Shown here one piece after another: positions 1 to 64,000 of a DNA stretch of 64,000 bases. A program made the position numbers and the translations under genes. The notes beneath the pieces are model-generated. The model had not been told where the DNA came from, searched no databases, and saw only the letters and a program-made list of their open reading frames with translations. The DNA is from Candidatus Aenigmarchaeota archaeon LH_S7 (GTDB taxonomy: Archaea > Aenigmatarchaeota > Aenigmatarchaeia > QMZS01). The stretch spans positions 4,388 to 68,387 of the forward strand of contig JAGXOL010000002.1 of NCBI GenBank assembly GCA_023659895.1, written 5' to 3'. The first letter of the stretch is position 1. Every line of letters starts with the position of its first letter.

Positions 1-1
1 T

Positions 2-634
2 GTTTTCAAGTACAATTTGACTTTGCAGGATGTTGTTGAGAAAGATATTTCCCACATATCTTTGTTGAATGCTTTGTATGTTCACGAGACTGGTTTGAGA
101 TTTATTCCAGCGCATTTGTCGTTGAACTTCTTGGACACTGACGCAAGTAAACTAAAAAGTTTCTTGGAGAACAGTCCTTATAATGTTCTGATTGATTCCT
201 CACCTGGATTAGGTAAGGACTCTCTTTCCGTTCTTGAATGTTGTGATGAGGTTTTTGTGGTTACAGAACCTTATTTGCCTGATATAACTGATTGCATGAA
301 GACCCTAGAGGTTGCGAAGGACAGGGATGTTAATGTGAAAGGGATTATTTTGAACAAAGTCAGGGGAAAGGATTATGAATTGGGAAAAGAGGAAATTAAA
401 GCTTGTACTAATACAAATGTAATAGCTAATTTACCTTTTGAAGAGAATGTCTTGAGGTCCTTGAAGCTTAAAAATCCTGTAATAAATTACAAGCCACTTT
501 CAAAGGTCAGCTTAGGATTTAACCAACTAGCAGCGGATATTTCAGATAAAGAGTTTGTAAAGCCAAGGTTTTTGCCATTAAAGAGAGCTTTCAGTTTTAT
601 TCAAAATAAGTCAAAGTCAGCCAAGGCAAATTAA
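2..634 (+). CDS. MinD/ParA-family P-loop ATPase, C-terminal part (5' end cut by window edge)
   Basis: The frame is open from nt 2. It shows the DSSPGLG, VVTEP and ILNKVRG motifs typical of archaeal MinD-like ATPases. Confidence 0.7.
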   Translation, partial: VFKYNLTLQDVVEKDISHISLLNALYVHETGLRFIPAHLSLNFLDTDASKLKSFLENSPYNVLIDSSPGLGKDSLSVLECCDEVFVVTEPYLPDITDCMKTLEVAKDRDVNVKGIILNKVRGKDYELGKEEIKACTNTNVIANLPFEENVLRSLKLKNPVINYKPLSKVSLGFNQLAADISDKEFVKPRFLPLKRAFSFIQNKSKSAKAN

Positions 635-879
635 TATCTATTTATAAGATTTCTTTCTGTGTTCAAAGGTGTATTTCATTCTTCTATTGCTTTTTCAAAA
701 TCTTCTAATTCTAATAGGTTTCCAGATTCTGCTTCTTCCATGCTTTCCAACAAATCTTTCATTAATTTTTCATTAGATAATAATTCAAGTTCATATTTGA
801 TTTGTTCTATTTCTTCCTCTAACTTCTTGAATCTTTTGAGGACTTTTATACTTAACCAAAGGCAAGAAAACTCCCGACT

Positions 880-1235
880 TTAGTCGTGTAGCTCAATTGC
901 CCCTTAAATACTTTTAAAATATAATTAAATATGGACATACAGGTCCTGTATTGTCTTCTGGGTATATCTTGGAAGACGGGGTTGCTGAACCTACAATAGT
1001 GAAATAAGGCGTCTGAAAAAAGTGACTCAACCCTAAACTAAAGCGTGTCAGACCAAAACCTCTGCTACGGTAAGTTTTGTTAGCGACTTTAGAACCTCGC
1101 CAGTCTTCTGTATTCAAAACAGTGTTTTGGTTAAGGAAGCTCCTGAATTATTCAGGGAGAGGAAGTCACATTGGTAGCTCTCATAAATTTTAGTTCTTTT
1201 GTAGGGCTTACTTCCTCCTTACTCAAATTATTTCC
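880..1235. ncRNA. Unassigned structured RNA candidate (RNase P RNA or SRP RNA are the obvious suspects; identity and strand unresolved)
   Basis: The stretch has no credible ORF and is visibly more GC-rich than its surroundings. It is packed with hairpins, for example GACATACA..TGTATTGTC at 933-955, GTCTTC..GAAGAC at 943-978, CTCCTGAA..TTCAGGG at 1140-1159 and GAGGAAGT..ACTTCCTC at 1159-1217. The minus strand carries GGAGGAAGT, which resembles RNase P CR-I. Confidence 0.3.
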
Positions 1236-1303
1236 CATAATATATCAAGATTATATATATACCTATAATTAGGGTTGAATAAATAAAGTTTTGTGTATTT
1301 TAT

Positions 1304-1441
1304 GGGCCTGTAGTTCAATCTGGCAGAACGCTGCCCTTGCAAGGCAGAGGCTGTGGGTTCAAAGGGAACTTTTAGAAAAAGTTCCAAAGAAAGGTCTACC
1401 AACTCCAAAAGAAAAATGATACGAAAATCCCACCGGGTCCA
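1304..1441 (+). tRNA. tRNA-Ala(UGC) with a 64-nt intron in the T-loop (59/60; intron 1364-1427)
   Basis: The exons fold as acceptor GGGCCTG/CGGGTCC with the G3:U70 Ala identity pair, D stem GTTC/GAAC, anticodon arm CTGCC-CTTGCAA-GGCAG and T stem GTGGG/CCCAC, with the TTCAAA|T loop interrupted. CCA is not encoded. Confidence 0.85.
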
Positions 1442-1523
1442 TAAGTTTTGACTTTGCCAAAAGTGCACCGTTGCTATGATAAAGGCTCAATCAAAAAAGA
1501 ATTTTGAAAAAAGAAAAAATAAA

Positions 1524-1781
1524 TTACTTACCTTTAATTTTATCAATAAGTTTTCTCAATGGATTTTTTGATTCTTCTCCTTTTTCCGCTTCCTTTAGTT
1601 CTTTGTTCAGTTCGTCTAAGTCTTTCTTTTCTCCAGGTTTCTGTTCCATAGGTGGTTTTTGTGGTTCCATTGGTGGTTTTGTAGGTTTTTTGGCTCCCAT
1701 TCCTTCTTGTTTTTTCGATAATTCTGTTTTCTTTTTCCTTTGTTTTTTCTTTAGTTCTTCAAGTTTCTTTTTGTCTACCAT
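1524..1781 (-). CDS. Small Lys/Glu/Pro-rich hypothetical protein
   Basis: This is an 85-aa ORF with a KPPME repeat. The overlapping plus-strand ORF is an S/F-rich low-complexity mirror. Which strand codes is uncertain. Confidence 0.35.
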   Translation of the reverse strand: MVDKKKLEELKKKQRKKKTELSKKQEGMGAKKPTKPPMEPQKPPMEQKPGEKKDLDELNKELKEAEKGEESKNPLRKLIDKIKGK

Positions 1782-1809
1782 AATTTTCCTTTTTTATATT
1801 AAATAAATT

Positions 1810-2481
1810 ATGGAAGTCTTCATAGGTACTAGTGGGTGGTCCTATAAATGGAATAAAGACAAGAGTTTGGATTGGTTTTTGGAGAATTCTGGTTTGGATG
1901 CTGTTGAACTGAATGCGAGTTTTTACATGTTTCCTTTTCCTAACATGGTTAAGAGCTGGGCTAAGAAAGGTCAGGAGATAAGATGGAGTATTAAGGTGAA
2001 TCAGTGGATCACTCATAGGAAGAAGTTCAGTGAATGCAAGGAATTGTGGGACAAGTTTAAAAGAAAGTTTAAGACAATGGACAAATTTATTGATTTCTAT
2101 TTGTTTCAGGCTCCCCCAAAGTTTGAAGATTATGAGAAAGTAATAGAGCTTGCTAAGTACACAGGTTTAGGAAAGAGGTTTGCTTTTGAAGTTAGGAACA
2201 GAGAATGGTTAGAAAGTGAGGAGAAGTTTAAAGAATTGAAGAAGAAGATTACTTTGGTATCTATAGATTCACCTGATTTTCATTCAAAGATTTTTAGGGA
2301 TAAAGTTGTTTATTTGAGGATGCATGGGAAAGATAATTGGTATCAGCACAATTATTCAGATAAAGAGTTAAAAGAAATTGTTGGAAAGATTAAGGGAGTC
2401 AAGCCAAAAAAGGTCTATGTGTTTTTCAATAATAACCATGACATGCTAAACAATGCTCAAACAATGAAAGAATTATTTTAG
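1810..2481 (+). CDS. DUF72 (YecE-like) family protein
   Basis: It has the N-terminal IGTSGWSYKW signature and the length typical of DUF72. Confidence 0.85.
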   Translation: MEVFIGTSGWSYKWNKDKSLDWFLENSGLDAVELNASFYMFPFPNMVKSWAKKGQEIRWSIKVNQWITHRKKFSECKELWDKFKRKFKTMDKFIDFYLFQAPPKFEDYEKVIELAKYTGLGKRFAFEVRNREWLESEEKFKELKKKITLVSIDSPDFHSKIFRDKVVYLRMHGKDNWYQHNYSDKELKEIVGKIKGVKPKKVYVFFNNNHDMLNNAQTMKELF

Positions 2482-4136
2482 TTAGAACTTTTCTTATATA
2501 GGTTCTCAATTCTATTTAAAGTATCTACTTCTTCCACGCTTTTGTCCTCTCTTATTCTGATCAGTTTTGGGAACCTTAGTGCATAACCACTCTCATAGGT
2601 AGGGGATTTCTGTATTTCCTGATAGCCTGTCTCAACAACAACTTTTGGTTTTATCCTAACTTTGTTCTCTTTTTCAAATTCAATTAAGGGTTTTAATGTT
2701 TTGGTCATCTCCTTGAACTGCTCATCTGTTAAACCAGTCCCCATCTTTCCAATCCCTAATAATTCTCCTGTTTCCTCATCTCTAGCAGCTAGAATAAAAG
2801 AAGCGAGCCAATTTGCTCTTCTTCCCTGTCCCCATTCAGCTCCAACCACAACCAAGTCCAAGGTTTCCTCTTCTGGTTTTACTTTGTACATGTACCCAAC
2901 TCTTTTCCCTGGTTGGTAAGGTGCATCCAAGTTTTTAACCATTATTCCCTCTTGTCCCAAATCCAAGGCCTCGTTGTAGAATTTCTCTACTTTTTCAACA
3001 TCTTTAGTAACCAACTGCTCAGCTAGTTGAAATTTTCCTTTTTCCTGGGAGATAATTTCTTCCAGTTTTTTCCTCCTTTTTGAGAACTTCTCATCAAGTA
3101 ATTGCTTCCTGTCTACAAGAAGACAATCAAACAAGTTTACTTGCACTGGTATCTCCTGTGACATTTTCCTGATGTTATACTTTCTTTGGATTCTTTTGCT
3201 GAGTTCCTGGAAAGGTAAGAGTTTTCCATCTCTAATTGCAACTGCTTCTCCCTCAAGAATTGACTTTTCCACTTTAATATTTTTCTTGCAGAGCTCAACA
3301 ATATCAGGGAATTGCTTTGTAACATTTTCCAATCTTCTGGTAAAGACCCATATTTTTTCTCCCTCCTTTTGGGTTAAGATGCGGGTTCCATCATACTTGT
3401 ATTCTATAGCTGGGTTCTTAGCATCTTCCAAAGCTTTTTCCAGGTTTTCGGATTTTTCAGCAAGCATTGCTTTTGTTGGAGTTCCAATTTCCAAGCTTAT
3501 TTTTTTCAATCCTTTGTCCCCATCATTTTTTGCTATCTTTGCAACTCTTCCAAAATCAGTAATTAAATTGTAATCTCTTTCAACTAGCTCTTTGTCAACT
3601 TCAAAAGCTTTTGATGTTGCATCTCTCAAGATTCCCTCCGCAGTGCCCAATCTTAGCTCTCCAAGAATTGTTCTAATAACATATCTTGCCTCTGAAGGTT
3701 CCGCTGAGTTGAGTAGTTCAAGAATGTTGTTGATTTTTCTTTCTTGGGAGTTCTTTCCAGTATATTTCGCGATTTCTCTTATAGATTCGTAAACCTTTTT
3801 TATTTTTAAACTTTTCTTGAAAAGAATTGATTGTTTCTTTTTTTTGGCTATTTCCTGGGCAACCAAACCTAAATCACCACTATCTTTGAACTTGTCCATT
3901 ATCTCCTTTTTAGAATAACCTAATTTTGTTAGGGCAAGTATAACTAGATTATCTGCAATTCCTAGATCTTCTTCTTCACTTTCAGAGAAGATTTTTCCTC
4001 TCAACAAAGGCATTACAATTTTTAATTCCTCACCATTGAGGTCTTTAATAAAGTTTGCAATAATATCAGTTTTCTCAAGTTTTTTTGTTGTACTTCCAAC
4101 CTTATCATAAACATCAACCAAAGTTTTGTATTTCAT
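2478..4136 (-). CDS. lig: ATP-dependent DNA ligase
   Basis: It has the adenylation motif EYKYDGTR (KxDG), an OB-fold C-terminus and a length of 552 aa. Confidence 0.95.
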   Translation of the reverse strand: MKYKTLVDVYDKVGSTTKKLEKTDIIANFIKDLNGEELKIVMPLLRGKIFSESEEEDLGIADNLVILALTKLGYSKKEIMDKFKDSGDLGLVAQEIAKKKKQSILFKKSLKIKKVYESIREIAKYTGKNSQERKINNILELLNSAEPSEARYVIRTILGELRLGTAEGILRDATSKAFEVDKELVERDYNLITDFGRVAKIAKNDGDKGLKKISLEIGTPTKAMLAEKSENLEKALEDAKNPAIEYKYDGTRILTQKEGEKIWVFTRRLENVTKQFPDIVELCKKNIKVEKSILEGEAVAIRDGKLLPFQELSKRIQRKYNIRKMSQEIPVQVNLFDCLLVDRKQLLDEKFSKRRKKLEEIISQEKGKFQLAEQLVTKDVEKVEKFYNEALDLGQEGIMVKNLDAPYQPGKRVGYMYKVKPEEETLDLVVVGAEWGQGRRANWLASFILAARDEETGELLGIGKMGTGLTDEQFKEMTKTLKPLIEFEKENKVRIKPKVVVETGYQEIQKSPTYESGYALRFPKLIRIREDKSVEEVDTLNRIENLYKKSSN

Positions 4137-4164
4137 AACTTAAAATGTGAATTATTTCTTAATA

Positions 4165-5241
4165 ATGGAGGTCAAAAAAAGGGTTGAGAAGATTCTGGAA
4201 AAATATAATATTTGTGATACTTGCTTAGGGAGACAATTTCATGGTCTCTATCCTGAAAAAAGTAATAAAGAAATCGGGGAAAAGTTGAAATATGATTTTG
4301 ATTATAGAAAGAAAAAAGAATGTTATTTTTGTGGAGGTTTTTTTGAGAATTTTGAGAAAGAATTAAAAAAAATTGAGAGGGAATTAAAAAAATATGAATT
4401 TCATACGTTCCTAGTTGGTTCTGAGTTTCCCAGAAAAATGATTCAAAGAGAGGAAAAACTTTGGGAGGAAAATGGGGTTGACCTTTGTGAGGCAATAAAA
4501 ACAAATTTGAATAGAGAAGTTGGATTGGAATTGAGAAAAAGATTGGGAAAAGAAGTGGATTTTGAGATTCCTGATGTAATGGTTATTGTTGATTTAATTA
4601 AAAATAAAACTATAGTGCAAGCATCTCCTTTGTATGTTGAAGGAACTTATAAAAAAATTCTTCCTAGAAGTAAAATCCAAAAAACAATAGAAAGTAATTT
4701 TTTGAGAAAAAGTAAGAGTGAGAAGGTAATATTTTATTCTGCTGGGAGGATGGAAGAGAATGTTGTCACTTCATTTTACAAAGACTTTCTTGTTAAGTTG
4801 AAAGCTCCTAGAAAAAGGAGATTAAATTTGAGAGAGCTGGAAAGGAAAATAAACCAAAACAAATCGGTTAAGGTAAAGGATTTAGGATATTCAAAGAAAA
4901 AGAAGATTGAAGATCTTAAAAGCAGGCATTTGGTTTCTTATTCAGTTGTTCTAAAATTTGGTAAATTAGATGGAGAAAAGAAAGAGATTGCAGATAGTTT
5001 AAGAAAATTGGAGAACAAAAAAGTGCACCAGGAACTAAAAAACAAAATCAGGAAGCCTAAAATCAGTAAATTAGAAAGAAAATTTGAAGATAAAAAATTA
5101 AAGTTAAATTTGGAAAGCACAGAAAATTTCTCAATTAATGATTTCCTGGACAAGAGTAAGCCTAACTTGAAGGATACAATAGGGGAGGAATTTAAAGTTA
5201 AAGAGATTGTGATGAAAAGTTGCAGAAAATTAAAGAAATAA
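4165..5241 (+). CDS. Pus10-like tRNA pseudouridine synthase (divergent)
   Basis: The N-terminus has zinc-ribbon cysteines CDTC..CYFCGG. The region SAGRMEENVV..LKAPRKRR aligns by eye to the Pus10 GREDxDxRMLG..P.KR block. The ATG at 4165 is preferred over the GTG at 4147. Confidence 0.6.
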   Translation: MEVKKRVEKILEKYNICDTCLGRQFHGLYPEKSNKEIGEKLKYDFDYRKKKECYFCGGFFENFEKELKKIERELKKYEFHTFLVGSEFPRKMIQREEKLWEENGVDLCEAIKTNLNREVGLELRKRLGKEVDFEIPDVMVIVDLIKNKTIVQASPLYVEGTYKKILPRSKIQKTIESNFLRKSKSEKVIFYSAGRMEENVVTSFYKDFLVKLKAPRKRRLNLRELERKINQNKSVKVKDLGYSKKKKIEDLKSRHLVSYSVVLKFGKLDGEKKEIADSLRKLENKKVHQELKNKIRKPKISKLERKFEDKKLKLNLESTENFSINDFLDKSKPNLKDTIGEEFKVKEIVMKSCRKLKK

Positions 5242-5255
5242 TTTATTAATATATT

Positions 5256-5672
5256 ATGGAAAAAGGTATTGCTCTTCCTACTCGTGCTATAGTAATAATT
5301 GTTCTTTTGCTTTTAGTATTAGCTGTGCTAGCTTATTTTTTCACAAGTAGTGGTGGGTTGATTATAGGTCCTGTTATAGATGAAAGTAGACTAGATAAAG
5401 AGTGTAATCAATGGAAGTATTATTTGTATAGTTATGGTGAATTCAATAATACCAATTATCCTTCTCTGGTAAGCCATTTTGGAAACCCTGTAAGAGCAAA
5501 GGAGTATTGTCAGAATCTCGGTACTGACATTACAGTGGTTGGAGATTGTGGTTCTGATAAATGTGAAGGTAGTGAACCTGGTTGGGCAGAGGATTGTTGT
5601 TGCGAAAATAAAGGAGATGAATCTTCTTGTGATGAGGGGGAATCAAATTGTGGTTGGGGAGAGAGATGTTAA
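5256..5672 (+). CDS. Small secreted or membrane-anchored Cys-rich protein
   Basis: It has an N-terminal hydrophobic helix after MEKG, possibly a class III signal, and a C-terminal CxxC/CCC-rich acidic tail. Confidence 0.5.
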   Translation: MEKGIALPTRAIVIIVLLLLVLAVLAYFFTSSGGLIIGPVIDESRLDKECNQWKYYLYSYGEFNNTNYPSLVSHFGNPVRAKEYCQNLGTDITVVGDCGSDKCEGSEPGWAEDCCCENKGDESSCDEGESNCGWGERC

Positions 5673-5801
5673 ATGACACCCCATACCAAAAAGCTATAAG
5701 TTTCTTTACTTATTTCTAATAATATAATTTCCTTGACCAGGAGGAGCAATTCCCCAACCATCCATTATAACTAAAATTATTTTCTTAATAAGTTATATTT
5801 T

Positions 5802-6734
5802 ATGAAGGTTTTGATAACAGGAGGTGCAGGTTTTATTGGCTCAAACTTAATTGAAAAATTAGCTGAGAAAAATGAAGTAATTGTAATTGACAATTTATCT
5901 GGAGGCAGGAAGGAATTCATAGAACCCTTTCTTGATAAAATAAAATTCTACAAAGTTGATTTATTAAATAATGTAAATGATTACTTTTCTGGGGTTGAAG
6001 AGGTCTGGCATCTGGCAGCAGATCCTTCTGTAAAGGATTCTTCAATACAAACTTTTTTTAGGGATTTGGAAATAACAAAAAATGTTCTTGAAGCTTGTAG
6101 AAAAAATAAAGTCAAGAGAATTTTATTTACTTCAAGTTCTACAGTTTATGGGGAGTCCGAATTAAACACACCAGAAAACTGCGAAACAAAACCAATCTCT
6201 TTTTATGGAGGTACAAAGCTCTCTTGTGAATCCCTGATTTCAAACTACTGCTCCCTCTACAAAATTCAGGGCTTCCTTTTTAGATTTGCAAATATAATTG
6301 GAAAAAACTCGACCCATGGTGTGATTTATGATTTTATTGGGAAACTCTCAAAAAATAAAGAAGAGTTAAAAATTTTAGGTGATGGAAAACAGACAAAAAG
6401 TTATCTCTCTGTTAGTGATTGTATAAATGGAATGCTGATAGCAAGAGATAAAGCAAAAGAAAAAATAAATATATTTAATCTTGGAAGTAGAGACAAGACG
6501 AATGTGAAAGAGATTGCAGAAATTGTTGTTGAAGAGATGATTTCCTCACTTCAGAAAAAACCGAAATTTAAATTCACAGGTGGAGTTGATAATGGAAAAG
6601 GATGGAAAGGTGATGTTAAAGAAATGCTGTTAGATATTTCAAAATTACAGAAACTTGGATTTACTCCAAAAAATTCGTCAAAAGAAGCTGTCAGAGAAGC
6701 TGTTAGAGAAACAATTAATTCTTATCAATTATAA
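5802..6734 (+). CDS. NAD-dependent epimerase/dehydratase (UDP-sugar 4-epimerase-like SDR)
   Basis: It has the Rossmann motif ITGGAGFIGSNL and a YGGTK catalytic Y-x3-K. Confidence 0.9.
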   Translation: MKVLITGGAGFIGSNLIEKLAEKNEVIVIDNLSGGRKEFIEPFLDKIKFYKVDLLNNVNDYFSGVEEVWHLAADPSVKDSSIQTFFRDLEITKNVLEACRKNKVKRILFTSSSTVYGESELNTPENCETKPISFYGGTKLSCESLISNYCSLYKIQGFLFRFANIIGKNSTHGVIYDFIGKLSKNKEELKILGDGKQTKSYLSVSDCINGMLIARDKAKEKINIFNLGSRDKTNVKEIAEIVVEEMISSLQKKPKFKFTGGVDNGKGWKGDVKEMLLDISKLQKLGFTPKNSSKEAVREAVRETINSYQL

Positions 6735-6736
6735 TA

Positions 6737-8209
6737 ATGTTCATATCACATCCTCTCATAAAAAAGGGTAAAGTTGAAGTTAGAGACTATCAAACTAAAA
6801 TTGCTGAGAATTCATTGAAAAATAATACTTTGATTGTTTTGCCAACAGGTTTGGGTAAGACAAATATTGCTTTGATTGCCTGCGCTGAAAAGCTTAATAA
6901 AGTAGATGGGAAAATACTTTTTTTATCTCCAACAAAACCTTTGGTAAACCAGCACAAGCAGACTTTTGAAGATTTGTCTGAAATTGGGGATCTTGAAATA
7001 GTTAGTGGAGAAACAAAACCAGAAAGAAGAAAGAAATTGTATGATAAAGGAAGGATTATCTTTGCTACTCCTCAGACCATATCAAATGATTTGAAAAGCA
7101 GTGTTTTAAATTTGAAAGATTTTGTGATGTTAGTTGTGGATGAGGCTCATCACACTGTTGGAAACTATGCTTATACTTATATTGCAAACAGGTATATTAA
7201 GGAATCAAAAAATCCATTAATAATTGGTATGACTGCTTCACCAGGTGGTAAAATAACAAAGATTGAGGAGATAAAGAATAATCTTTTCATAAATCAAGTT
7301 GAAGCGAAAAGTGAAGTTGATGAAGGGGTTAAGAAGTATGTTAAGGAGAAAGAAATGAAAAAAATTGAAGTTAGTTTTCCTGAAGACTATAAAAACGCAA
7401 AGAAATTGATTGAAGGGATAATAAGTAAGAAAGGTGAGCAATTGTACAAGAAAGGGGCTCTGCCAACAAAGAAATTCTCAAAGAAGTTGCTCCTAGATTA
7501 TCATCAACTATATATAAAGAAAGCTAATTCCACAAAAAGAAAGGAATTATATTTTGCAGTTTCAAAAATCTCGGAATTAATAAAGTTAGATTACTGTCTG
7601 GAGTTGTTGGAGACCCAAGGGAAAATACAGTGTCTGCAGTATATAAGCAAATTGAAGAAGGAAAGTACGAAAGCTGCAAAAAGTATAAATTTTGATCCAG
7701 AGTTTCAAGTCTTTGTTAACAAAGTTGAAAAGCTGGAAGAGCATCCAAAACTTGAAAAGATTAAGGAGATAGCTAAGAAGGAATTCAAAAATAAAACCAT
7801 AATTTTTACTCAATACAGATCTACCATAGATGAGATTAAAAAGAAAGTTGAGAGGATAGAGGGGGTTAAAGCAGCTGTTCTGATTGGTCAGAAAAGTGGT
7901 TTGAATCAGAAAAAGCAGGTCTCAATAATAAGGGATTTTGAAGATGGTTTTTACAATGTTTTGATTTGCACCTCAATTGGGGAGGAAGGTTTGGATATAG
8001 GAGGTGTGGGAACAGCTGTTTTCTATGAGCCAATACCTAGTGAAATAAGGCAAATACAAAGGAGAGGTCGTGTGGGTAGGTTGATCAAAGGGAAGATTTA
8101 TATATTGGTTACTAAGGAAACAAGGGATGAGGCTTATTACTGGACTGCTTATCACAAAGAGAAGAAAATGAAGAGTTATTTGGATAAAGAGAATTTGAAC
8201 AAGTTTTAA
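6737..8209 (+). CDS. Hef/FANCM-type DEAH helicase (helicase domains only)
   Basis: It has RDYQ, PTGLGKT (Walker A), VVDEAHH (DEAH), TASP and a QRRGRVGR motif VI. No ERCC4 nuclease domain is present. Confidence 0.85.
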   Translation: MFISHPLIKKGKVEVRDYQTKIAENSLKNNTLIVLPTGLGKTNIALIACAEKLNKVDGKILFLSPTKPLVNQHKQTFEDLSEIGDLEIVSGETKPERRKKLYDKGRIIFATPQTISNDLKSSVLNLKDFVMLVVDEAHHTVGNYAYTYIANRYIKESKNPLIIGMTASPGGKITKIEEIKNNLFINQVEAKSEVDEGVKKYVKEKEMKKIEVSFPEDYKNAKKLIEGIISKKGEQLYKKGALPTKKFSKKLLLDYHQLYIKKANSTKRKELYFAVSKISELIKLDYCLELLETQGKIQCLQYISKLKKESTKAAKSINFDPEFQVFVNKVEKLEEHPKLEKIKEIAKKEFKNKTIIFTQYRSTIDEIKKKVERIEGVKAAVLIGQKSGLNQKKQVSIIRDFEDGFYNVLICTSIGEEGLDIGGVGTAVFYEPIPSEIRQIQRRGRVGRLIKGKIYILVTKETRDEAYYWTAYHKEKKMKSYLDKENLNKF

Positions 8210-8552
8210 GTGATTATCTGTGTTTGGGGAATTTACAAATGGGAGATTGTATTTAACATTTGACATTAAGAGAAGTTTCTGAGCGAAGCGAAGAAATTTG
8301 GACGGAGCCTGCAAGGTGGGATCTCTTAATCACTGTTATGTGTTTTTTCTGCAAGAAAAAATAGCGAAGCTTAGGCACATTTACCAATTTCCTCCAACCA
8401 ACCAGATTTCAAGGAATTAGCGAAGGAGTTACTTAATAGAGGCTTTGGAACTAATAAAAGAGATATAAGGATTATCTCTGAAAGCCCTGTTACTGAGCAA
8501 GATAGTTTAAGGATGAAGAAAATTTTGGAAAAATGTAGAGACTAAAGGGATT

Positions 8553-9089
8553 TTATTTTCTTGATTTAATAGGTTTCTCTCCTGTAATACATTGTTTACA
8601 ATAGTTATCCTGGTCTCCTAATACATCAAATAATCCTTTTTGAGAAATATAATCCAATTCGAACGGAATTCCATAGTTTTCGGATAAATATTTTTCTATT
8701 TCTCTTTCATTTCTATATCTCCTCATTATAAACTCATCATTTTTAGGCATGTCAACACCATAACAACAAAAACAATTTTCATCTCTGCCTACTGGAGGAG
8801 TTCCTGAAAGATAATATATTTTTTCAATTCCAGCTTCTTCAGATATTTCAACAACTCTTTCTAACACATTCCCTCTTATTATAGAATCATCAACAAAAAT
8901 CACTCTTTTTTCATATAAAATTTCAGGTCTCTCAAAATATAAATTCTCTTTTATCGATTTTCTTCTTTCTTCCTTTGTTGATTGTATAAATGACCTCTCA
9001 AATTTTTTCTTTTTTAGCTCAGGTAAATAGGGAATCCCACTTTTTTCAGAGTAACCAATGGCATAGGGTTTTTCCTGTATTTGGGACAT
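8553..9089 (-). CDS. purF: Amidophosphoribosyltransferase, C-terminal PRTase part (frame interrupted)
   Basis: It has PYAIGYSEKSGIPY, the PRPP loop VIFVDDSIIRGN and CCYGVDMP. It continues the upstream ORF if one A is removed from the A5 run at 9069-9073. Confidence 0.8.
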   Translation of the reverse strand: MSQIQEKPYAIGYSEKSGIPYLPELKKKKFERSFIQSTKEERRKSIKENLYFERPEILYEKRVIFVDDSIIRGNVLERVVEISEEAGIEKIYYLSGTPPVGRDENCFCCYGVDMPKNDEFIMRRYRNEREIEKYLSENYGIPFELDYISQKGLFDVLGDQDNYCKQCITGEKPIKSRK

Positions 9090-9921
9090 CCATTACAATG
9101 TCTGCTTCTATTTCAAATTCCTCTGCTAATTTCTTCCCTAAAGATTTTCTTGTATCCCAATTTTTTCTTCCTTTAAAAGTAGAGTTTGGGTTAGACAAGT
9201 AATTTATCTCAAAGAAACAAAAATTTTCTTCTGGTTCAACCACTTTTTCAAAGCTTACCTTATCATCCTCTATATAAACTATTTCCCCAGGATGTACTTC
9301 TCTTATCGGTTTACCACCTATTTTCTTTATTGGAAAGTCTTCTGAGCAGAGGACTGGCAACTCCTCTTTTTCTCCATACCATAAAGGCTTAATTCCATAT
9401 CTGTCTCTGCATCCTATCACATTACCTTCATCTAAGATTATCATTGAATAAGAACCTGGAATTTCTTCCATTAACTTATGAATTCCATATTTCTTGTAAG
9501 TTTGTAGAAGTAATTCTGTATCACTTTCCATTTCATTAGGAAATATCTTATCTCCAACTACCTGTCCATTGTGAACTATTGCAGAACTAGCACCCTTTGT
9601 AAAAGAAGTTTGTTTTTCTGTGCTTAAACTATCATACCCATCTATTGTTATAGGATGAGCATCTTTTAATAACTCCTTTTTTGATCCCTGAGTTGCATAT
9701 CTTGTGTGGATAGCAAATTGCTCTCCTCTCATTTTCTCAATATCCTCGTAACTTTCCCTATAAACCTTTCCAAGCCACCGCCTAGAGTCTATTTCTTTAT
9801 CTTCCATCCCTGCTATTCCTGTAGTTTCTTCACCTCTATGTTCTAGACCCCTAAGCATTACATAAGCATCAAAACGAGAATTTACAAATCCTACACCACA
9901 TTTATCTCTTAAACTTCCCAT
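9046..9921 (-). CDS. purF: Amidophosphoribosyltransferase, N-terminal glutamine amidotransferase part (frame interrupted)
   Basis: It has a class II GATase N-terminus (CGV..HRGEE) and runs to DVPNTGK before the frame is lost. Confidence 0.8.
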   Translation of the reverse strand: MGSLRDKCGVGFVNSRFDAYVMLRGLEHRGEETTGIAGMEDKEIDSRRWLGKVYRESYEDIEKMRGEQFAIHTRYATQGSKKELLKDAHPITIDGYDSLSTEKQTSFTKGASSAIVHNGQVVGDKIFPNEMESDTELLLQTYKKYGIHKLMEEIPGSYSMIILDEGNVIGCRDRYGIKPLWYGEKEELPVLCSEDFPIKKIGGKPIREVHPGEIVYIEDDKVSFEKVVEPEENFCFFEINYLSNPNSTFKGRKNWDTRKSLGKKLAEEFEIEADIVMDVPNTGKTLCHWLL

Positions 9922-9962
9922 AATTGAAGATAGAGATAATTATTTGATAATTTCCAAAAATT

Positions 9963-10274
9963 ATGGGATACAAACCACCTCCAAAAAGTGAGCAAGTTTT
10001 TAGATTAGTCCAGAAAATTCCCAAAGGAAAAATTACAACCTATAAAGAAATTGGCTCTAAACTTGGTTTAAATCCAAGAGAAGTTGGCAGAATCCTGTCA
10101 AAAAATGAAGATCTAAGGAGGATTAAATGCTATAAAGTTGTTGGGACTAATAGAGAAATTGGAGGATATAGATTAGGAGAAACCGAGAAAATTAGAAAAC
10201 TGAGGAGAGAGGGGATTAAAATTAAAAAAGGAAAAATTGTGAATTTTAAGGAAAAAGTTATCAAATTTTTCTAA
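9963..10274 (+). CDS. MGMT-family DNA-binding domain protein (Ogt/Atl-like)
   Basis: The IPKGKITTYKEI..RxVG pattern matches the MGMT C-terminal domain. The active-site PCHRV is replaced by KCYKV. Confidence 0.7.
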   Translation: MGYKPPPKSEQVFRLVQKIPKGKITTYKEIGSKLGLNPREVGRILSKNEDLRRIKCYKVVGTNREIGGYRLGETEKIRKLRREGIKIKKGKIVNFKEKVIKFF

Positions 10275-10329
10275 CTCTATCTCTCCTTTCGTTGGCAAAA
10301 ACACCAACCATCAAACTTACATTTAGGTT

Positions 10330-11004
10330 CTATCCCATTTCTCCAGATTTGATAACTACAAGATCCATAGGTGCTTTTTCACAAACATAACTATTTTTTT
10401 CTTCCGTATCCTGAATATGATATTTTGGTTCTAGTTTCTTTCTTGACTCTAGGAATTTGCCTGCTATTGCAAGTTTTAGCAGTTCTTCAATGTCCCTGCC
10501 TTTAGCCTTTCCAACAACTTCAAGAACAGTATTCTCTGATATTTCTTTGTTCATTGAAGCACAAGCCTGTAAAATATTTGTTGCTCTTCTCAAGTCACCC
10601 CCACACTCCTTAAAAATAACTTCTATAGCATCTTCTTCTATTTTAAGTTCCTCTCCTTTCTCTATTTTTTCCAAATATTTTTTGATATAGTCTTTTTTAA
10701 GGAGTCTAAACATAAAAATCACACACCTTGATTGGATAGGCTCAATTAGTTTTGAGGAATAATTGCAGTCCAGAATAAACCTGCAGGTTTCAGAATAATT
10801 TTCCATCGTTCTCCTTAAAGCCTGCTGGGCATCCTTTGTAAGAGCATCAGCCTCATCAAGCAAAATAATCTTAAAACTTCCTTCTCCAATTGGCCTTGTT
10901 CTTGCAAAATCTTTTATTTTTATCCTGACTGTGTCTATTCCCCTTTCATCAGAGGCATTTAACTCAATAAAATTCTCCGTATTCCCAAAAAGTTCATTAA
11001 CCAA
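10330..11004 (-). CDS. rfcS: Replication factor C small subunit (ORF as it stands lacks the Walker A segment)
   Basis: It has LLDEADALT (Walker B/DEAD), SRC motif IQSRC and the sensor region. Confidence 0.85.
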
Positions 11005-11170
11005 GGCTAAAGCAGTGCTTGTTTTACCACTTCCTTGTATTCCAGCGAATAGCAGGTTTGGAATTGAGCCTTTTGAAATAAATGCCTCTAATCTTTTTGT
11101 TGTATCCTCCTAACCAATAATATCATCCAGTTTTTTTTGGCCTGTATTTCTCCGTCCAAAGTTCAAACAT
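11005..11170 (-). pseudogene. rfcS: RFC small subunit N-terminal segment, disconnected by a frameshift and an in-frame TAG
   Basis: MFELWTEKYRPKK is followed by (frameshift at A8, 11131-11138) LDDIIG, then TAG (11110-11112), then [42 protein letters not shown]. Confidence 0.75.
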
Positions 11171-11224
11171 AATTATATATTTTAATAAATTAAGTTTCAT
11201 ATCTATAAATTATTTAAGCCTTTC

Positions 11225-11538
11225 CTGCTCTCTCTAAATATTCAAACTGAGGGACTATCCTACTCCGCAAAAATATTAACTATTCAGGTCAAGAAGAGAG
11301 GCCTGAGTAATATAAGAATCTGGAAGAGCTGGAAATTTAGTAGTGAAGAAAATCTCCTTAAAAATTTTAGAGACTGGTTTTTAAAAGAAAATGACAAAAT
11401 ATTCGTTGGGTATAATATACTGAAATTTGACTTTCCTCTCTTATTACTAAAACTTTCTTCTCTGGAAAAATTTGATGAATTTTATCTAAAATTAAACCGT
11501 TCTAATATTTTGGGTTTGTTTGCTATTTTGATTTTTTA
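11225..11538 (+). pseudogene. Fragment of an RNase H-fold 3'-5' exonuclease-like gene
   Basis: The open frame has no start codon. It encodes EENLLKNFRDWF..IFVGYNILKFDFPLL, which resembles the ExoII region of PolB-type exonucleases. Flanking motifs are absent. Confidence 0.3.
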
Positions 11539-11592
11539 AAAAAAGAACTTAAACAGAAGTTATTTAAATAATTTTAATCTATTATAGTTATC

Positions 11593-12954
11593 ATGGTGAA
11601 TATCAAATCAAAAACAAGTTTGGTTTTAGTATCGATTATTTTATTGTCATTTATATTTGTTCCTCCTATTTTTGCTGATGGATGTATAGCTATCCATGAT
11701 CTTGATATGTCTCGTTGGAAACTTCAAGATATGGATCAGCAATTATGTGCAATAAATTATGAAAATGGGTCTGAAAACATGCTTTTGTCTGTTGATGTTA
11801 GTGATTTACATGGTGAAAAAGGTGTCTGGATTTTCCCTATTCCTGCAAAACCAGACAAAACAGTAATAGACGTAATCAAAGGATTCCCAAGACTTCGAGG
11901 GTATGATGTAAAAAGAAGAACAGATGAAACAATTTCTGATACTTTTAGTGTAATGAGATTATCTCAGGTTTATACATTTTTTCCATTTATGTTCTTTACT
12001 GGTATGGGTGCTATGAGTATGGGTACTATGTATGCGGGCACAGAAAGAGGAATTACAGCACATGAACATATAGAAAAGATGGGTTTAACAACTGAATTAG
12101 TTACTGCAAAAGATGGAGATGCTTTTTATAATTATTTGACAAATAAAAACTTAGATTTACCTCCAGATTTAAAATCAATTTTAGAGGAATATATAGGTAA
12201 AGAATATTCTTTTGTTGTTTCTTGGATTTCAGATGTTGAGAAATTTAAGAAAGAATCTGCAACAAAAGATAGATATGGCAATACTATTAATACTGTTGGA
12301 GTTTTTATCAAGTTCCCAACTGATAAAATTTATTTTCCACTGAAACCAACGAGTGTTTATGGGAGTACAAAAGTTCCGATATCAGTTTATGTTGAAGGAC
12401 ATGTAACCCCTAAACTTTATTCAGAAATTGAAGAAGGAAAAGTTAATTATTTTGTTGATCGTTATTATCATGTTCCTGAGGAGTTATCTTCTTTCTTCAA
12501 CGGAAAAAAAATTATCAATTTGAAATACACAAAAATCAAAATAAATACACCCTCAAAATATTTAACTAAAGATTTATGGATAAAAGACTCTCCTCCAGCC
12601 CATATTGTTTTAGATAGTTTTATAAATAGGTCTGTTTGGTTATGGGGTATAATATTCTTTATATTAAGTTCGTGTTTAGCAAGTATGTTTGCTGGAATGA
12701 TTACTTTTAGAAAAGACCAACCATCCAAGAAAAAATTCGCTTTATTTGGCTTATGGAACTTTTTAACCTTAATTGGTTTTGCAGTTGCTTCTATGTTTCT
12801 TAGAACTAAGAAACTAAAACCTGAACTGGAACAACAACTTAAATCTCAAGGACTTACAGTTTGGGATAGTAGAAAAACTTTATTTGTATTCCTATTTACA
12901 GTGTTTTTCTTAATCATAACTTTTGTTTTTCAAATTGTTTTATCTATTTTTTAG
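11593..12954 (+). CDS. Hypothetical membrane-anchored protein
   Basis: It is 453 aa, with an N-terminal signal/TM segment and about three C-terminal TM helices. No family was recognised. Confidence 0.6.
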   Translation: MVNIKSKTSLVLVSIILLSFIFVPPIFADGCIAIHDLDMSRWKLQDMDQQLCAINYENGSENMLLSVDVSDLHGEKGVWIFPIPAKPDKTVIDVIKGFPRLRGYDVKRRTDETISDTFSVMRLSQVYTFFPFMFFTGMGAMSMGTMYAGTERGITAHEHIEKMGLTTELVTAKDGDAFYNYLTNKNLDLPPDLKSILEEYIGKEYSFVVSWISDVEKFKKESATKDRYGNTINTVGVFIKFPTDKIYFPLKPTSVYGSTKVPISVYVEGHVTPKLYSEIEEGKVNYFVDRYYHVPEELSSFFNGKKIINLKYTKIKINTPSKYLTKDLWIKDSPPAHIVLDSFINRSVWLWGIIFFILSSCLASMFAGMITFRKDQPSKKKFALFGLWNFLTLIGFAVASMFLRTKKLKPELEQQLKSQGLTVWDSRKTLFVFLFTVFFLIITFVFQIVLSIF

Positions 12955-13534
12955 TTCACCCCCCTGAAAAATGTTATGGCTATTCCTGGAGAAAAAATTT
13001 TGGATTTTTATAAAAATAAAGACTATCAGAAAATGGAAGAAGCTGTTATAAAAAATTTGCATGCCTCTGAAAAACTATATTCAACTATCTTGAAAACTTT
13101 CTATTACTCTGCTTATACCTTGTACATCATATTCTCCCCTTTCTACCATAGTACAATAATCATTAAAATTATTTATAATTTTTGGTAGTGGGGTATATAT
13201 AATTTTCGATGATAGAATATATAAATCTAGAGAAATTAAAGAAAATTTAACAAGAAACGAGGCAGAATGCCTGGACAATTGCGAATTAGAATAAGATTTA
13301 GAAAATACGTCGGAAATTGGTTTGATTATCTGACTGTTTCTAAAGATGAAATGAAAGATATTCTGAAAGACACTAGTTAGAAAGTTAGAAATTTATTGAT
13401 TCTGATAAATCAGCTTATATAGCAGTTATTGAGAAAATATGAATGCTCACACAAAAAAACTTCTACGCTCACTTTCGTTCACTCCTCGACCATGCCTTCT
13501 AGACTCTTGCTTACGCTTGGGCGTTGAACAGCGC

Positions 13535-14032
13535 TTATCTAGAACTTTCCTGCGAAACTTTATAGAAATAACTTCTTATCAAATTACACAATCGAGATGC
13601 TTTATTTAGATAATCTAAAGCAATTTCAGCTTCTTTCTCTGTAAAAATTTTAGATATTCCAATTTTTTCTAATTTTTCTTCTCCATATAATGAGATGTTT
13701 CGCCATAGGTGGAAGACTTTACTTCCAATTATTATTCTTACTATGTCTTCTTTAGGAAAATGGTAATCTTTGAGTACAAATTTTAGTTTTTCATAAGTAG
13801 ACATGATTTGATTGCTTAATTCATGTCCTTTTATGTTTGTTGGATATTCTTCTCTCATTAGCTTAAACACAACTTTGAGAAAAAGTTCAAAAGCTTCCTG
13901 CGACCTTCTTACACAAAGATCATAATTGTACTTTTTGAAATCTGATGCTTCTTGTTCTATATCTCTTGCTTTCATATATTGTTTATCAATCTTTTGTAAT
14001 TCTTTCATCGTCCAACTGGGATTTTCTGTCAT
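13535..14032 (-). CDS. HEPN domain protein
   Basis: It has a helical bundle pattern with SQEAFELFLK..KGHEL and a C-terminal RNISLYG, which matches classic HEPN PF05168-like features by eye. It overlaps the upstream NERD gene by ATGA. Confidence 0.65.
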   Translation of the reverse strand: MTENPSWTMKELQKIDKQYMKARDIEQEASDFKKYNYDLCVRRSQEAFELFLKVVFKLMREEYPTNIKGHELSNQIMSTYEKLKFVLKDYHFPKEDIVRIIIGSKVFHLWRNISLYGEEKLEKIGISKIFTEKEAEIALDYLNKASRLCNLIRSYFYKVSQESSR

Positions 14033-14730
14033 TTTGAATATTTTAAAATTAATTTTCCTATTGATTCTAACTCTTTCGGAGAAAATTTTATCCTTGATTT
14101 TTTATATTTGATAAAGTTGTATAATTCTTCAACTTTTAAAACTGGAACTGTTGGGTTATTTAATTCTAACTCAGCATTAGGATTTGTGAAAACAACAATT
14201 CCTTCAACCCATATTGGTTTTTTGAATATTTTTTGTATAAATTGTTTTAGTTTTACAGCATTTCTCTTAACTTGTTTACTTGGGCTACCAATACTATAAT
14301 CTCTCGATGGCTTCCAATATGGTCTTCCTCTCATACTTATTGTTAGACCACCTTCATAATGTCTATGCCATTCATCACCATTGCAAATAAGTTTCCCATC
14401 ATAATTTTTACTTTCAATAGCGAATATACCATTATGTCCTAAAATGATACAGTCAATATTTCCATAACTTTCTGATAACATTACATCATTAACCAAAGAA
14501 TATCTATTGTTTAATTCTTCTAAAGTTTCTTTGATTAATGTTTCACCAGTTTTTCCTTTCCTATATTGACCACTTTTAATGAAGAAGTATATAGAAATTC
14601 CTACGAATATTATACCCAATCCATAAAATATGAGAGTCACTAAACCTATTACCAAAAATATTATTGCTATTTTCTCATTAGATTTTCTTTGTTCTTCTAA
14701 ATATTCTCCAGTTTCTTTTAAAACTTTCAT
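14029..14730 (-). CDS. NERD (nuclease-related domain) protein with N-terminal transmembrane hairpin
   Basis: It has two TM helices followed by GKTGETLIKETLEEL..NDVML..GNIDCIILGHNGIFAIESKNYDG, the NERD signature. The ATG at 14730 is preferred over the upstream TTG, which lies inside the IS terminal repeat. Confidence 0.75.
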   Translation of the reverse strand: MKVLKETGEYLEEQRKSNEKIAIIFLVIGLVTLIFYGLGIIFVGISIYFFIKSGQYRKGKTGETLIKETLEELNNRYSLVNDVMLSESYGNIDCIILGHNGIFAIESKNYDGKLICNGDEWHRHYEGGLTISMRGRPYWKPSRDYSIGSPSKQVKRNAVKLKQFIQKIFKKPIWVEGIVVFTNPNAELELNNPTVPVLKVEELYNFIKYKKSRIKFSPKELESIGKLILKYSK

Positions 14731-14767
14731 AATATAAAAAACTAGTTTATATGATTTTATATATAAA

Positions 14768-15774
14768 GGTGTGCGAAATAAAATAACCAACTAATCAACT
14801 CTCTACAGGAAGCCTAATTTCGCACACTTACTTCACTAAAGAGACCAGTTCCACCTTACTATTTTAGATTCTAAATCTGCTAAACTCCCTGAGACTTGTT
14901 TTGTTATTGATAATGCTGTCAACAGCAGTGAGCAATATTGCACTCAATGAAGCAAAAACAACAGATATTTTTCTTTTAATTCCAACAACATTCTGCCAAC
15001 ATTTATCCATTGAGTTTTTGATAACTGAATTGAACTGCTCAACAATATATCTCTTTTTCTTCAGTATTTTTGGAGTCCAACGTCTTTTCTTGGTGTTCCT
15101 CCTGTTTTTTGCAATTACTGGTTTTGCCCCTTTCTCTCTACAAGCTTTTCTATTGGCCTCTGAATCATAACCAGCATCTGCTAAAGCAAGTTTACCTGAG
15201 ACCAATAACTCTGGTAAGAAAGGGGAATCATGTTTGTTTCCTGTTGTTAAAATTGCCTTTAGAGGCAATCCAAGTTGGTTTACAGAAAGATGTGTTTTAA
15301 ATCCTTTGAATGCTCCTCTCGAGTAAAAACCAACTTTGGTATCTGGATCTTCTTCATCCACCAAAGGAGTTGAGTCTATTATCAATAGTTCTGTTGGAAT
15401 AATCATCTGAATTATTGATGACAATTTGTTGAATACTTGTGTTACTAGATCAGAATATGTTTTCTTCCAGACACTAAGTCTTGACCTGTCTGGAACTCCT
15501 GTTAATCCAAGGCTTCTTCTTATTTTTGGATTCATTCGTTGCTTCACAACGATGCACCGTTTTGCTTCGCAAAACGAGTGTGCTTTTAAATGTCTGATTA
15601 ACTGGCAATCATTGAATCCTCTAATTTTCTGGTAAATTAAAGTTCTTGTTCTTGGTACATTTCTATATCCTCTTCTACCTCTGCCTTTCTGAGATGGAAC
15701 CATCCCTTTGTTTACCAAATGTCTTATAATATTACCTGCTTCCATCTATTAATTTGGTTTATTTCGCACACCCC
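14768..15774 (-). mobile_element. IS4/IS5-superfamily insertion sequence, copy 1
   Basis: It has terminal inverted repeats GGTGTGCGAAATAAA at both ends, plus a third internal copy of GTGTGCGAAAT near the 3' end. TTTATATAT-like sequence is present on both flanks. Confidence 0.85.
14864..15745 (-). CDS. DDE transposase (DDE_Tnp_1, IS4/IS5 type), 293 aa, with a 16-aa insert
   Basis: It has the motifs IIDSTPL, ADAGYDS and RYIVEQFNSVIKN. It is about 90% identical to the copy at 42185-43018, apart from the HSFCEAKRCIVVKQRM insert. Confidence 0.9.
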   Translation of the reverse strand: MEAGNIIRHLVNKGMVPSQKGRGRRGYRNVPRTRTLIYQKIRGFNDCQLIRHLKAHSFCEAKRCIVVKQRMNPKIRRSLGLTGVPDRSRLSVWKKTYSDLVTQVFNKLSSIIQMIIPTELLIIDSTPLVDEEDPDTKVGFYSRGAFKGFKTHLSVNQLGLPLKAILTTGNKHDSPFLPELLVSGKLALADAGYDSEANRKACREKGAKPVIAKNRRNTKKRRWTPKILKKKRYIVEQFNSVIKNSMDKCWQNVVGIKRKISVVFASLSAILLTAVDSIINNKTSLREFSRFRI

Positions 15775-15944
15775 TATTTATATATTTTACAAAAATACGC
15801 TTGCTTAGGGCAAACTCTTCGCAAAACTTCGTTTTGCTCGTCTCGGACTTCGTCCTCAAGAATATAACAGCGATTAAGAGGTAAAATTTCTTACAGAAAT
15901 TTCCCAAATTTTCACTTCATGAAAACTTCTTTTAACGGCATACG

Positions 15945-16022
15945 TTAACTGTGAATTGGCTTCGGGTCGCTTTAATATTAGAACTGAAGAAAAGATTATT
16001 AACGGGCGGTCGCTTTAATTTT
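15945..16022 (+). repeat. Left arm of an imperfect inverted repeat flanking the nuclease gene
   Basis: CTGTGAATTGG..CTTCGG..GGCGGTCGCTTTAA matches the reverse complement of 17453-17524 (CTGTTAATTGC..CCGAAGG..GGTGGTCGCTTTCA). Anchor spacing is about 59 versus 61 nt. Confidence 0.5.
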
Positions 16023-17406
16023 ATAACCAAACATTTTCTCCACATTTATCACAAAATTTAGCAGATTTTGGAAGTTGTTTTCCACAATTAGTGCAATATT
16101 TTATATTTTCTTCTAATGGAGGTTCTTGTCCAAATACTTTTATTTCTATTGGATATTTTGAACCTTTAATTGCATATTCAAGTTCTTTATCATGTTCTTT
16201 AACTATAATTATTCCTCTGACTTGCTTGTCTTGTGCCAAATTTTCATTAACCCATGCCATATATTTTTGGATTTGACCAACAACTTTATGAGAACCTTTA
16301 TCTTGTTTCAATTCTATAACAACAAAATTTCCATTTTTATCTTTGCATAAAATATCTATATAACCAACACCAGTTGTATACTGGTTTCCAATCAAGTCCA
16401 AACCGTCTTCTAAAATTTCTGGATTAGATATAATTGAAGTTTCAATCTCATATTCTAAAACTTCGCTTATTGCTCCTGTTTCTTCAAAATCTTCAATACT
16501 CCAAGCTTTTTCTAATTTCTTTGTTTCTTTTTCTTTAATAATTTCTTTTATTTTCTTTTCAAAATTTTCGGGTTTTGGTAATTTATCTTTAAAGCCCTTT
16601 ACACTTTCATAAATAAAGTTTGGTATTACAAATTCTATCGTTATTTTTCCTTTAGCACTTAAATAAAATGTCCAATATCCTACCCCACTTTCTACTAATC
16701 TATCTCCAAATTGCCAAAAACTATATTCTTCAGGTTGTGGCGGTGGAAACAATATTAACCTTCCACTCTTTCTATATGATTTGGTTTTGAATCTTTGCTC
16801 TTTTAGTTCTTCATCAAATAAGATATTAAAAATATATGTCCACTCTTTTGGATCAATCTTAAAATAAAGTATTTCACCAGTTTTTTCATTGACATTTACA
16901 TTAAAATCAGGAAGTAAACGATATTTATCATGACAATTTGGATTTTCTTGTTTTATTTTTTCAGCTTCTTTAATCGAATCGGTTATTCTAATTGGAATAT
17001 AATTTAAAGTAAAAGATAATACTTCCTTGTCTAATTCGGGTAATTTATTTAATTTGTTATTAACATTTTGTGTTAGAATTTTAGATGTCTTACTAAATAA
17101 TATTTCTCTCAATAATTTATCATCTTCGTTAAAAGTTTCCTTTAGAAAATTTGGTATGCTATTGAGGAAATCTACAAAAATATTACTCTTCTCTTTAATT
17201 TGTGGTGAATTTATTCCATATTTTTTCTGTAAATTTCTGGCACAAACTTTACCGAACCATTTTTTGAATGCTACTTGATTATTAAGATATCCAAACATAG
17301 ATGGAATAGAATAGGAAAAAATCCAAAGAATATCTAAAATTTGATTATCTTGTTTACTAATTGTGTTTTCTATGAAACTTTCAATTTTGATTTTTGTATC
17401 TGTCAT
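16021..17406 (-). CDS. NucS/DUF91-like PD-(D/E)xK nuclease domain protein with C-terminal zinc ribbon and an unassigned 300-aa N-terminal region
   Basis: The C-terminal block GYIDILCKDKNGNFVVIELKQDKG..VGQIQKYMAWV matches the RecB-like DUF91 core. It is followed by CTNCGKQLPKSAKFCDKCG. Confidence 0.65.
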   Translation of the reverse strand: MTDTKIKIESFIENTISKQDNQILDILWIFSYSIPSMFGYLNNQVAFKKWFGKVCARNLQKKYGINSPQIKEKSNIFVDFLNSIPNFLKETFNEDDKLLREILFSKTSKILTQNVNNKLNKLPELDKEVLSFTLNYIPIRITDSIKEAEKIKQENPNCHDKYRLLPDFNVNVNEKTGEILYFKIDPKEWTYIFNILFDEELKEQRFKTKSYRKSGRLILFPPPQPEEYSFWQFGDRLVESGVGYWTFYLSAKGKITIEFVIPNFIYESVKGFKDKLPKPENFEKKIKEIIKEKETKKLEKAWSIEDFEETGAISEVLEYEIETSIISNPEILEDGLDLIGNQYTTGVGYIDILCKDKNGNFVVIELKQDKGSHKVVGQIQKYMAWVNENLAQDKQVRGIIIVKEHDKELEYAIKGSKYPIEIKVFGQEPPLEENIKYCTNCGKQLPKSAKFCDKCGENVWL

Positions 17407-17452
17407 AATAATAACTAAAATCCTAATGAAACTTAAAAAGCTTTCTTTTTTT

Positions 17453-17524
17453 GAAAGCGACCACCTTTATTTTTTAATGACCCTCAGCTGACTTTCTTGC
17501 CTTCGGCTCGGGGCAATTAACAGG
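17453..17524 (-). repeat. Right arm of the inverted repeat flanking the nuclease gene
   Basis: See the left-arm entry at 15945-16022. Confidence 0.5.
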
Positions 17525-17736
17525 AATTTAATGGAAAAATGCGAGCTGAGCATTTTTCCCAAAGCGCCTTCAGTGACTTCGTTAAATTCTGATATTATAT
17601 GCAATCCACCTCCACTATCAAAAAATTATATAATACTAAAGTTGTTATTGTTAATTATGAAAAATAAAGATGATTGGTTAATTTTGAATGTATATGTGGA
17701 TAAACCTGATAAAATAGAAAATTAGCTGTGTTTATT

Positions 17737-18768
17737 ATGGATAAAAAAATATTAGTTAAAAACATAGTGGATGAATTTTTTAGAGAGGATTTTAACAGAG
17801 CACTATTAGTGACAGATAATTTAAAGCAAATCATTAACATAGTAAAAGAAAAATATAAGCTAAATGCTATATACCTAACTGATGCATTATCCTCTATTAT
17901 TAATGAAGGTGTTTTAAATCATTTGGCATCTTACAGAGCAAAAACAAGAAGAATGAAGGGATTTCATAACGCTTTGTGGGAATATTCAGAAAATAAGATA
18001 AGTAAAGAAAATTTACATAAAATAGCAAAGCAATCCATTAGGAGAAGTATTATAACAAATACTAGAAATGCATATCAAAGTTGGGTTCTATTATCATTGC
18101 TAAATTTGGTTAACTGCAAACTCCTTGTTAGACAATATAATTCGGATACAAATGGATACGAATTTAAATACATCGATGAACTACCTGATGAGTTAAAATA
18201 TATTTCTTTAGAAAGCCAAAGAGATTATAAAGGAATTCATCCAAATTTTGCACTAGAAATTTCTGGCAGATTCTTTAGCATCTTTTATGAAGGACCTGGG
18301 ATTATTGAATGGAATTTATATTCTAAAGAAACCGATAAAACCTTTTGGAAATTATATGGCGCACCTAGACCAGATATAATGATTTATTCTGGACAAATTG
18401 ATAATATTTACTCTCCTAGTGTAAAACCATTTCCAATCATGAAACCAGACATTATTATAGAATGCAAAGAAGAAGGAAACTGGTATAAAAAACTAAAACA
18501 GAGATCTGTATATGATGGGGCCAAAGATTGGAGAAATGCGGCCATTGAAAGTAGAGAACAGAAAAAAGAAAAAATAGATGATTTAGAAAATGTGAAAGAA
18601 TATCTAGAAATTTATTCACCAAAAAATTTGTTTTTAGTTAGCTGGAAGGAAACACCAAACAAGACTTGTGAAGAGTTAATAAATTCTGGAATTACTTGTA
18701 TAAATAAAGTAAATTTTGATAAAGATAAATTAATAAAAATTGTCGAAACAATCAAACAATCCAATTAA
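17737..18768 (+). CDS. Hypothetical protein with a restriction-endonuclease-like (PD-(D/E)xK) motif
   Basis: RPDIMIY ... KPDIIIECKEE fits a D..(D/E)xK arrangement. No other family signal was seen. The ATG at 17737 is preferred over the GTG at 17728. Confidence 0.45.
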   Translation: MDKKILVKNIVDEFFREDFNRALLVTDNLKQIINIVKEKYKLNAIYLTDALSSIINEGVLNHLASYRAKTRRMKGFHNALWEYSENKISKENLHKIAKQSIRRSIITNTRNAYQSWVLLSLLNLVNCKLLVRQYNSDTNGYEFKYIDELPDELKYISLESQRDYKGIHPNFALEISGRFFSIFYEGPGIIEWNLYSKETDKTFWKLYGAPRPDIMIYSGQIDNIYSPSVKPFPIMKPDIIIECKEEGNWYKKLKQRSVYDGAKDWRNAAIESREQKKEKIDDLENVKEYLEIYSPKNLFLVSWKETPNKTCEELINSGITCINKVNFDKDKLIKIVETIKQSN

Positions 18769-18803
18769 TGGGTGGGTTATGGCGAACTTCTCTTAATCGT
18801 ATA

Positions 18804-19259
18804 TTATCTAACAAGTAACTCAACCTCTGCTGGTTTGTATTTCCATTTTTTTGGTAATTTTTTTTCTCTAATATAATATTTTCCCAATCTCCTAATTTTT
18901 GATTCAGTTAGTTGCAATGCTCTTTGATTGTGCAAGTCTTTTTTGTTTTTGTTCAAGTGTTTCCTTAAGTTTATAGCTTTTTTAAAGAGGTTCATTAATT
19001 CCTCTGGATAATCCTCCTTCATGTTGTTTTCCTCAAGAATTGCTTGTAGTTTCTTGCCTGCAGTCAATCTTATGGAAGGTACTCCATGAGAATCTCTTAA
19101 GATTGTTCCTATTTCTGGTTTACTTATTCCCTCTTTTCTTAATTCCAAGACTTTTTTCTCTACATCTTTCTTTTTCATTGTTTGCCATTCCGGAATCTTA
19201 TTTCTGACAACTTTTTTGGAACCACTTCTTCCTTTTGTTCTAGCATAGATTCTTGCCAT
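18804..19259 (-). CDS. rps15: 30S ribosomal protein S15 (uS15/S13e)
   Basis: It has MARIYARTKGRSGSK..HGVPSIR..LTESKIRRLGKYY. Confidence 0.93.
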   Translation of the reverse strand: MARIYARTKGRSGSKKVVRNKIPEWQTMKKKDVEKKVLELRKEGISKPEIGTILRDSHGVPSIRLTAGKKLQAILEENNMKEDYPEELMNLFKKAINLRKHLNKNKKDLHNQRALQLTESKIRRLGKYYIREKKLPKKWKYKPAEVELLVR

Positions 19260-19288
19260 AAAATTAACAAAATTTTAAATTAAGGTTT

Positions 19289-21148
19289 CTATATAAACCG
19301 TATTGCTTCAAGGTTCATTGGAGAATAGGAATCCACATTAAATATTTTTTGGACTGAATTGGCAAGATTTTGTGCTTTTGAGGCTTCTCCATGATTAACT
19401 AGAATTTTCTTTGGTTTGTTTTTCAAGTGACCTATGAAGTTCAATAATTGTTTCCTATCAGAATGTCCACTAAGACCATCCACGGTCCTAATATCTAAGT
19501 TAATCTCCACTTTTTCTCCATCCTGTAATTTAACTTCTTTTTCACCTGCCTGGATTTTGCTACCTAATGTTCCAGCAGCTTGATAACCAACAAAAACCAA
19601 AGTGTTTTTGGGGTTAGTTCCAAAATTCTTCAAGTATTCCATTATAGGTCCTCCGTTAAGCATACCTGAGGTTGCAATGATGATGCAAGGTTTATCATCA
19701 CCTAAGATTTGTTCTCTTTCCCTTGCACTAGCAACATTAATGAATCTTTCACTTTCAAAAGGGTTCTTGTTCTCATCTATTATTTGTCTTTGCAAGTTAT
19801 AAGCAAGATATTTTGGGTAAGTAGAGTGAATGGAATTAGCATCGTAAATCATCCCATCAACATAGATAGGTACATCTAATCCATATTTCTCAAAAATTAC
19901 CATCAATTCCTGTGCTCTACCAACTGCAAAACTTGGAACTAAGACTTTTCCTCCTCTTTTTATTGTTTCATTGATTATTCCTATCATCTCTTTTTCTGAG
20001 TCTTCAAGTCTAGGAGTTATATTATCACTACCACCATAAGTCCCTTCCAATATCAAAGCCTCGCTTCTCATGAATTGGGTGAATGCAGGGTCAAACAAAT
20101 TTGAAACTGAGTATTTTATGTCTCCAGTATAAATAACATTTGTCTTTCCATTACCAATGTTAAAGTGTGACATAGCACTTCCTAGCAAATGTCCCGCATT
20201 TTCAAAAATCAATCTAACATCAGAACTTATATCTGTAACTTCCTTGTACTTTAATGGGATTGTGTTTTTGATCATCTTTTTTATGTCAGAACTCGTATAA
20301 AGGCTTTTTCCTGTCTCCCTCTGCATTAATTGGATTGTATCTATCTGCAACAAGGCAGCAAGTTCTCTTGTTGGCTCAGTACAATAAACAGGCCCATTGT
20401 AACCTATCTTATATAGATAAGGTATAAAACCTGAATGGTCAAGATGTGCATGACTCAAAACAATTGCATCTATTGAGTTTATATTGAAATCTTGGGAAAA
20501 TATTGGAAAGCGGTCTTCCCCCAAAGCTCCTGCAGAAATACCACAGTCAAGCATTATTCTAGAATTAGGGGTTTCTAGGATCATACAGCTTCTTCCCACT
20601 TCCCTTCCACTACCAAGAAAGCTTATTCTTGCGTATTTTGTTTCCTTTGGTTCTGATAAATAAATTTTCTTTCCCACACTGTTCAAGAATCTCTTTCTGT
20701 ATTTTGAACTCTGGAACAAAGTTTTACGAATTGCTTCAGCATGAGGAGATTTTGGTTTTGCAACTCTTCTAACTAAGGGTATCCAAAAAGTTTCCTTCTT
20801 TACTCTTTTTACAACTTCACCATTGTCTCCAACTGCCATCTGAGGATAAGTAACATCTATTGTAACCCTTGAGAAATCAGGTTCAAAAGAAATGTTATGG
20901 ATTTCAGCTTCTTCAGGAATAATTTCCTTGATTTTTTTCTTTGTTTCATCTTTTGTTGGTAGGGTGTCAGGTTCTATTCTCACCTCTATCCTTTTTTTGA
21001 TCTTGTCAACAATCTCTTTAATCTTCTCTTCCTGATTTAGGAAAAAATCTTTATCACAAGTGTAAATAACTATCTTGTTTCCTTCGTAATTTATCCTTTT
21101 ATCCTCTAATTCAGGGAGTTCTTCTTTAACAGCTTTTACAAAATCCAT
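19289..21148 (-). CDS. aCPSF1 (KH domains + metallo-beta-lactamase/beta-CASP RNase)
   Basis: It has HAHLDHSG and beta-CASP motifs. The 619-aa length and N-terminal KH-like region fit archaeal CPSF1. Confidence 0.9.
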   Translation of the reverse strand: MDFVKAVKEELPELEDKRINYEGNKIVIYTCDKDFFLNQEEKIKEIVDKIKKRIEVRIEPDTLPTKDETKKKIKEIIPEEAEIHNISFEPDFSRVTIDVTYPQMAVGDNGEVVKRVKKETFWIPLVRRVAKPKSPHAEAIRKTLFQSSKYRKRFLNSVGKKIYLSEPKETKYARISFLGSGREVGRSCMILETPNSRIMLDCGISAGALGEDRFPIFSQDFNINSIDAIVLSHAHLDHSGFIPYLYKIGYNGPVYCTEPTRELAALLQIDTIQLMQRETGKSLYTSSDIKKMIKNTIPLKYKEVTDISSDVRLIFENAGHLLGSAMSHFNIGNGKTNVIYTGDIKYSVSNLFDPAFTQFMRSEALILEGTYGGSDNITPRLEDSEKEMIGIINETIKRGGKVLVPSFAVGRAQELMVIFEKYGLDVPIYVDGMIYDANSIHSTYPKYLAYNLQRQIIDENKNPFESERFINVASAREREQILGDDKPCIIIATSGMLNGGPIMEYLKNFGTNPKNTLVFVGYQAAGTLGSKIQAGEKEVKLQDGEKVEINLDIRTVDGLSGHSDRKQLLNFIGHLKNKPKKILVNHGEASKAQNLANSVQKIFNVDSYSPMNLEAIRFI

Positions 21149-21276
21149 AGTATCAACCCTCAGTTTATAAAGTTGGTTTATGTATAATTATCATTCTTTT
21201 TAAAATATTTAAAAGTTCAAGGGTTTATTCTACCTTATTTTAGATGATTTTTATTTATAAATTTAAAAGTAATATT

Positions 21277-21882
21277 ATGGAAACTTCTATGAAGAGTGGG
21301 ACTACAACTATAGGGATGAAGTGCAAAGATGGAGTTCTATTAGCATCTGAATCAAAAGCTGGAATGGGTAATATAATCACAAATAAAGAGGTACAAAAGG
21401 TTTTCCAAATAGATGATAGGATTGGTGTTACAATTGCTGGATTAGTTAGTGATGCACAGCAATTAGTTAATATGCTCAAAGCTGAGATAAATCTTTATAA
21501 ATTGGAAAGTGGTGAGGAGATGAGAGTTGATGCAGTTGCTTCATTGTTATCAAATATTATGTACGCAAGAAGATTATTCCCTTATCTCACTCAGATGGTA
21601 GTAGGTGGTGTGGACAAAGAAGGAACTAAGTTATTTTCCTTTGACCCAACAGGTTCAAAAATGGAGGAAGAATATGTTTCCACAGGTAGTGGTAGTCCTT
21701 TTGTTTATGGTATCTTGGAAAAGGATTTCAAGAAAGCAATGAGTATGCAGGAAGGTAAGGAATTGACAAAACAAGCTATAAAGAGTGCTGCAGGTAGAGA
21801 TATGGCTTCAGGAGGGGAAAAAATCTGGATAGCTGAAATAACTTCTAAAGGATTCAGATTAAATAAGGACAAGATAAAATAA
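21277..21882 (+). CDS. psmB: Proteasome beta subunit
   Basis: A propeptide is followed by GTTTIGMKCKDGVLLA, with the Thr1 nucleophile context. The ATG at 21277 is preferred. Confidence 0.9.
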   Translation: METSMKSGTTTIGMKCKDGVLLASESKAGMGNIITNKEVQKVFQIDDRIGVTIAGLVSDAQQLVNMLKAEINLYKLESGEEMRVDAVASLLSNIMYARRLFPYLTQMVVGGVDKEGTKLFSFDPTGSKMEEEYVSTGSGSPFVYGILEKDFKKAMSMQEGKELTKQAIKSAAGRDMASGGEKIWIAEITSKGFRLNKDKIK

Positions 21883-21902
21883 ATAAATTTTTATGATTTT
21901 TT

Positions 21903-22136
21903 ATGGCTACAAAGAAGGTAAAAGCAGCAGGTAAATTCAGTGCTAAGCACGGAAAAAAGTTAAGAGATATTTATAATAAAATTTACAAAAGTGTGAAAAA
22001 AAAATATAATTGTCCTGTTTGTGCTAAGGAAAAAGCTGTTAGGAGGGTTTCTTTTGGTGTATGGGAATGTAAAAGATGTGAAACAAAGTTTGCTTCTGGG
22101 GCTTTTGAGTTCAGGGAGAGAGATTTCAAGAAATAA
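21903..22136 (+). CDS. rpl37ae: 50S ribosomal protein L37Ae (eL43)
   Basis: It has the zinc ribbon CPVC..CKRC and a GVWEC..FASGAF pattern. Confidence 0.85.
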   Translation: MATKKVKAAGKFSAKHGKKLRDIYNKIYKSVKKKYNCPVCAKEKAVRRVSFGVWECKRCETKFASGAFEFRERDFKK

Positions 22137-22160
22137 TTATAGTCACTTAATTAAAAATTA

Positions 22161-23228
22161 TTAAAACCTTAGAATTGCTCCGATTCCTCCAATGTTTTTG
22201 AATTGGGAACCATAAGAAGAGGTTGTGGAAATAAATTCTATTTTTGCATTGCTTTCCTCAGATAGTTCCTCAATTTCATCAATACTTTCATGATCTTCAC
22301 TTATAAGAACTGTTTCAGCTTTTCCTTCTTTCAAAGCATCTAAGGTATCATCTTTTCCATAAACCATTTCACCCTTTGCTTTGCTAAGTTTTGTGAAAAA
22401 GTCCTCTAGTAATTCATTTTCCTTGTAAAGCTCAGTCTCTTTTATGAGGTCTTTTCCCTTTTCCAAAGTTTCTTTTACACCTGGTTCTTCTGTGTATGAA
22501 GTGTCAACAACACCAATAACTTTCTCTTTGAGGTGGTTGGGAAGGTAATCTCCCTTTTGAAAGTTTTCCTTTATTGGTCCTGGACCTGAAATAATAATTC
22601 TTTTTATTTCCTTATCAAATAAGTCTTTCGCTGCTTCCCCAACATCTTTTAGGAAATCATGAAGTAAATTCTCACGGACTCTGTAAAAACGCACTGAACT
22701 CTGTCCTCCTGCGCGTGTTTTTCCAGGAACTAAAGAATCCATGTGCTTAAGTATTTCAACATTCTTCCCTTTTATGACTGCTATATCAGCACTGCTCTTA
22801 TCCAAACAAATGATTCCATAATTTGTTTTCTCCCTCATCTGCTCTTTCAAAGGTCCTACCTCAAAGTTTTGGTCACAATGGTAAAGCTTAATGTTAATTT
22901 TTTCTGGGGGTTCAACTGTCCAAAGTTTAATATCTGATTTGCCTTCTTCTGTGCCAACATTTCCGCAAAAAACTATTAATCCCTTCTCAGGGATTTTTTT
23001 GTACAATTTTAATTCCTGAGCAATTTTTTCTAAAGCGGAAAGAACATTCTTACGAACTATTTTGCTTTTCACATTTCTGGTGAGGGCCTGCTCTTGGGAA
23101 ACAAGCTCTGCTATTTTGTTTATATCATAACCAGAGGGGATGTAAAGAGTAATCAATTCAGTATGGCGTCCTCTGATCTGTTCCAGCTCTTTTATTAATT
23201 TCCTTAACTTTAATTTCTCCTTTTCCAT
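22161..23228 (-). CDS. prf1: Peptide chain release factor aRF1
   Basis: It has the GGQS motif (TRAGGQSSVRF), NVKS (an NIKS variant) and YHCDQNF (YxCxxxF). Confidence 0.93.
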   Translation of the reverse strand: MEKEKLKLRKLIKELEQIRGRHTELITLYIPSGYDINKIAELVSQEQALTRNVKSKIVRKNVLSALEKIAQELKLYKKIPEKGLIVFCGNVGTEEGKSDIKLWTVEPPEKINIKLYHCDQNFEVGPLKEQMREKTNYGIICLDKSSADIAVIKGKNVEILKHMDSLVPGKTRAGGQSSVRFYRVRENLLHDFLKDVGEAAKDLFDKEIKRIIISGPGPIKENFQKGDYLPNHLKEKVIGVVDTSYTEEPGVKETLEKGKDLIKETELYKENELLEDFFTKLSKAKGEMVYGKDDTLDALKEGKAETVLISEDHESIDEIEELSEESNAKIEFISTTSSYGSQFKNIGGIGAILRF

Positions 23229-23310
23229 AAAGCGTTTATAAATTAAGTTATTAAAAAACTCGTTTGCCTTATAAATAGGAAAATGTTATTTTTTAAAGAA
23301 AAATGCTTAT

Positions 23311-23558
23311 GGGCATGTAGCTCAGCTGGATAGAGCACCGGCCTTCTAAGGAACCGAGGAAAGCCGGGGGTCGCAGGTTCGAAGGGAACTTTTAGAAAAA
23401 GTTCCATCAAAAAAAGAAGGGAACTTTTAGAAAAAGTTCCATCAAAAAAAGAAGGGAACTTTTAGAAACCTCGAAAAACAAAGTTTTTCGGGGCCCCATA
23501 AACCTTTGGTTTATGAGGAAGTTCCATCAAAAAAGTCTCGGGAATCCTGTCATGCCCA
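23311..23558 (+). tRNA. tRNA-Arg(UCU) with two introns (13 nt at 37/38, 23349-23361; 161 nt at 59/60, 23384-23544)
   Basis: The exons fold as acceptor GGGCATG/CATGCCC, D stem GCTC/GAGC, anticodon arm CCGGC-CTTCTAA-GCCGG and T stem GCAGG/CCTGT around TTCGAA|T. Confidence 0.85.
23384..23535 (+). repeat. Tandem 35-nt repeat inside the tRNA-Arg T-loop intron (2 exact units + 1 expanded unit)
   Basis: The unit GGGAACTTTTAGAAAAAGTTCCATCAAAAAAAGAA occurs at 23384-23418 and 23419-23453. The third unit starts at 23454 and has its hairpin loop replaced by two nested hairpins (23469-23493 and 23497-23515). Confidence 0.9.
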
Positions 23559-25466
23559 TTAAGATTCCCCAATTCTCTTTAAAAAGGCTTTTGGATCAGC
23601 ACTGTATTGAGCAGTGTACTTTGCAAAATCCTTGTAATCTGTAATCTTGTTTTTTGAGAGCCATTCTAAAACCTTGGCTTTATTCAAAACATTTTCTTCC
23701 ATTTTTTTCTTATTGATGCCGGTTCTATCTATTATGTTTTTCAATATCACAGAATTATTTTTTATTTCAAATTCATCTTTTTTTGGATTCCATTGAGAAA
23801 ATGTGTTTGTTATAGGTCTCTTATTCTTGTGATCAACACCCGCAATTTCCTCTATTGAGGCTAATCTTCTAACTGTTTTATCACCTATTTTTACTCTAGA
23901 AATGAAAACAACTAAATCTAAAGTTTCAAGTAATGACACAGGTAAATTTATTGGGGGTGTAATTAAACGGTCTATCAAAGTTTCTATAGATTCCGCGTGA
24001 ATAGTAGCAAGACCTGGATGACCTGTAGACATTGCCTGGAATAATACAAATGCTTCTTTACCACGAACTTCACCAACTACAATTCTATCAGGTCTTTGCC
24101 TTAAACTCTCCCTCAGCAAGTCAAATAAAGTAACTGAACCCTTTCCACCTTCAGCTAAAACATTTCTTGCCACTTCTGGTATCCAGTTTGGGTGCGGTAA
24201 CTGTAGTTCTCCTGTATCCTCAATTGAAACAATTTTTTCTTGTGGTTGAAAAAACATGGAAGCAGAATTCAAAAAAGAAGTTTTACCTGAACCTGTACCA
24301 CCAGAAATAAGAATGTTCCTTCCATTTTCTATAGCATACCAAAGATAAGCCATTAATTTTACATCAGAAGTATGATAAAGAATCTGCATTGTAGGGGTGA
24401 AAGGCTCCTTACTAAACTTTCTAATTGTGAAATTTGAACCTTTCCTTGCAATGTCGGTAGCAAGAGTTGCCTGGACTCTACTATTATCTGATAATATTCC
24501 ATCAAGCAAAGGGTGTGCCATTGAAATGTCTCTTCCACATCTCTGAGCTAATTTCATGACAAAAGAATCTAATTCCTCAGAACTGTCAAAGACTATATTT
24601 GTTTTTATTGAACCAAATCTTGGATCCCTATGAACAATGTAAATAGGTACTCCTGTTCCATCACAAGATATATCCTCTATGTGCTTATCTTGCAATAAAG
24701 GTTCAATTTTATCAAAACCTAAAAAATCCCTGTCAATATAATATCTAAAAATCTTAATCATAGTATCAGATATATCCACTTTAAAATAATCTAAAGCTTC
24801 ATCAATTTTCTTAAAAAGATAATTTTTTGCCTCAAATTTCTTAACTGCTGCAAAATCAATATCTATTTTTTCCCTTATAAATTCCTTAAATATATTAAGA
24901 AGTTTTTTATCATTCTCTGTTAATTCAGGTTCAACAATATCGTATTTTAGCTCATTATTTTCCTGGTCCCAATATATATGAGCGTAAGCATAAATCTCTT
25001 CATTTTTTCTTGGATTTCGAGGTATCAAAGGATATTTTGTATCTATCTGAGTTAGTTCTTCTCTTTTAAACCTTTTTTCTATTGGCTTCACTTCTGATTC
25101 TATTTTTGGGAAAGAAACTCCCTCTATATGTTGCTTTTTCTTTTTTAAGCTCATTTCATCTTTTATAGAAGAGGGCACTCTACTAGGTAAATATTCCCCC
25201 AGATAAGATGCCAATTTTTTGAGTATTTCTGTTTGCTCTTTTGGAGGTGGAGAGATTTCTTTTTTCTTTTTTTGAGGTATGTACGTTTCTATTTGCTCTT
25301 TTGTGAGTTGAGGTTGCTGAATTTCTTTTTTCTTTTTACCTTCTTCCTTTTCTTGAGGTATATAATTAATAACAATAGGCCTTCTTTTGAAAACAAATTC
25401 TTTATTATTCAGAACTTTAATTGGTTTTCTTTTCTTAACCCTCTTCTTAATCCTTACCTTTACCAT
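23559..25466 (-). CDS. Type II/IV secretion-family ATPase (archaeal PilB/FlaI-like)
   Basis: It has Walker A GGTGSGKTS, an Asp box, Walker B and a His box (ATIHAES). The N-terminus has a long K/E/P-rich extension. Confidence 0.85.
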   Translation of the reverse strand: MVKVRIKKRVKKRKPIKVLNNKEFVFKRRPIVINYIPQEKEEGKKKKEIQQPQLTKEQIETYIPQKKKKEISPPPKEQTEILKKLASYLGEYLPSRVPSSIKDEMSLKKKKQHIEGVSFPKIESEVKPIEKRFKREELTQIDTKYPLIPRNPRKNEEIYAYAHIYWDQENNELKYDIVEPELTENDKKLLNIFKEFIREKIDIDFAAVKKFEAKNYLFKKIDEALDYFKVDISDTMIKIFRYYIDRDFLGFDKIEPLLQDKHIEDISCDGTGVPIYIVHRDPRFGSIKTNIVFDSSEELDSFVMKLAQRCGRDISMAHPLLDGILSDNSRVQATLATDIARKGSNFTIRKFSKEPFTPTMQILYHTSDVKLMAYLWYAIENGRNILISGGTGSGKTSFLNSASMFFQPQEKIVSIEDTGELQLPHPNWIPEVARNVLAEGGKGSVTLFDLLRESLRQRPDRIVVGEVRGKEAFVLFQAMSTGHPGLATIHAESIETLIDRLITPPINLPVSLLETLDLVVFISRVKIGDKTVRRLASIEEIAGVDHKNKRPITNTFSQWNPKKDEFEIKNNSVILKNIIDRTGINKKKMEENVLNKAKVLEWLSKNKITDYKDFAKYTAQYSADPKAFLKRIGES

Positions 25467-25873
25467 TTTGAAAGAATAATATTATTGTCTCCTTCAACAA
25501 CAAAACTTCTTCCTGAGCTAGTTGCATATCCTTTAACATCTTTTTCATAATAAATTGTTTGGGTGTTTATTCCTGCTCTAGTTCTAAAATTGGAGACAGA
25601 AACCTGGCTATTATCCAAGTCAATAGTATATCTATCTTCAGATAACTTTTCTGGAATTTCAACTGATAAATTACAATCCCCATAATCACTGCACAGGTAT
25701 GTCTTAGTTGTTGCCATAGAAACTAGATTTGCTATCATTTCATATTGTTCTTTTTGTGACTGGGACTGGGTAGGTACTACCAAAGTGGAAACCGTAACTG
25801 CAGCAGAGATTGCTAAAATAGCTCCAATTCCAAATAGAAGAAGCTCATTTATTGCACGATACTGACCTTTCAT
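25460..25873 (-). CDS. Archaeal type IV pilin-like protein
   Basis: It has the class III signal MKGQ|YRAINELLLFGIGAILAISA. It overlaps both neighbouring genes, so it looks like part of an operon. Confidence 0.6.
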   Translation of the reverse strand: MKGQYRAINELLLFGIGAILAISAAVTVSTLVVPTQSQSQKEQYEMIANLVSMATTKTYLCSDYGDCNLSVEIPEKLSEDRYTIDLDNSQVSVSNFRTRAGINTQTIYYEKDVKGYATSSGRSFVVEGDNNIILSKW

Positions 25874-26850
25874 AATAGTTTATTAGATGTATTAAATAGA
25901 AATTTTTTCTTGAGAAAGTAAAGAGTTATTAATCCTAGGAAAATTAGGAGCCAGAAACTCAACATTCTATCCAATAAAATCAATGAGGAGGAGATTTTCA
26001 TTGGTATCCCTAACAAGACTAAAGCAGAGATAGTTCCACCTTCTATTAATCCAAGGCCACCAGGAAGCCAAGGTATCATTGAAAATAAAAGTTGCAAAGC
26101 CCATGCAGCAAGAACCAAAAAGAAAATTGAAGGATAATTTATCGCAATAAGAAGGAAGTAAAGTCTCAATACTTCAAGAAACCGGGTAATAAATGAGAGA
26201 GAAAATATTTTTAACTGAAGTTTTCTGTTTTTGAGTAAAGTTCTCAAACTATAAGTGAAGTCTTTGGCAGTTATATCCTTTTCTGTTTTGAAAAATCTGA
26301 GAACATATTTTTTGATTATTTTTTCTATTTTTTCTTCTCTTAATAAGAAACGGAATATTAAAACAGTTGCTATTGCAAAAGCACCAATAACAGGAATACT
26401 TATAACTAAATATTTTTGAGAGAGATATTGCATCGAGACAAGGAAAAAAACTGCTAACAGTAAAGTTACATAAATGGAGATAAGTTCAGAAGTAACCTCA
26501 ATAATTACAGAGGCTGTGGACTTTGTTGCAGGGATATCATTTTTTGAGAGATAATACATCTTTACTGGTTCTCCACCAGCTCTTGCAATAGGGGTAAATT
26601 GGTTAACACTTAATCCCGCTAACAATATTTTTAACACTTCTTTAAATTCCAGATTATAGTTCTGGGAAGATAAGATAATTTTCAGTCTTATGGTATAAAA
26701 ATATATTATCAGGAGCTGTATTAACAATCCTAAGGAAAGGTAAAAAAGATTTGCCCTGGATAAAACACCTAAGAGTTCTATACCTCCTGTATAATAAAAT
26801 ACTCCTAAAAAAAGGAGTAGACCTACAAGAAAACTAATTTCTTTCTTCAT
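25870..26850 (-). CDS. UPF0104/flippase-like (LPG synthase TM-type) integral membrane protein
   Basis: It has about 8 TM helices, and the N-terminal pattern is typical of UPF0104. Confidence 0.65.
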   Translation of the reverse strand: MKKEISFLVGLLLFLGVFYYTGGIELLGVLSRANLFYLSLGLLIQLLIIYFYTIRLKIILSSQNYNLEFKEVLKILLAGLSVNQFTPIARAGGEPVKMYYLSKNDIPATKSTASVIIEVTSELISIYVTLLLAVFFLVSMQYLSQKYLVISIPVIGAFAIATVLIFRFLLREEKIEKIIKKYVLRFFKTEKDITAKDFTYSLRTLLKNRKLQLKIFSLSFITRFLEVLRLYFLLIAINYPSIFFLVLAAWALQLLFSMIPWLPGGLGLIEGGTISALVLLGIPMKISSSLILLDRMLSFWLLIFLGLITLYFLKKKFLFNTSNKLL

Positions 26851-26873
26851 TATAAAAATTTCATTATTTATTT

Positions 26874-27152
26874 ATGAAGATCCCCAAGGAGCAGCGGAGA
26901 TATTGCAAATATTGCAGAAAATACACAGTACAGAAATTGAAAAAGGTTAAAAACAAGCCAAGAAGGAAGCAAGCTGTGGGTCAGAGAAGACACTTGAGAA
27001 AGCTTGCTGGTTATGGTTCTTTCCCTGCAAAAAAGCCTAGTGGAAGAGGTAAGCCTGCAACCAAACTGGATTTGAGATATGTTTGCCAAGAGTGCAAGAA
27101 ACAAAATGTGATTGGCAAGGGGGTCAGATTAAAAAAAGTTGAGTTTGTTTGA
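26874..27152 (+). CDS. rpl44e: 50S ribosomal protein L44e (eL42)
   Basis: It has CKYCRKYT..CQECKK zinc ribbon cysteines and a GQRRH..GYG pattern. Confidence 0.9.
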   Translation: MKIPKEQRRYCKYCRKYTVQKLKKVKNKPRRKQAVGQRRHLRKLAGYGSFPAKKPSGRGKPATKLDLRYVCQECKKQNVIGKGVRLKKVEFV

Positions 27153-27166
27153 TTGTTCTTAATAAT

Positions 27167-27463
27167 TTAACTTTTCTTTGAGTTGTTGTTTAAACAATAA
27201 CCTCCTATTTGATCTTTTTCTTTGAGGAAGTTCATGTAGGATTTTAAGTCCTCTAGCAATTGGAATTTTTCCTCACCACTTAACTCTGAATTTAATATTG
27301 CTTTTCTGGCTTGTTTCTTGTAAAAATTAACTTTTCTAAGCTCACCATTACCATGTTTTGCTGCTCTTAGGTAAGTTGCAGGTATCAAGTAATCACAAAT
27401 TAATTCGAGTTTTTCTTCTAGCCTTAGTTTATATAGTCCCCCCAATGCATATCTCCTTGTCAT
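27167..27463 (-). CDS. Hypothetical protein
   Basis: The ORF starts at MTRRYALGG. No family was recognised. Confidence 0.4.
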   Translation of the reverse strand: MTRRYALGGLYKLRLEEKLELICDYLIPATYLRAAKHGNGELRKVNFYKKQARKAILNSELSGEEKFQLLEDLKSYMNFLKEKDQIGGYCLNNNSKKS

Positions 27464-27616
27464 AGTCCGAAAGAAATAAAGAAATAACAAGGATTACTGC
27501 AACTTAACAAATACTGTAATTTTGCCGTAGCACTTATTGATTGCAGTAATCCATCTATTCATGTATATATTTCGCTGGAATATATTTAAAGTTTTTTGTA
27601 GAATTAAGGCAATTGT

Positions 27617-29233
27617 CTAAAGTTTTATATATTTTTCTTTCTTCTTTTGTTCCTTGTCAAGTTGGCTATCTGGTTTGTTTGCTTTAAAACGTCCTGTGTC
27701 TTGGTCTCTTCTGAAGGTTATCTTAAAGTTCTTCAAAAAGTTGTTAATCGCATTGTAAGTTTTAATAAGTTCAGCTCTCCCTTCTTTCTTTGGAGTTCCC
27801 TGGAAAAACAAAATCCTGTCAGAGAGTTGGGAAACTAAATGCAAATCATGGTCAACAACAACAATGCTAATATTGTTGTTTTCTACTATTCTCCCTAAAA
27901 TTTTTGTTAATTGTAATCTGTTTTCAGTGTCAAGGAAAGCACTTGGCTCATCTAAAAGATATAAATCTGCTTCTTTGGAAAGACACAAAGCTATTGCTAA
28001 TGTCTGTAGTTCACCACCTGATAGATTCTTAATATTTTTGTCATATAACGGTTGTAATTGTAAAGGGTAAGCGATTTGTTCCTTGAAATTTTTTGATTTT
28101 GGGAGAACATACTTGACCATCTTATCCATATCAGCATATAAATATTGTGGTTTGTAGGAGATTTTCACTTTGTCTGCCTTACCTTTGTCAGGTTTCATTT
28201 TGTTAGCTAGAAGTTCCATAAAAGTTGTTTTTCCAATTGAGTTAGGTCCTAAAATACCTAATATTTCTTTGTTATAGATCTCTCCTTCTTTTATATTCAA
28301 TTGGAATTCACCTAGTTTCTTTTCTATATTGGTGAAAGAGGTCTTGATTTCTTTTTCTGAGATTTTATCAGCTTTTGTTAAGTTGAATTTGATTCCTTCT
28401 CTCCTTAATCTTACATTTTCAGCTGGTAAGTAACCATCAAGGTAGCTATTAATTCCTCTTAGAGAGAAATAAAGAGAAGATACTACTCCATAAACCCCTT
28501 GAGCACCGTAAAGAGAATAGATTTTATCAGAAAGATAATCAAGCATGGCTAAATCGTGTTCAACTGTTATTACTTCCTTGTCTTTTAGTCTTTTTCTTAT
28601 TAAGTTCGCGATTTTTAACCTCTCCGAAATATCTAAATAAGAGGAAGGTTCATCTAACAAATACAAGTCTGCGTCCTTTGATAAACATAAAGCAATATTT
28701 AATTTTTGAAGTTCCCCACCTGAATAACTGTCCTTCTTTTCAATGTTAAGTTCTTTAACTAGTTCCTTGTCAAGCTCATCAATATTCACCTCATTCAAGA
28801 CTTGTGGTTTGTAAGAAATTGTTTTCTGCTTTTTCAAGTAAACTTTAAGTAAAGTGGGGAGATTTTCAATATCAATCTTTATTTCTCCTGCAAGGATTTT
28901 TATTGCAGTGGATTTACCTATTCCATTTCTGCCAATTAGTCCAATTATGTTTCCTTTTTCCGGGACTGGCATGTTGTAAAGAGCGAACTTGTTTTCACCG
29001 TATCTGTAAGTTAAAGTTCCTATTCTCTCTGGTGTGTTTATAATTTTTATTGCACCAAAAGGACACCTGTTGGAGCAAATCCCGCAACCGACACAAAGGT
29101 TCTCATTTATTTTTGCTTTCTCATTAATAACTATACACTCCTCTCCCAATTTATTCCTTGGACAAACTTTTGCACAGAGTTTACCACATTTTTTAGGTTC
29201 ACACTTCTTCTCATCTATTACTGCTAATCTCAT
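27617..29233 (-). CDS. ABCE1 (RNase L inhibitor homolog), ribosome recycling ATPase
   Basis: It has an N-terminal 4Fe-4S cysteine cluster (CVGCGICSNRCP), two ABC cassettes with LSGGELQ signatures and a C-terminal RFKANK tail. Confidence 0.93.
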   Translation of the reverse strand: MRLAVIDEKKCEPKKCGKLCAKVCPRNKLGEECIVINEKAKINENLCVGCGICSNRCPFGAIKIINTPERIGTLTYRYGENKFALYNMPVPEKGNIIGLIGRNGIGKSTAIKILAGEIKIDIENLPTLLKVYLKKQKTISYKPQVLNEVNIDELDKELVKELNIEKKDSYSGGELQKLNIALCLSKDADLYLLDEPSSYLDISERLKIANLIRKRLKDKEVITVEHDLAMLDYLSDKIYSLYGAQGVYGVVSSLYFSLRGINSYLDGYLPAENVRLRREGIKFNLTKADKISEKEIKTSFTNIEKKLGEFQLNIKEGEIYNKEILGILGPNSIGKTTFMELLANKMKPDKGKADKVKISYKPQYLYADMDKMVKYVLPKSKNFKEQIAYPLQLQPLYDKNIKNLSGGELQTLAIALCLSKEADLYLLDEPSAFLDTENRLQLTKILGRIVENNNISIVVVDHDLHLVSQLSDRILFFQGTPKKEGRAELIKTYNAINNFLKNFKITFRRDQDTGRFKANKPDSQLDKEQKKKEKYIKL

Positions 29234-29242
29234 TATTGTTTA

Positions 29243-29371
29243 TTAAAAAGAAGGAAAACCAATCGCCTTGGAAGTAAAGAAGAAAAGTATCATAAAAGCT
29301 ATAATGGAGCCTAAAACAACTGCGAGAACAAAATAAATTGGATAACCTGCAATTTGGGAATCCCCTCTCAT
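29243..29371 (-). CDS. Possible 42-aa single-pass membrane peptide
   Basis: The ATG-to-TAA ORF encodes MRGDSQIAGYPIYFVLAVVLGSIIAFMILFFF.. between tatD and ABCE1. It is short and unsupported by anything else. Confidence 0.25.
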   Translation of the reverse strand: MRGDSQIAGYPIYFVLAVVLGSIIAFMILFFFTSKAIGFPSF

Positions 29372-29373
29372 AA

Positions 29374-30120
29374 TTATAAATTAAAAAACTTTATTGCATT
29401 ATTGGTTGTTGTTCTGTCTATTTCCTCAGATGTTTTCTTTTCCAACTGAGCTGTTTTCTCTATAACCTTTTTCACTGCCAAAGGAGTATTTCTTTCCCCA
29501 AACCCCATCCAAGGAGCATCTGTTTCAGTCATTATTCTTCCTGTTCCCAAAGTTTTCAGGATTTGCCTTACTCCCTTGCTTCTCAGAATCGCAGTGTTTA
29601 GGGAAACATAGTAGTTCGTGGTGGCAACTTCTTCCCTCAATTTCTGGTTTGAAAAAAAGTGTAACAAAACATTTTTTGCATTTTGTTCTTTCAGGATTTC
29701 CAAACATTCCTTTTCCGCTTTTCTGGAGTGGATTACTAAGGGTAGTTTTAATCTTTTTGCTAGTTTGATGTGGTCCAGAAAAAATTGTTTTTGCTTTTCC
29801 CTTAGTTTTTCATTTTTAATCCAGTGGTAATCTAAGCCACACTCCCCAATTCCAACCATCTTTTCTTTGTTTTCTTCCAGTTTTGCAAAATAATTTTCCT
29901 TTTCTTCTTCTGAAAATTCTTCAATATGTATTGGGTGTAATCCTGCAGTGAGGAAAACAAATCCTCTGTATTTTTCCACTAATTGTAAAGATAAATCTAA
30001 ATTTTTTGGATTTGCACAACAGGTAATTATTGCATCCATTTCCTTTCTGCAGTTCTCTATAAGTCCCTCTCTGTCTTTATCATAGTCTTGATTTTCCAGG
30101 TGGCAGTGGGAGTCTATCAT
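29374..30120 (-). CDS. TatD-family metal-dependent hydrolase
   Basis: It has MIDSHCHL, GECGLDY and a TETDAPW pattern. Confidence 0.9.
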   Translation of the reverse strand: MIDSHCHLENQDYDKDREGLIENCRKEMDAIITCCANPKNLDLSLQLVEKYRGFVFLTAGLHPIHIEEFSEEEKENYFAKLEENKEKMVGIGECGLDYHWIKNEKLREKQKQFFLDHIKLAKRLKLPLVIHSRKAEKECLEILKEQNAKNVLLHFFSNQKLREEVATTNYYVSLNTAILRSKGVRQILKTLGTGRIMTETDAPWMGFGERNTPLAVKKVIEKTAQLEKKTSEEIDRTTTNNAIKFFNL

Positions 30121-30138
30121 AAATTGTTAAATAAATAA

Positions 30139-30786
30139 TTAATAATCCAAACTAGGATGAGCTTTTCTGTCATCATAGAAGTAATGTTTTCCTTCCTCAA
30201 GGTAAGTTACTAAATCAGACATTTGCACGATTCTTTCTGGTGCAAATCTTCCAGTAAGAATCATGTGCACATTTTTCCTCTTTTCAATTAAAGAAATCAC
30301 ATCATCTTCCTTAACGAGCTTAAACTTTATTGCATAAAGAATTTCATCAAGGATTACAAGTTTGTACTTTTTTTCATTTATTATCTTGTTAGCAAATTCC
30401 ATTCCTTTCTTCGCTTTTTTCTGGTGTGCTTCGAAAGAGCAGGACTTTAAATTATTAGCAAGCTTGTCAGCAACAACTTTCTTGTTGTTTCCATTCCCAT
30501 TTTTCTTTCCAGTGAAAGAGTTTAGGGAAACATATTCTATCTTGCCCCCTTTAATCCATCCACCTAAAGTTGCCTGGAAGGTCATTAGGAAAAAAGGAGG
30601 TCCAAATAAGTGACTATCTATTAGCTTGTTTTTATCAAGAAATTTGAATTCTCCAGTCTTCCGTCCTTTCATGAAGTGGAGGGTTGCGGATTTCTTTCCA
30701 TAGCCAGAGAATCTTATTGCGTGTCCTATTGCCGCGCTTGTCTTTCCCTCACCATTCCCTGTATAAATAATAACTTTACCTTGCAT
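30139..30786 (-). CDS. Cob(I)yrinic acid a,c-diamide adenosyltransferase (CobA/CobO/BtuR family) with an internal insert
   Basis: It has IYTGNGEGKTSAAIGHAIRFSGYG..HFMKG and DEILYA, plus an insert of about 45 aa relative to the usual 175 aa or so. Confidence 0.75.
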   Translation of the reverse strand: MQGKVIIYTGNGEGKTSAAIGHAIRFSGYGKKSATLHFMKGRKTGEFKFLDKNKLIDSHLFGPPFFLMTFQATLGGWIKGGKIEYVSLNSFTGKKNGNGNNKKVVADKLANNLKSCSFEAHQKKAKKGMEFANKIINEKKYKLVILDEILYAIKFKLVKEDDVISLIEKRKNVHMILTGRFAPERIVQMSDLVTYLEEGKHYFYDDRKAHPSLDY

Positions 30787-30828
30787 AATAAATAAATTCT
30801 ATCTTAAAAGTTTTAGGATTTATAGCTT

Positions 30829-32115
30829 TTATGCTGTCTTTTGTATATTTTCTATGAAATATTTTACAAACTCTTCTTCCTTATTTTTGGGAATTTTTCC
30901 TCCTGCTGCTTGTTTGTGACCTCCTCCACTTCCCCCAACTTTCTCACATATATCAGTTAGAATCTTGTCCAAATCTATTTCCCTTTTCGCTCTTGCTGAG
31001 ATTTTCGTGTTTTCTCCTTCCCTTGCCAAGCCCACAACAACCTTTTTTTCCGCAAAAGTGTTAATGAAAATTGAGATTATTGTCCCTATCATGTTTGGGT
31101 CTATATTTTCCTTCGCATTTATGAAAAGAGCATCATTAAATTCCTGGAAATTTTTTATGTTTTTGTTGGTCCAGCTCAAATAATCAGCTATTTTTCTTCT
31201 GTATTCTTTTAAAACATCTTCCAAAATATCAAGATTCCCTTTCATCATTTCAAGAGCTTCATCATATTTCTCTGATCTACCAAAAGCATTAAGAATTGTG
31301 GAATACTCAAGAGCATCAATAAGTTTTCTTGATTGATAAGGAAGCAAGTAAATTTCAGAGAAAACATCATTGTGTTCTCCAAAATCATTTCTTATTCTTT
31401 CCTTAATTATTTCTAAGACAAGTCTTCCTTTCTCTTCTTTTGTTAAATCATAATAGCTTTTTAGTCTTCCATTTCCTACCAAGTCAATATCTAAATCAGA
31501 GAGAAATTGCACAACCTCAGAATGATTGTTTAGAGGGAACATGCTTGAGTTTCTTAAAGATTCGTGGAGTGGTCTGTTAACATGACCAAATATTTTCAAT
31601 CCCTTTTCAACTTTCAATCTTCCCAGCTTCTTTGCTTTTTCCTTGATTTTCAGGTTTTCTCCAACATTTAATTGGTTATCCCCTATTGAACCAACAACAG
31701 CATAGTCTATTAAGTCCTGGTTATTTCCCAATTTGGAAGCGAATAAATAACAAATTCCTGCACCACAAAGTTCTTTTTCCTCATTAATAGGGTTTATCTG
31801 GATTATGTTTTCAGGGACTTCAATTTCTTCCATGGTGTGATGGTCCAAAATAATAATTTTTCCTTCTTTGGGTAGCATGCTCAAATATCCAGAGCCCAAG
31901 TCAGAAAAAATTGTCAAATCCTTTTCTATTGGCTCTATTTCTTTAATTATTTCTTCTGATAGTTCCTTTGCAATTTTTATTTTTATTTCTTTTCCTTCCC
32001 TTTCCAAAGCTGTAGAAAGGATTTTAGCGGAACAAAGACCATCACAATCATAGTGTGATACAATTAAAATTTTATTTGCTTTTTTTGCTTCTTCCAAGGC
32101 CTTAGTAAAATCCAT
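30829..32115 (-). CDS. DHH-family phosphoesterase, RecJ/GAN-like
   Basis: It has DCDG, DHH (ILDHHT) and a C-terminal GGGH motif. Confidence 0.8.
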   Translation of the reverse strand: MDFTKALEEAKKANKILIVSHYDCDGLCSAKILSTALEREGKEIKIKIAKELSEEIIKEIEPIEKDLTIFSDLGSGYLSMLPKEGKIIILDHHTMEEIEVPENIIQINPINEEKELCGAGICYLFASKLGNNQDLIDYAVVGSIGDNQLNVGENLKIKEKAKKLGRLKVEKGLKIFGHVNRPLHESLRNSSMFPLNNHSEVVQFLSDLDIDLVGNGRLKSYYDLTKEEKGRLVLEIIKERIRNDFGEHNDVFSEIYLLPYQSRKLIDALEYSTILNAFGRSEKYDEALEMMKGNLDILEDVLKEYRRKIADYLSWTNKNIKNFQEFNDALFINAKENIDPNMIGTIISIFINTFAEKKVVVGLAREGENTKISARAKREIDLDKILTDICEKVGGSGGGHKQAAGGKIPKNKEEEFVKYFIENIQKTA

Positions 32116-32154
32116 GTAATTAATATATCTAAAATTCTTTATTTATTTATAATT

Positions 32155-32598
32155 ATGATTATGGAAGCTTTGATGATTTCAGGAGTTGCCATAGGTGCAT
32201 CTTTAGCACAAACCTTGATACAGAAAAGAGTGATGGATGTGGACTTAGTTAAATCTCTAAAAGCAGATGTTAAAAAGCTGAATAAAGAGATGAAAAATCA
32301 CAGGCAAGACACAAAGAAAACCAATGAGTTGATGAAGAAAAGTTTTGAGGCACAAAAGAAAATGATGAAGCACACCATGAAACCAACCATAATATCAAGT
32401 GTTGTTGTTTTGCTTACTATTATTACCTTAGGATTCTTTTTCGGATTACCTATTTTAACTGGAGAATATAATCTTTATTTTACAATGCCTTTCTCTCTTC
32501 CTTTCATAGGCACACAGATGCCATGGATAGGTATCTTTATTGTAGTAATTACTATTTCCTCCTTCATTTTCAGGAAAGTTTTTGATGTAGGCATGTAA
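32155..32598 (+). CDS. DUF106/EMC3-like membrane protein (archaeal YidC/Oxa1-like insertase candidate)
   Basis: It has a TM helix, a basic coiled coil and two further TM helices, at the expected size. Confidence 0.5.
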   Translation: MIMEALMISGVAIGASLAQTLIQKRVMDVDLVKSLKADVKKLNKEMKNHRQDTKKTNELMKKSFEAQKKMMKHTMKPTIISSVVVLLTIITLGFFFGLPILTGEYNLYFTMPFSLPFIGTQMPWIGIFIVVITISSFIFRKVFDVGM

Positions 32599-32650
32599 TT
32601 CGAAGGTTTCAGAGTGCGATTTCAGAATCTCCCAACTTTAATAGTGAAGA

Positions 32651-35143
32651 GTGTCAATTATGGAGGGTTTAACTCAATCGCAAGTAAATGAAAGATTAGC
32701 TGTTTATGGCAAAAATAAAATAAAGCAAGTTAAAAAATTAAACCCTTTCAAAATCTTTATTCAGCAATTCACTTCTCCTGTTGTGTTAATTTTGTTGGCA
32801 GCTGCTATTGTGTTATATTTTGTTAGTATTTTCGATCCTGCAAGTGCTAATCTATCAGAAATTTTGTTGATATTGGCGATTGTTTTGTTTAGTGGTATTT
32901 TCGGTTTTATTCAGGATTACAAAGCTGAAAGGAGCATAGAGGCATTGAAAAAACTTTCCACACCCACTGCAATAGTTATTCGTGGTGGAAAGCAAAAACA
33001 AATCTCAAGCAGGGATATTGTTCCAGGGGACCTTTTGATGTTAGAAGAAGGTAATATGATTCAAGCTGATGCTGAGATTGTTGAGGGAGAATTAAATGTT
33101 GATGAATCTATTCTAACTGGGGAGAGTAAAGCTGTAAAGAAAAAGAAAGGGGATAAGATTTATTCTGGTTGTCCAATCTTGAAGGGAAGAGCCAAAGCAC
33201 AGGTAACTAACATAGGGATGCAAACCAAGATAGGAAAATTAGCGGAAAAGATGCAGGAGATAAAAGAGGACAGAACACCTTTTCAGAAACAGATGCAAAG
33301 ATTTTCCAGGAAGATTAGTCTTTACACTGTTTTATTGATAATTGTAATTTTTGTTATAGGTTACTTTAAGTTTGGAATGTGGGATTCTTTCTTGTTTGCT
33401 GTTTCCTTAGCAATAGCTGCAATTCCTGAGGGTTTACCAGCAGTAACTACATTGTCTTTGTCTTTGGGAGCAAAGGAAATGGTAAGGAAAAATGTTTTGA
33501 TAAGGAAGCTTGGTGTAACAGAATCCATTGGAACTGTGAATATAATTTGCAGTGATAAAACTGGAACAATAACAGAAGGTAAGATGAGGGTTAGGGAGTT
33601 CTTTTTTGATAAAGAAATTGAGGCAGGAGAAATGGAAAATGAAACGGCTTTGAGAATTATTAATTTTTGTAATAATGCAAAGAAAGTTTTCAGGAGAGGA
33701 AAAGAAATTTTTGTTGGTGATGAAACAGAGATTGCTTTGAAAGAATTTTCCAAAGGAAAAATTAAAGAAGAATTTCAAAGGACTGATGAGATTCCTTTCT
33801 CAAGTAAGAGAAAGATGATGAGTGTTATTGGTAAGGTAGATAAAGATAAATATGTTTTGAGTAAAGGTGCTCCTGAAGTGTTGATAGAGAAGTGTAATAG
33901 GTATTTAAAAAATGGGAAAATTGAGAAATTAACATTTAAGAAGAAGGTAGACCTTCTTCACAAGAATCAGGAACTTGCAAAGAAAGGTAGGAGAGTTCTT
34001 GCTTTAGCTTATAAGAAACAACCAAAATCTGAAAGATTGATGGAAGAGAATCTGGTTTGGGCTGGATTGGTTTCTTTGGCTGATCCTCCTAGGGAAGAGG
34101 TTAAAGGATCTATCAAGGAGTGCCAGGATGCAGGGATAAGAGTAATTATGGTTACTGGGGACCACCCAGACACTGCCTTGGCTGTTGCAAATGAAATTGG
34201 TATTGATGGTGAGAGAGTTATTACAGGGAAAGATGTTAAGGAGATGAATGATATACAATTGAAAAAAGAATTGGAGCTTGTGAATGTATTTGCAAGAGTT
34301 AACCCAATGCACAAGTTAAGGATTTTGAAAATTTTGCAGAAGAGAGATAACATTGTAGGTATGACTGGGGATGGAGTTAATGATTCTCTTGCTTTGAAGA
34401 AAGCTGATGTAGGGATATCTATGGGAATTAAAGGAACTGAGGTTGCTAAGCAAGCCAGTGATATTGTATTGCTTGATGATAATTTTGCTACAATAAAGAG
34501 TGCTGTTGCAGAAGGGAGGAGAATTTTTGATAATATCAAGAAATTTGTTAACTATTTGTTTTCGTGTAATTTTGCTGAGGTTAGCGTAATTTTACTAGCA
34601 ACTTTGTTTTTCACGCTTCAGGAACCTATCTTGTTGCCTTTCCAGATTTTGTGGATAAACTTGTTAACAGATGGGATGCCTGCGGTAGCTTTAGGTATTG
34701 ACCCTACTACTAGAAATGTAATGAAAAGGGAGCCAAAGGAAAAAGGTGAGCCTATCATAGACAAGAAATTAAAAGAATTTATTGGCTCAATAGGTATCAG
34801 TATGTCTATCTTGTTGATTGCAGTGTTTTTGTTCTTGCTTCCTTTGGGTGAGATAATTGCAAGAACTGCATTATTCACAGGATTTATTATCTTTGAATTT
34901 TCTCGTATAGGTATAATAAGATACCAGGAAAAAATGAACTTCTTTGCGAACAAGTGGCTGGTTATAGCTCTGGTTATTTCTTTGTTACTTCAATTAACTA
35001 TAATTTATACACCATTGAATTCAATTTTTGCTGTGGTTCCTTTGGGGCTTTACGAGTGGTGTGTGATATTGGGAGGTATGCTAATAAACTTGATAGCAGG
35101 AATATTGATTACTAAATTCATTATCAGAAAGCAAAGGATTTAA
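32651..35143 (+). CDS. P-type cation-transporting ATPase (P2, Ca2+/Na+-type)
   Basis: It has TGES, ICSDKTGTIT, MVTGDHP and GDGVNDSLALKKADVG. The start may instead be the ATG at 32660. Confidence 0.93.
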   Translation: MSIMEGLTQSQVNERLAVYGKNKIKQVKKLNPFKIFIQQFTSPVVLILLAAAIVLYFVSIFDPASANLSEILLILAIVLFSGIFGFIQDYKAERSIEALKKLSTPTAIVIRGGKQKQISSRDIVPGDLLMLEEGNMIQADAEIVEGELNVDESILTGESKAVKKKKGDKIYSGCPILKGRAKAQVTNIGMQTKIGKLAEKMQEIKEDRTPFQKQMQRFSRKISLYTVLLIIVIFVIGYFKFGMWDSFLFAVSLAIAAIPEGLPAVTTLSLSLGAKEMVRKNVLIRKLGVTESIGTVNIICSDKTGTITEGKMRVREFFFDKEIEAGEMENETALRIINFCNNAKKVFRRGKEIFVGDETEIALKEFSKGKIKEEFQRTDEIPFSSKRKMMSVIGKVDKDKYVLSKGAPEVLIEKCNRYLKNGKIEKLTFKKKVDLLHKNQELAKKGRRVLALAYKKQPKSERLMEENLVWAGLVSLADPPREEVKGSIKECQDAGIRVIMVTGDHPDTALAVANEIGIDGERVITGKDVKEMNDIQLKKELELVNVFARVNPMHKLRILKILQKRDNIVGMTGDGVNDSLALKKADVGISMGIKGTEVAKQASDIVLLDDNFATIKSAVAEGRRIFDNIKKFVNYLFSCNFAEVSVILLATLFFTLQEPILLPFQILWINLLTDGMPAVALGIDPTTRNVMKREPKEKGEPIIDKKLKEFIGSIGISMSILLIAVFLFLLPLGEIIARTALFTGFIIFEFSRIGIIRYQEKMNFFANKWLVIALVISLLLQLTIIYTPLNSIFAVVPLGLYEWCVILGGMLINLIAGILITKFIIRKQRI

Positions 35144-35149
35144 AAATCG

Positions 35150-35372
35150 TTATGAGCGTGAAGAATATTTGAAAGACCCAGAATGTTTTAATGTCAAGGA
35201 TTTCTGAGATTGAGGGTAAATCAAAAAAGACAGAAATATATGAGAAACTAAAAGAAATTCTTCCGAAGAAAGGTGATGAAAAAATAAGATATATTAGTAA
35301 ATTAAAAAGAGGAGTAGAAATTCTTAGACAATTAGAGAAAATATAAGTATGGTGACCTCGCCTCTCTCTATT
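35150..35372 (+). pseudogene. Decayed partial tandem duplicate of the 3' half of gene 35418-35879
   Basis: DNA and peptide similarity is visible (EYLKD..VLMS/NVKD..E.EGK...YEKLKEILPKKGDEKIRYISKLKRGVEIL). Both copies end in GTATGGTRAYCTCRCCTCTCTCTA. The frame is broken by stops. Confidence 0.6.
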
Positions 35373-35417
35373 TTATTTGAAATATTATTAATCTAAAAAA
35401 TTTATTTTAATTATTTT

Positions 35418-35879
35418 ATGGTAACAATAGAAAAAAGAGCGAGAGAGTCATTTGAATTGGGGTATTCCACAAGAAAGACTTATGAGACTCTCTCTAAAGA
35501 AGGGATTAAAAGACACCCTAAGACAATTGAAGGATATTACGCTGCTTGGGAAGGAGGGTTTAAAAATCATTCTGAGTACAGAAAATATTTAAAAGACCTA
35601 GATTTCAAAGAAATTTACAATTCAAGTAATGGATTAGATGGGGCAGAAGAAGACAATCCCTATGTTTTAATGTCAAGGTTTTTAGATAGGAAGGATGAAT
35701 TAGAAAGTGAGGGAAAAGGAGTTGAAGAAATAAGGGGAACAGAAGAATACGATAAACTAGAAGAATTTCTTCCAAAGGAGGGTGATAAAAGAATAAGTTA
35801 TCTTAGAGAATTAAAAAGAGGATTAGAAATCCTAAACAAGCAGGGAAAAATAAAGTATGGTAATCTCACCTCTCTCTAA
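35418..35879 (+). CDS. Hypothetical protein, possible N-terminal HTH
   Basis: This is a 153-aa ORF. The N-terminal GYSTRKTYETLSKEGIKRHPKTIEGYY looks like a helix-turn-helix. Confidence 0.5.
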   Translation: MVTIEKRARESFELGYSTRKTYETLSKEGIKRHPKTIEGYYAAWEGGFKNHSEYRKYLKDLDFKEIYNSSNGLDGAEEDNPYVLMSRFLDRKDELESEGKGVEEIRGTEEYDKLEEFLPKEGDKRISYLRELKRGLEILNKQGKIKYGNLTSL

Positions 35880-35880
35880 A

Positions 35881-36013
35881 GTTCACGTGAAATTCATCCA
35901 ACTGTATTTGTAGGGACACCTTTGTTTCACGTGGAGAATTTAGGTTCACTAAAGTTCACGTAAAAATTTGGGGTTTAGAGGGTTTATAAAGCAAAATTTT
36001 GATGTTCACATGA
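35881..36013 (+). promoter_or_regulatory. Array of GTTCACGTG-like motifs
   Basis: The copies are GTTCACGTGA (35881), GTTTCACGTGGA (35924), GTTCACT (35944), GTTCACGTAA (35954) and GTTCACATGA (36004). Confidence 0.5.
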
Positions 36014-36076
36014 ATTCGACAAATGAGGGTGTAAATTTCAACAATAAAAGTTCATACATTTTATATAAGATTATTT

Positions 36077-36793
36077 ATGGATCACAGATTCTATGACCTG
36101 CATGTCAGGTTCTCGGAAAATTGGGAAGAGATCATTAAAAGAGCTGAGTATATAGGTTTGAGTGGGGTTTGCTTGGTTGTTAGTTCAAAGGAAGATTTGA
36201 GAAATTATTTTAATGTAGTTAAGGAAATTAAAAAAAACACTAGCTTGGATGTTGTTGAAGGTATTCTAATTGAAGAAGAAAATGATAATATAGTTAAGTT
36301 TGCGAAAAAATACAGGAAAGAGTTTGAATTAGTTTTGGTTAAAGGGGGTGATTACGAAATTAACAGGAGTGCTTGCTCCTGCGAGTATGTGGATATTTTA
36401 TCTGTGCCAGGACAGGGTAGGAAGGATTCTGGTATAGATCATATTTGTCTGAGAGATGCTAAGGAGAAAGGGGTTCTGATAGAACTTAAATTCAATGAAC
36501 TTTTGAGGGCTCAGGGAATGGATAAGATTAGGGAAATAAAAAAGATGAAAGAGATTATAAGATTGTGTACTAAAATGAAAGCACATTTCATTGTGAATTC
36601 TGGTGCTGAGAATAAATGGGAACTAAGGCAAGGACGTGATCTATCTTCTTTAAGTTACTGCTTGGGTGCGAATCAGGAAGAAGCATTGTATTCGGATTAT
36701 GCAGAAAAATTAATCCAAAAAAACAGGGAGAAAATTTCTCAGCCTTTGAAAGGTGTTGAAATAAGAGGTGATTTGAAAGATTATGAGAGATAG
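36077..36793 (+). CDS. rnp3: RNase P protein component 3 (Rpp30)
   Basis: It has an N-terminal FYDLHVR, a TIM/PHP-like pattern and the conserved pairing with Pop5 downstream. Confidence 0.75.
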   Translation: MDHRFYDLHVRFSENWEEIIKRAEYIGLSGVCLVVSSKEDLRNYFNVVKEIKKNTSLDVVEGILIEEENDNIVKFAKKYRKEFELVLVKGGDYEINRSACSCEYVDILSVPGQGRKDSGIDHICLRDAKEKGVLIELKFNELLRAQGMDKIREIKKMKEIIRLCTKMKAHFIVNSGAENKWELRQGRDLSSLSYCLGANQEEALYSDYAEKLIQKNREKISQPLKGVEIRGDLKDYER

Positions 36794-37139
36794 ACCTAAA
36801 ACTTTGCCTTTATCATACAGGGAAAAAAAGAGATATATTACTTTTGAAATTCTTTCAGATAACAAGATAGAGATTGAGGAACTAATAAAATCTGTTTGGA
36901 GTCAAACAATTAATTTTATTGGTGTGTTAGGTGTTGCAAGAACTAATCTGAAGTTCCTGAATGATATATACGACGAAAGAAAGCAGAGGTTTGTTGTTAG
37001 GTGTTCACCTAAAGATGTTGAGTTTGTTAGGTTGGCTCTTGCATTGGTTAGTGAGATAAATGAGAAGAGGGTTGTTTTGAGGAGCTTGGGTGTAACTGGA
37101 ACATTGAAGTCTGCTAAGATTAAGTATTTTGGTTCATAG
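36783..37139 (+). CDS. rnp2: RNase P protein component 2 (Pop5)
   Basis: It has the LPLSYREKKRYITFEI signature and overlaps rnp3. Confidence 0.75.
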   Translation: MRDRPKTLPLSYREKKRYITFEILSDNKIEIEELIKSVWSQTINFIGVLGVARTNLKFLNDIYDERKQRFVVRCSPKDVEFVRLALALVSEINEKRVVLRSLGVTGTLKSAKIKYFGS

Positions 37140-37167
37140 AGCTATAATTAAAAATTTAAGATAATTT

Positions 37168-38073
37168 ATGGCTGAAACATATGTGATAGGGCACAAGAAT
37201 CCTGATACAGATTCTATCTGCTCTGCTATTACTTATTCTCACTTCTTGAAACTGAATGGTAGGGAAGTAAAGCCTGCAAGAGTTGGAGAAATTAATTCTG
37301 AAACAAAGTTTGTCTTGGAGAAGTTTGGGTATGAAAAGCCTGAATTGATTGAGGATGGTACTAGAAAAAGATTTATTTTAGTTGACCACAATGAAGAGGG
37401 TCAAAGAGTCAGTGGAGATTATGAAATCTTGGAGATTATTGATCATCACAAGTTTGATTTCTCATCTTCTAATCCAATTTTTATTTTGAATAAACCTATT
37501 GGATCAACCTGCACGATTATTGCTGAGATGTTTTTTGAGAATGAGTTAGATATTCCTAAAGATATAGCAGGCTTGCTTTTGTCTGGTATTTTATCTGATA
37601 CTGTGATTTTCAAGTCTCCAACAACTACAGAAAAGGATAAGGAAATTGCTGAGAGATTGAACAAGATTGCAGACTTGAATTTGGTTGAACATGGTAAGGA
37701 GATGAAGAAGAAAGGTGCAGAGATTGAGGGGGTTTCAATGAAAGAATTAATTTTGAGGGACTCTAAGGAATATGATTTCAATGGTAAAAAGGTTTGTATT
37801 GGTCAGTTGGAACTGGTTGATACTGAAGAGTTTTTAACTCGTAAAGAAAAAATTTTTGAAACTATGAAATCTATTAAGGAAGAAAAAAGTTATGATTCAT
37901 TGGTTTTTGCGGTTACTGATGTTATGAAAGAAGGTTCCACTTTGTTTTGTCTAGGTGAAGAAGAAAATGTTGGGAAAGCTTTTGAAACTGATTTAAGTTC
38001 AGGTAAGGCTTATCTTGAGGGGGTAATGTCAAGGAAAAAGCAAATTGTACCTGCTTTGGAGAAAGTTTTTTAA
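37168..38073 (+). CDS. ppaC: Family II (Mn-dependent) inorganic pyrophosphatase
   Basis: It has GHKNPDTDSICSA, VDHNE, DHHK and the DHHA2 region SPTTT. Confidence 0.9.
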   Translation: MAETYVIGHKNPDTDSICSAITYSHFLKLNGREVKPARVGEINSETKFVLEKFGYEKPELIEDGTRKRFILVDHNEEGQRVSGDYEILEIIDHHKFDFSSSNPIFILNKPIGSTCTIIAEMFFENELDIPKDIAGLLLSGILSDTVIFKSPTTTEKDKEIAERLNKIADLNLVEHGKEMKKKGAEIEGVSMKELILRDSKEYDFNGKKVCIGQLELVDTEEFLTRKEKIFETMKSIKEEKSYDSLVFAVTDVMKEGSTLFCLGEEENVGKAFETDLSSGKAYLEGVMSRKKQIVPALEKVF

Positions 38074-38362
38074 TAGTAAAATAAAATTTTAGGGTAGTGG
38101 TTTTGACGCGTATGACAAGAGTTTCTCCATTTCTTTTTCCTTTTCTTTGTCAGTATAAAACAGTCCCATTGCAAGTCTAACATCGTCAACAGGGTGAGTT
38201 AAAACATACTCTACCATTTCTTGTCTCGTTTCTTCTGTAACTTCAATATCTGAGAAGTCCTTATCTAATATCTCTTTTTTGGTATAATCTCTTAAATCTT
38301 TTTTGAAATAACCTTTTAAACGTTCTAATATAATATTATATATTCTTAAAAAAAAGAAAAGA

Positions 38363-38914
38363 TTAAAAGGATTTATATTTACTAGTCTCTTCTTTAAAAG
38401 CTTCTGATTTTGATTTTAGGATTTCCAGACTTTTCTTCAAAATATCTTTTTCTGATAAATAAGAGCAACTCTCTACAGTTAAATTAATTTTTTGGGGAGT
38501 TTTGTATTTGTACTTAACTATTGCTGGTTGCCACTTTGAGTGCTCTTTTCCTATTCCCTCCTTAACTTTCGCACTTAGGTTCAATTTTTGATTCTCCAAG
38601 AGTTCATCAATAGGGATTTTCTTGTTTGGGATTTCTATATTTCCATCTGTTTCAAAATCTCCGGATAAAACAGTTTTAGGGCCTTCTACTTGTAATTTTA
38701 CAGTGCCTTCACCTTTTACAGGTATTAAACCTAGTCTGTTAGCCAAAATTTCATCCTGAAGAGCAGAATTGTTTTCCTTTATAAACACATCCTCTATTGC
38801 TGTTAATGGAATCTCACTGAGCATTATCCTTCTCAGGGCATTGGCAAAGTTAGGTGTTGAATCTTTTAATTCCATCTCCAATTTACCCTTAAATTCTTTA
38901 GTACTAATTTCCAT
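38363..38914 (-). CDS. rpoD: DNA-directed RNA polymerase subunit D (Rpo3), short form
   Basis: It has FANALRRIMLSEIP..LANRLGLIPV. At 183 aa, no Fe-S domain cysteines are present. Confidence 0.85.
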   Translation of the reverse strand: MEISTKEFKGKLEMELKDSTPNFANALRRIMLSEIPLTAIEDVFIKENNSALQDEILANRLGLIPVKGEGTVKLQVEGPKTVLSGDFETDGNIEIPNKKIPIDELLENQKLNLSAKVKEGIGKEHSKWQPAIVKYKYKTPQKINLTVESCSYLSEKDILKKSLEILKSKSEAFKEETSKYKSF

Positions 38915-38977
38915 TAATTATTTAATTTGGAAATTTTTATATTGTGATTATATAACAATGTTATAATTTAGACATTT

Positions 38978-39187
38978 TTATTTTGGGACTGATGGTACTT
39001 CTTCCTTAGGTGTAAAAATCTTTGGTGTTGGTGGTCCTCCTGTAGTGGATTCGGTAGAAGCGTTCAACTCTGGACCTGTTGTATTGTTTATATCTGCGCC
39101 ACCCTGAAATTGTTGGGTGCAACCACCGATCAAAATTACTCCGACAAGGAACAAACAAACCACCCAAATACCTAATTTGTTTTTCAT
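38978..39187 (-). CDS. Small putative lipoprotein
   Basis: A signal peptide ends in LIGGC (lipobox-like), followed by a T/P/G-rich tail. Confidence 0.45.
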   Translation of the reverse strand: MKNKLGIWVVCLFLVGVILIGGCTQQFQGGADINNTTGPELNASTESTTGGPPTPKIFTPKEEVPSVPK

Positions 39188-39205
39188 TCTCCACCCCATA
39201 AAAAT

Positions 39206-40591
39206 TTACCTATTGGGAAAAGGTATCTCAACTTTTTTAGATAAATCACAATCTGCATCTGATTTTATGTAATAACCTTGTCCTAACTCAAATTTTGTTG
39301 GATGCTCCCAACTATCTGTTTTTGGGTTCCATTTCCAGACTTTATAGCCTTCATAAGGAACTAAATGATCTTCACAAGCCCCTAAAATTTGCTCTAAATT
39401 AGTTTCTCCAGGACTAATCATATTCCAACCTTTGTAAATTTTTTGTCTCTCAAACTCAAATTTCTTTCCCGTGATATTTACAATACAGTCCACATTGACC
39501 TTTACATAATACCCTTTCCCAAGTTCCAAAACTGTTGGATGACTCCACTCATCTATAGTTGTGTCCCAATACCAAACTTTATAGTCTTTGTAAGGAACTA
39601 ACTCACAAGTTTTTTCTATTTCTGAGACTGAAATAGGTCTTGTAACTGGAGAAGAAATCATATTCCATCCTCTGTAAAGTTTTAAACTACGAGTCTCATT
39701 TCTTATGCAGGCACCATCTTCACAACCATTTGGACAGGTATAAGTCTTTGACTCAATTTTACCTCCTTTTTCACAGTAATGTTCTAACATATTTCCTCCA
39801 AGTTGTAAGCAGAAATCTTTTGGCTTAATTGCTTCACAAATTTTTTTACCTTCCCTTATATAACATCTACTAACAATTCCTTTTTTATAATAGTTTATTC
39901 CTCCGTCTGAGTCTTTGCAATAATATTTGCAATCTTTTGAGCAAGTTTCTGGGGTTTCGTTTCCATTGCAGATTCTATCACCACAATAAGTTCTTGATAT
40001 TGGTGTTATGTTCTTTTCTACAACAATATCAATATCAACCCTTGCTCCATCTGGACAAAGACAACAACCCCCACAACCAGATCCAGATTGCCACTCTATT
40101 TTACCTATGGTTTTATTTACATTACAATAGGTATCTATTAAAACATTATTCGAGCTATAGGTATCTGAAGTAATAGAACATTTTACAACTTTGGTTATCT
40201 TCCAATCTGAATCTGGATTTGATTTAATCCAACCAGCATTCTGAGGTTGACCTTTTCCACAATCAGCATCAGACCTCCCCCTCACCAAAATTTTGTATTT
40301 ATATTTATTAGAGTTTATATATTTCCTCTCTATATCCCAAGCATCAGGATAATAACGATATTTTCCATCATAAGAACAATATCTATTAGAAGTTGTGTAA
40401 GTATTATCAGAAGCATTTAAATCTGCATAGTAAGTTTCTCCATCTTTAGCAACATTTCCAAATATTTGTGACTGATTAGAATTATACTCATAATCTGTTG
40501 TAGTAAATTGTGCTGAAATATCCCAAGCATAAACTGTTCCGCTTAATAGGATAAATCCAAAAATTAATGATAGACACACTTTTATTTTCAT
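39206..40591 (-). CDS. Secreted Cys-rich protein with two C-terminal repeats of about 75 aa each
   Basis: It has the signal peptide MKIKVCLSLIFGFILLSGTVYA. The repeats are YRGWNMIS..VPYKDYKVWYWD..W.HPT..ELGKGYYVK and YKGWNMIS..VPYEGYKVWKWN..WEHPT..ELGQGYYIK. Confidence 0.6.
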   Translation of the reverse strand: MKIKVCLSLIFGFILLSGTVYAWDISAQFTTTDYEYNSNQSQIFGNVAKDGETYYADLNASDNTYTTSNRYCSYDGKYRYYPDAWDIERKYINSNKYKYKILVRGRSDADCGKGQPQNAGWIKSNPDSDWKITKVVKCSITSDTYSSNNVLIDTYCNVNKTIGKIEWQSGSGCGGCCLCPDGARVDIDIVVEKNITPISRTYCGDRICNGNETPETCSKDCKYYCKDSDGGINYYKKGIVSRCYIREGKKICEAIKPKDFCLQLGGNMLEHYCEKGGKIESKTYTCPNGCEDGACIRNETRSLKLYRGWNMISSPVTRPISVSEIEKTCELVPYKDYKVWYWDTTIDEWSHPTVLELGKGYYVKVNVDCIVNITGKKFEFERQKIYKGWNMISPGETNLEQILGACEDHLVPYEGYKVWKWNPKTDSWEHPTKFELGQGYYIKSDADCDLSKKVEIPFPNR

Positions 40592-40909
40592 ATATTTTTT
40601 GTCTTTTAAGAGTTTCAAACCATATAAAATAAGATAATATATATATTCTACTATCATAATAGTTTTTAAATAGTATTTTGTACTTTGCAAAGATATAGGC
40701 AACACTCCCATAAAAATATATAAATAAAAAACTTTAAATAATTCTATCTAACTATATTCCAAACTCTCTTTGGTGCTCTTAGGTCGTTCTCTAAACCTTT
40801 TATTCCTTTTTCTATCAATCTCTCAGCCTATTTAAGTATTATCTTCTTTGTTGTGTTATAGATTTGGCATAAAATGGATTTAAAAAACTTTGATCCAAGG
40901 ATTGTTTAA

Positions 40910-41734
40910 TTAGCAATGACCCTTGTACCTGTGCTCCAAGACTATCTCCCCAAAAGAGTTTATTAAATAAACAATGTCACCTTCACAATCATTGTTCCAA
41001 ACAGCACTGCAACCTTTTCCTGAATGGTTCCAGTATAACTCGTTTTTTGTGTTCTCACCAGCTCCTGTATAAATAGTTAACTTGCCATAAGGCTCAAGCT
41101 CTGATTTTGGTAGTAAATAAGAATTGTCATCACTGTCTTGAATCTTCCACTTTGTTAAATCACATGAAATGTTACAGAAATTCTTGAAAACAACATATTC
41201 ATCATTCAAGTTATAGCAATCATTATCATTTGCATCCCAATTAATATAAGAAATTCCTATACAAGTATCATCGCATTTTTCCTTTACTCCGCAAAGGTTA
41301 ATATCTTCTTTCAAGCAGTTCTGCCAAGCCTCTTGTATCTCTGATTTATGCTTAAGGTTTTCCAGGATATAGGGTTTTGCATAACCTTCCCTAACCAATT
41401 TGATGTTAACCATTTCTCCATCTACGTAAACATATCTCAACCATCTCCCATACTTGTCTTTATCCTTAAAGTCCTTCTTCAAAATTACTTTTTTATTGCC
41501 AATTAATTCCTTCAACCTATCTTTTGCTTCCTCATAATATTCCTGTCCCTTTTCCGGAGAATTTATTCCCAACAATCTAACATACTCACCATTTTCCAGT
41601 CTTATTGTGTCACCATCCACAACATTTACAATCTTAAATTTCTCTTCTGAGGTCAGGAACAAAAATGATAAAACTAAAGTTGCTAGGATTGCTATGGAAG
41701 CGAAAATCAAATAATTTCTTTTTTTCTTCTTCAT
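40910..41734 (-). CDS. Secreted staphylococcal-nuclease (SNase)-like nuclease fused to a lamin-tail-like domain
   Basis: A TM/signal is followed by VVDGDTIRL..VRLLGINSPE..RYVY. The C-terminal EYVVFKN..WKIQD..LTIYTGAG resembles an LTD. Confidence 0.75.
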   Translation of the reverse strand: MKKKKRNYLIFASIAILATLVLSFLFLTSEEKFKIVNVVDGDTIRLENGEYVRLLGINSPEKGQEYYEEAKDRLKELIGNKKVILKKDFKDKDKYGRWLRYVYVDGEMVNIKLVREGYAKPYILENLKHKSEIQEAWQNCLKEDINLCGVKEKCDDTCIGISYINWDANDNDCYNLNDEYVVFKNFCNISCDLTKWKIQDSDDNSYLLPKSELEPYGKLTIYTGAGENTKNELYWNHSGKGCSAVWNNDCEGDIVYLINSFGEIVLEHRYKGHC

Positions 41735-41760
41735 AAAAATAATTTTAAAGTGTTATTAAA

Positions 41761-42078
41761 TTACTCTTTCATCTTTACTTCAATATTTACATTGTGTGGT
41801 ATCTGCAATCTCATTATTTGGTGCAAAGCTCTCTCAGTTTCCCCTATTTCAAGCAGTCTCTTGTGCACTCTCATCTCCCATCTGTCAAATTTTGCATTTC
41901 CATGACCTGTACCTGTTTTCATTTGTCTCATCACAGGTATTCTCAAAGTCTTGGTTGGCAAAGGAATAGGACCGCGAACACTTGCTCCTAATTTTTCCAC
42001 AAGCTCTTTTATATTTATAGCTGTCTCATCAAGACTTTCCTTATCCTTGCTCCAAAGCTTTATTCTTGCTTTTTGCAT
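41761..42078 (-). CDS. rps10: 30S ribosomal protein S10 (uS10)
   Basis: It has ARIKL..GPIPLPTK..HKRLLEI. Confidence 0.92.
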   Translation of the reverse strand: MQKARIKLWSKDKESLDETAINIKELVEKLGASVRGPIPLPTKTLRIPVMRQMKTGTGHGNAKFDRWEMRVHKRLLEIGETERALHQIMRLQIPHNVNIEVKMKE

Positions 42079-42155
42079 AAAATTTAACAAAATTTAATAA
42101 ATAAGTGTTGTTTTTTTCTTAACAATGAAGCAAGTATTTCTAAAAAAATAGTATA

Positions 42156-43116
42156 GGGGTGTGTGAAATAAACCAAATTAATAGATGGAAGCAGGTAATA
42201 TTATAAGACATTTGGTAAACAAAGGGATGGTTCCATCTCAGAAAGGCAGAGGTAGAAGAGGATATAGAAATGTACCAAGAACAAGAACTTTAATTTACCA
42301 GAAAATTAGAGGATTCAATGATTGCCAGTTAATCAGACATTTAAAAGCAAATCCAAAAGTTAGAAGAAGCCTTGGATTAACAGGAGTTCCAGACAGGTCA
42401 AGACTCAGTGTCTGGAAGAATCTATATTCGGATCTTGTGATAACTGCCTTCAACAAATTGTCATCAATAATCCAGATGATAATTCCAACAGACATGTTAG
42501 TTGCGGATTCAACTCCTTTAGTGGATGAAGAAGATCCAGATGCAAAAGTTGGTTTTAATTCAAGAGGGGCATTCAAAGGATTTAAAACACATCTTTCTGT
42601 AAACCATCTTGGATTGCCTCTAAAGGCAATTTTAACAACAGGCAATAAACATGATTCCCCTTTCTTACCAGAGTTATTGGTCTCAGGTAAACTTGCTTTA
42701 GCAGATGCTGGTTATGATTCAGAGGCCAATAGAAAAGCTTGTAGAGAGAAAGGGGCAAAACCAGTAATTGCAAAAAACAGGAGGAACACCAAGAAAAGAC
42801 GTTGGACTCCAAAAATACTGAAGAAAAAGAGATATATTGTTGAGCAGTTCAATTCAATTATCAAGAACTCAATGGATAAATGTTGGCAGAAGGTTAGAGG
42901 AATCATAAGAAAAACATCTGTTGTTTTTGCTTCATTGAGTGCAATATTGCTCACTGCTATTGACAGTATTATCAATAACAAAACAAGTCTCAGGGAATTC
43001 AGCAGATTTAGAATCTAAAATAGTAAGGTGGAAATTATCTCTTTAGTGGGAGCATGTGTGCGAAATTAGGCTTCCTGTAGAGAGTTGATTAGTTGGTTAT
43101 TTTATTTCGCACACCC
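42156..43116 (+). mobile_element. IS4/IS5-superfamily insertion sequence, copy 2
   Basis: It has the same termini as copy 1 (GGGGTGTGTGAAATAAACC ... TTATTTCGCACACCC). It is flanked by AAAAATAGTAT on both sides. Confidence 0.85.
42185..43018 (+). CDS. DDE transposase (IS4/IS5 type), 277 aa
   Basis: It has VADSTPL, ADAGYDS and RYIVEQFNSIIKN. Confidence 0.9.
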   Translation: MEAGNIIRHLVNKGMVPSQKGRGRRGYRNVPRTRTLIYQKIRGFNDCQLIRHLKANPKVRRSLGLTGVPDRSRLSVWKNLYSDLVITAFNKLSSIIQMIIPTDMLVADSTPLVDEEDPDAKVGFNSRGAFKGFKTHLSVNHLGLPLKAILTTGNKHDSPFLPELLVSGKLALADAGYDSEANRKACREKGAKPVIAKNRRNTKKRRWTPKILKKKRYIVEQFNSIIKNSMDKCWQKVRGIIRKTSVVFASLSAILLTAIDSIINNKTSLREFSRFRI

Positions 43117-43154
43117 TTAAAAATAGTATTTAAAAATTTAAAACATATTACACT

Positions 43155-44783
43155 ATGGATGGATTAAATCAGCCAATAATGGTATTGTCGGAAAATTCGT
43201 TTCGACAGACAGGAAAAGATGCTCAGAAAGCAAATATAACAGCAGCTACTAATTTAGCAGAATCTATAAGAAGCACTTTAGGACCAAGAGGAATGGACAA
43301 GATGCTTGTTGATAGCGTGGGAGACATCACAATAACAAACGATGGTGTAACAATATTGAATGGAATGGAAATTCAACATCCAGCAGCAAAGATAATGGTG
43401 GAAATCGCAAAAACCCAGGAGCAAGAAGTAGGTGATGGAACAACTACTGCTGTAGTACTCGCAGGAAATCTCTTAAAAAATGCAGAGGACTTACTAGACC
43501 AAGGAATCCACAGGACAACAATAATTGAAGGTTATAGATTAGCAGTAAAGAAAGCCACTGATTTGTTAGATGAAGTTGCAGTTAAAGTTGGTTTAAATGA
43601 TGAAGAAAGTCTAAAGAAAATTGCTCTCACTGCAATGACAGGAAAGGGAACTGAGGGAGCAAAAGATACGTTGTCAGAACTTGCAATGAAAGCAGTAAAG
43701 TATGTTACTCATGAGAAAAATGGAAAAACTGTTATAAAAACAGATGACATACAAATAGAGAAAAAGCAGGGAAGTTCAATCACTAAAACAGAATTGATTA
43801 AAGGTGTAGTGGTTGATAAGGAAGTTGTTAATTCAGCTATGCCAAGAAATATTAATAGCGCGAAAATCGCTTTGATAAATTCAGCTTTGGAAGTTAAATC
43901 TACTGAAACTGATGCAAAGATATCCATAACAGACCCTGGAAAGATGCAAGAATTTAGTGAGCAGGAAACAAGTATATTAAAAAATTTAGCAGACAAAATA
44001 AAAGAAAGTGGTGCTAATGTGGTATTCTGTCAAAAAGGAATTGATGACACAGTACAATATTATTTGGCTAAGAATGGAATTTTGGCAGCAAGGAGAGTGA
44101 AAGAAGGTGATATAGAAAAATTAGCAAAGGCAACAGGAGCAAAAATAATTTCCAATGTTCAGGAAATTTCTTCTGAAGATTTGGGAGAAGCAGGAGTGGT
44201 AGATGAAAAGAAAATTGGGGAAGACAAGATGATTTTCGTAAGAGAATGCAAGGAACCTAAAGCAGTTTCAATTTTGATCAGAGGAGGAACAGAACACGTA
44301 GTTGAAGAAGCTAAGAGATCTATGGATGATGCAATTTTAGGGATTGCAACAACATTGGATGTAGGCTCTTACGTGTATGGAGGAGGAGCAGTTGAAATAG
44401 AACTAGCAAGAAATTTAAGGAATTATGCAGAAGGAATTGGTGGAAAAGAACAATTAGCTATAAATAGTTTCGCTGAGTCTTTGGAAATAGTTCCTAGAAC
44501 TTTGGCGGAAAGCACAGGGAAGGATGCAGTAGAATTATTAGTTTCTGGAAAGAGCAAGCATGAATCAGGAGAAACAAACTATGGAATAGATGTTTACAAT
44601 GGGAAGATAGCAGACATGGAAAAGCAAGGTGTTGTAGAGCCAACAAAAATAAAGCTTCAAGCAATAAGTTCAGCTTCAGAAGTAACAGAGATGATCTTGA
44701 GGATAGACGATGTGATAACATCAGGTAAATCAAGTGGTCAAGGAGAACAGCAAATGCCACCTGGAATGGGTGGAGGAATGTAA
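43155..44783 (+). CDS. ths: Thermosome subunit (group II chaperonin)
   Basis: It has [31 protein letters not shown] and a C-terminal GGM tail. Confidence 0.95.
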
Positions 44784-44814
44784 TTTTTGTTTTTTTTTGT
44801 TATTTTATTAATTT

Positions 44815-45978
44815 ATGGAATCTAAACTTGAATTAGTAATAATTCTATCTCATGAACTAAATGAAAAAAAGTTTGGAGATATTAAAGAAAAAATTAAAAG
44901 TTTAGATGATGTTGTTTCTGTGGATTATAGTGCAAACAGAGTTTACATTAATATACAGGGAAATAAAGACTTCTCAAATTTCATCTTTGATATTCGTGAA
45001 AAAATGAAACAATGGTTAAAAGAATACAAGATAGGGGTTAGGGATTTTTTCATACTTAATTACGAGATAACAATCTCTGCAAATTTTGTTGGTAAGATGA
45101 ATGTACCAGTAGCAAAAAGTGTGGTAGGTAATGGAAAAAGCTGCAAGATCGTTTTCAAAGGCTTGGAGAAAGAATTCCTGAGGAGAGGTATTATAGGTAA
45201 AACCATAAAGCTAGTTCATGATAAGAGCAGAGAGAAAAAGGAAAAAACTTTTTTTGATAACAAATTGGAATCCAAAAAGAGAAAAAGTTTGAAAGACAAG
45301 GTAAAGAAAGGTGTTATAAAGAACAAGAATTTTTATTTGCCTGAAGGAGCAGAGGAGATTTCCAATTTAAAAGAGAATTTAGTTGCAAAATTGAAAGAAA
45401 ATTTTGATTGCAATGAGATTTTTGTCCCAAAGAAAGTGCCACTAAGCCTGCTTGAAGAAAAAAATATATTTGATTTAATACCTAGAAAAGCTTTCTCTTA
45501 TTTTTCCTCAGTTCCTGAAAAAAAGGAACTGCTTTATGAAATTTCTTTTTTAACAGGGAAGATTCCAAGAATAGAAACAAAAAACAAATCAATTCTTTTC
45601 AATGAGATTCCATTAACCTTATTCAAAGCTTTGGAAAATACTAATCTCGCGGGAAATAACTATTATTACATTGAGGAACTCAAGATAAACCTTGCCTTTT
45701 TTGAAAATGGTGGCTATAATGAATTAAGGAAAAAGATAATTGAATTTTTTAGAGAGATTCTTGATGAAAAAGAAGTGAGGTACAGAATTTTGGAAAACAA
45801 GTTTACCTTGAGAAACAGGGAAGTAGAATATTACAAATTTGAGGTGAAAGCAGGAAGGAAGTGGAAAAAGGTTGTGGATGTTTTGTTTCCCACAGATGTT
45901 TACACAAGTATTTTCAAGATTAGAGGAAGGAGCGCGCATGCAACAATAGATTTAGATAAGATGTTTTTTATAAATTAA
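44815..45978 (+). CDS. Hypothetical protein
   Basis: This is a 387-aa ORF with coding-like composition. No family was recognised with confidence. Confidence 0.55.
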   Translation: MESKLELVIILSHELNEKKFGDIKEKIKSLDDVVSVDYSANRVYINIQGNKDFSNFIFDIREKMKQWLKEYKIGVRDFFILNYEITISANFVGKMNVPVAKSVVGNGKSCKIVFKGLEKEFLRRGIIGKTIKLVHDKSREKKEKTFFDNKLESKKRKSLKDKVKKGVIKNKNFYLPEGAEEISNLKENLVAKLKENFDCNEIFVPKKVPLSLLEEKNIFDLIPRKAFSYFSSVPEKKELLYEISFLTGKIPRIETKNKSILFNEIPLTLFKALENTNLAGNNYYYIEELKINLAFFENGGYNELRKKIIEFFREILDEKEVRYRILENKFTLRNREVEYYKFEVKAGRKWKKVVDVLFPTDVYTSIFKIRGRSAHATIDLDKMFFIN

Positions 45979-46267
45979 TTAACTTCAACATCACAAATTT
46001 GTTTTAAACCGTTCGAGGAATACACTTCCAAGAGGTTTTCAGTAGCTTCTTTTAAAGTAAAACCATTTGAAAAAGGTACCTTTTCCTCTTCTCCATTTAT
46101 CATTTCTGCTTTCTCCAATAAATCCAAAGGTAATCTTTCAGCTAGCTCATACCTTATCAATGTGTCCCCTAGATTAGCATATTTATCAAAGAAATTCGTT
46201 CTTTTTCTTTGTCAAGTATCTTGAGATAATCCAAAAAATAAATTTCCGCGCTGTATTTAGTTTCCAT
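45975..46267 (-). pseudogene. Small hypothetical gene split by a frameshift
   Basis: The ATG at 46267 opens METKYSAEIYFLDYLKILDKEK.. and ends at a TAG. The frame of ORF 45975-46160 is open from 46211. The two join if the A5 run at 46202-46206 changes length by one. Confidence 0.4.
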
Positions 46268-46293
46268 ACTATAAACTATTTAAAAAATAAGGA

Positions 46294-46866
46294 TTATTTC
46301 CCTCTACTTTCGTTTGACTTTATGCTAGGTCTAATTTTTTCGGTTCCAAAACCTTTCTTTCTCAAACCACGGGATTTCTTTGCAGAACTTGTCTTACCTT
46401 TATAAACCCTTCCTTTGTGCTGTTTTTCTAAAATCCATTTAACATCCTTATCATTCTTGATTTGAGGATGGTTCTTATCTACTAAAATCACTTCATACCA
46501 TCTGTTTATTCCATCATCAGCAGCCCAGTAAGAATTCAAGACTTCTAGATTAGGGAATTTCTTTGATACTCTTTCCTCTGCTATCCATTGCTTGCTTTTT
46601 TTAGCAGGGATTCTTGTTCCCATACTATGAGGTTTCTTACCTTTTCTCTTTATAGGCCTTTTTCTTGTACCCTTCTTTATTCTTACTCTTGTAACAATAA
46701 AACCTTGCTTGGATTTATATCCCAAAGCTTTCGCTCTATCTAATCTTGTTGGTCTCTCTACCTTAGTTACAACATTCTCTTTTCTCCAGGATATTAATCT
46801 CTCTTTATATGGCTTGTTCTCTTTAGGTCTTTTCCAGATTTGCCTTAAATACTTTGTAAAGCTCAT
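46294..46866 (-). CDS. rpl15e: 50S ribosomal protein L15e
   Basis: It has MSFTKYLRQIWKRPK..LGYKSKQGFIVTRVRI. The start at 46866 replaces the longer hydrophobic ORF extension. Confidence 0.92.
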   Translation of the reverse strand: MSFTKYLRQIWKRPKENKPYKERLISWRKENVVTKVERPTRLDRAKALGYKSKQGFIVTRVRIKKGTRKRPIKRKGKKPHSMGTRIPAKKSKQWIAEERVSKKFPNLEVLNSYWAADDGINRWYEVILVDKNHPQIKNDKDVKWILEKQHKGRVYKGKTSSAKKSRGLRKKGFGTEKIRPSIKSNESRGK

Positions 46867-46892
46867 TATAATTAAAAAAAATAAAATAATAT

Positions 46893-47141
46893 ATGAATCC
46901 AATAATAAAACTGATTGTAGGAATTCTGATAACCCTAGCAGGAATAGCCTGGTATATATTCCCAGAAGCCATAACATCACTTGGATTTAGCATAGACCCT
47001 ATCAACAGCCTTAAAATGATAATTTCAGGGGTAGTGGGCTTAGCATTGATTATAATAGGTGTTCTTTTGATATGGATTGAGGCAGAAGAAATCAGAGAAG
47101 GAAGCCTAAGTAGTAGTGGAGAAAGCAAAGAAGAAAAATAA
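46893..47141 (+). CDS. Small two-TM membrane protein
   Basis: This is an 82-aa ORF with two clear hydrophobic helices and an acidic tail. Confidence 0.45.
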   Translation: MNPIIKLIVGILITLAGIAWYIFPEAITSLGFSIDPINSLKMIISGVVGLALIIIGVLLIWIEAEEIREGSLSSSGESKEEK

Positions 47142-47167
47142 AATAATTTTATTTTTATTTTTTATTC

Positions 47168-47494
47168 ATGGAACAGATAAACATTGATGATTTTGGGAAA
47201 TTGGACATCAAAATTGGGAAAATATCTAATGCGGAAAAAGTTGAGAACAGTGATAAGCTTTTGAAGTTGGAAGTTGATTTAGGGGGAGAAAAAAGGCAAG
47301 TTGTAGCAGGTATTGCTGAACAATATTCTCCTGAGGAGATTGTTGGAAAACAATTTCCCCTTCTAACAAACCTTAAACCTGTGGAATTGAAAGGTGTGGA
47401 AAGCCAGGGAATGATTCTTGCAGCGGATGAAAACGGGAAACCAATTTTGTTGCACCCTGACAGAGAGGTTAAAGTAGGGAGTAAAATTAGGTGA
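47168..47494 (+). CDS. tRNA-binding domain protein (Trbp111/CsaA/EMAP-like)
   Basis: It has LDIKIGKI..AEKVENSDKLLKLEVDLG..QVVAGI..NLKP..KGV.SQGMILAA. Confidence 0.85.
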   Translation: MEQINIDDFGKLDIKIGKISNAEKVENSDKLLKLEVDLGGEKRQVVAGIAEQYSPEEIVGKQFPLLTNLKPVELKGVESQGMILAADENGKPILLHPDREVKVGSKIR

Positions 47495-47649
47495 AAAGGA
47501 AAATACACACCCAAAAACTAAAGCTTATGAATGCCCATATGAGATCTTAGTTATTGGAGAATTCACACAAATATCATCTTCTAAAAGGGAAACTAAATCT
47601 ATTTGGAGTGGGATGATACAAGAAATTATTAAGATTAATTAATTTAATC

Positions 47650-47856
47650 CGCCTCGGGGAGGATTCTCGAACTTCAATGAGGGAATGCGTTGAAAGGAAG
47701 AAATGTGTTCTCCCTTTTAACCTCGAACCTCCGACCTCATGGTTTCTGCAGGTATATAACAGCTTCGCCCGGAACCTTCTTTTTAATCAGGTTTTGACTG
47801 GAAGCGGAAGCTCCAAAAGATTCCGACATGCGCTCTACCTGCTGAGCTACCGAGGC
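47650..47856 (-). tRNA. tRNA-Asn(GUU) with three introns (47764-47826 at 30/31; 47744-47756 at 37/38; about 47664-47721 at 59/60)
   Basis: Four exons (30+7+22+14 = 73 nt) assemble into acceptor GCCTCGG/CCGAGGC, D stem GCTC/GAGC, anticodon arm CATGG-CTGTTAA-CCATG, T stem GGAGG/CCTCC and discriminator G. Confidence 0.8.
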
Positions 47857-47885
47857 ATATATTAATAACAAATTAATTTTAATTA
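47857..47885 (-). promoter_or_regulatory. AT-rich promoter block upstream of tRNA-Asn, duplicated at 48716-48762
   Basis: ATATATTAATAACAAATTAATTTTAATTA (plus strand) directly abuts the tRNA 5' end. TATA-like TTAAAATTAA lies about 20-29 nt upstream. Confidence 0.5.
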
Positions 47886-47905
47886 TTTTTTGTTTTGAGG
47901 AATAT

Positions 47906-48487
47906 TCAAAATCCCCTGTGTTCTTTGTTATATTTTTTCTTAGCTTCTTCAAAATTTTGTAAGTTTAAACTAATTAATACTTTCTGATAAATTCTATCTA
48001 TCTCTTTATGCAATTCTATTGTATCTTTATATTTCTTTGTCAAGTTATTATGAATTAATTCATGAATCAAAATAAGTAAAAGGAGTTTATGATCTTCTTT
48101 ATAACTTAATGTTAGGGGATCTGAAAAAGAGTTTATTTTCCCAAAAACAATATAAACAGGGATATATTCTCTTTCCCAAGGCTTGTTGTTAGAAGCAATT
48201 AATTCTAAAATTTCTTGAACATAATTTTTAAATAAATTTATAAATGGATAACTATCTTTTTTTAATTTAATGAAATCTTGAGAACTAAAAGAAGGGTTAA
48301 AGCTTTTATTATAAATAAATGAGAATCTTATTTCTGTTTTTGGTATCATATATTTACCTGTAAACTCTTTCTTAAAAATGTTTTGATAAACACCTTTCTT
48401 CATTATTTCTGTTTTTTCCTCTTTACTTAACTTTCTGTGTTCTGGATCCAAAACATGTTTTTCCACTTCAAGATCCTTCTTTGCCAT
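47906..48487 (-). CDS. Hypothetical protein with HExxH motif
   Basis: This is a 193-aa ORF. LLILIHELIHNN suggests a zinc-metallopeptidase-like site. Confidence 0.5.
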   Translation of the reverse strand: MAKKDLEVEKHVLDPEHRKLSKEEKTEIMKKGVYQNIFKKEFTGKYMIPKTEIRFSFIYNKSFNPSFSSQDFIKLKKDSYPFINLFKNYVQEILELIASNNKPWEREYIPVYIVFGKINSFSDPLTLSYKEDHKLLLLILIHELIHNNLTKKYKDTIELHKEIDRIYQKVLISLNLQNFEEAKKKYNKEHRGF

Positions 48488-48561
48488 AATATTCTTTGTT
48501 AAAAACTTTCTTCTTTTGGATCAAACCTTCCTTTTTTGCTCAAGCTTTTTTAAAAGCTTGT

Positions 48562-48715
48562 TTTGATGGAACTTCCTCATAAACCGAAGGTTTATGGGGC
48601 CCCGAAAAACAAAGTTTTTCGAGGTTTTTAAAAGTTCCCTTCTTTTTTTGCTGGAACTTTTTTCTAAAAAGCTCATTCGAACCCGCGACTTTCAGGTGTC
48701 TTCTTTCATAGAGGC
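48562..48715 (-). other. Orphan tRNA-like 5' fragment fused to the intron hairpin module (split-tRNA half or pseudogene)
   Basis: The minus strand reads GCCTCTATGAAAGAAGACACCTGAAAGTCGCGGGTTCGAA. It continues with a degenerate repeat unit and the two-hairpin module seen in the tRNA-Arg intron. No CCCGC/acceptor 3' exon follows. Confidence 0.5.
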
Positions 48716-48762
48716 ATATATTATTTACCCTCAAAACTTTAATAACAAATTAATTTTAATTA
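48716..48762 (-). promoter_or_regulatory. Second copy of the tRNA-Asn promoter block (with a 17-nt insertion)
   Basis: The sequence is ATATATTA[TTTACCCTCAAAACTTT]AATAACAAATTAATTTTAATTA. The first five transcribed nt (GCCTC) are also shared with tRNA-Asn. Confidence 0.5.
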
Positions 48763-48771
48763 ATTTCAAAA

Positions 48772-49053
48772 TTATTTCCAATATCCTCTTCTCTTCAACT
48801 CCTTCACTTCCTGCTTGTTGTATTTAGCAATTATATCTCCTCTTTCATCAGATTGCAACTCCCATAGCTTAACAATCACAACCATGTTCAAACCTATCCA
48901 AAGACCTCTCTTCAAAGCTCCGGGGATTCTGCAAACTCTTATCTTATCATCCATACAAGCAACTCTAAAATGAGCTCCACCTAGTTTTTCCTCTACTATT
49001 CCTAAGACTTCTCCCTCTTTTGGTAGTCTTAATTTATGTTCTTCCATAATCAA
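48772..49053 (-). CDS. eif1a: Translation initiation factor aIF-1A
   Basis: It has an S1/OB pattern EGEVLGIV..G..FRV.C.D...R.CRIPG.LK..LWI. The start may be the ATG at 49047. Confidence 0.9.
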   Translation of the reverse strand: MIMEEHKLRLPKEGEVLGIVEEKLGGAHFRVACMDDKIRVCRIPGALKRGLWIGLNMVVIVKLWELQSDERGDIIAKYNKQEVKELKRRGYWK

Positions 49054-49097
49054 TAATAAGTTTTAGATAGTGCTTAAAATTTAAGGAATTTTAAAAA

Positions 49098-50732
49098 CTA
49101 ATAACCCACATAATACAATTTAACCAAATAAGGAATTTTATTCCCATTTATATCTGAATAATATTGCATACAATAACTACTGTCTTCAGGTATATCTCTA
49201 TCAAAAACAAAATGGTGTTCTCCAGCAGTCCAAAACATTCCTGTCCTCAAAAGTAATTTTAAATCATCTCTTGTTTTATTAAAATCATACATCCAAAAAG
49301 CTCTTGGAGAAGTTTCATAGGTCTTACCATACTCTTCTAAAATCTTAGCATTCACTAAACTTATTGTTGTGTCTGAAGAAGGGGACAGAACTGTATATTC
49401 ATTTGAATCTACTGTCAGAGGAACATTATCCTTAAAAGTATAATTTCTTGGATTTGATGCAGTTGGAGAAATCTTTACATCAAATGAATCATTGTTTTCT
49501 ATTTGGTAAACACCTAGTTTCACAGAAGAAGAATGCATACAATACTCTCCTTTACTCGTACTATTAGGGCATCCTGTTATATTTACACAAAAACCAAAAT
49601 TTTCAACAGGATATTTACCATCATGCAAATATAAGTTTCCACTTCCTCCACTAGTATCTATTCTAACAATATTATCAAGGAATCTTTTTGCAATCATTCC
49701 TGTATTAGGGTTAGATAAATTGTTGAAACTTAAATCCTTTGTAGAAAAGCTTCCCCAAATATAATTTATTTGAAAAATTTCCTTTGTCAAGGAATCTGGA
49801 TTAGAAGTAAAATCCCTGATCAGAACAATTCCTTTACCTTTTCTTAACAGATTCTTTACATTTGATTCATAATCAGATAAATTTACATTACCACAAACAA
49901 TATAAGTGTCAAAACTGTTATCTGATAGCAAGTTTGCTATGCTCAATATATTTGTACTAATATTTTTTGGAGGATAGTTTGCACTAAAAAATTCTGAAGG
50001 TAAATTGCAACTGTCATGTATTCCCACAGAAATATTTTGTCCAGAAATACCTTTTATCTCATATTCAAAATCTACCATCGGAGGAAAGGTTTCACTACTT
50101 AAATCCTCAAAATATTCTTTATCCAAACTTCTATACAAGCATAGTTTTCGTAGTTCAAGACTATTATTTGGTTCAGAAGTAGCTTCACAATATGCGGTTG
50201 TATATAAAGTAATATTGTTTTCTCCTTCATTAAAAGAAAAAGTGCCTGCATCCTCATATCTTATACTACTATTATGACCTTCTAAATCATCCCTCAGCTC
50301 TGTACCATTAACACCATTAACCTCTATATAGCCTTGTTCCCGTAACTCCTCAGAGCCGTTTCTATATACTCTTGCTACAACTGAATAATTACCCGCGATT
50401 GGAACATTTATAGTTATGGTATTATTAGTAGGGCATGATTTAGTGCAGTTCACTCCGCACACATGCCAATCAGTTTTATTGTAAGTGTAATCAGCACCCT
50501 CACAAGCTCTCAAAGCATAATTTTCTTCAGATGATAAAGCACTTTTTGAAATATCATTTATAGACACAGAATTGAGTAAATCATTACAAATAATATTATC
50601 ACTCACTTCCCTCCAATTATTTTTTTCTGTTTGTTTTGTATCTGGTAAAAGATTAGGTAAAATTACTACCAAAACTATGAAAGAAAACAAAACCACTTCT
50701 ATCACCCTAATAAATCCTTTTTTAGCTAACAT
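49098..50732 (-). CDS. Large pilin-like or secreted protein with class III signal peptide
   Basis: MLAKKG|FIRVIEVVLFSFIVLVVIL is followed by a 500-aa N/S/T-rich extracellular region with many NxS/T sites. Confidence 0.55.
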   Translation of the reverse strand: MLAKKGFIRVIEVVLFSFIVLVVILPNLLPDTKQTEKNNWREVSDNIICNDLLNSVSINDISKSALSSEENYALRACEGADYTYNKTDWHVCGVNCTKSCPTNNTITINVPIAGNYSVVARVYRNGSEELREQGYIEVNGVNGTELRDDLEGHNSSIRYEDAGTFSFNEGENNITLYTTAYCEATSEPNNSLELRKLCLYRSLDKEYFEDLSSETFPPMVDFEYEIKGISGQNISVGIHDSCNLPSEFFSANYPPKNISTNILSIANLLSDNSFDTYIVCGNVNLSDYESNVKNLLRKGKGIVLIRDFTSNPDSLTKEIFQINYIWGSFSTKDLSFNNLSNPNTGMIAKRFLDNIVRIDTSGGSGNLYLHDGKYPVENFGFCVNITGCPNSTSKGEYCMHSSSVKLGVYQIENNDSFDVKISPTASNPRNYTFKDNVPLTVDSNEYTVLSPSSDTTISLVNAKILEEYGKTYETSPRAFWMYDFNKTRDDLKLLLRTGMFWTAGEHHFVFDRDIPEDSSYCMQYYSDINGNKIPYLVKLYYVGY

Positions 50733-51210
50733 AAACTTTCACCTCAGCTAATAAACCGTCCAAAACACCTATTCTCCTGATTCCTGCTCTTTTATTTAAG
50801 GATTCTCCTCCAGGAAAACACTCTAACACATTTGTTCCATTGAAATAGTTAATCTCTATAGAAAGACTATTATCTTCCAAGCTAAATGAATTTAATAATT
50901 TTCTTTTTTTTGTAATATTTGTAGAAGTGCAAATCTTTTCCAATTCATTTATTTTTGATTGATTTAATAAATGGTGTTCTGATACTAACCCTATCCTATC
51001 AAAATTAGTTTCATTCCAATTAGCAGGATAACCTTTATCCTTGATTAACAGTTCAGAAACTTGATAAGCTTTTGCATATAAAATATCTGATTCCGTGTCT
51101 TCTCCGTAAAAAGAAGAAGAAGTTAGTAAAACGTGTATTAAATAGATCACTACACCTAAAAAAATCACCACACTTACTATAAAATGAAGATTTACTTGTC
51201 CTCTCAACAT
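50722..51210 (-). CDS. Pilin-like protein with class III signal peptide
   Basis: It has MLRGQ|VNLHFIVSVVIFLGVVIYL. It lies in an operon with the T2SS-F genes. Confidence 0.55.
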   Translation of the reverse strand: MLRGQVNLHFIVSVVIFLGVVIYLIHVLLTSSSFYGEDTESDILYAKAYQVSELLIKDKGYPANWNETNFDRIGLVSEHHLLNQSKINELEKICTSTNITKKRKLLNSFSLEDNSLSIEINYFNGTNVLECFPGGESLNKRAGIRRIGVLDGLLAEVKVYVS

Positions 51211-51211
51211 A

Positions 51212-52192
51212 TTAAAATAAACCAAGTAAGTTTGTTAAAACTATTACTGCAAAACCTAAAACAGACATGATTAAACCATGCTTTGCTCCTTCAAGCCAGC
51301 TTTTAGCTGAAATTTGTCCTGCTATCAAACCTGTAAAAAATCCCTGGATAACTATCATAGTGAAAAATAATGATTTATAATATAAGTCTGTGGAATAAGG
51401 TTCTCCAAAACCATATATTCCTCCCACTAAATTATAATAACCACACAAAGCAAGACAGAAATTATTGTTGCACGTTTCAGGAGCACAAGGGGAAACAGCT
51501 TTCATGACACTAAAACCAATGCTCTCTGTTTCTGTTGATGACATCTGTGTTATCATAGGTAACAAAAAGTTCCCTAAGACTATAATAAGCCCTATATACA
51601 AAAAGAAAATACCATACATCATAAAAACGTGCTGTTGCATCAATGATTTTTTGTAATTTTCAGTTTCCATTATTTTCAGGAGAGAATCTATCAAAGTATC
51701 CAAAATATCCTCAATATTTCCACCAGAACGGTAAGTTTCATGCAATATTGCTAAAGAACGAGATAAAACCCTACTTTCAGATAAATTTTTTCCCATGTGT
51801 TTTATAGAATAATCTATACTAACTCCCCAACTTATATCCTTCTTTAGTTTATCAACGTATTTATCTAACTTTCCATAATTCCCTTTACAAGATTTAATCG
51901 CATCAGGAAAAGAAATTCCACTCTCTTTTGCCTCTTTCAAATCATTCAAAAAATGAGGAATATTCTTCTCACAATCTTTTAATTCCAAATAATGGATGTA
52001 TCTATATATGAAAAAAGGCACAAAGCTAACAAAAACAGCAAGCAAAATAAAATTCAAAAGTATATTCCAATTACCAAATATTAAAGAAAAGATAATGCCT
52101 ATGACTACAATCACTATTGAGGCTACAGCAGAATAAAGTATTATCTTTTCTTTTCCTGTTAATTTCTCCCCAAAAAAATCCTCTATTTTCAT
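51212..52192 (-). CDS. Type II secretion system F-domain membrane protein (PilC/FlaJ/TadC-like, half-size)
   Basis: Two N-terminal TM helices are followed by a cytoplasmic helical T2SSF domain (FPDAIKS..LS..L) and C-terminal TM helices. Confidence 0.7.
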   Translation of the reverse strand: MKIEDFFGEKLTGKEKIILYSAVASIVIVVIGIIFSLIFGNWNILLNFILLAVFVSFVPFFIYRYIHYLELKDCEKNIPHFLNDLKEAKESGISFPDAIKSCKGNYGKLDKYVDKLKKDISWGVSIDYSIKHMGKNLSESRVLSRSLAILHETYRSGGNIEDILDTLIDSLLKIMETENYKKSLMQQHVFMMYGIFFLYIGLIIVLGNFLLPMITQMSSTETESIGFSVMKAVSPCAPETCNNNFCLALCGYYNLVGGIYGFGEPYSTDLYYKSLFFTMIVIQGFFTGLIAGQISAKSWLEGAKHGLIMSVLGFAVIVLTNLLGLF

Positions 52193-53046
52193 GGTGAAGC
52201 AACATTAATATAAAAAGCAAATGCAACTGAAATGATAGGCATTAATGCAAAAGATATCATAGCTTGGATAGCTAAAATGTTTCCTGCACCTCCCATAACA
52301 GCCATGACTGAAGAAAGAATTGTAAAGAAAATTGGACCAATTATCATTATTGTAATATACATCTCAGTAAGCATAGATAGTAAATCCGCGTGGGTTTTAA
52401 TTCTATTTTGATATTGTTTAAATAAATTGTTCGCTTTCCCACTAAAAAAAGCGGTTACATCTCCACCAGAAGTTAAAGTAGCTTCTAGCCCTAAAAGCAA
52501 GTCCCGAAATTCCTTTGAAGGAGTTCTTTTTGCTTCTCTTCTTAAAGCAGTTAATAAATCCATACCCATGCCTTCCACATCCTTTATAACATTTAAGGCT
52601 TGCTGTTTTAGTTCTGGATATTCCTCTATCTTTGATATTGATTTGAATATGGTTATTGGAGGTGCATCTGAAGATGCAGAGGCAACCATGTAACTTACTG
52701 AAAAAGGTAATCCTTTTTCAATTTTTGAAGCCAGGTTAGACACTTGCGCTTTCGGATATGTGGTAAACAAGAAAAAAATTAAAACACCTCCTATTGCTGA
52801 GAAAATAAGAGCAAATATGATTGCAATAATAACCGGAATAAAAAAGGCCAAGATAAATGTTACAATAGGTATCTCAACCGCAGTTACAATCAAAGAAATG
52901 AAAATCGCTAAAGATAAATATTCCTCCAAAGTATAACGCATATTACTCTTTTTAAGGTCTTCTATTATATAACCAAAATTTGGAGATATCTTTCTAGCTA
53001 TTTCACCATAGGACAAATAAATTCTTTTGATATGTTCCTCAAACAT
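52189..53046 (-). CDS. Type II secretion system F-domain membrane protein (PilC/FlaJ/TadB-like, half-size)
   Basis: It has the same architecture as 51212-52192 and overlaps the downstream gene by 4 nt. Confidence 0.7.
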   Translation of the reverse strand: MFEEHIKRIYLSYGEIARKISPNFGYIIEDLKKSNMRYTLEEYLSLAIFISLIVTAVEIPIVTFILAFFIPVIIAIIFALIFSAIGGVLIFFLFTTYPKAQVSNLASKIEKGLPFSVSYMVASASSDAPPITIFKSISKIEEYPELKQQALNVIKDVEGMGMDLLTALRREAKRTPSKEFRDLLLGLEATLTSGGDVTAFFSGKANNLFKQYQNRIKTHADLLSMLTEMYITIMIIGPIFFTILSSVMAVMGGAGNILAIQAMISFALMPIISVAFAFYINVASP

Positions 53047-53130
53047 AACTATAATAGAAAATGCTTCTAATAAACTTTCAAAGCACTTGTATAAAACAGG
53101 TCAAATTAATAAAACTTTTTTGTTTTAGTT

Positions 53131-53796
53131 ATGGAAGAAAAAAAAGGAGAATATGTGATAGTTACTCCAGGAACATTACTAGCAACAACAAAAAAGTCAG
53201 GAGATGGAATTTATACTTCAGAAGAAAAGACTTATTCCAAGTATTTTGGGATTTTAAGGAAATCTGAATACAAAGTGAATGTTATTCCTTTTCAGCACAC
53301 TTACAAGCCTAATAGAGAGGATAAGATAATAGGGATGGTTAAGGAATTTGTTTATCCCTTCTTTATAATTGATATGTTATCTCCAATAAAGGGATATTTG
53401 TATTTGAGCAACATTTCTGATTATCCTATAAGACAGGATAAGGCAACTAAAATTTATTCACCTGGTACTTGGATATACTCTGAAATAATGGATATTTCAG
53501 ACAAGGTAAAATTGTCTATGAAAGGTAAGGAGTCAAAAACATTAAAGAATGGTGGAATTGCTTATATTACACCTTCAAAGGTTCCAAGAGTGATTGGTAA
53601 AGGAGGGAGCATGATAAAGATGATTATGGATAAAACTAACTGCAAGGTCTTGGTTGGCCAAAATGGAGCTATATGGATAGAAGGAGAAAATTTGAACTTA
53701 GTAATAAAAATTATCAAGAAAATAGATGAGGAATCTCATATTCCTGGTTTAACAGACAGGATTAATGAGATGATAGATAAAGGATTGAAAAAATAA
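53131..53796 (+). CDS. rrp4: Exosome RNA-binding subunit Rrp4 (S1 + KH)
   Basis: It has VTPG, an S1 core and the KH motif VIGKGGSMIKMI. Confidence 0.88.
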   Translation: MEEKKGEYVIVTPGTLLATTKKSGDGIYTSEEKTYSKYFGILRKSEYKVNVIPFQHTYKPNREDKIIGMVKEFVYPFFIIDMLSPIKGYLYLSNISDYPIRQDKATKIYSPGTWIYSEIMDISDKVKLSMKGKESKTLKNGGIAYITPSKVPRVIGKGGSMIKMIMDKTNCKVLVGQNGAIWIEGENLNLVIKIIKKIDEESHIPGLTDRINEMIDKGLKK

Positions 53797-53797
53797 T

Positions 53798-54514
53798 ATG
53801 GAAGGAATGATTAAAGAAGGGAAAAGAACAGATGGGAGGAACTTGGATGAGTTAAGGAACTTGGAAGCAAAGATAGGAATCAGTAAGGAAGCTACAGGAA
53901 GTGCAATGTTTAGGATGGGTGGAACAAAAGCTATTGCTTATGTTTATGGACCTATGGAAGTAATTCCTAAATTCTTGGAACAAAGTGAAAGAGCTATATT
54001 GGATGTGAACTATAATATGTTGCCATTTTCAACAGAGGAGAGGAAAAGGTCTGGATTTTCAAGAAGGAACGCGGAAATATCAAGTGTAATAAAAAGAGTT
54101 CTGGAAAGTGTTATATTTCTAGAAGACATTCCAAAAACAAAAATCTTGGTTAACATTGATATCTTGAATGCGGATGCAAGTACGAGATGTGCTGCTATTA
54201 ATGCAGCTTCTTTAGCTTTAACAACTGCAGGAATGCCAATGAATGACTTAGTTACTAGTTGTGCTGCTGGTAGGGTTGGAGAAAATTTGATTTTAGATGT
54301 TGCAGGAAAGGAAGATACTGAGGGTGATGTGGACTTACCTATTGCTTATCTTCCAGTAAAAGACGAGATTCTGTTGTTGCAGATGGATGGAATTCTAAAG
54401 AATGAGGATTTTGAAAAATTGATGGAATTGTGCAAGAAAGGTTGCAAGCAGATACATGAGTTCCAGAGAAATACTTTGTTGGATTACAAAAACAATTTCA
54501 ACAATAAAAGCTAA
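53798..54514 (+). CDS. rrp41: Exosome RNase PH subunit Rrp41
   Basis: It has RTDGR..ELR..G....A.GSA.F..G.TK..A.VYGP and a DADAS-like NADAS. Confidence 0.9.
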   Translation: MEGMIKEGKRTDGRNLDELRNLEAKIGISKEATGSAMFRMGGTKAIAYVYGPMEVIPKFLEQSERAILDVNYNMLPFSTEERKRSGFSRRNAEISSVIKRVLESVIFLEDIPKTKILVNIDILNADASTRCAAINAASLALTTAGMPMNDLVTSCAAGRVGENLILDVAGKEDTEGDVDLPIAYLPVKDEILLLQMDGILKNEDFEKLMELCKKGCKQIHEFQRNTLLDYKNNFNNKS

Positions 54515-54575
54515 ATGATTTTAATTATATTTTCTTTTAACAAAACATAGGATTAAATAATTTTAAGGAATAATT

Positions 54576-54896
54576 ATGTTCCCAAATATGGATCCAAAGA
54601 AGTTGGAAAAGATGGCCAAGCAAATGGGCATGGAAATGGAGAATATTGATGCTAATAGAGTTGTTATTGAAAGTGGTGAGAAAGAAATAATTATAAAAAA
54701 TCCACAGGTCTCAAAAATAAAAATGCAGGGACAGGAAACTTTCCAGATTTCAGGAGAAATTGAAGAGAAAGGAAAAATAAGTGATGAGGATGTTGAAATA
54801 GTTTCCCAAAAAGCCAATGTTTCAAAGGAAGAAGCACGCAATTTGTTGGAAAAAACTGGAGACATTGTAAGTGCAATAAAAGAATCTCAAAAATGA
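54576..54896 (+). CDS. nac: Nascent polypeptide-associated complex protein (archaeal NAC)
   Basis: It has a NAC domain (VVIE..EIIIKNPQVSKIKMQGQETFQISG) and a UBA-like tail (EEARNLLEKTGDIVSAI). Confidence 0.85.
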   Translation: MFPNMDPKKLEKMAKQMGMEMENIDANRVVIESGEKEIIIKNPQVSKIKMQGQETFQISGEIEEKGKISDEDVEIVSQKANVSKEEARNLLEKTGDIVSAIKESQK

Positions 54897-55507
54897 AACT
54901 GTTGATAATAGGTCCACCAGCTTCTGGAAAAGGTACTCAAGCAGAAAAAATTGCTGAGAATTTTGAATTGGAACATATTTCAACAGGGGATATTTTCAGG
55001 AAAATAAATGATGAAGAAATTTCTCAGCACTTGGCTTCAGGTAAATTGCTTCCTGATGAACTCGTTTTCAAAGCAGTTAAGGAAAAACTTGATGAAAAGG
55101 AGAATTTTATTTTGGATGGTTATCCAAGAAATGTAAACCAAGCAAAAATGCTTGACAAATTTTTGGAGGAAAGAAATAGCAAAATTGACTATATAATTTA
55201 TTTGAAAGTGAGTGAGGAAACAATAATAAAGAGGATGACTTCAAGAAGAACATGTAAAGAGTGTGGAAAAACTTATAACTTAATAACTTCCCCTCCACCA
55301 GAAGAAAATAAATGTGAATGTGGTGGAAAATTAATACAAAGGGAAGATGATAAGGAGGAAGTTGTTAGGGACCGCGTGAAAATTTTCAAGAAAATCACCC
55401 AACCAGTTATAGATCATTACATAAACAAATTAATCGCAGTTGATGGAGAACTTTCTATTGATGAAGTTTATGAAAAAATTGTTGAACTTCTAAATAATCA
55501 ATCATAA
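54893..55507 (+). CDS. adk: Adenylate kinase (long form with zinc lid)
   Basis: It has GPPASGKGTQ, ISTGDIFR, the lid CKECGKTYN..CECGG and REDD. Confidence 0.93.
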   Translation: MKLLIIGPPASGKGTQAEKIAENFELEHISTGDIFRKINDEEISQHLASGKLLPDELVFKAVKEKLDEKENFILDGYPRNVNQAKMLDKFLEERNSKIDYIIYLKVSEETIIKRMTSRRTCKECGKTYNLITSPPPEENKCECGGKLIQREDDKEEVVRDRVKIFKKITQPVIDHYINKLIAVDGELSIDEVYEKIVELLNNQS

Positions 55508-55763
55508 TTCGATTAATTCATTTCTTATTTTCGCTAACTCATTTGAGGAATACTCTGAAATCCTTTTTCCTTTTAATATAACTTTGCCTTCTGTGGGCTT
55601 ATCCAACCAAATGCATCAAGGTGGATTTACCAGAGCCACTAGGACCAAAGAAAAGAACAAATTCCCCTTTCTTTATCTTCATATTTACTTTATCTAAGGC
55701 ATACACTTTATTATCGCCTATTTCATAGATCTTGGAAACATTCTTCAGCTCAAAAAGACTCAT
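55502..55763 (-). pseudogene. Truncated, frameshifted ABC transporter ATP-binding gene remnant
   Basis: [54 protein letters not shown] is followed by a frame change to [30 protein letters not shown]. It ends before the Q-loop and signature motifs. Confidence 0.7.
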
Positions 55764-55816
55764 AATATTCGAAGACTAATAGAACTCTATTTAATTTTTT
55801 AAAACCTAATTATAAA

Positions 55817-56749
55817 ATGGCAACACCACATAGTCCTAGAAGGGGAAGTATTCAATTTTGGCCGAGAGTTAGAGCTAAAAGAATATACCCTAATATCTCA
55901 TTTTTTAAAGGGGATTCTCTGGGTGTAATCGCAGGTTACAAAGTAAGCATGGTTCAATATTCAGCTACTGAAACCCGTAGCAATGTGAATAAAGGAAAAG
56001 AGATTGTGGAGCCAGGTACTATTCTGGAGATACCTCCTTTGTACCTAATATCTCTGGTTTTTTACAAGAAAACTGCTTATGGAAAAAGGAAGATAACAGA
56101 GTATTTTAACATCAAAGATTTGCCAAAAGAGCTTAAGAAAGACTTGAAAAGAAAAACAAAATTTAAGAAAGAAGAATATGGTAAGATTCCTAAAGAATAT
56201 GATGAATTGAGGATTAAAGTTGCAACTTTTCCTAGAAAAATAAAATTGAAAAAAACACCTGAAATCCTTGAATTTGGTCTTTCCGAGTCTTTAGAAAAAA
56301 CCAAAGAACTTTTAGGTAAAGAAATTAGTCCAGAAAATTATTTTTCTGAGGGTGAGTATATTGATGTTACTTCAATCACAAAAGGAAAAGGTACTCAGGG
56401 CACAGTTAAAAGATTTGGAATAAAATTGAGAGGTCATAAAGCAAAAAAAGGTAGGAGAAGGGTTGGTTCTGTGGGAAGCAGGTCACCTGGAAAAATTGAT
56501 TGGCAGGTTCCAATGCCTGGACAAATGGGTTTTCAACAAAGAACAGAAAACAACAAAGTTATAATGAAAATTTCTGATAATTTAGATGAAATTAATCCTA
56601 AAAGAGGTTTTAAAAGGTATGGGAATGTAAATACAAAATACATTTTAATTAGTGGTTCTGTGCCAGGTCCAAAGAAAAGGTTAGTTGTGCTAAGAAAACC
56701 TAAGAAAGCTAGAAAGATGGTTCCTCAAATAAAGGAAATTTTGAAATAG
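55817..56749 (+). CDS. rpl3: 50S ribosomal protein L3 (uL3)
   Basis: It has PRRGS.QFWPR.RA and a GKGTQG..KR pattern. Confidence 0.93.
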   Translation: MATPHSPRRGSIQFWPRVRAKRIYPNISFFKGDSLGVIAGYKVSMVQYSATETRSNVNKGKEIVEPGTILEIPPLYLISLVFYKKTAYGKRKITEYFNIKDLPKELKKDLKRKTKFKKEEYGKIPKEYDELRIKVATFPRKIKLKKTPEILEFGLSESLEKTKELLGKEISPENYFSEGEYIDVTSITKGKGTQGTVKRFGIKLRGHKAKKGRRRVGSVGSRSPGKIDWQVPMPGQMGFQQRTENNKVIMKISDNLDEINPKRGFKRYGNVNTKYILISGSVPGPKKRLVVLRKPKKARKMVPQIKEILK

Positions 56750-56757
56750 TTATTAAA

Positions 56758-57015
56758 GATGTGCGAAATAAAATAATAAACTAATCAATTTTTCCAGGAA
56801 GCCTAATTTCGCACACTTACTTCACTAAAGAGATAATTTCCACCTTACTATTTTAGATTCTAAATCTGCTGAATTCCCTGAGACTTATTTTGTCGCAGAT
56901 AATACTGTCAATAGCAATTATCAATATTGCACTCAATGAAGCAAAAACAACAGATGTTTTTCTTATGATTCCTATAACCTTCTGCCAGCATTTATCCATA
57001 GATTTCATACACCCC
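56758..57015 (-). mobile_element. Internally deleted (MITE-like) derivative of the IS at 14768/42156
   Basis: It keeps the 3' terminal module and about 170 nt of the transposase 3' end. It then jumps to a degenerate left terminus, TTTCATACACCCC. Confidence 0.7.
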
Positions 57016-57052
57016 TATATATTTATTCAAATAAATATAGTATGAAATGCTA

Positions 57053-58372
57053 TTATTCAGCTAAAATCTCCCTACCAGCCAAAATACCTGTTGCCGCAGC
57101 ATTTATAATATCTCTTGATAAACCACACCCATCTCCTGCTGCATATAAATTCTTAACTGAAGTTTGCATATTTTTATCAACATTTAATTTTATTGCATAA
57201 AATTTTACTTCTGGGGCATAAAGCAGGGTTGAATCAGATGCAACTCCCGGAATAATTTTATCCAGGACTTCAAGACCATCCAAAATATCTTTTACAATTC
57301 TGTGAGGCATGGCCATTGAAATATCTCCTGGAGTTACCTCTTCCAGACTATTATTCACAGGATTTCGCTTTATTTTATCCCAGGTTGACCTCCTTCCTCT
57401 CCTCAAATCACCAAATCTTTGTATTAGTGGTTTTCCTCCTCCAATCGTGGTTGCAAGTTTTGCAATTGACTTTCCATATTTTGTTGTGTTTTCAAGTGGT
57501 TTGGTTAACTTAATACTAACCAAAAATGCAAAGTTTGTATTCTCTGATTTTGTTTTTCTAAGAGAATGCCCATTTACAGTCACAAAACTATCCTGCTCTT
57601 CTTTAACAACAAATCCATGCTCATTAGTACAAAATGTCCTGATAAAATCATCATAAATTTTTGTGTAAATATGAAATTTAGGGTCTCTGTTTATTTCTGT
57701 TATAGAATTTGTAACTATTGCGGGAACTTCTATTCTCACTCCAATATCAATCTCCCCATAAAAAAATTCAATTTTGTGTTTTTCAACCAAATTATTTATA
57801 AACTCTGCACCAACTCTCCCGGGAGCCAACAAAATTTTTCCTGCTCTTATTTCTTTCCCATTTTTTAGAATCACTCCATTACAACAGTTATTTTCAATAA
57901 TCAAACCAGAGACCTCGGAATTCAACAGAAATTCTACACCCCTTTTTTCAAGGTTTGATTTAAAATTTTTTATAATTTCCGGAGAATTATCAGAGCCTAT
58001 ATGTCTCTGCCTTGTTTCAACAAATTTTGCTCCATAAGATAAAGCTACTCTCTTTAGTTTTTCTATCTTTGTAGGATCATAATATTGTAAATCTTTTGGA
58101 ACCCCATATTTAAGAAAAATTTTATCAACTTGGTTAACTAAATTCCATGCTTCTATTCTGTTTGTAAAATCCATAAGATTTCCACCTATTTCCGGATTTA
58201 AATTTAAGGTTCCGTCAGAGAAAGTTCCTGCGCCTCCAACACCATATAATATACTTGTTCTTTTATCCACATCCTTGCCCTTATCAACAATTATTACCTC
58301 TTTTTTACCTGCCAATTCATTTGCTGCAAATAGACCAGCAGGTCCTGCCCCTATTATTAAAACATCTTTCAT
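57053..58372 (-). CDS. FAD-dependent oxidoreductase (COG2509-like)
   Basis: It has an N-terminal GAGPAGLFAA dinucleotide fold and a C-terminal AAGDG motif. Confidence 0.8.
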   Translation of the reverse strand: MKDVLIIGAGPAGLFAANELAGKKEVIIVDKGKDVDKRTSILYGVGGAGTFSDGTLNLNPEIGGNLMDFTNRIEAWNLVNQVDKIFLKYGVPKDLQYYDPTKIEKLKRVALSYGAKFVETRQRHIGSDNSPEIIKNFKSNLEKRGVEFLLNSEVSGLIIENNCCNGVILKNGKEIRAGKILLAPGRVGAEFINNLVEKHKIEFFYGEIDIGVRIEVPAIVTNSITEINRDPKFHIYTKIYDDFIRTFCTNEHGFVVKEEQDSFVTVNGHSLRKTKSENTNFAFLVSIKLTKPLENTTKYGKSIAKLATTIGGGKPLIQRFGDLRRGRRSTWDKIKRNPVNNSLEEVTPGDISMAMPHRIVKDILDGLEVLDKIIPGVASDSTLLYAPEVKFYAIKLNVDKNMQTSVKNLYAAGDGCGLSRDIINAAATGILAGREILAE

Positions 58373-58642
58373 AATATTCTTTTTAGGTAAATTAACTTAA
58401 ATTCTTCTTACTCTTGAAAACCTATTTTTGTCTGTGGTTTTCTGTAATTTTCCCTGAAAACTTCTTGGAGTCAGAAATTCTCCAAAAAATTCCCCTCTCT
58501 TTCCAAAAATCATACAAAATATCTTTATTCCTTTATCTTCAAGGAGAATTTTGTTCCCTCCTATTTCTTTTATCTCCTCCATAAAAAGTTAGCGAAGTCA
58601 TAATTACCAAGACTATTATTAAGATTAAATATAATACCTAAA

Positions 58643-58713
58643 GGTGTACGAAATAAAATAATAAACTAATCAATTCTCTCCAGAAAGCTTAATTTCTACC
58701 TTATTATTTTAGA
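58643..58713 (-). mobile_element. Solo degenerate terminal remnant of the same IS family
   Basis: GGTGTACGAAATAAAATAATAAACTAATCAATTCTCTCCAGAAAGCTTAATTTC..CTTATTATTTTAGA aligns to the IS 3' end, with an internal deletion. Confidence 0.55.
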
Positions 58714-59069
58714 ACATTTATTTGACTCTTAAGCATTATCTCTTCTTGCTGGAAAGATTCAATAATTTTTTTATAAGTAGATTCACTTATCTTTCTATTA
58801 TAATAAGCCTTTTCTGCTTCTTTTATACTACTTTTAATAGCTTTTAATCTTAACTCAGATTCTTTTAATTTTTCATCAGGCTTTAGTCTCATTTTTGACG
58901 TGTATAATATATAATAAGAAGTGGTGACTAAATTGGTAGCCATTAAGATAAGAATCAAATTATACACTATATTCTCAAAATTTGAGAATTTAAAAAGTAT
59001 AATAGCTACAGAAGCTACGAGAAGAGAAACTAAAACCCCCCAAACAAAATCTTGAGTAATACCTTTCAT
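58704..59069 (-). CDS. Hypothetical membrane protein with C-terminal coiled coil
   Basis: This is a 121-aa ORF with two TM helices followed by a K/E-rich helix. Confidence 0.45.
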   Translation of the reverse strand: MKGITQDFVWGVLVSLLVASVAIILFKFSNFENIVYNLILILMATNLVTTSYYILYTSKMRLKPDEKLKESELRLKAIKSSIKEAEKAYYNRKISESTYKKIIESFQQEEIMLKSQINVLK

Positions 59070-59124
59070 AATTTAAGCCTTTTAATAGTTTTTATAATTA
59101 TTAAAATTTTATCCAATTAATTAA

Positions 59125-59538
59125 ATGAAGAAGGAATTCAGTAAAAATTGGGTTTCAAGCAAACAGCCAAGGAAACAAAGAAAGTACAGATATAACGCTC
59201 CTTTGCATATAAGACAAAATTTTGTTAGTACTAATTTTAACAAAGAATTAAGAAAAAAATATAACAAAAGAAGTTTTCCTTTGAGAGCAGGAGATTCTGT
59301 AAAAGTGATGAGAGGAGGTTTTAAAGGCAAAACAGGAAAAATCTCTAAAGTTGATTTAAAAGATATAAAAGTTTATATAGAAGGTTTGAAAAGAAAAAAA
59401 TCTGATGGTAAGGAAGTTCAAGTTCCATTTAAACCTTCAAATTTACAGATAATTTCTGTAAATATAGAAGATAAGAAAAGAGCAAAGATTGCTGACAAGA
59501 AAATTTCTAAGAATCCAAAATCAACAAAGAACCAATAA
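59125..59538 (+). CDS. rpl24: 50S ribosomal protein L24 (uL24, KOW)
   Basis: It has KQPRKQRK..APLH and the KOW motif GDSVKVMRGGFKGKTGKI. Confidence 0.9.
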   Translation: MKKEFSKNWVSSKQPRKQRKYRYNAPLHIRQNFVSTNFNKELRKKYNKRSFPLRAGDSVKVMRGGFKGKTGKISKVDLKDIKVYIEGLKRKKSDGKEVQVPFKPSNLQIISVNIEDKKRAKIADKKISKNPKSTKNQ

Positions 59539-59576
59539 ACTTGAATTTCAAAAAAATTTTTAAAAAGAAAATAATA

Positions 59577-59691
<115 letters not shown>

Positions 59692-60153
59692 TAATTATAT
59701 TTAGATTTAAATTTTAAATTTCTATTATAGATATAATATTTATACTATCACAAATTGGTTTATTGTCATTATTTCATCCTTACATATAATCGTATTATAT
59801 TGGATACTTCCCTCAATAATCGCATCAATAAAAAAGTATTATGCTATCAAGTCTTATTATAAACATAATCTTAAGTTTAAAGTGCTTTGTTAATGGGATT
59901 AGGAGCTAATATTCTTCCTTCATTAATGGGAACTTATTATAAACAAATTTCTCAATGGATTCCTCTCTCTTATTTAAGGTTTGGTCCTTTAACATTAATA
60001 TCAGTAATTGTAGGTTTAATAATCTGGATACGCTTGGAATGTTCATAATGTCTGATTTGGAAATGGAAGACAGGATAAAGATTGGTGAGACAGTTTTGTA
60101 ATAACACAATTGGTGATAATCTTAAATTTTTTTTATTTTTGGAACTTGCTAAT

Positions 60154-60894
60154 TTAATTTTTAAATTTTTTTACTTCCTTTATAATTTCAACCATTTTGT
60201 TGTGATTTCCCTCATTTATTGTACCTGTAACAACAATATCGGCTCCTGCATCCAATTTTTCCCTCAAAACATTTTTGTCTTTTATACCACCACCAACAAT
60301 AATAGGTATATTAACATTTTCCTTGACTTTAGATATTGTTTCATTTGAAACAGATTTTTTTGCTCCACTACCTGCCTCTAAATAAATATTTTTCATCCCT
60401 AAATACTGAGCTGTCAAGGCATAAGCAACTGCAAACTCTGGTTTGTCTGCTGGTAAAAGTTTTGCATCTGAAACGAACTGTGAGGCGCAGGTGTTACCTG
60501 ATTCAAATATTAAGTATCCCATTGGTATGGTTTCAATGTTGTAAGCTTTGATTAAAGGAGCCCCCTTAACTTGTTCATCAATCAAATAATTCGTGTTTCT
60601 TGAGTTAAGCAAGGACATGAAAAATATAGCATCAGCATGTTTTGAAATTACTGCATGTGATGAAGGAAATAAAATTACAGGTTTTTTTGATGTTTCTTTA
60701 ATTTTCTTGATAACTTCATCTAACTGTAAAACAACTGTGGGACTTGAGCCTCCTATCATGAATGCATCAGTCCCAGCTTTATCAGCTTCCTTTGCTAAAT
60801 CCACAGCCTCTTCAACTTTTTGTTTGTCAGGGTCAATCAGAGTCAGGTGGAGTTTCTCTTTTTGCAACTTTTTTGTTAACTCATTGTATATCAT
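60154..60894 (-). CDS. Geranylgeranylglyceryl phosphate synthase (PcrB/GGGPS family)
   Basis: It has LTLIDPDK, AFMIGGS and VGGGIKD patterns. Confidence 0.9.
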   Translation of the reverse strand: MIYNELTKKLQKEKLHLTLIDPDKQKVEEAVDLAKEADKAGTDAFMIGGSSPTVVLQLDEVIKKIKETSKKPVILFPSSHAVISKHADAIFFMSLLNSRNTNYLIDEQVKGAPLIKAYNIETIPMGYLIFESGNTCASQFVSDAKLLPADKPEFAVAYALTAQYLGMKNIYLEAGSGAKKSVSNETISKVKENVNIPIIVGGGIKDKNVLREKLDAGADIVVTGTINEGNHNKMVEIIKEVKKFKN

Positions 60895-60954
60895 AACTTT
60901 ATCTGAATTTTTTTAAAATAATCACCATTGTCTTAAACTTTAATTATTTTATTT

Positions 60955-61770
60955 ATGAGATCTTACTTAGAACTCATAAGACCTAATATTGGTTTATTAT
61001 CTGTATTTGGGTTAATAGCAGGACTTTTGATTGTGAAAGTTCCTTTAAGCTTGTGGATTCTACCAACAATCTCTATTTTCTTTATAACCTCATCAGGAAA
61101 CATTATCAATGATTACTTTGATTTACCAATAGATAAAATTAATAAACCAAAAAGGCCTCTTCCTGAGGGGAGAGTAACCATAAAAGAAACACTTGTTCTA
61201 TTCATGGTTTCCACTTTATTAAGTCTATTGAGTGGTTTCTTTGTGTCTTTCAATTTTTTCCTTCTTGCTATTTTAAATACTATCTTAATTTTCCTTTATT
61301 CCTGGAAATTTAAGAAAGCAATAATAGGTAATTCCATTGACAGTTGGCTTGCCTGTTCTGTTTTCATAGCACCTGTTCTTGTTTTGAATGGTCTTGAAAT
61401 GCTTTTAAGTTCTCCAGTAATAATACTTGCAATAATTGCTTTTTTTGGTAACTATGGAAGAGAAATTCTAAAAGATGTTGAAGACATAAAGGGGGACAAG
61501 ATGAATGGAGCGGAGACATTACCAATTGTGTTTGGACACATAAAAGCAATAATCTTGGGGAAATTTTTAATCTTTATCACCTCTCTTTTGCTTTTCCTAC
61601 CTTATATCGTGGGTTACTTTTCTGAACTTTATTTAGTTTTAGCATTTTTCTGTTTCTTATTTGGGGTTTATATTCTAAGCATTGAGAAAATTAAAAAAGT
61701 TCAAAAGATGATAAAGGTCTTGATGTTCCTTGTGATTTTGTCTTTCTTAATTGCAGTTTTCTCTAGTTAA
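60955..61770 (+). CDS. UbiA-family prenyltransferase, probable digeranylgeranylglyceryl phosphate synthase
   Basis: It has NDYFDLPIDKINKPKRPLPEG, a second Asp-rich motif KDVEDIKGD and 8-9 TM helices. It sits next to GGGPS. Confidence 0.85.
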   Translation: MRSYLELIRPNIGLLSVFGLIAGLLIVKVPLSLWILPTISIFFITSSGNIINDYFDLPIDKINKPKRPLPEGRVTIKETLVLFMVSTLLSLLSGFFVSFNFFLLAILNTILIFLYSWKFKKAIIGNSIDSWLACSVFIAPVLVLNGLEMLLSSPVIILAIIAFFGNYGREILKDVEDIKGDKMNGAETLPIVFGHIKAIILGKFLIFITSLLLFLPYIVGYFSELYLVLAFFCFLFGVYILSIEKIKKVQKMIKVLMFLVILSFLIAVFSS

Positions 61771-63450
61771 TCATTCAACTAAAACTAGTTCCACGAAACG
61801 GGCAAAAGCAGGTCTAGCAAGCAAAACTCCTGCAAGGACTCCAATAATCACTGTTACAGCAAATCCTCCAATCTCTCTATAAGCAGTGAATCCTGCCCAC
61901 AAGATAGGAAGCATAGCAAAAATTGTTGTTGCTCCCGCACCAAAAATCATGAAGAAAGCTCTTTTTAAACCTTCCTTTAAAGAATATTTCTGGGTTTTCT
62001 TGCTTGTTTCATCAATAATCAAAATCTGGTCATCAACACCAAAACCTATTGCTGCTACAATACCTGCTAAAGCCAAGGTTGAAAGATTCCATTGAGTTGC
62101 TGCAGCAAAACCTAAGATAAGTATAACCTCTGAGAACATTGTTAGAATCACACCCAAAGAAATTTTCAAGTTCCTATATCTAACAAAAACCGTACTACTA
62201 ATAAGGAAAATTGCTATGACCCCTGCTATAGCAATCACATAAAGATAGTTTTCACCTAATGTTGGATTTAACCTGTCAAGGGAAACAACTTCCAATTCTA
62301 CAGGTATATCACCTGATTGCAAGAGTGCTTTCAAACGGCCCCTATTTTTCTTTGCCTCTTCTTCTGTTTCACCATATCCTGTAATCACTGGATTGGTAAC
62401 TTCTTTTCCACGCAAGTTTCCAGAAATACTCAAAGCATCAAGTTCTTTTTCATCAATATAAAAATGTATTTTGGATGAAAGGTAAGATCCTCCTTTGGAA
62501 AAGGTCTTCCCCAAATTTTGAGTTAGCCCAGCAAACCTCTTTGAACCCTCTTTGGAAATTATAACACCAAACTGAAACTTGTAACCTCCCTGGGTTCTTC
62601 CCAAAAAGTTGCTTTCTGGGGGCATTCCTACTTGTTTAACATCACTGCTCTCAAAAACCAAAGCACTCAAAACAACTTTGCTTGAAGTCAGATTTTTAAC
62701 CTCAAATTCTACATCTTTTAATTCAAACTTGCTTCCTTCAGTATAATTCTCACCATTTATCTTAACAGTATTGTTTAGTAGATCTACACTAAATTCTTCA
62801 TTTTCATCCTCAAGATATTTTCCCAGTTCAAAAGAATCACCCTCCTCTAAATTTAATGGGATTCTGGCTTCAAAGGTTCCTTTCCTTGAAAGTAGATCTC
62901 TTATTTCTTTTTCGTTTCCCCCTGCAATCGAAACCATTATCAATTCTTCCTGCCCTACTTCCATTTTCCTGAATTCAGCTTGTCTCAAACCGTAAATATT
63001 TATTCTCGTATCTAAAATGCTAATGATTTCCTCAGTGGTTGTGTTTGTTGTATTTTTCGGTTTTAGTAAAGCTCTTATCCCTCCCTCTATATCCAAACCG
63101 AATTTCAAGTTTGTTCTAGCCACTTGTTCAACAGAAAGGTTAAGCACAGAATCATTTTCTAATTTAACAGTCTTTTTTCCCTCATTTGTGTTCAAAATTA
63201 AATAACCTCTATTATCCTGATATTTTAAAATATCCTTTAATCTATAAACATCTGATTGCTCTTGACCAACCATTCCCACAGAATAAATAATTGTTCCTGG
63301 TTCTAAATTATCTTCAAGAGCTCCTCCACCAACATAAGTAACTTTTAAACCGCTTTTACTTAAGGAAGGACTTATAAAAATTACAGATATAATTATAAAG
63401 GTAACTAATAATAAAAATTGCCAACTAACTAATAATTCTTTGGACTCCAT
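61771..63450 (-). CDS. secD: Protein-export membrane protein SecD
   Basis: It has an N-terminal TM, a periplasmic domain with FGLDIEGGIRA (the LGLDLxGG motif) and a C-terminal 6-TM RND-like module with GFGVDDQILI. Confidence 0.8.
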   Translation of the reverse strand: MESKELLVSWQFLLLVTFIIISVIFISPSLSKSGLKVTYVGGGALEDNLEPGTIIYSVGMVGQEQSDVYRLKDILKYQDNRGYLILNTNEGKKTVKLENDSVLNLSVEQVARTNLKFGLDIEGGIRALLKPKNTTNTTTEEIISILDTRINIYGLRQAEFRKMEVGQEELIMVSIAGGNEKEIRDLLSRKGTFEARIPLNLEEGDSFELGKYLEDENEEFSVDLLNNTVKINGENYTEGSKFELKDVEFEVKNLTSSKVVLSALVFESSDVKQVGMPPESNFLGRTQGGYKFQFGVIISKEGSKRFAGLTQNLGKTFSKGGSYLSSKIHFYIDEKELDALSISGNLRGKEVTNPVITGYGETEEEAKKNRGRLKALLQSGDIPVELEVVSLDRLNPTLGENYLYVIAIAGVIAIFLISSTVFVRYRNLKISLGVILTMFSEVILILGFAAATQWNLSTLALAGIVAAIGFGVDDQILIIDETSKKTQKYSLKEGLKRAFFMIFGAGATTIFAMLPILWAGFTAYREIGGFAVTVIIGVLAGVLLARPAFARFVELVLVE

Positions 63451-63530
63451 AATTTTGTAAACAAAAAATACTTAATTTAACGAGTAAATAGTCAAAAAAA
63501 ATAATTTATATTTTTAAATAAATATAATAT

Positions 63531-64000
63531 ATGGTTGTAGAACAAACTGTAAAAAGAGAAATTCTTGAAGCTCTTAAAGGGATTGGATTGAACCTCTATG
63601 AGAGGAATATCTATGCAGCAATACTCATAAAGAAAGTTGCCACAGCAAGTGAATTATTTGAACTTTCAAATGTACCAAGAGCAAGGGTTTATGATGTTTT
63701 GGAGTCCTTGGAACAAAAAGGTTTCGTGGTAATCCAACATGGAAGTCCTTTTAGGTATGTGGCTGTAGAACCTAAGGAAGCTTTTGAAAACTTGAAGACA
63801 AAAATAATGAAGACTGCTGAAAACACAAGTAAGAGATTGGATGAGTTAAAAAGTAGCAGAATAATGAAGGATATGACAGAGATTTACAAAAAAGATTTAA
63901 AATTGGTTTCACCTGAAAGTTTTAGTGGAGTAATAAAATCTTCAGATAAAATAAGAATGCATGTAAGATCTCTACTAGGAAAAACAAGTACTTACACAAA
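63531..64000 (+). CDS. TrmB-family transcriptional regulator (3' end beyond window)
   Basis: The frame is open from the ATG at 63531 to the window edge. It has the winged HTH LGLNLYERNIYAAIL..ATASELFELSNVPRARVYDVLESLEQKGFV. Confidence 0.75.
   Translation, partial: MVVEQTVKREILEALKGIGLNLYERNIYAAILIKKVATASELFELSNVPRARVYDVLESLEQKGFVVIQHGSPFRYVAVEPKEAFENLKTKIMKTAENTSKRLDELKSSRIMKDMTEIYKKDLKLVSPESFSGVIKSSDKIRMHVRSLLGKTSTYT

Follow-up and report, generated by a model that had tools for sequence, protein, structure and literature searches.

In Caldiarchaeum subterraneum a tRNA fragment, tRNA-Thr-F, is polymorphic within natural populations, and it has been interpreted as a sign that recombination scatters pieces of tRNA genes (Sugahara et al. 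2012, PMC3293823). Split and tri-split tRNA genes are known from Nanoarchaeum equitans and Caldivirga maquilingensis (PMC4033280, PMC4390854), while multi-intron tRNA genes, non-canonical introns and the transposition of introns have been described in Thermoproteales and ARMAN (PMC4090602, PMC5829648). Multi-intron tRNAs, together with splicing endonucleases of broad specificity, are also known from DPANN archaea (PMC5829648).

Here we describe a locus that invites comparison with each of these systems. It lies in a 64-kb stretch of DNA, hereafter the window, which is AT-rich (G+C ~32%) and derives from an Aenigmarchaeota (DPANN) genome; in a protein search the nearest named relatives of its aIF1A (48772-49053, minus strand) are Aenigmarchaeota/Aenigmatarchaeota MAGs. 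The locus is a fresh example of a known phenomenon, the tRNA gene fragment made by recombination: very probably it is a non-functional, doubly truncated, paralogous fragment of tRNA-Lys(UUU), carried in a mosaic insertion of ~877 bp. Like tRNA-Thr-F of Caldiarchaeum, it reproduces part of a tRNA gene with introns beside another locus, is flanked by direct repeats, and varies in its presence among members of the population. The Caldiarchaeum insertion, however, carries a recombinase and resembles a pNOB8-type integrated element, whereas there is no recombinase here; tRNA-Thr-F is a 5' end used as an att site, whereas the present fragment is an internal exon together with its flanking introns; and, unlike its Caldiarchaeum counterpart, the insertion is pieced together from four sources in the chromosome, with microhomologies and hairpin repeats at the joints.

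Standard searches see little of the tRNA complement of the window. ARAGORN found no tRNA in the whole 64 kb, and Rfam returned just a 5S rRNA gene (59576-59691, minus strand; 75.6 bits) and one distorted tRNA match. Four GGTTC(G/A)A sites have a tRNA context, the fourth being the locus studied here. Once introns are removed by hand, ARAGORN recognizes three tRNA genes: tRNA-Ala(UGC) (1304-~1453, plus strand), with an intron in the T-loop; tRNA-Arg(UCU) (23311-~23559, plus strand), with introns at 37/38 and in the T-loop; and an intact tRNA-Asn(GUU) (47650-47856, minus strand), with introns at 30/31, at 37/38 and in the T-loop. Unspliced, all three are missed by ARAGORN, and tRNA-Ala alone scores above the Rfam threshold. 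An intron in the T-loop (59/60) is thus common to every real tRNA gene of the window, some of which carry further introns. In this the genes behind the locus resemble the multi-intron genes of other archaea: Lys, Arg, Asn, Ala and Ser carry one to three introns, one of them at 59/60, and the near-identical modules that these introns share are as expected if intron sequence moves between tRNA genes. The locus itself differs from multi-intron tRNA genes in having lost two of its three exons.

The source of the fragment is found in a sister genome (GCA_023659905.1; L009), where an intact tRNA-Lys(UUU) gene with two introns lies directly upstream of rpoH. We reached it by a search with the first 46 residues of a 193-aa ORF from the insertion, which led to the true RpoH of two relatives. 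The gene consists of exon 1 (5724-5762; GGGCCCGTAGCTCAGTCTGGTTAGAGCGTCAGGCTTTTA, GGGCCCG...CTTTTA), a 49-nt intron at 37/38 (5763-5811; TTATTAAAAGTTTTGAGGGTAAATAATATATGCCTCTATGAAAGAAGAC), exon 2 (5812-5833), a 36-nt T-loop intron (5834-5869) and exon 3 (5870-5883), and ARAGORN identifies the spliced form as tRNA-Lys(ttt). Two further loci (L011, L012) have the same exons with different introns and an extra intron in the D-loop, a combination that marks a functional gene. The intact Lys–rpoH locus itself is seen in the sister genome and in one sister sample (L010). Scans of genome contigs with 28-nt and 22-nt Lys patterns, and of metagenome contigs with the 28-nt pattern, gave no match because the scanned collections lack these organisms, and with them this lineage's tRNA-Lys; the Lys exon pattern is present in L012, a JGI contig.

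Read along the minus strand, the locus contains a copy of the Lys 37/38 intron (48745-48698; 48 of the 49 nt, one A shorter and otherwise identical to 5763-5811 of the sister genome). The middle exon of tRNA-Lys(UUU) follows (48697-48676; nt 38-59, 22 nt, ACCTGAAAGTCGCGGGTTCGAA) and is 100% identical to exon 2 of the sister genome and to L011 and L012; it extends from the 3' strand of the anticodon stem through the variable loop and the 5' T-stem strand to the sixth nucleotide of the T-loop. Next comes the start of the Lys T-loop intron (48675-48654) with a hairpin unit, GAGCTTTTTAGAAAAAAGTTC (48674-48654). At this point the sequence passes into a stretch resembling the T-loop intron of tRNA-Arg(UCU) (48669-48561), ~94% identical to window positions 23425-23532 (96/102 nt, or 102/108 allowing one gap). 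Within it, in the loop of a hairpin unit, is nested a two-hairpin module of ~50 nt (48624-48575), closed by a stem of GGGAACTTT and AAGTTCC. The Arg-like stretch stands where the remainder of the Lys intron, the 14-nt Lys 3' exon (TCCCGTCGGGCTCA) and ~30 nt of trailer would be. Beyond it lies a copy of the tRNA-Lys–rpoH spacer (48574-48488, matching 5913-6000 of the sister genome), which includes the palindromic unit AAGCTTTTAAAAAAGCTT (48559-48542) and a motif, GGTTTGATCCAAAA (48527-48514). In the sister genome GGTTTGATCCAAAA recurs a short way behind stable-RNA genes (~5963-5976; ~10088-10101 and ~9566-9553, both minus strand): tRNA-Lys, a further tRNA and an SRP-RNA-like sequence. It may act in termination or as a processing signal.

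An earlier note, made from the sequence of the window, had described the locus as a chimera with an Asn-type promoter and 5' end, a Phe-like anticodon piece and an intron module of the Arg type. The sequence features it reported are real. The locus is chimeric, being a mosaic of tRNA-Lys–rpoH and tRNA-Arg intron pieces; the Arg-type module is borne out by the 102/108 match; and the palindrome that it placed near 48541-48560 is the AAGCTTTTAAAAAAGCTT unit. Two of its labels have to be given up. The GCCTC (48715-48711) that was taken for a tRNA 5' end, and which in the sequence is separated from ACCTGAAAGTCGCGGGTTCGAA by tatgaaagaagac, lies inside the copy of the Lys 37/38 intron; the same bases occur within the 49-nt anticodon-loop intron of the intact gene. 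The CTGAA that was read as the GAA anticodon loop of a tRNA-Phe corresponds to nt 39-43 plus the variable loop of tRNA-Lys (in which ACCUGA, nt 38-43, forms the 3' side of the anticodon stem), in an exon identical to that of the intact Lys gene. We therefore reject the Phe reading, and the proposed check on a tRNA-Phe gene is moot, since the exon comes from tRNA-Lys. The promoter claim survives in part: an exact 24-nt copy of the Asn spacer is present (48762-48739 = 47885-47862).

A likeness between the Lys intron and the start of tRNA-Asn deserves separate mention. Twelve nucleotides, AATATATGCCTC, are identical in the Lys intron (48711-48722) and at the Asn 5' end (47852-47863, minus strand), and in the intact Lys intron AATATATGCCTC and TTATTAA, with 18 nt between them, together look like the 17 nt that lead into and open tRNA-Asn (TTATTAATATATGCCTC). 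The AATATATGCCTC identity and the apparent 18-nt insertion are both native Lys-intron sequence and do not belong to a second Asn promoter. The likeness of AATATATGCCTC/TTATTAA to the Asn flank exceeds the expectation from shuffling; it could be due to chance, to microhomology that guided recombination, or to an older shared ancestry of intron and Asn flank.

The earlier note was right that there is no 3' exon. The fragment begins at nt 38, and the locus contains no D arm, no 3' strand of the T-stem and no 3' strand of the acceptor stem. Exons 1 and 3 of tRNA-Lys are absent from it, and with them both strands of the acceptor stem and the anticodon loop; exon 3 has no match in the window even at ≤3 mismatches, and a search of all 64 kb for partner exons found no other Lys exons. 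Of the T arm, GCGGG TTCGAA is present, while its partner TCCCGT plus CGGGCTCA is deleted and Arg-intron sequence stands in its place. ARAGORN and Rfam found no tRNA in the raw locus, which is predicted to fold into separate hairpins and not into a cloverleaf. With the 5' strand of the anticodon stem and the 3' strand of the T-stem missing, neither bulge-helix-bulge splice-site helix can form in cis; lacking exons 1 and 3, the fragment cannot give rise to a tRNA. Transcription from the retained, AT-rich Asn-type upstream region may yield junk RNA at most.

A comparison of strains shows the locus to be part of an insertion. In an alignment of the window with L001 (Logan SRR14170864_187), the window has ~877 extra bp between aIF1A and tRNA-Asn, and the flanks are ~98.7% identical. 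L001 encodes an identical aIF1A protein, and from its stop codon just 43 nt lead to tRNA-Asn; tRNA-Asn also directly follows aIF1A in two more distant relatives (L004 and L005; aIF1A identity 78%). The borders of the insertion are marked by an exact 24-nt direct repeat: copy 1 (TAATTAAAATTAATTTGTTATTAA; 48762-48739, minus strand) belongs to the native aIF1A–tRNA-Asn spacer and contains a TATA-like, AT-rich stretch, and copy 2 (47885-47862, minus strand) lies directly upstream of tRNA-Asn at the right border of the insertion. The event would have re-entered 24 nt upstream of its point of departure. The fragment is, in short, polymorphic for presence and absence and bordered by repeats, as a pseudogene of this kind would be. 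The neighborhood of aIF1A is a hotspot of strain variation. The gene beside it (49098-50732, minus strand) encodes 544 aa in the window and in L002 (Logan SRR14170872_84), and a look-up of this strain-specific protein returned L013 only, which is the same contig as L002; in L001 the adjacent gene encodes 428 aa, with a 1785-aa protein upstream.

Piecewise alignment assigns parts of the insertion to their sources. Window positions 48749-48650 match 5759-5859 of the sister genome, with a core (48740-48650 against 5769-5859) identical at 89 of 91 nt by local alignment and both mismatches at its far end; a match of this quality to an intact tRNA-Lys shows that the resemblance is not due to chance. 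The Arg-like stretch follows, and 48574-48395 matches 5913-6093 of the sister genome at 176/180, covering 31 codons of rpoH and, before them, the spacer and its palindromic unit. The fragment therefore closely matches one part of an intact tRNA gene and is truncated at both ends. At the left junction (48749-48739) the last 11 nt of the spacer, TTTGTTATTAA, agree at 10/11 positions with TTTATTATTAA, at the border between Lys exon 1 and intron 1. The switch from Lys to Arg sequence falls inside the TTTTAGAAAAAAG that both share as part of the hairpin unit (overlap 48669-48654), and the return from Arg to Lys inside a shared AAGTTCCATCAAAA. In all, at least five junctions connect sequence from four places in the chromosome, namely the Asn spacer, the Lys–rpoH locus, the Arg intron and a 147-aa gene; wherever the origin of the joined sequence is known, the junction falls in microhomology or a dispersed hairpin repeat.

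The rpoH piece (48487-48395, minus strand) comprises the first 31 codons and has three substitutions relative to the RpoH of the sister genome: V14D, in the conserved LVPEH motif, E22K and L29M. That only 31 codons are left and that all three substitutions change the amino acid indicates relaxed constraint; the real rpoH must be elsewhere. A non-functional neighbor has thus been transferred together with the tRNA fragment. The stub is fused in frame to a gene for a hypothetical protein of 147 aa with a HELIH motif (48349-47906, minus strand), giving an uninterrupted frame of 193 aa (48487-47906, minus strand). Residues 7-31 of this ORF resemble the start of RpoH (Pfam Rpb5_C, below threshold), and its homologues, small hypothetical proteins of 143-167 aa in varied chromosomal contexts, start at M47. 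An exact look-up of the 193-aa ORF returned no record, and the neighborhoods of the homologues in L006, L007 and L008 gave no clue to the original site of the gene. The chimeric ORF probably uses the captured promoter and start codon of rpoH.

The piecewise identities and the presence/absence polymorphism are matters of direct observation; the mechanism we infer from the junction sequences alone. Serial template switching in the course of replication or repair agrees with their pattern, as does a succession of recombinations at short homologies between hairpin repeats; site-specific integration does not. Candidate crossover homologies would be the 11-nt TTT(G/A)TTATTAA, dispersed hairpin units of the CTTTTAGAAAAAG type and AAGTTCCATCAAAA. 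Starting from the native aIF1A–Asn spacer, the event would have entered the Lys 37/38 intron and continued through exon 2 (nt 38-59) to the start of the Lys T-loop intron; it would then have taken up 108 nt of the Arg T-loop intron with its two-hairpin module, in place of the Lys 3' exon, followed by the Lys–rpoH spacer with 31 rpoH codons and by the 147-aa gene, and would have ended in the 24-nt spacer repeat and the intact tRNA-Asn. Such a process would amount to copy-and-paste, with the native Lys–rpoH and Arg loci remaining intact elsewhere in the genome. The earlier note had listed recombination debris among its possibilities, and this is strongly supported by the mosaic structure, by a strain-specific insertion that is absent from the sister strain and from related species, and by the intact tRNA-Lys(UUU) of the sister genome.

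The hairpin units at the crossover points form a family of their own. Each unit is ~35 nt long and consists of GGAACTTTTAGAAAAAGTTCC and ATCAAAAAAAGAA, with the variants AAGCTTTTAAAAAAGCTT and GAGCTTTTTAGAAAAAAGCTC. In the window they occur at 1366-1384, 23386-23439, 23469-23520 and 48674-48542, that is, in the T-loop introns of tRNA genes and at the studied locus and nowhere else, a confinement that fits a role as recombination substrates. In the sister genome (5440-5560, 5890-5960 and 9890-9580) they also occupy T-loop introns, those of tRNA-Ser and a fourth tRNA, as well as the 3' trailers of tRNAs. They thus offer many homologous crossover points between tRNA loci, and they look like a small mobile or recombinogenic repeat family. 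A full-text literature search found no paper on the unit sequence. An identical 27-mer, GGAACTTTTAGAAAAAGTTCCATCAAAA, occurs in unrelated metagenome contigs of 31-58% G+C (L018, L019, L025, L026, L029, L036, L047, L048 and L051). One contig of 1.1 Mb and ~55% G+C, which is bacterial as judged by its SAM riboswitch, has five or more copies (its 20-nt core matches six times), of which the one examined is intergenic; the unit, 30 nt long in L029, is inserted there behind the anticodon loop in a gene resembling tRNA-Ala. The identity of GGAACTTTTAGAAAAAGTTCCATCAAAA therefore spans domains. The window also contains a different repeat family of ~0.2-1 kb (14754-15802, 42128-43133, 56744-57034 and 58625-58696), with two long copies in inverted orientation (699 nt at 92%, 222 nt at 95%) and shorter, partial copies with the common end sequence …GTGTGCGAAATAAAATAA…; this is probably an insertion sequence or a MITE.

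A bolder interpretation would grant these units an active part. The hairpin units (…CTTTTAGAAAAAG… plus ATCAAAA) and the module would constitute a small mobile or recombinogenic family that colonizes T-loop introns and 3' trailers of tRNAs in this Aenigmarchaeota lineage and actively shuffles tRNA exons between loci, and the locus would be an intermediate on the way from multi-intron to split tRNA genes. The suggestion of an intermediate arises from an exon that is bounded exactly by two intron positions and stands behind an upstream region of the tRNA type; RNA from the fragment might even be a substrate or a decoy of the splicing machinery. We consider this interpretation unlikely.

It is less probable still that the locus is kept in order to express the hairpin and the two-hairpin module, either as a stand-alone RNA or as a leader RNA that, for example, regulates the downstream ORF or serves its processing. 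The module does adopt a stable three-way fold (z-score of the whole region, -3.0), recurs with little change in T-loop introns (Arg, Ser and a fourth tRNA), and is preceded here by the TATA-like repeat. Its four copies, however, are too alike to show covariation, nothing links the module to a function outside introns, and the copy at issue is strain-specific. The downstream ORF, moreover, has its own captured rpoH promoter and start codon. The fragment also contains T5 runs (48671-48666 and 48610-48605), at which archaeal RNA polymerase would tend to stop.

We attach very little probability to the idea of a trans-spliced, tri-split tRNA-Lys for which the fragment, with a promoter of its own, would supply the middle, and splicing endonuclease and ligase would link it to separate pieces carrying nt 1-37 and nt 60-76; the earlier note had likewise raised the possibility of half of a split tRNA. 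The attraction of the idea is plain, as both borders of the exon coincide exactly with the intron positions 37/38 and 59/60 and the fragment has a copied tRNA upstream region in front of it. As in the known split and tri-split tRNAs, the breaks are thus at intron positions (37/38 and a second site) with a promoter-like region in front, and the DPANN archaea include an organism with split tRNAs, Nanoarchaeum (PMC4033280, PMC5829648). Yet the pieces of a split tRNA are the sole source of that tRNA, whereas the sister genome has an intact, cis-spliced tRNA-Lys(UUU). They are conserved, whereas this piece is strain-specific: it is missing from L001, L004 and L005, and as a strain whose flanks are ~98.7% identical does without it, like related species, it is dispensable. 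They build a bulge-helix-bulge with their partners by means of complementary leaders and trailers, whereas the downstream flank here is Arg-intron sequence and not a dedicated complementary trailer, and partner pieces are not found in the window. Finally, the useless rpoH stub that came along marks a passive co-duplication.

An error of assembly, in which repeated hairpin units joined unrelated sequences into a chimeric contig, is just as improbable. The region is rich in dispersed repeats, and two Logan contigs (L002 and L010) break within repeats. Against an artefact stands the homology at the left junction, which at 7-11 nt is too short for an assembler to join; in addition, L002, a separate assembly, shares the left junction, the first 90 nt of the locus and the Lys-to-Arg switch before it ends inside repeats. 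L002 covers the left half of the insertion, and the right-hand junctions (rpoH to the 147-aa gene, and the 147-aa gene to the Asn spacer) are seen in the window's own contig only; there, the chimeric 193-aa ORF is an uninterrupted frame. An integrase-mediated element of the SSV or pNOB8 type, with a tRNA as att site, we reject, as the insertion contains no recombinase or integrase: its sole ORF is the fusion of rpoH stub and 147-aa gene, with no Pfam match to a recombinase.

As a tRNA the locus, a pseudogene fragment, is of no consequence, but it has practical and evolutionary implications. ARAGORN is blind, and Rfam nearly so, to the real tRNA genes of the window on account of their T-loop introns, and reports of 'missing tRNAs' or 'orphan pieces' in DPANN archaea therefore call for manual splicing first. 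The value of the locus is that of a dated snapshot at the level of the population: what separates two near-identical DPANN strains is a complex event in which one internal tRNA exon was cut out at its intron borders and put behind the upstream region of another tRNA, with repeats borne by introns as the crossover points. The case is relevant to the long-standing problem of whether split tRNA genes arose from intron-containing ones, and indicates that repeats in introns are able to break up tRNA genes and scatter them within a species, as has been proposed for Caldiarchaeum (PMC3293823).
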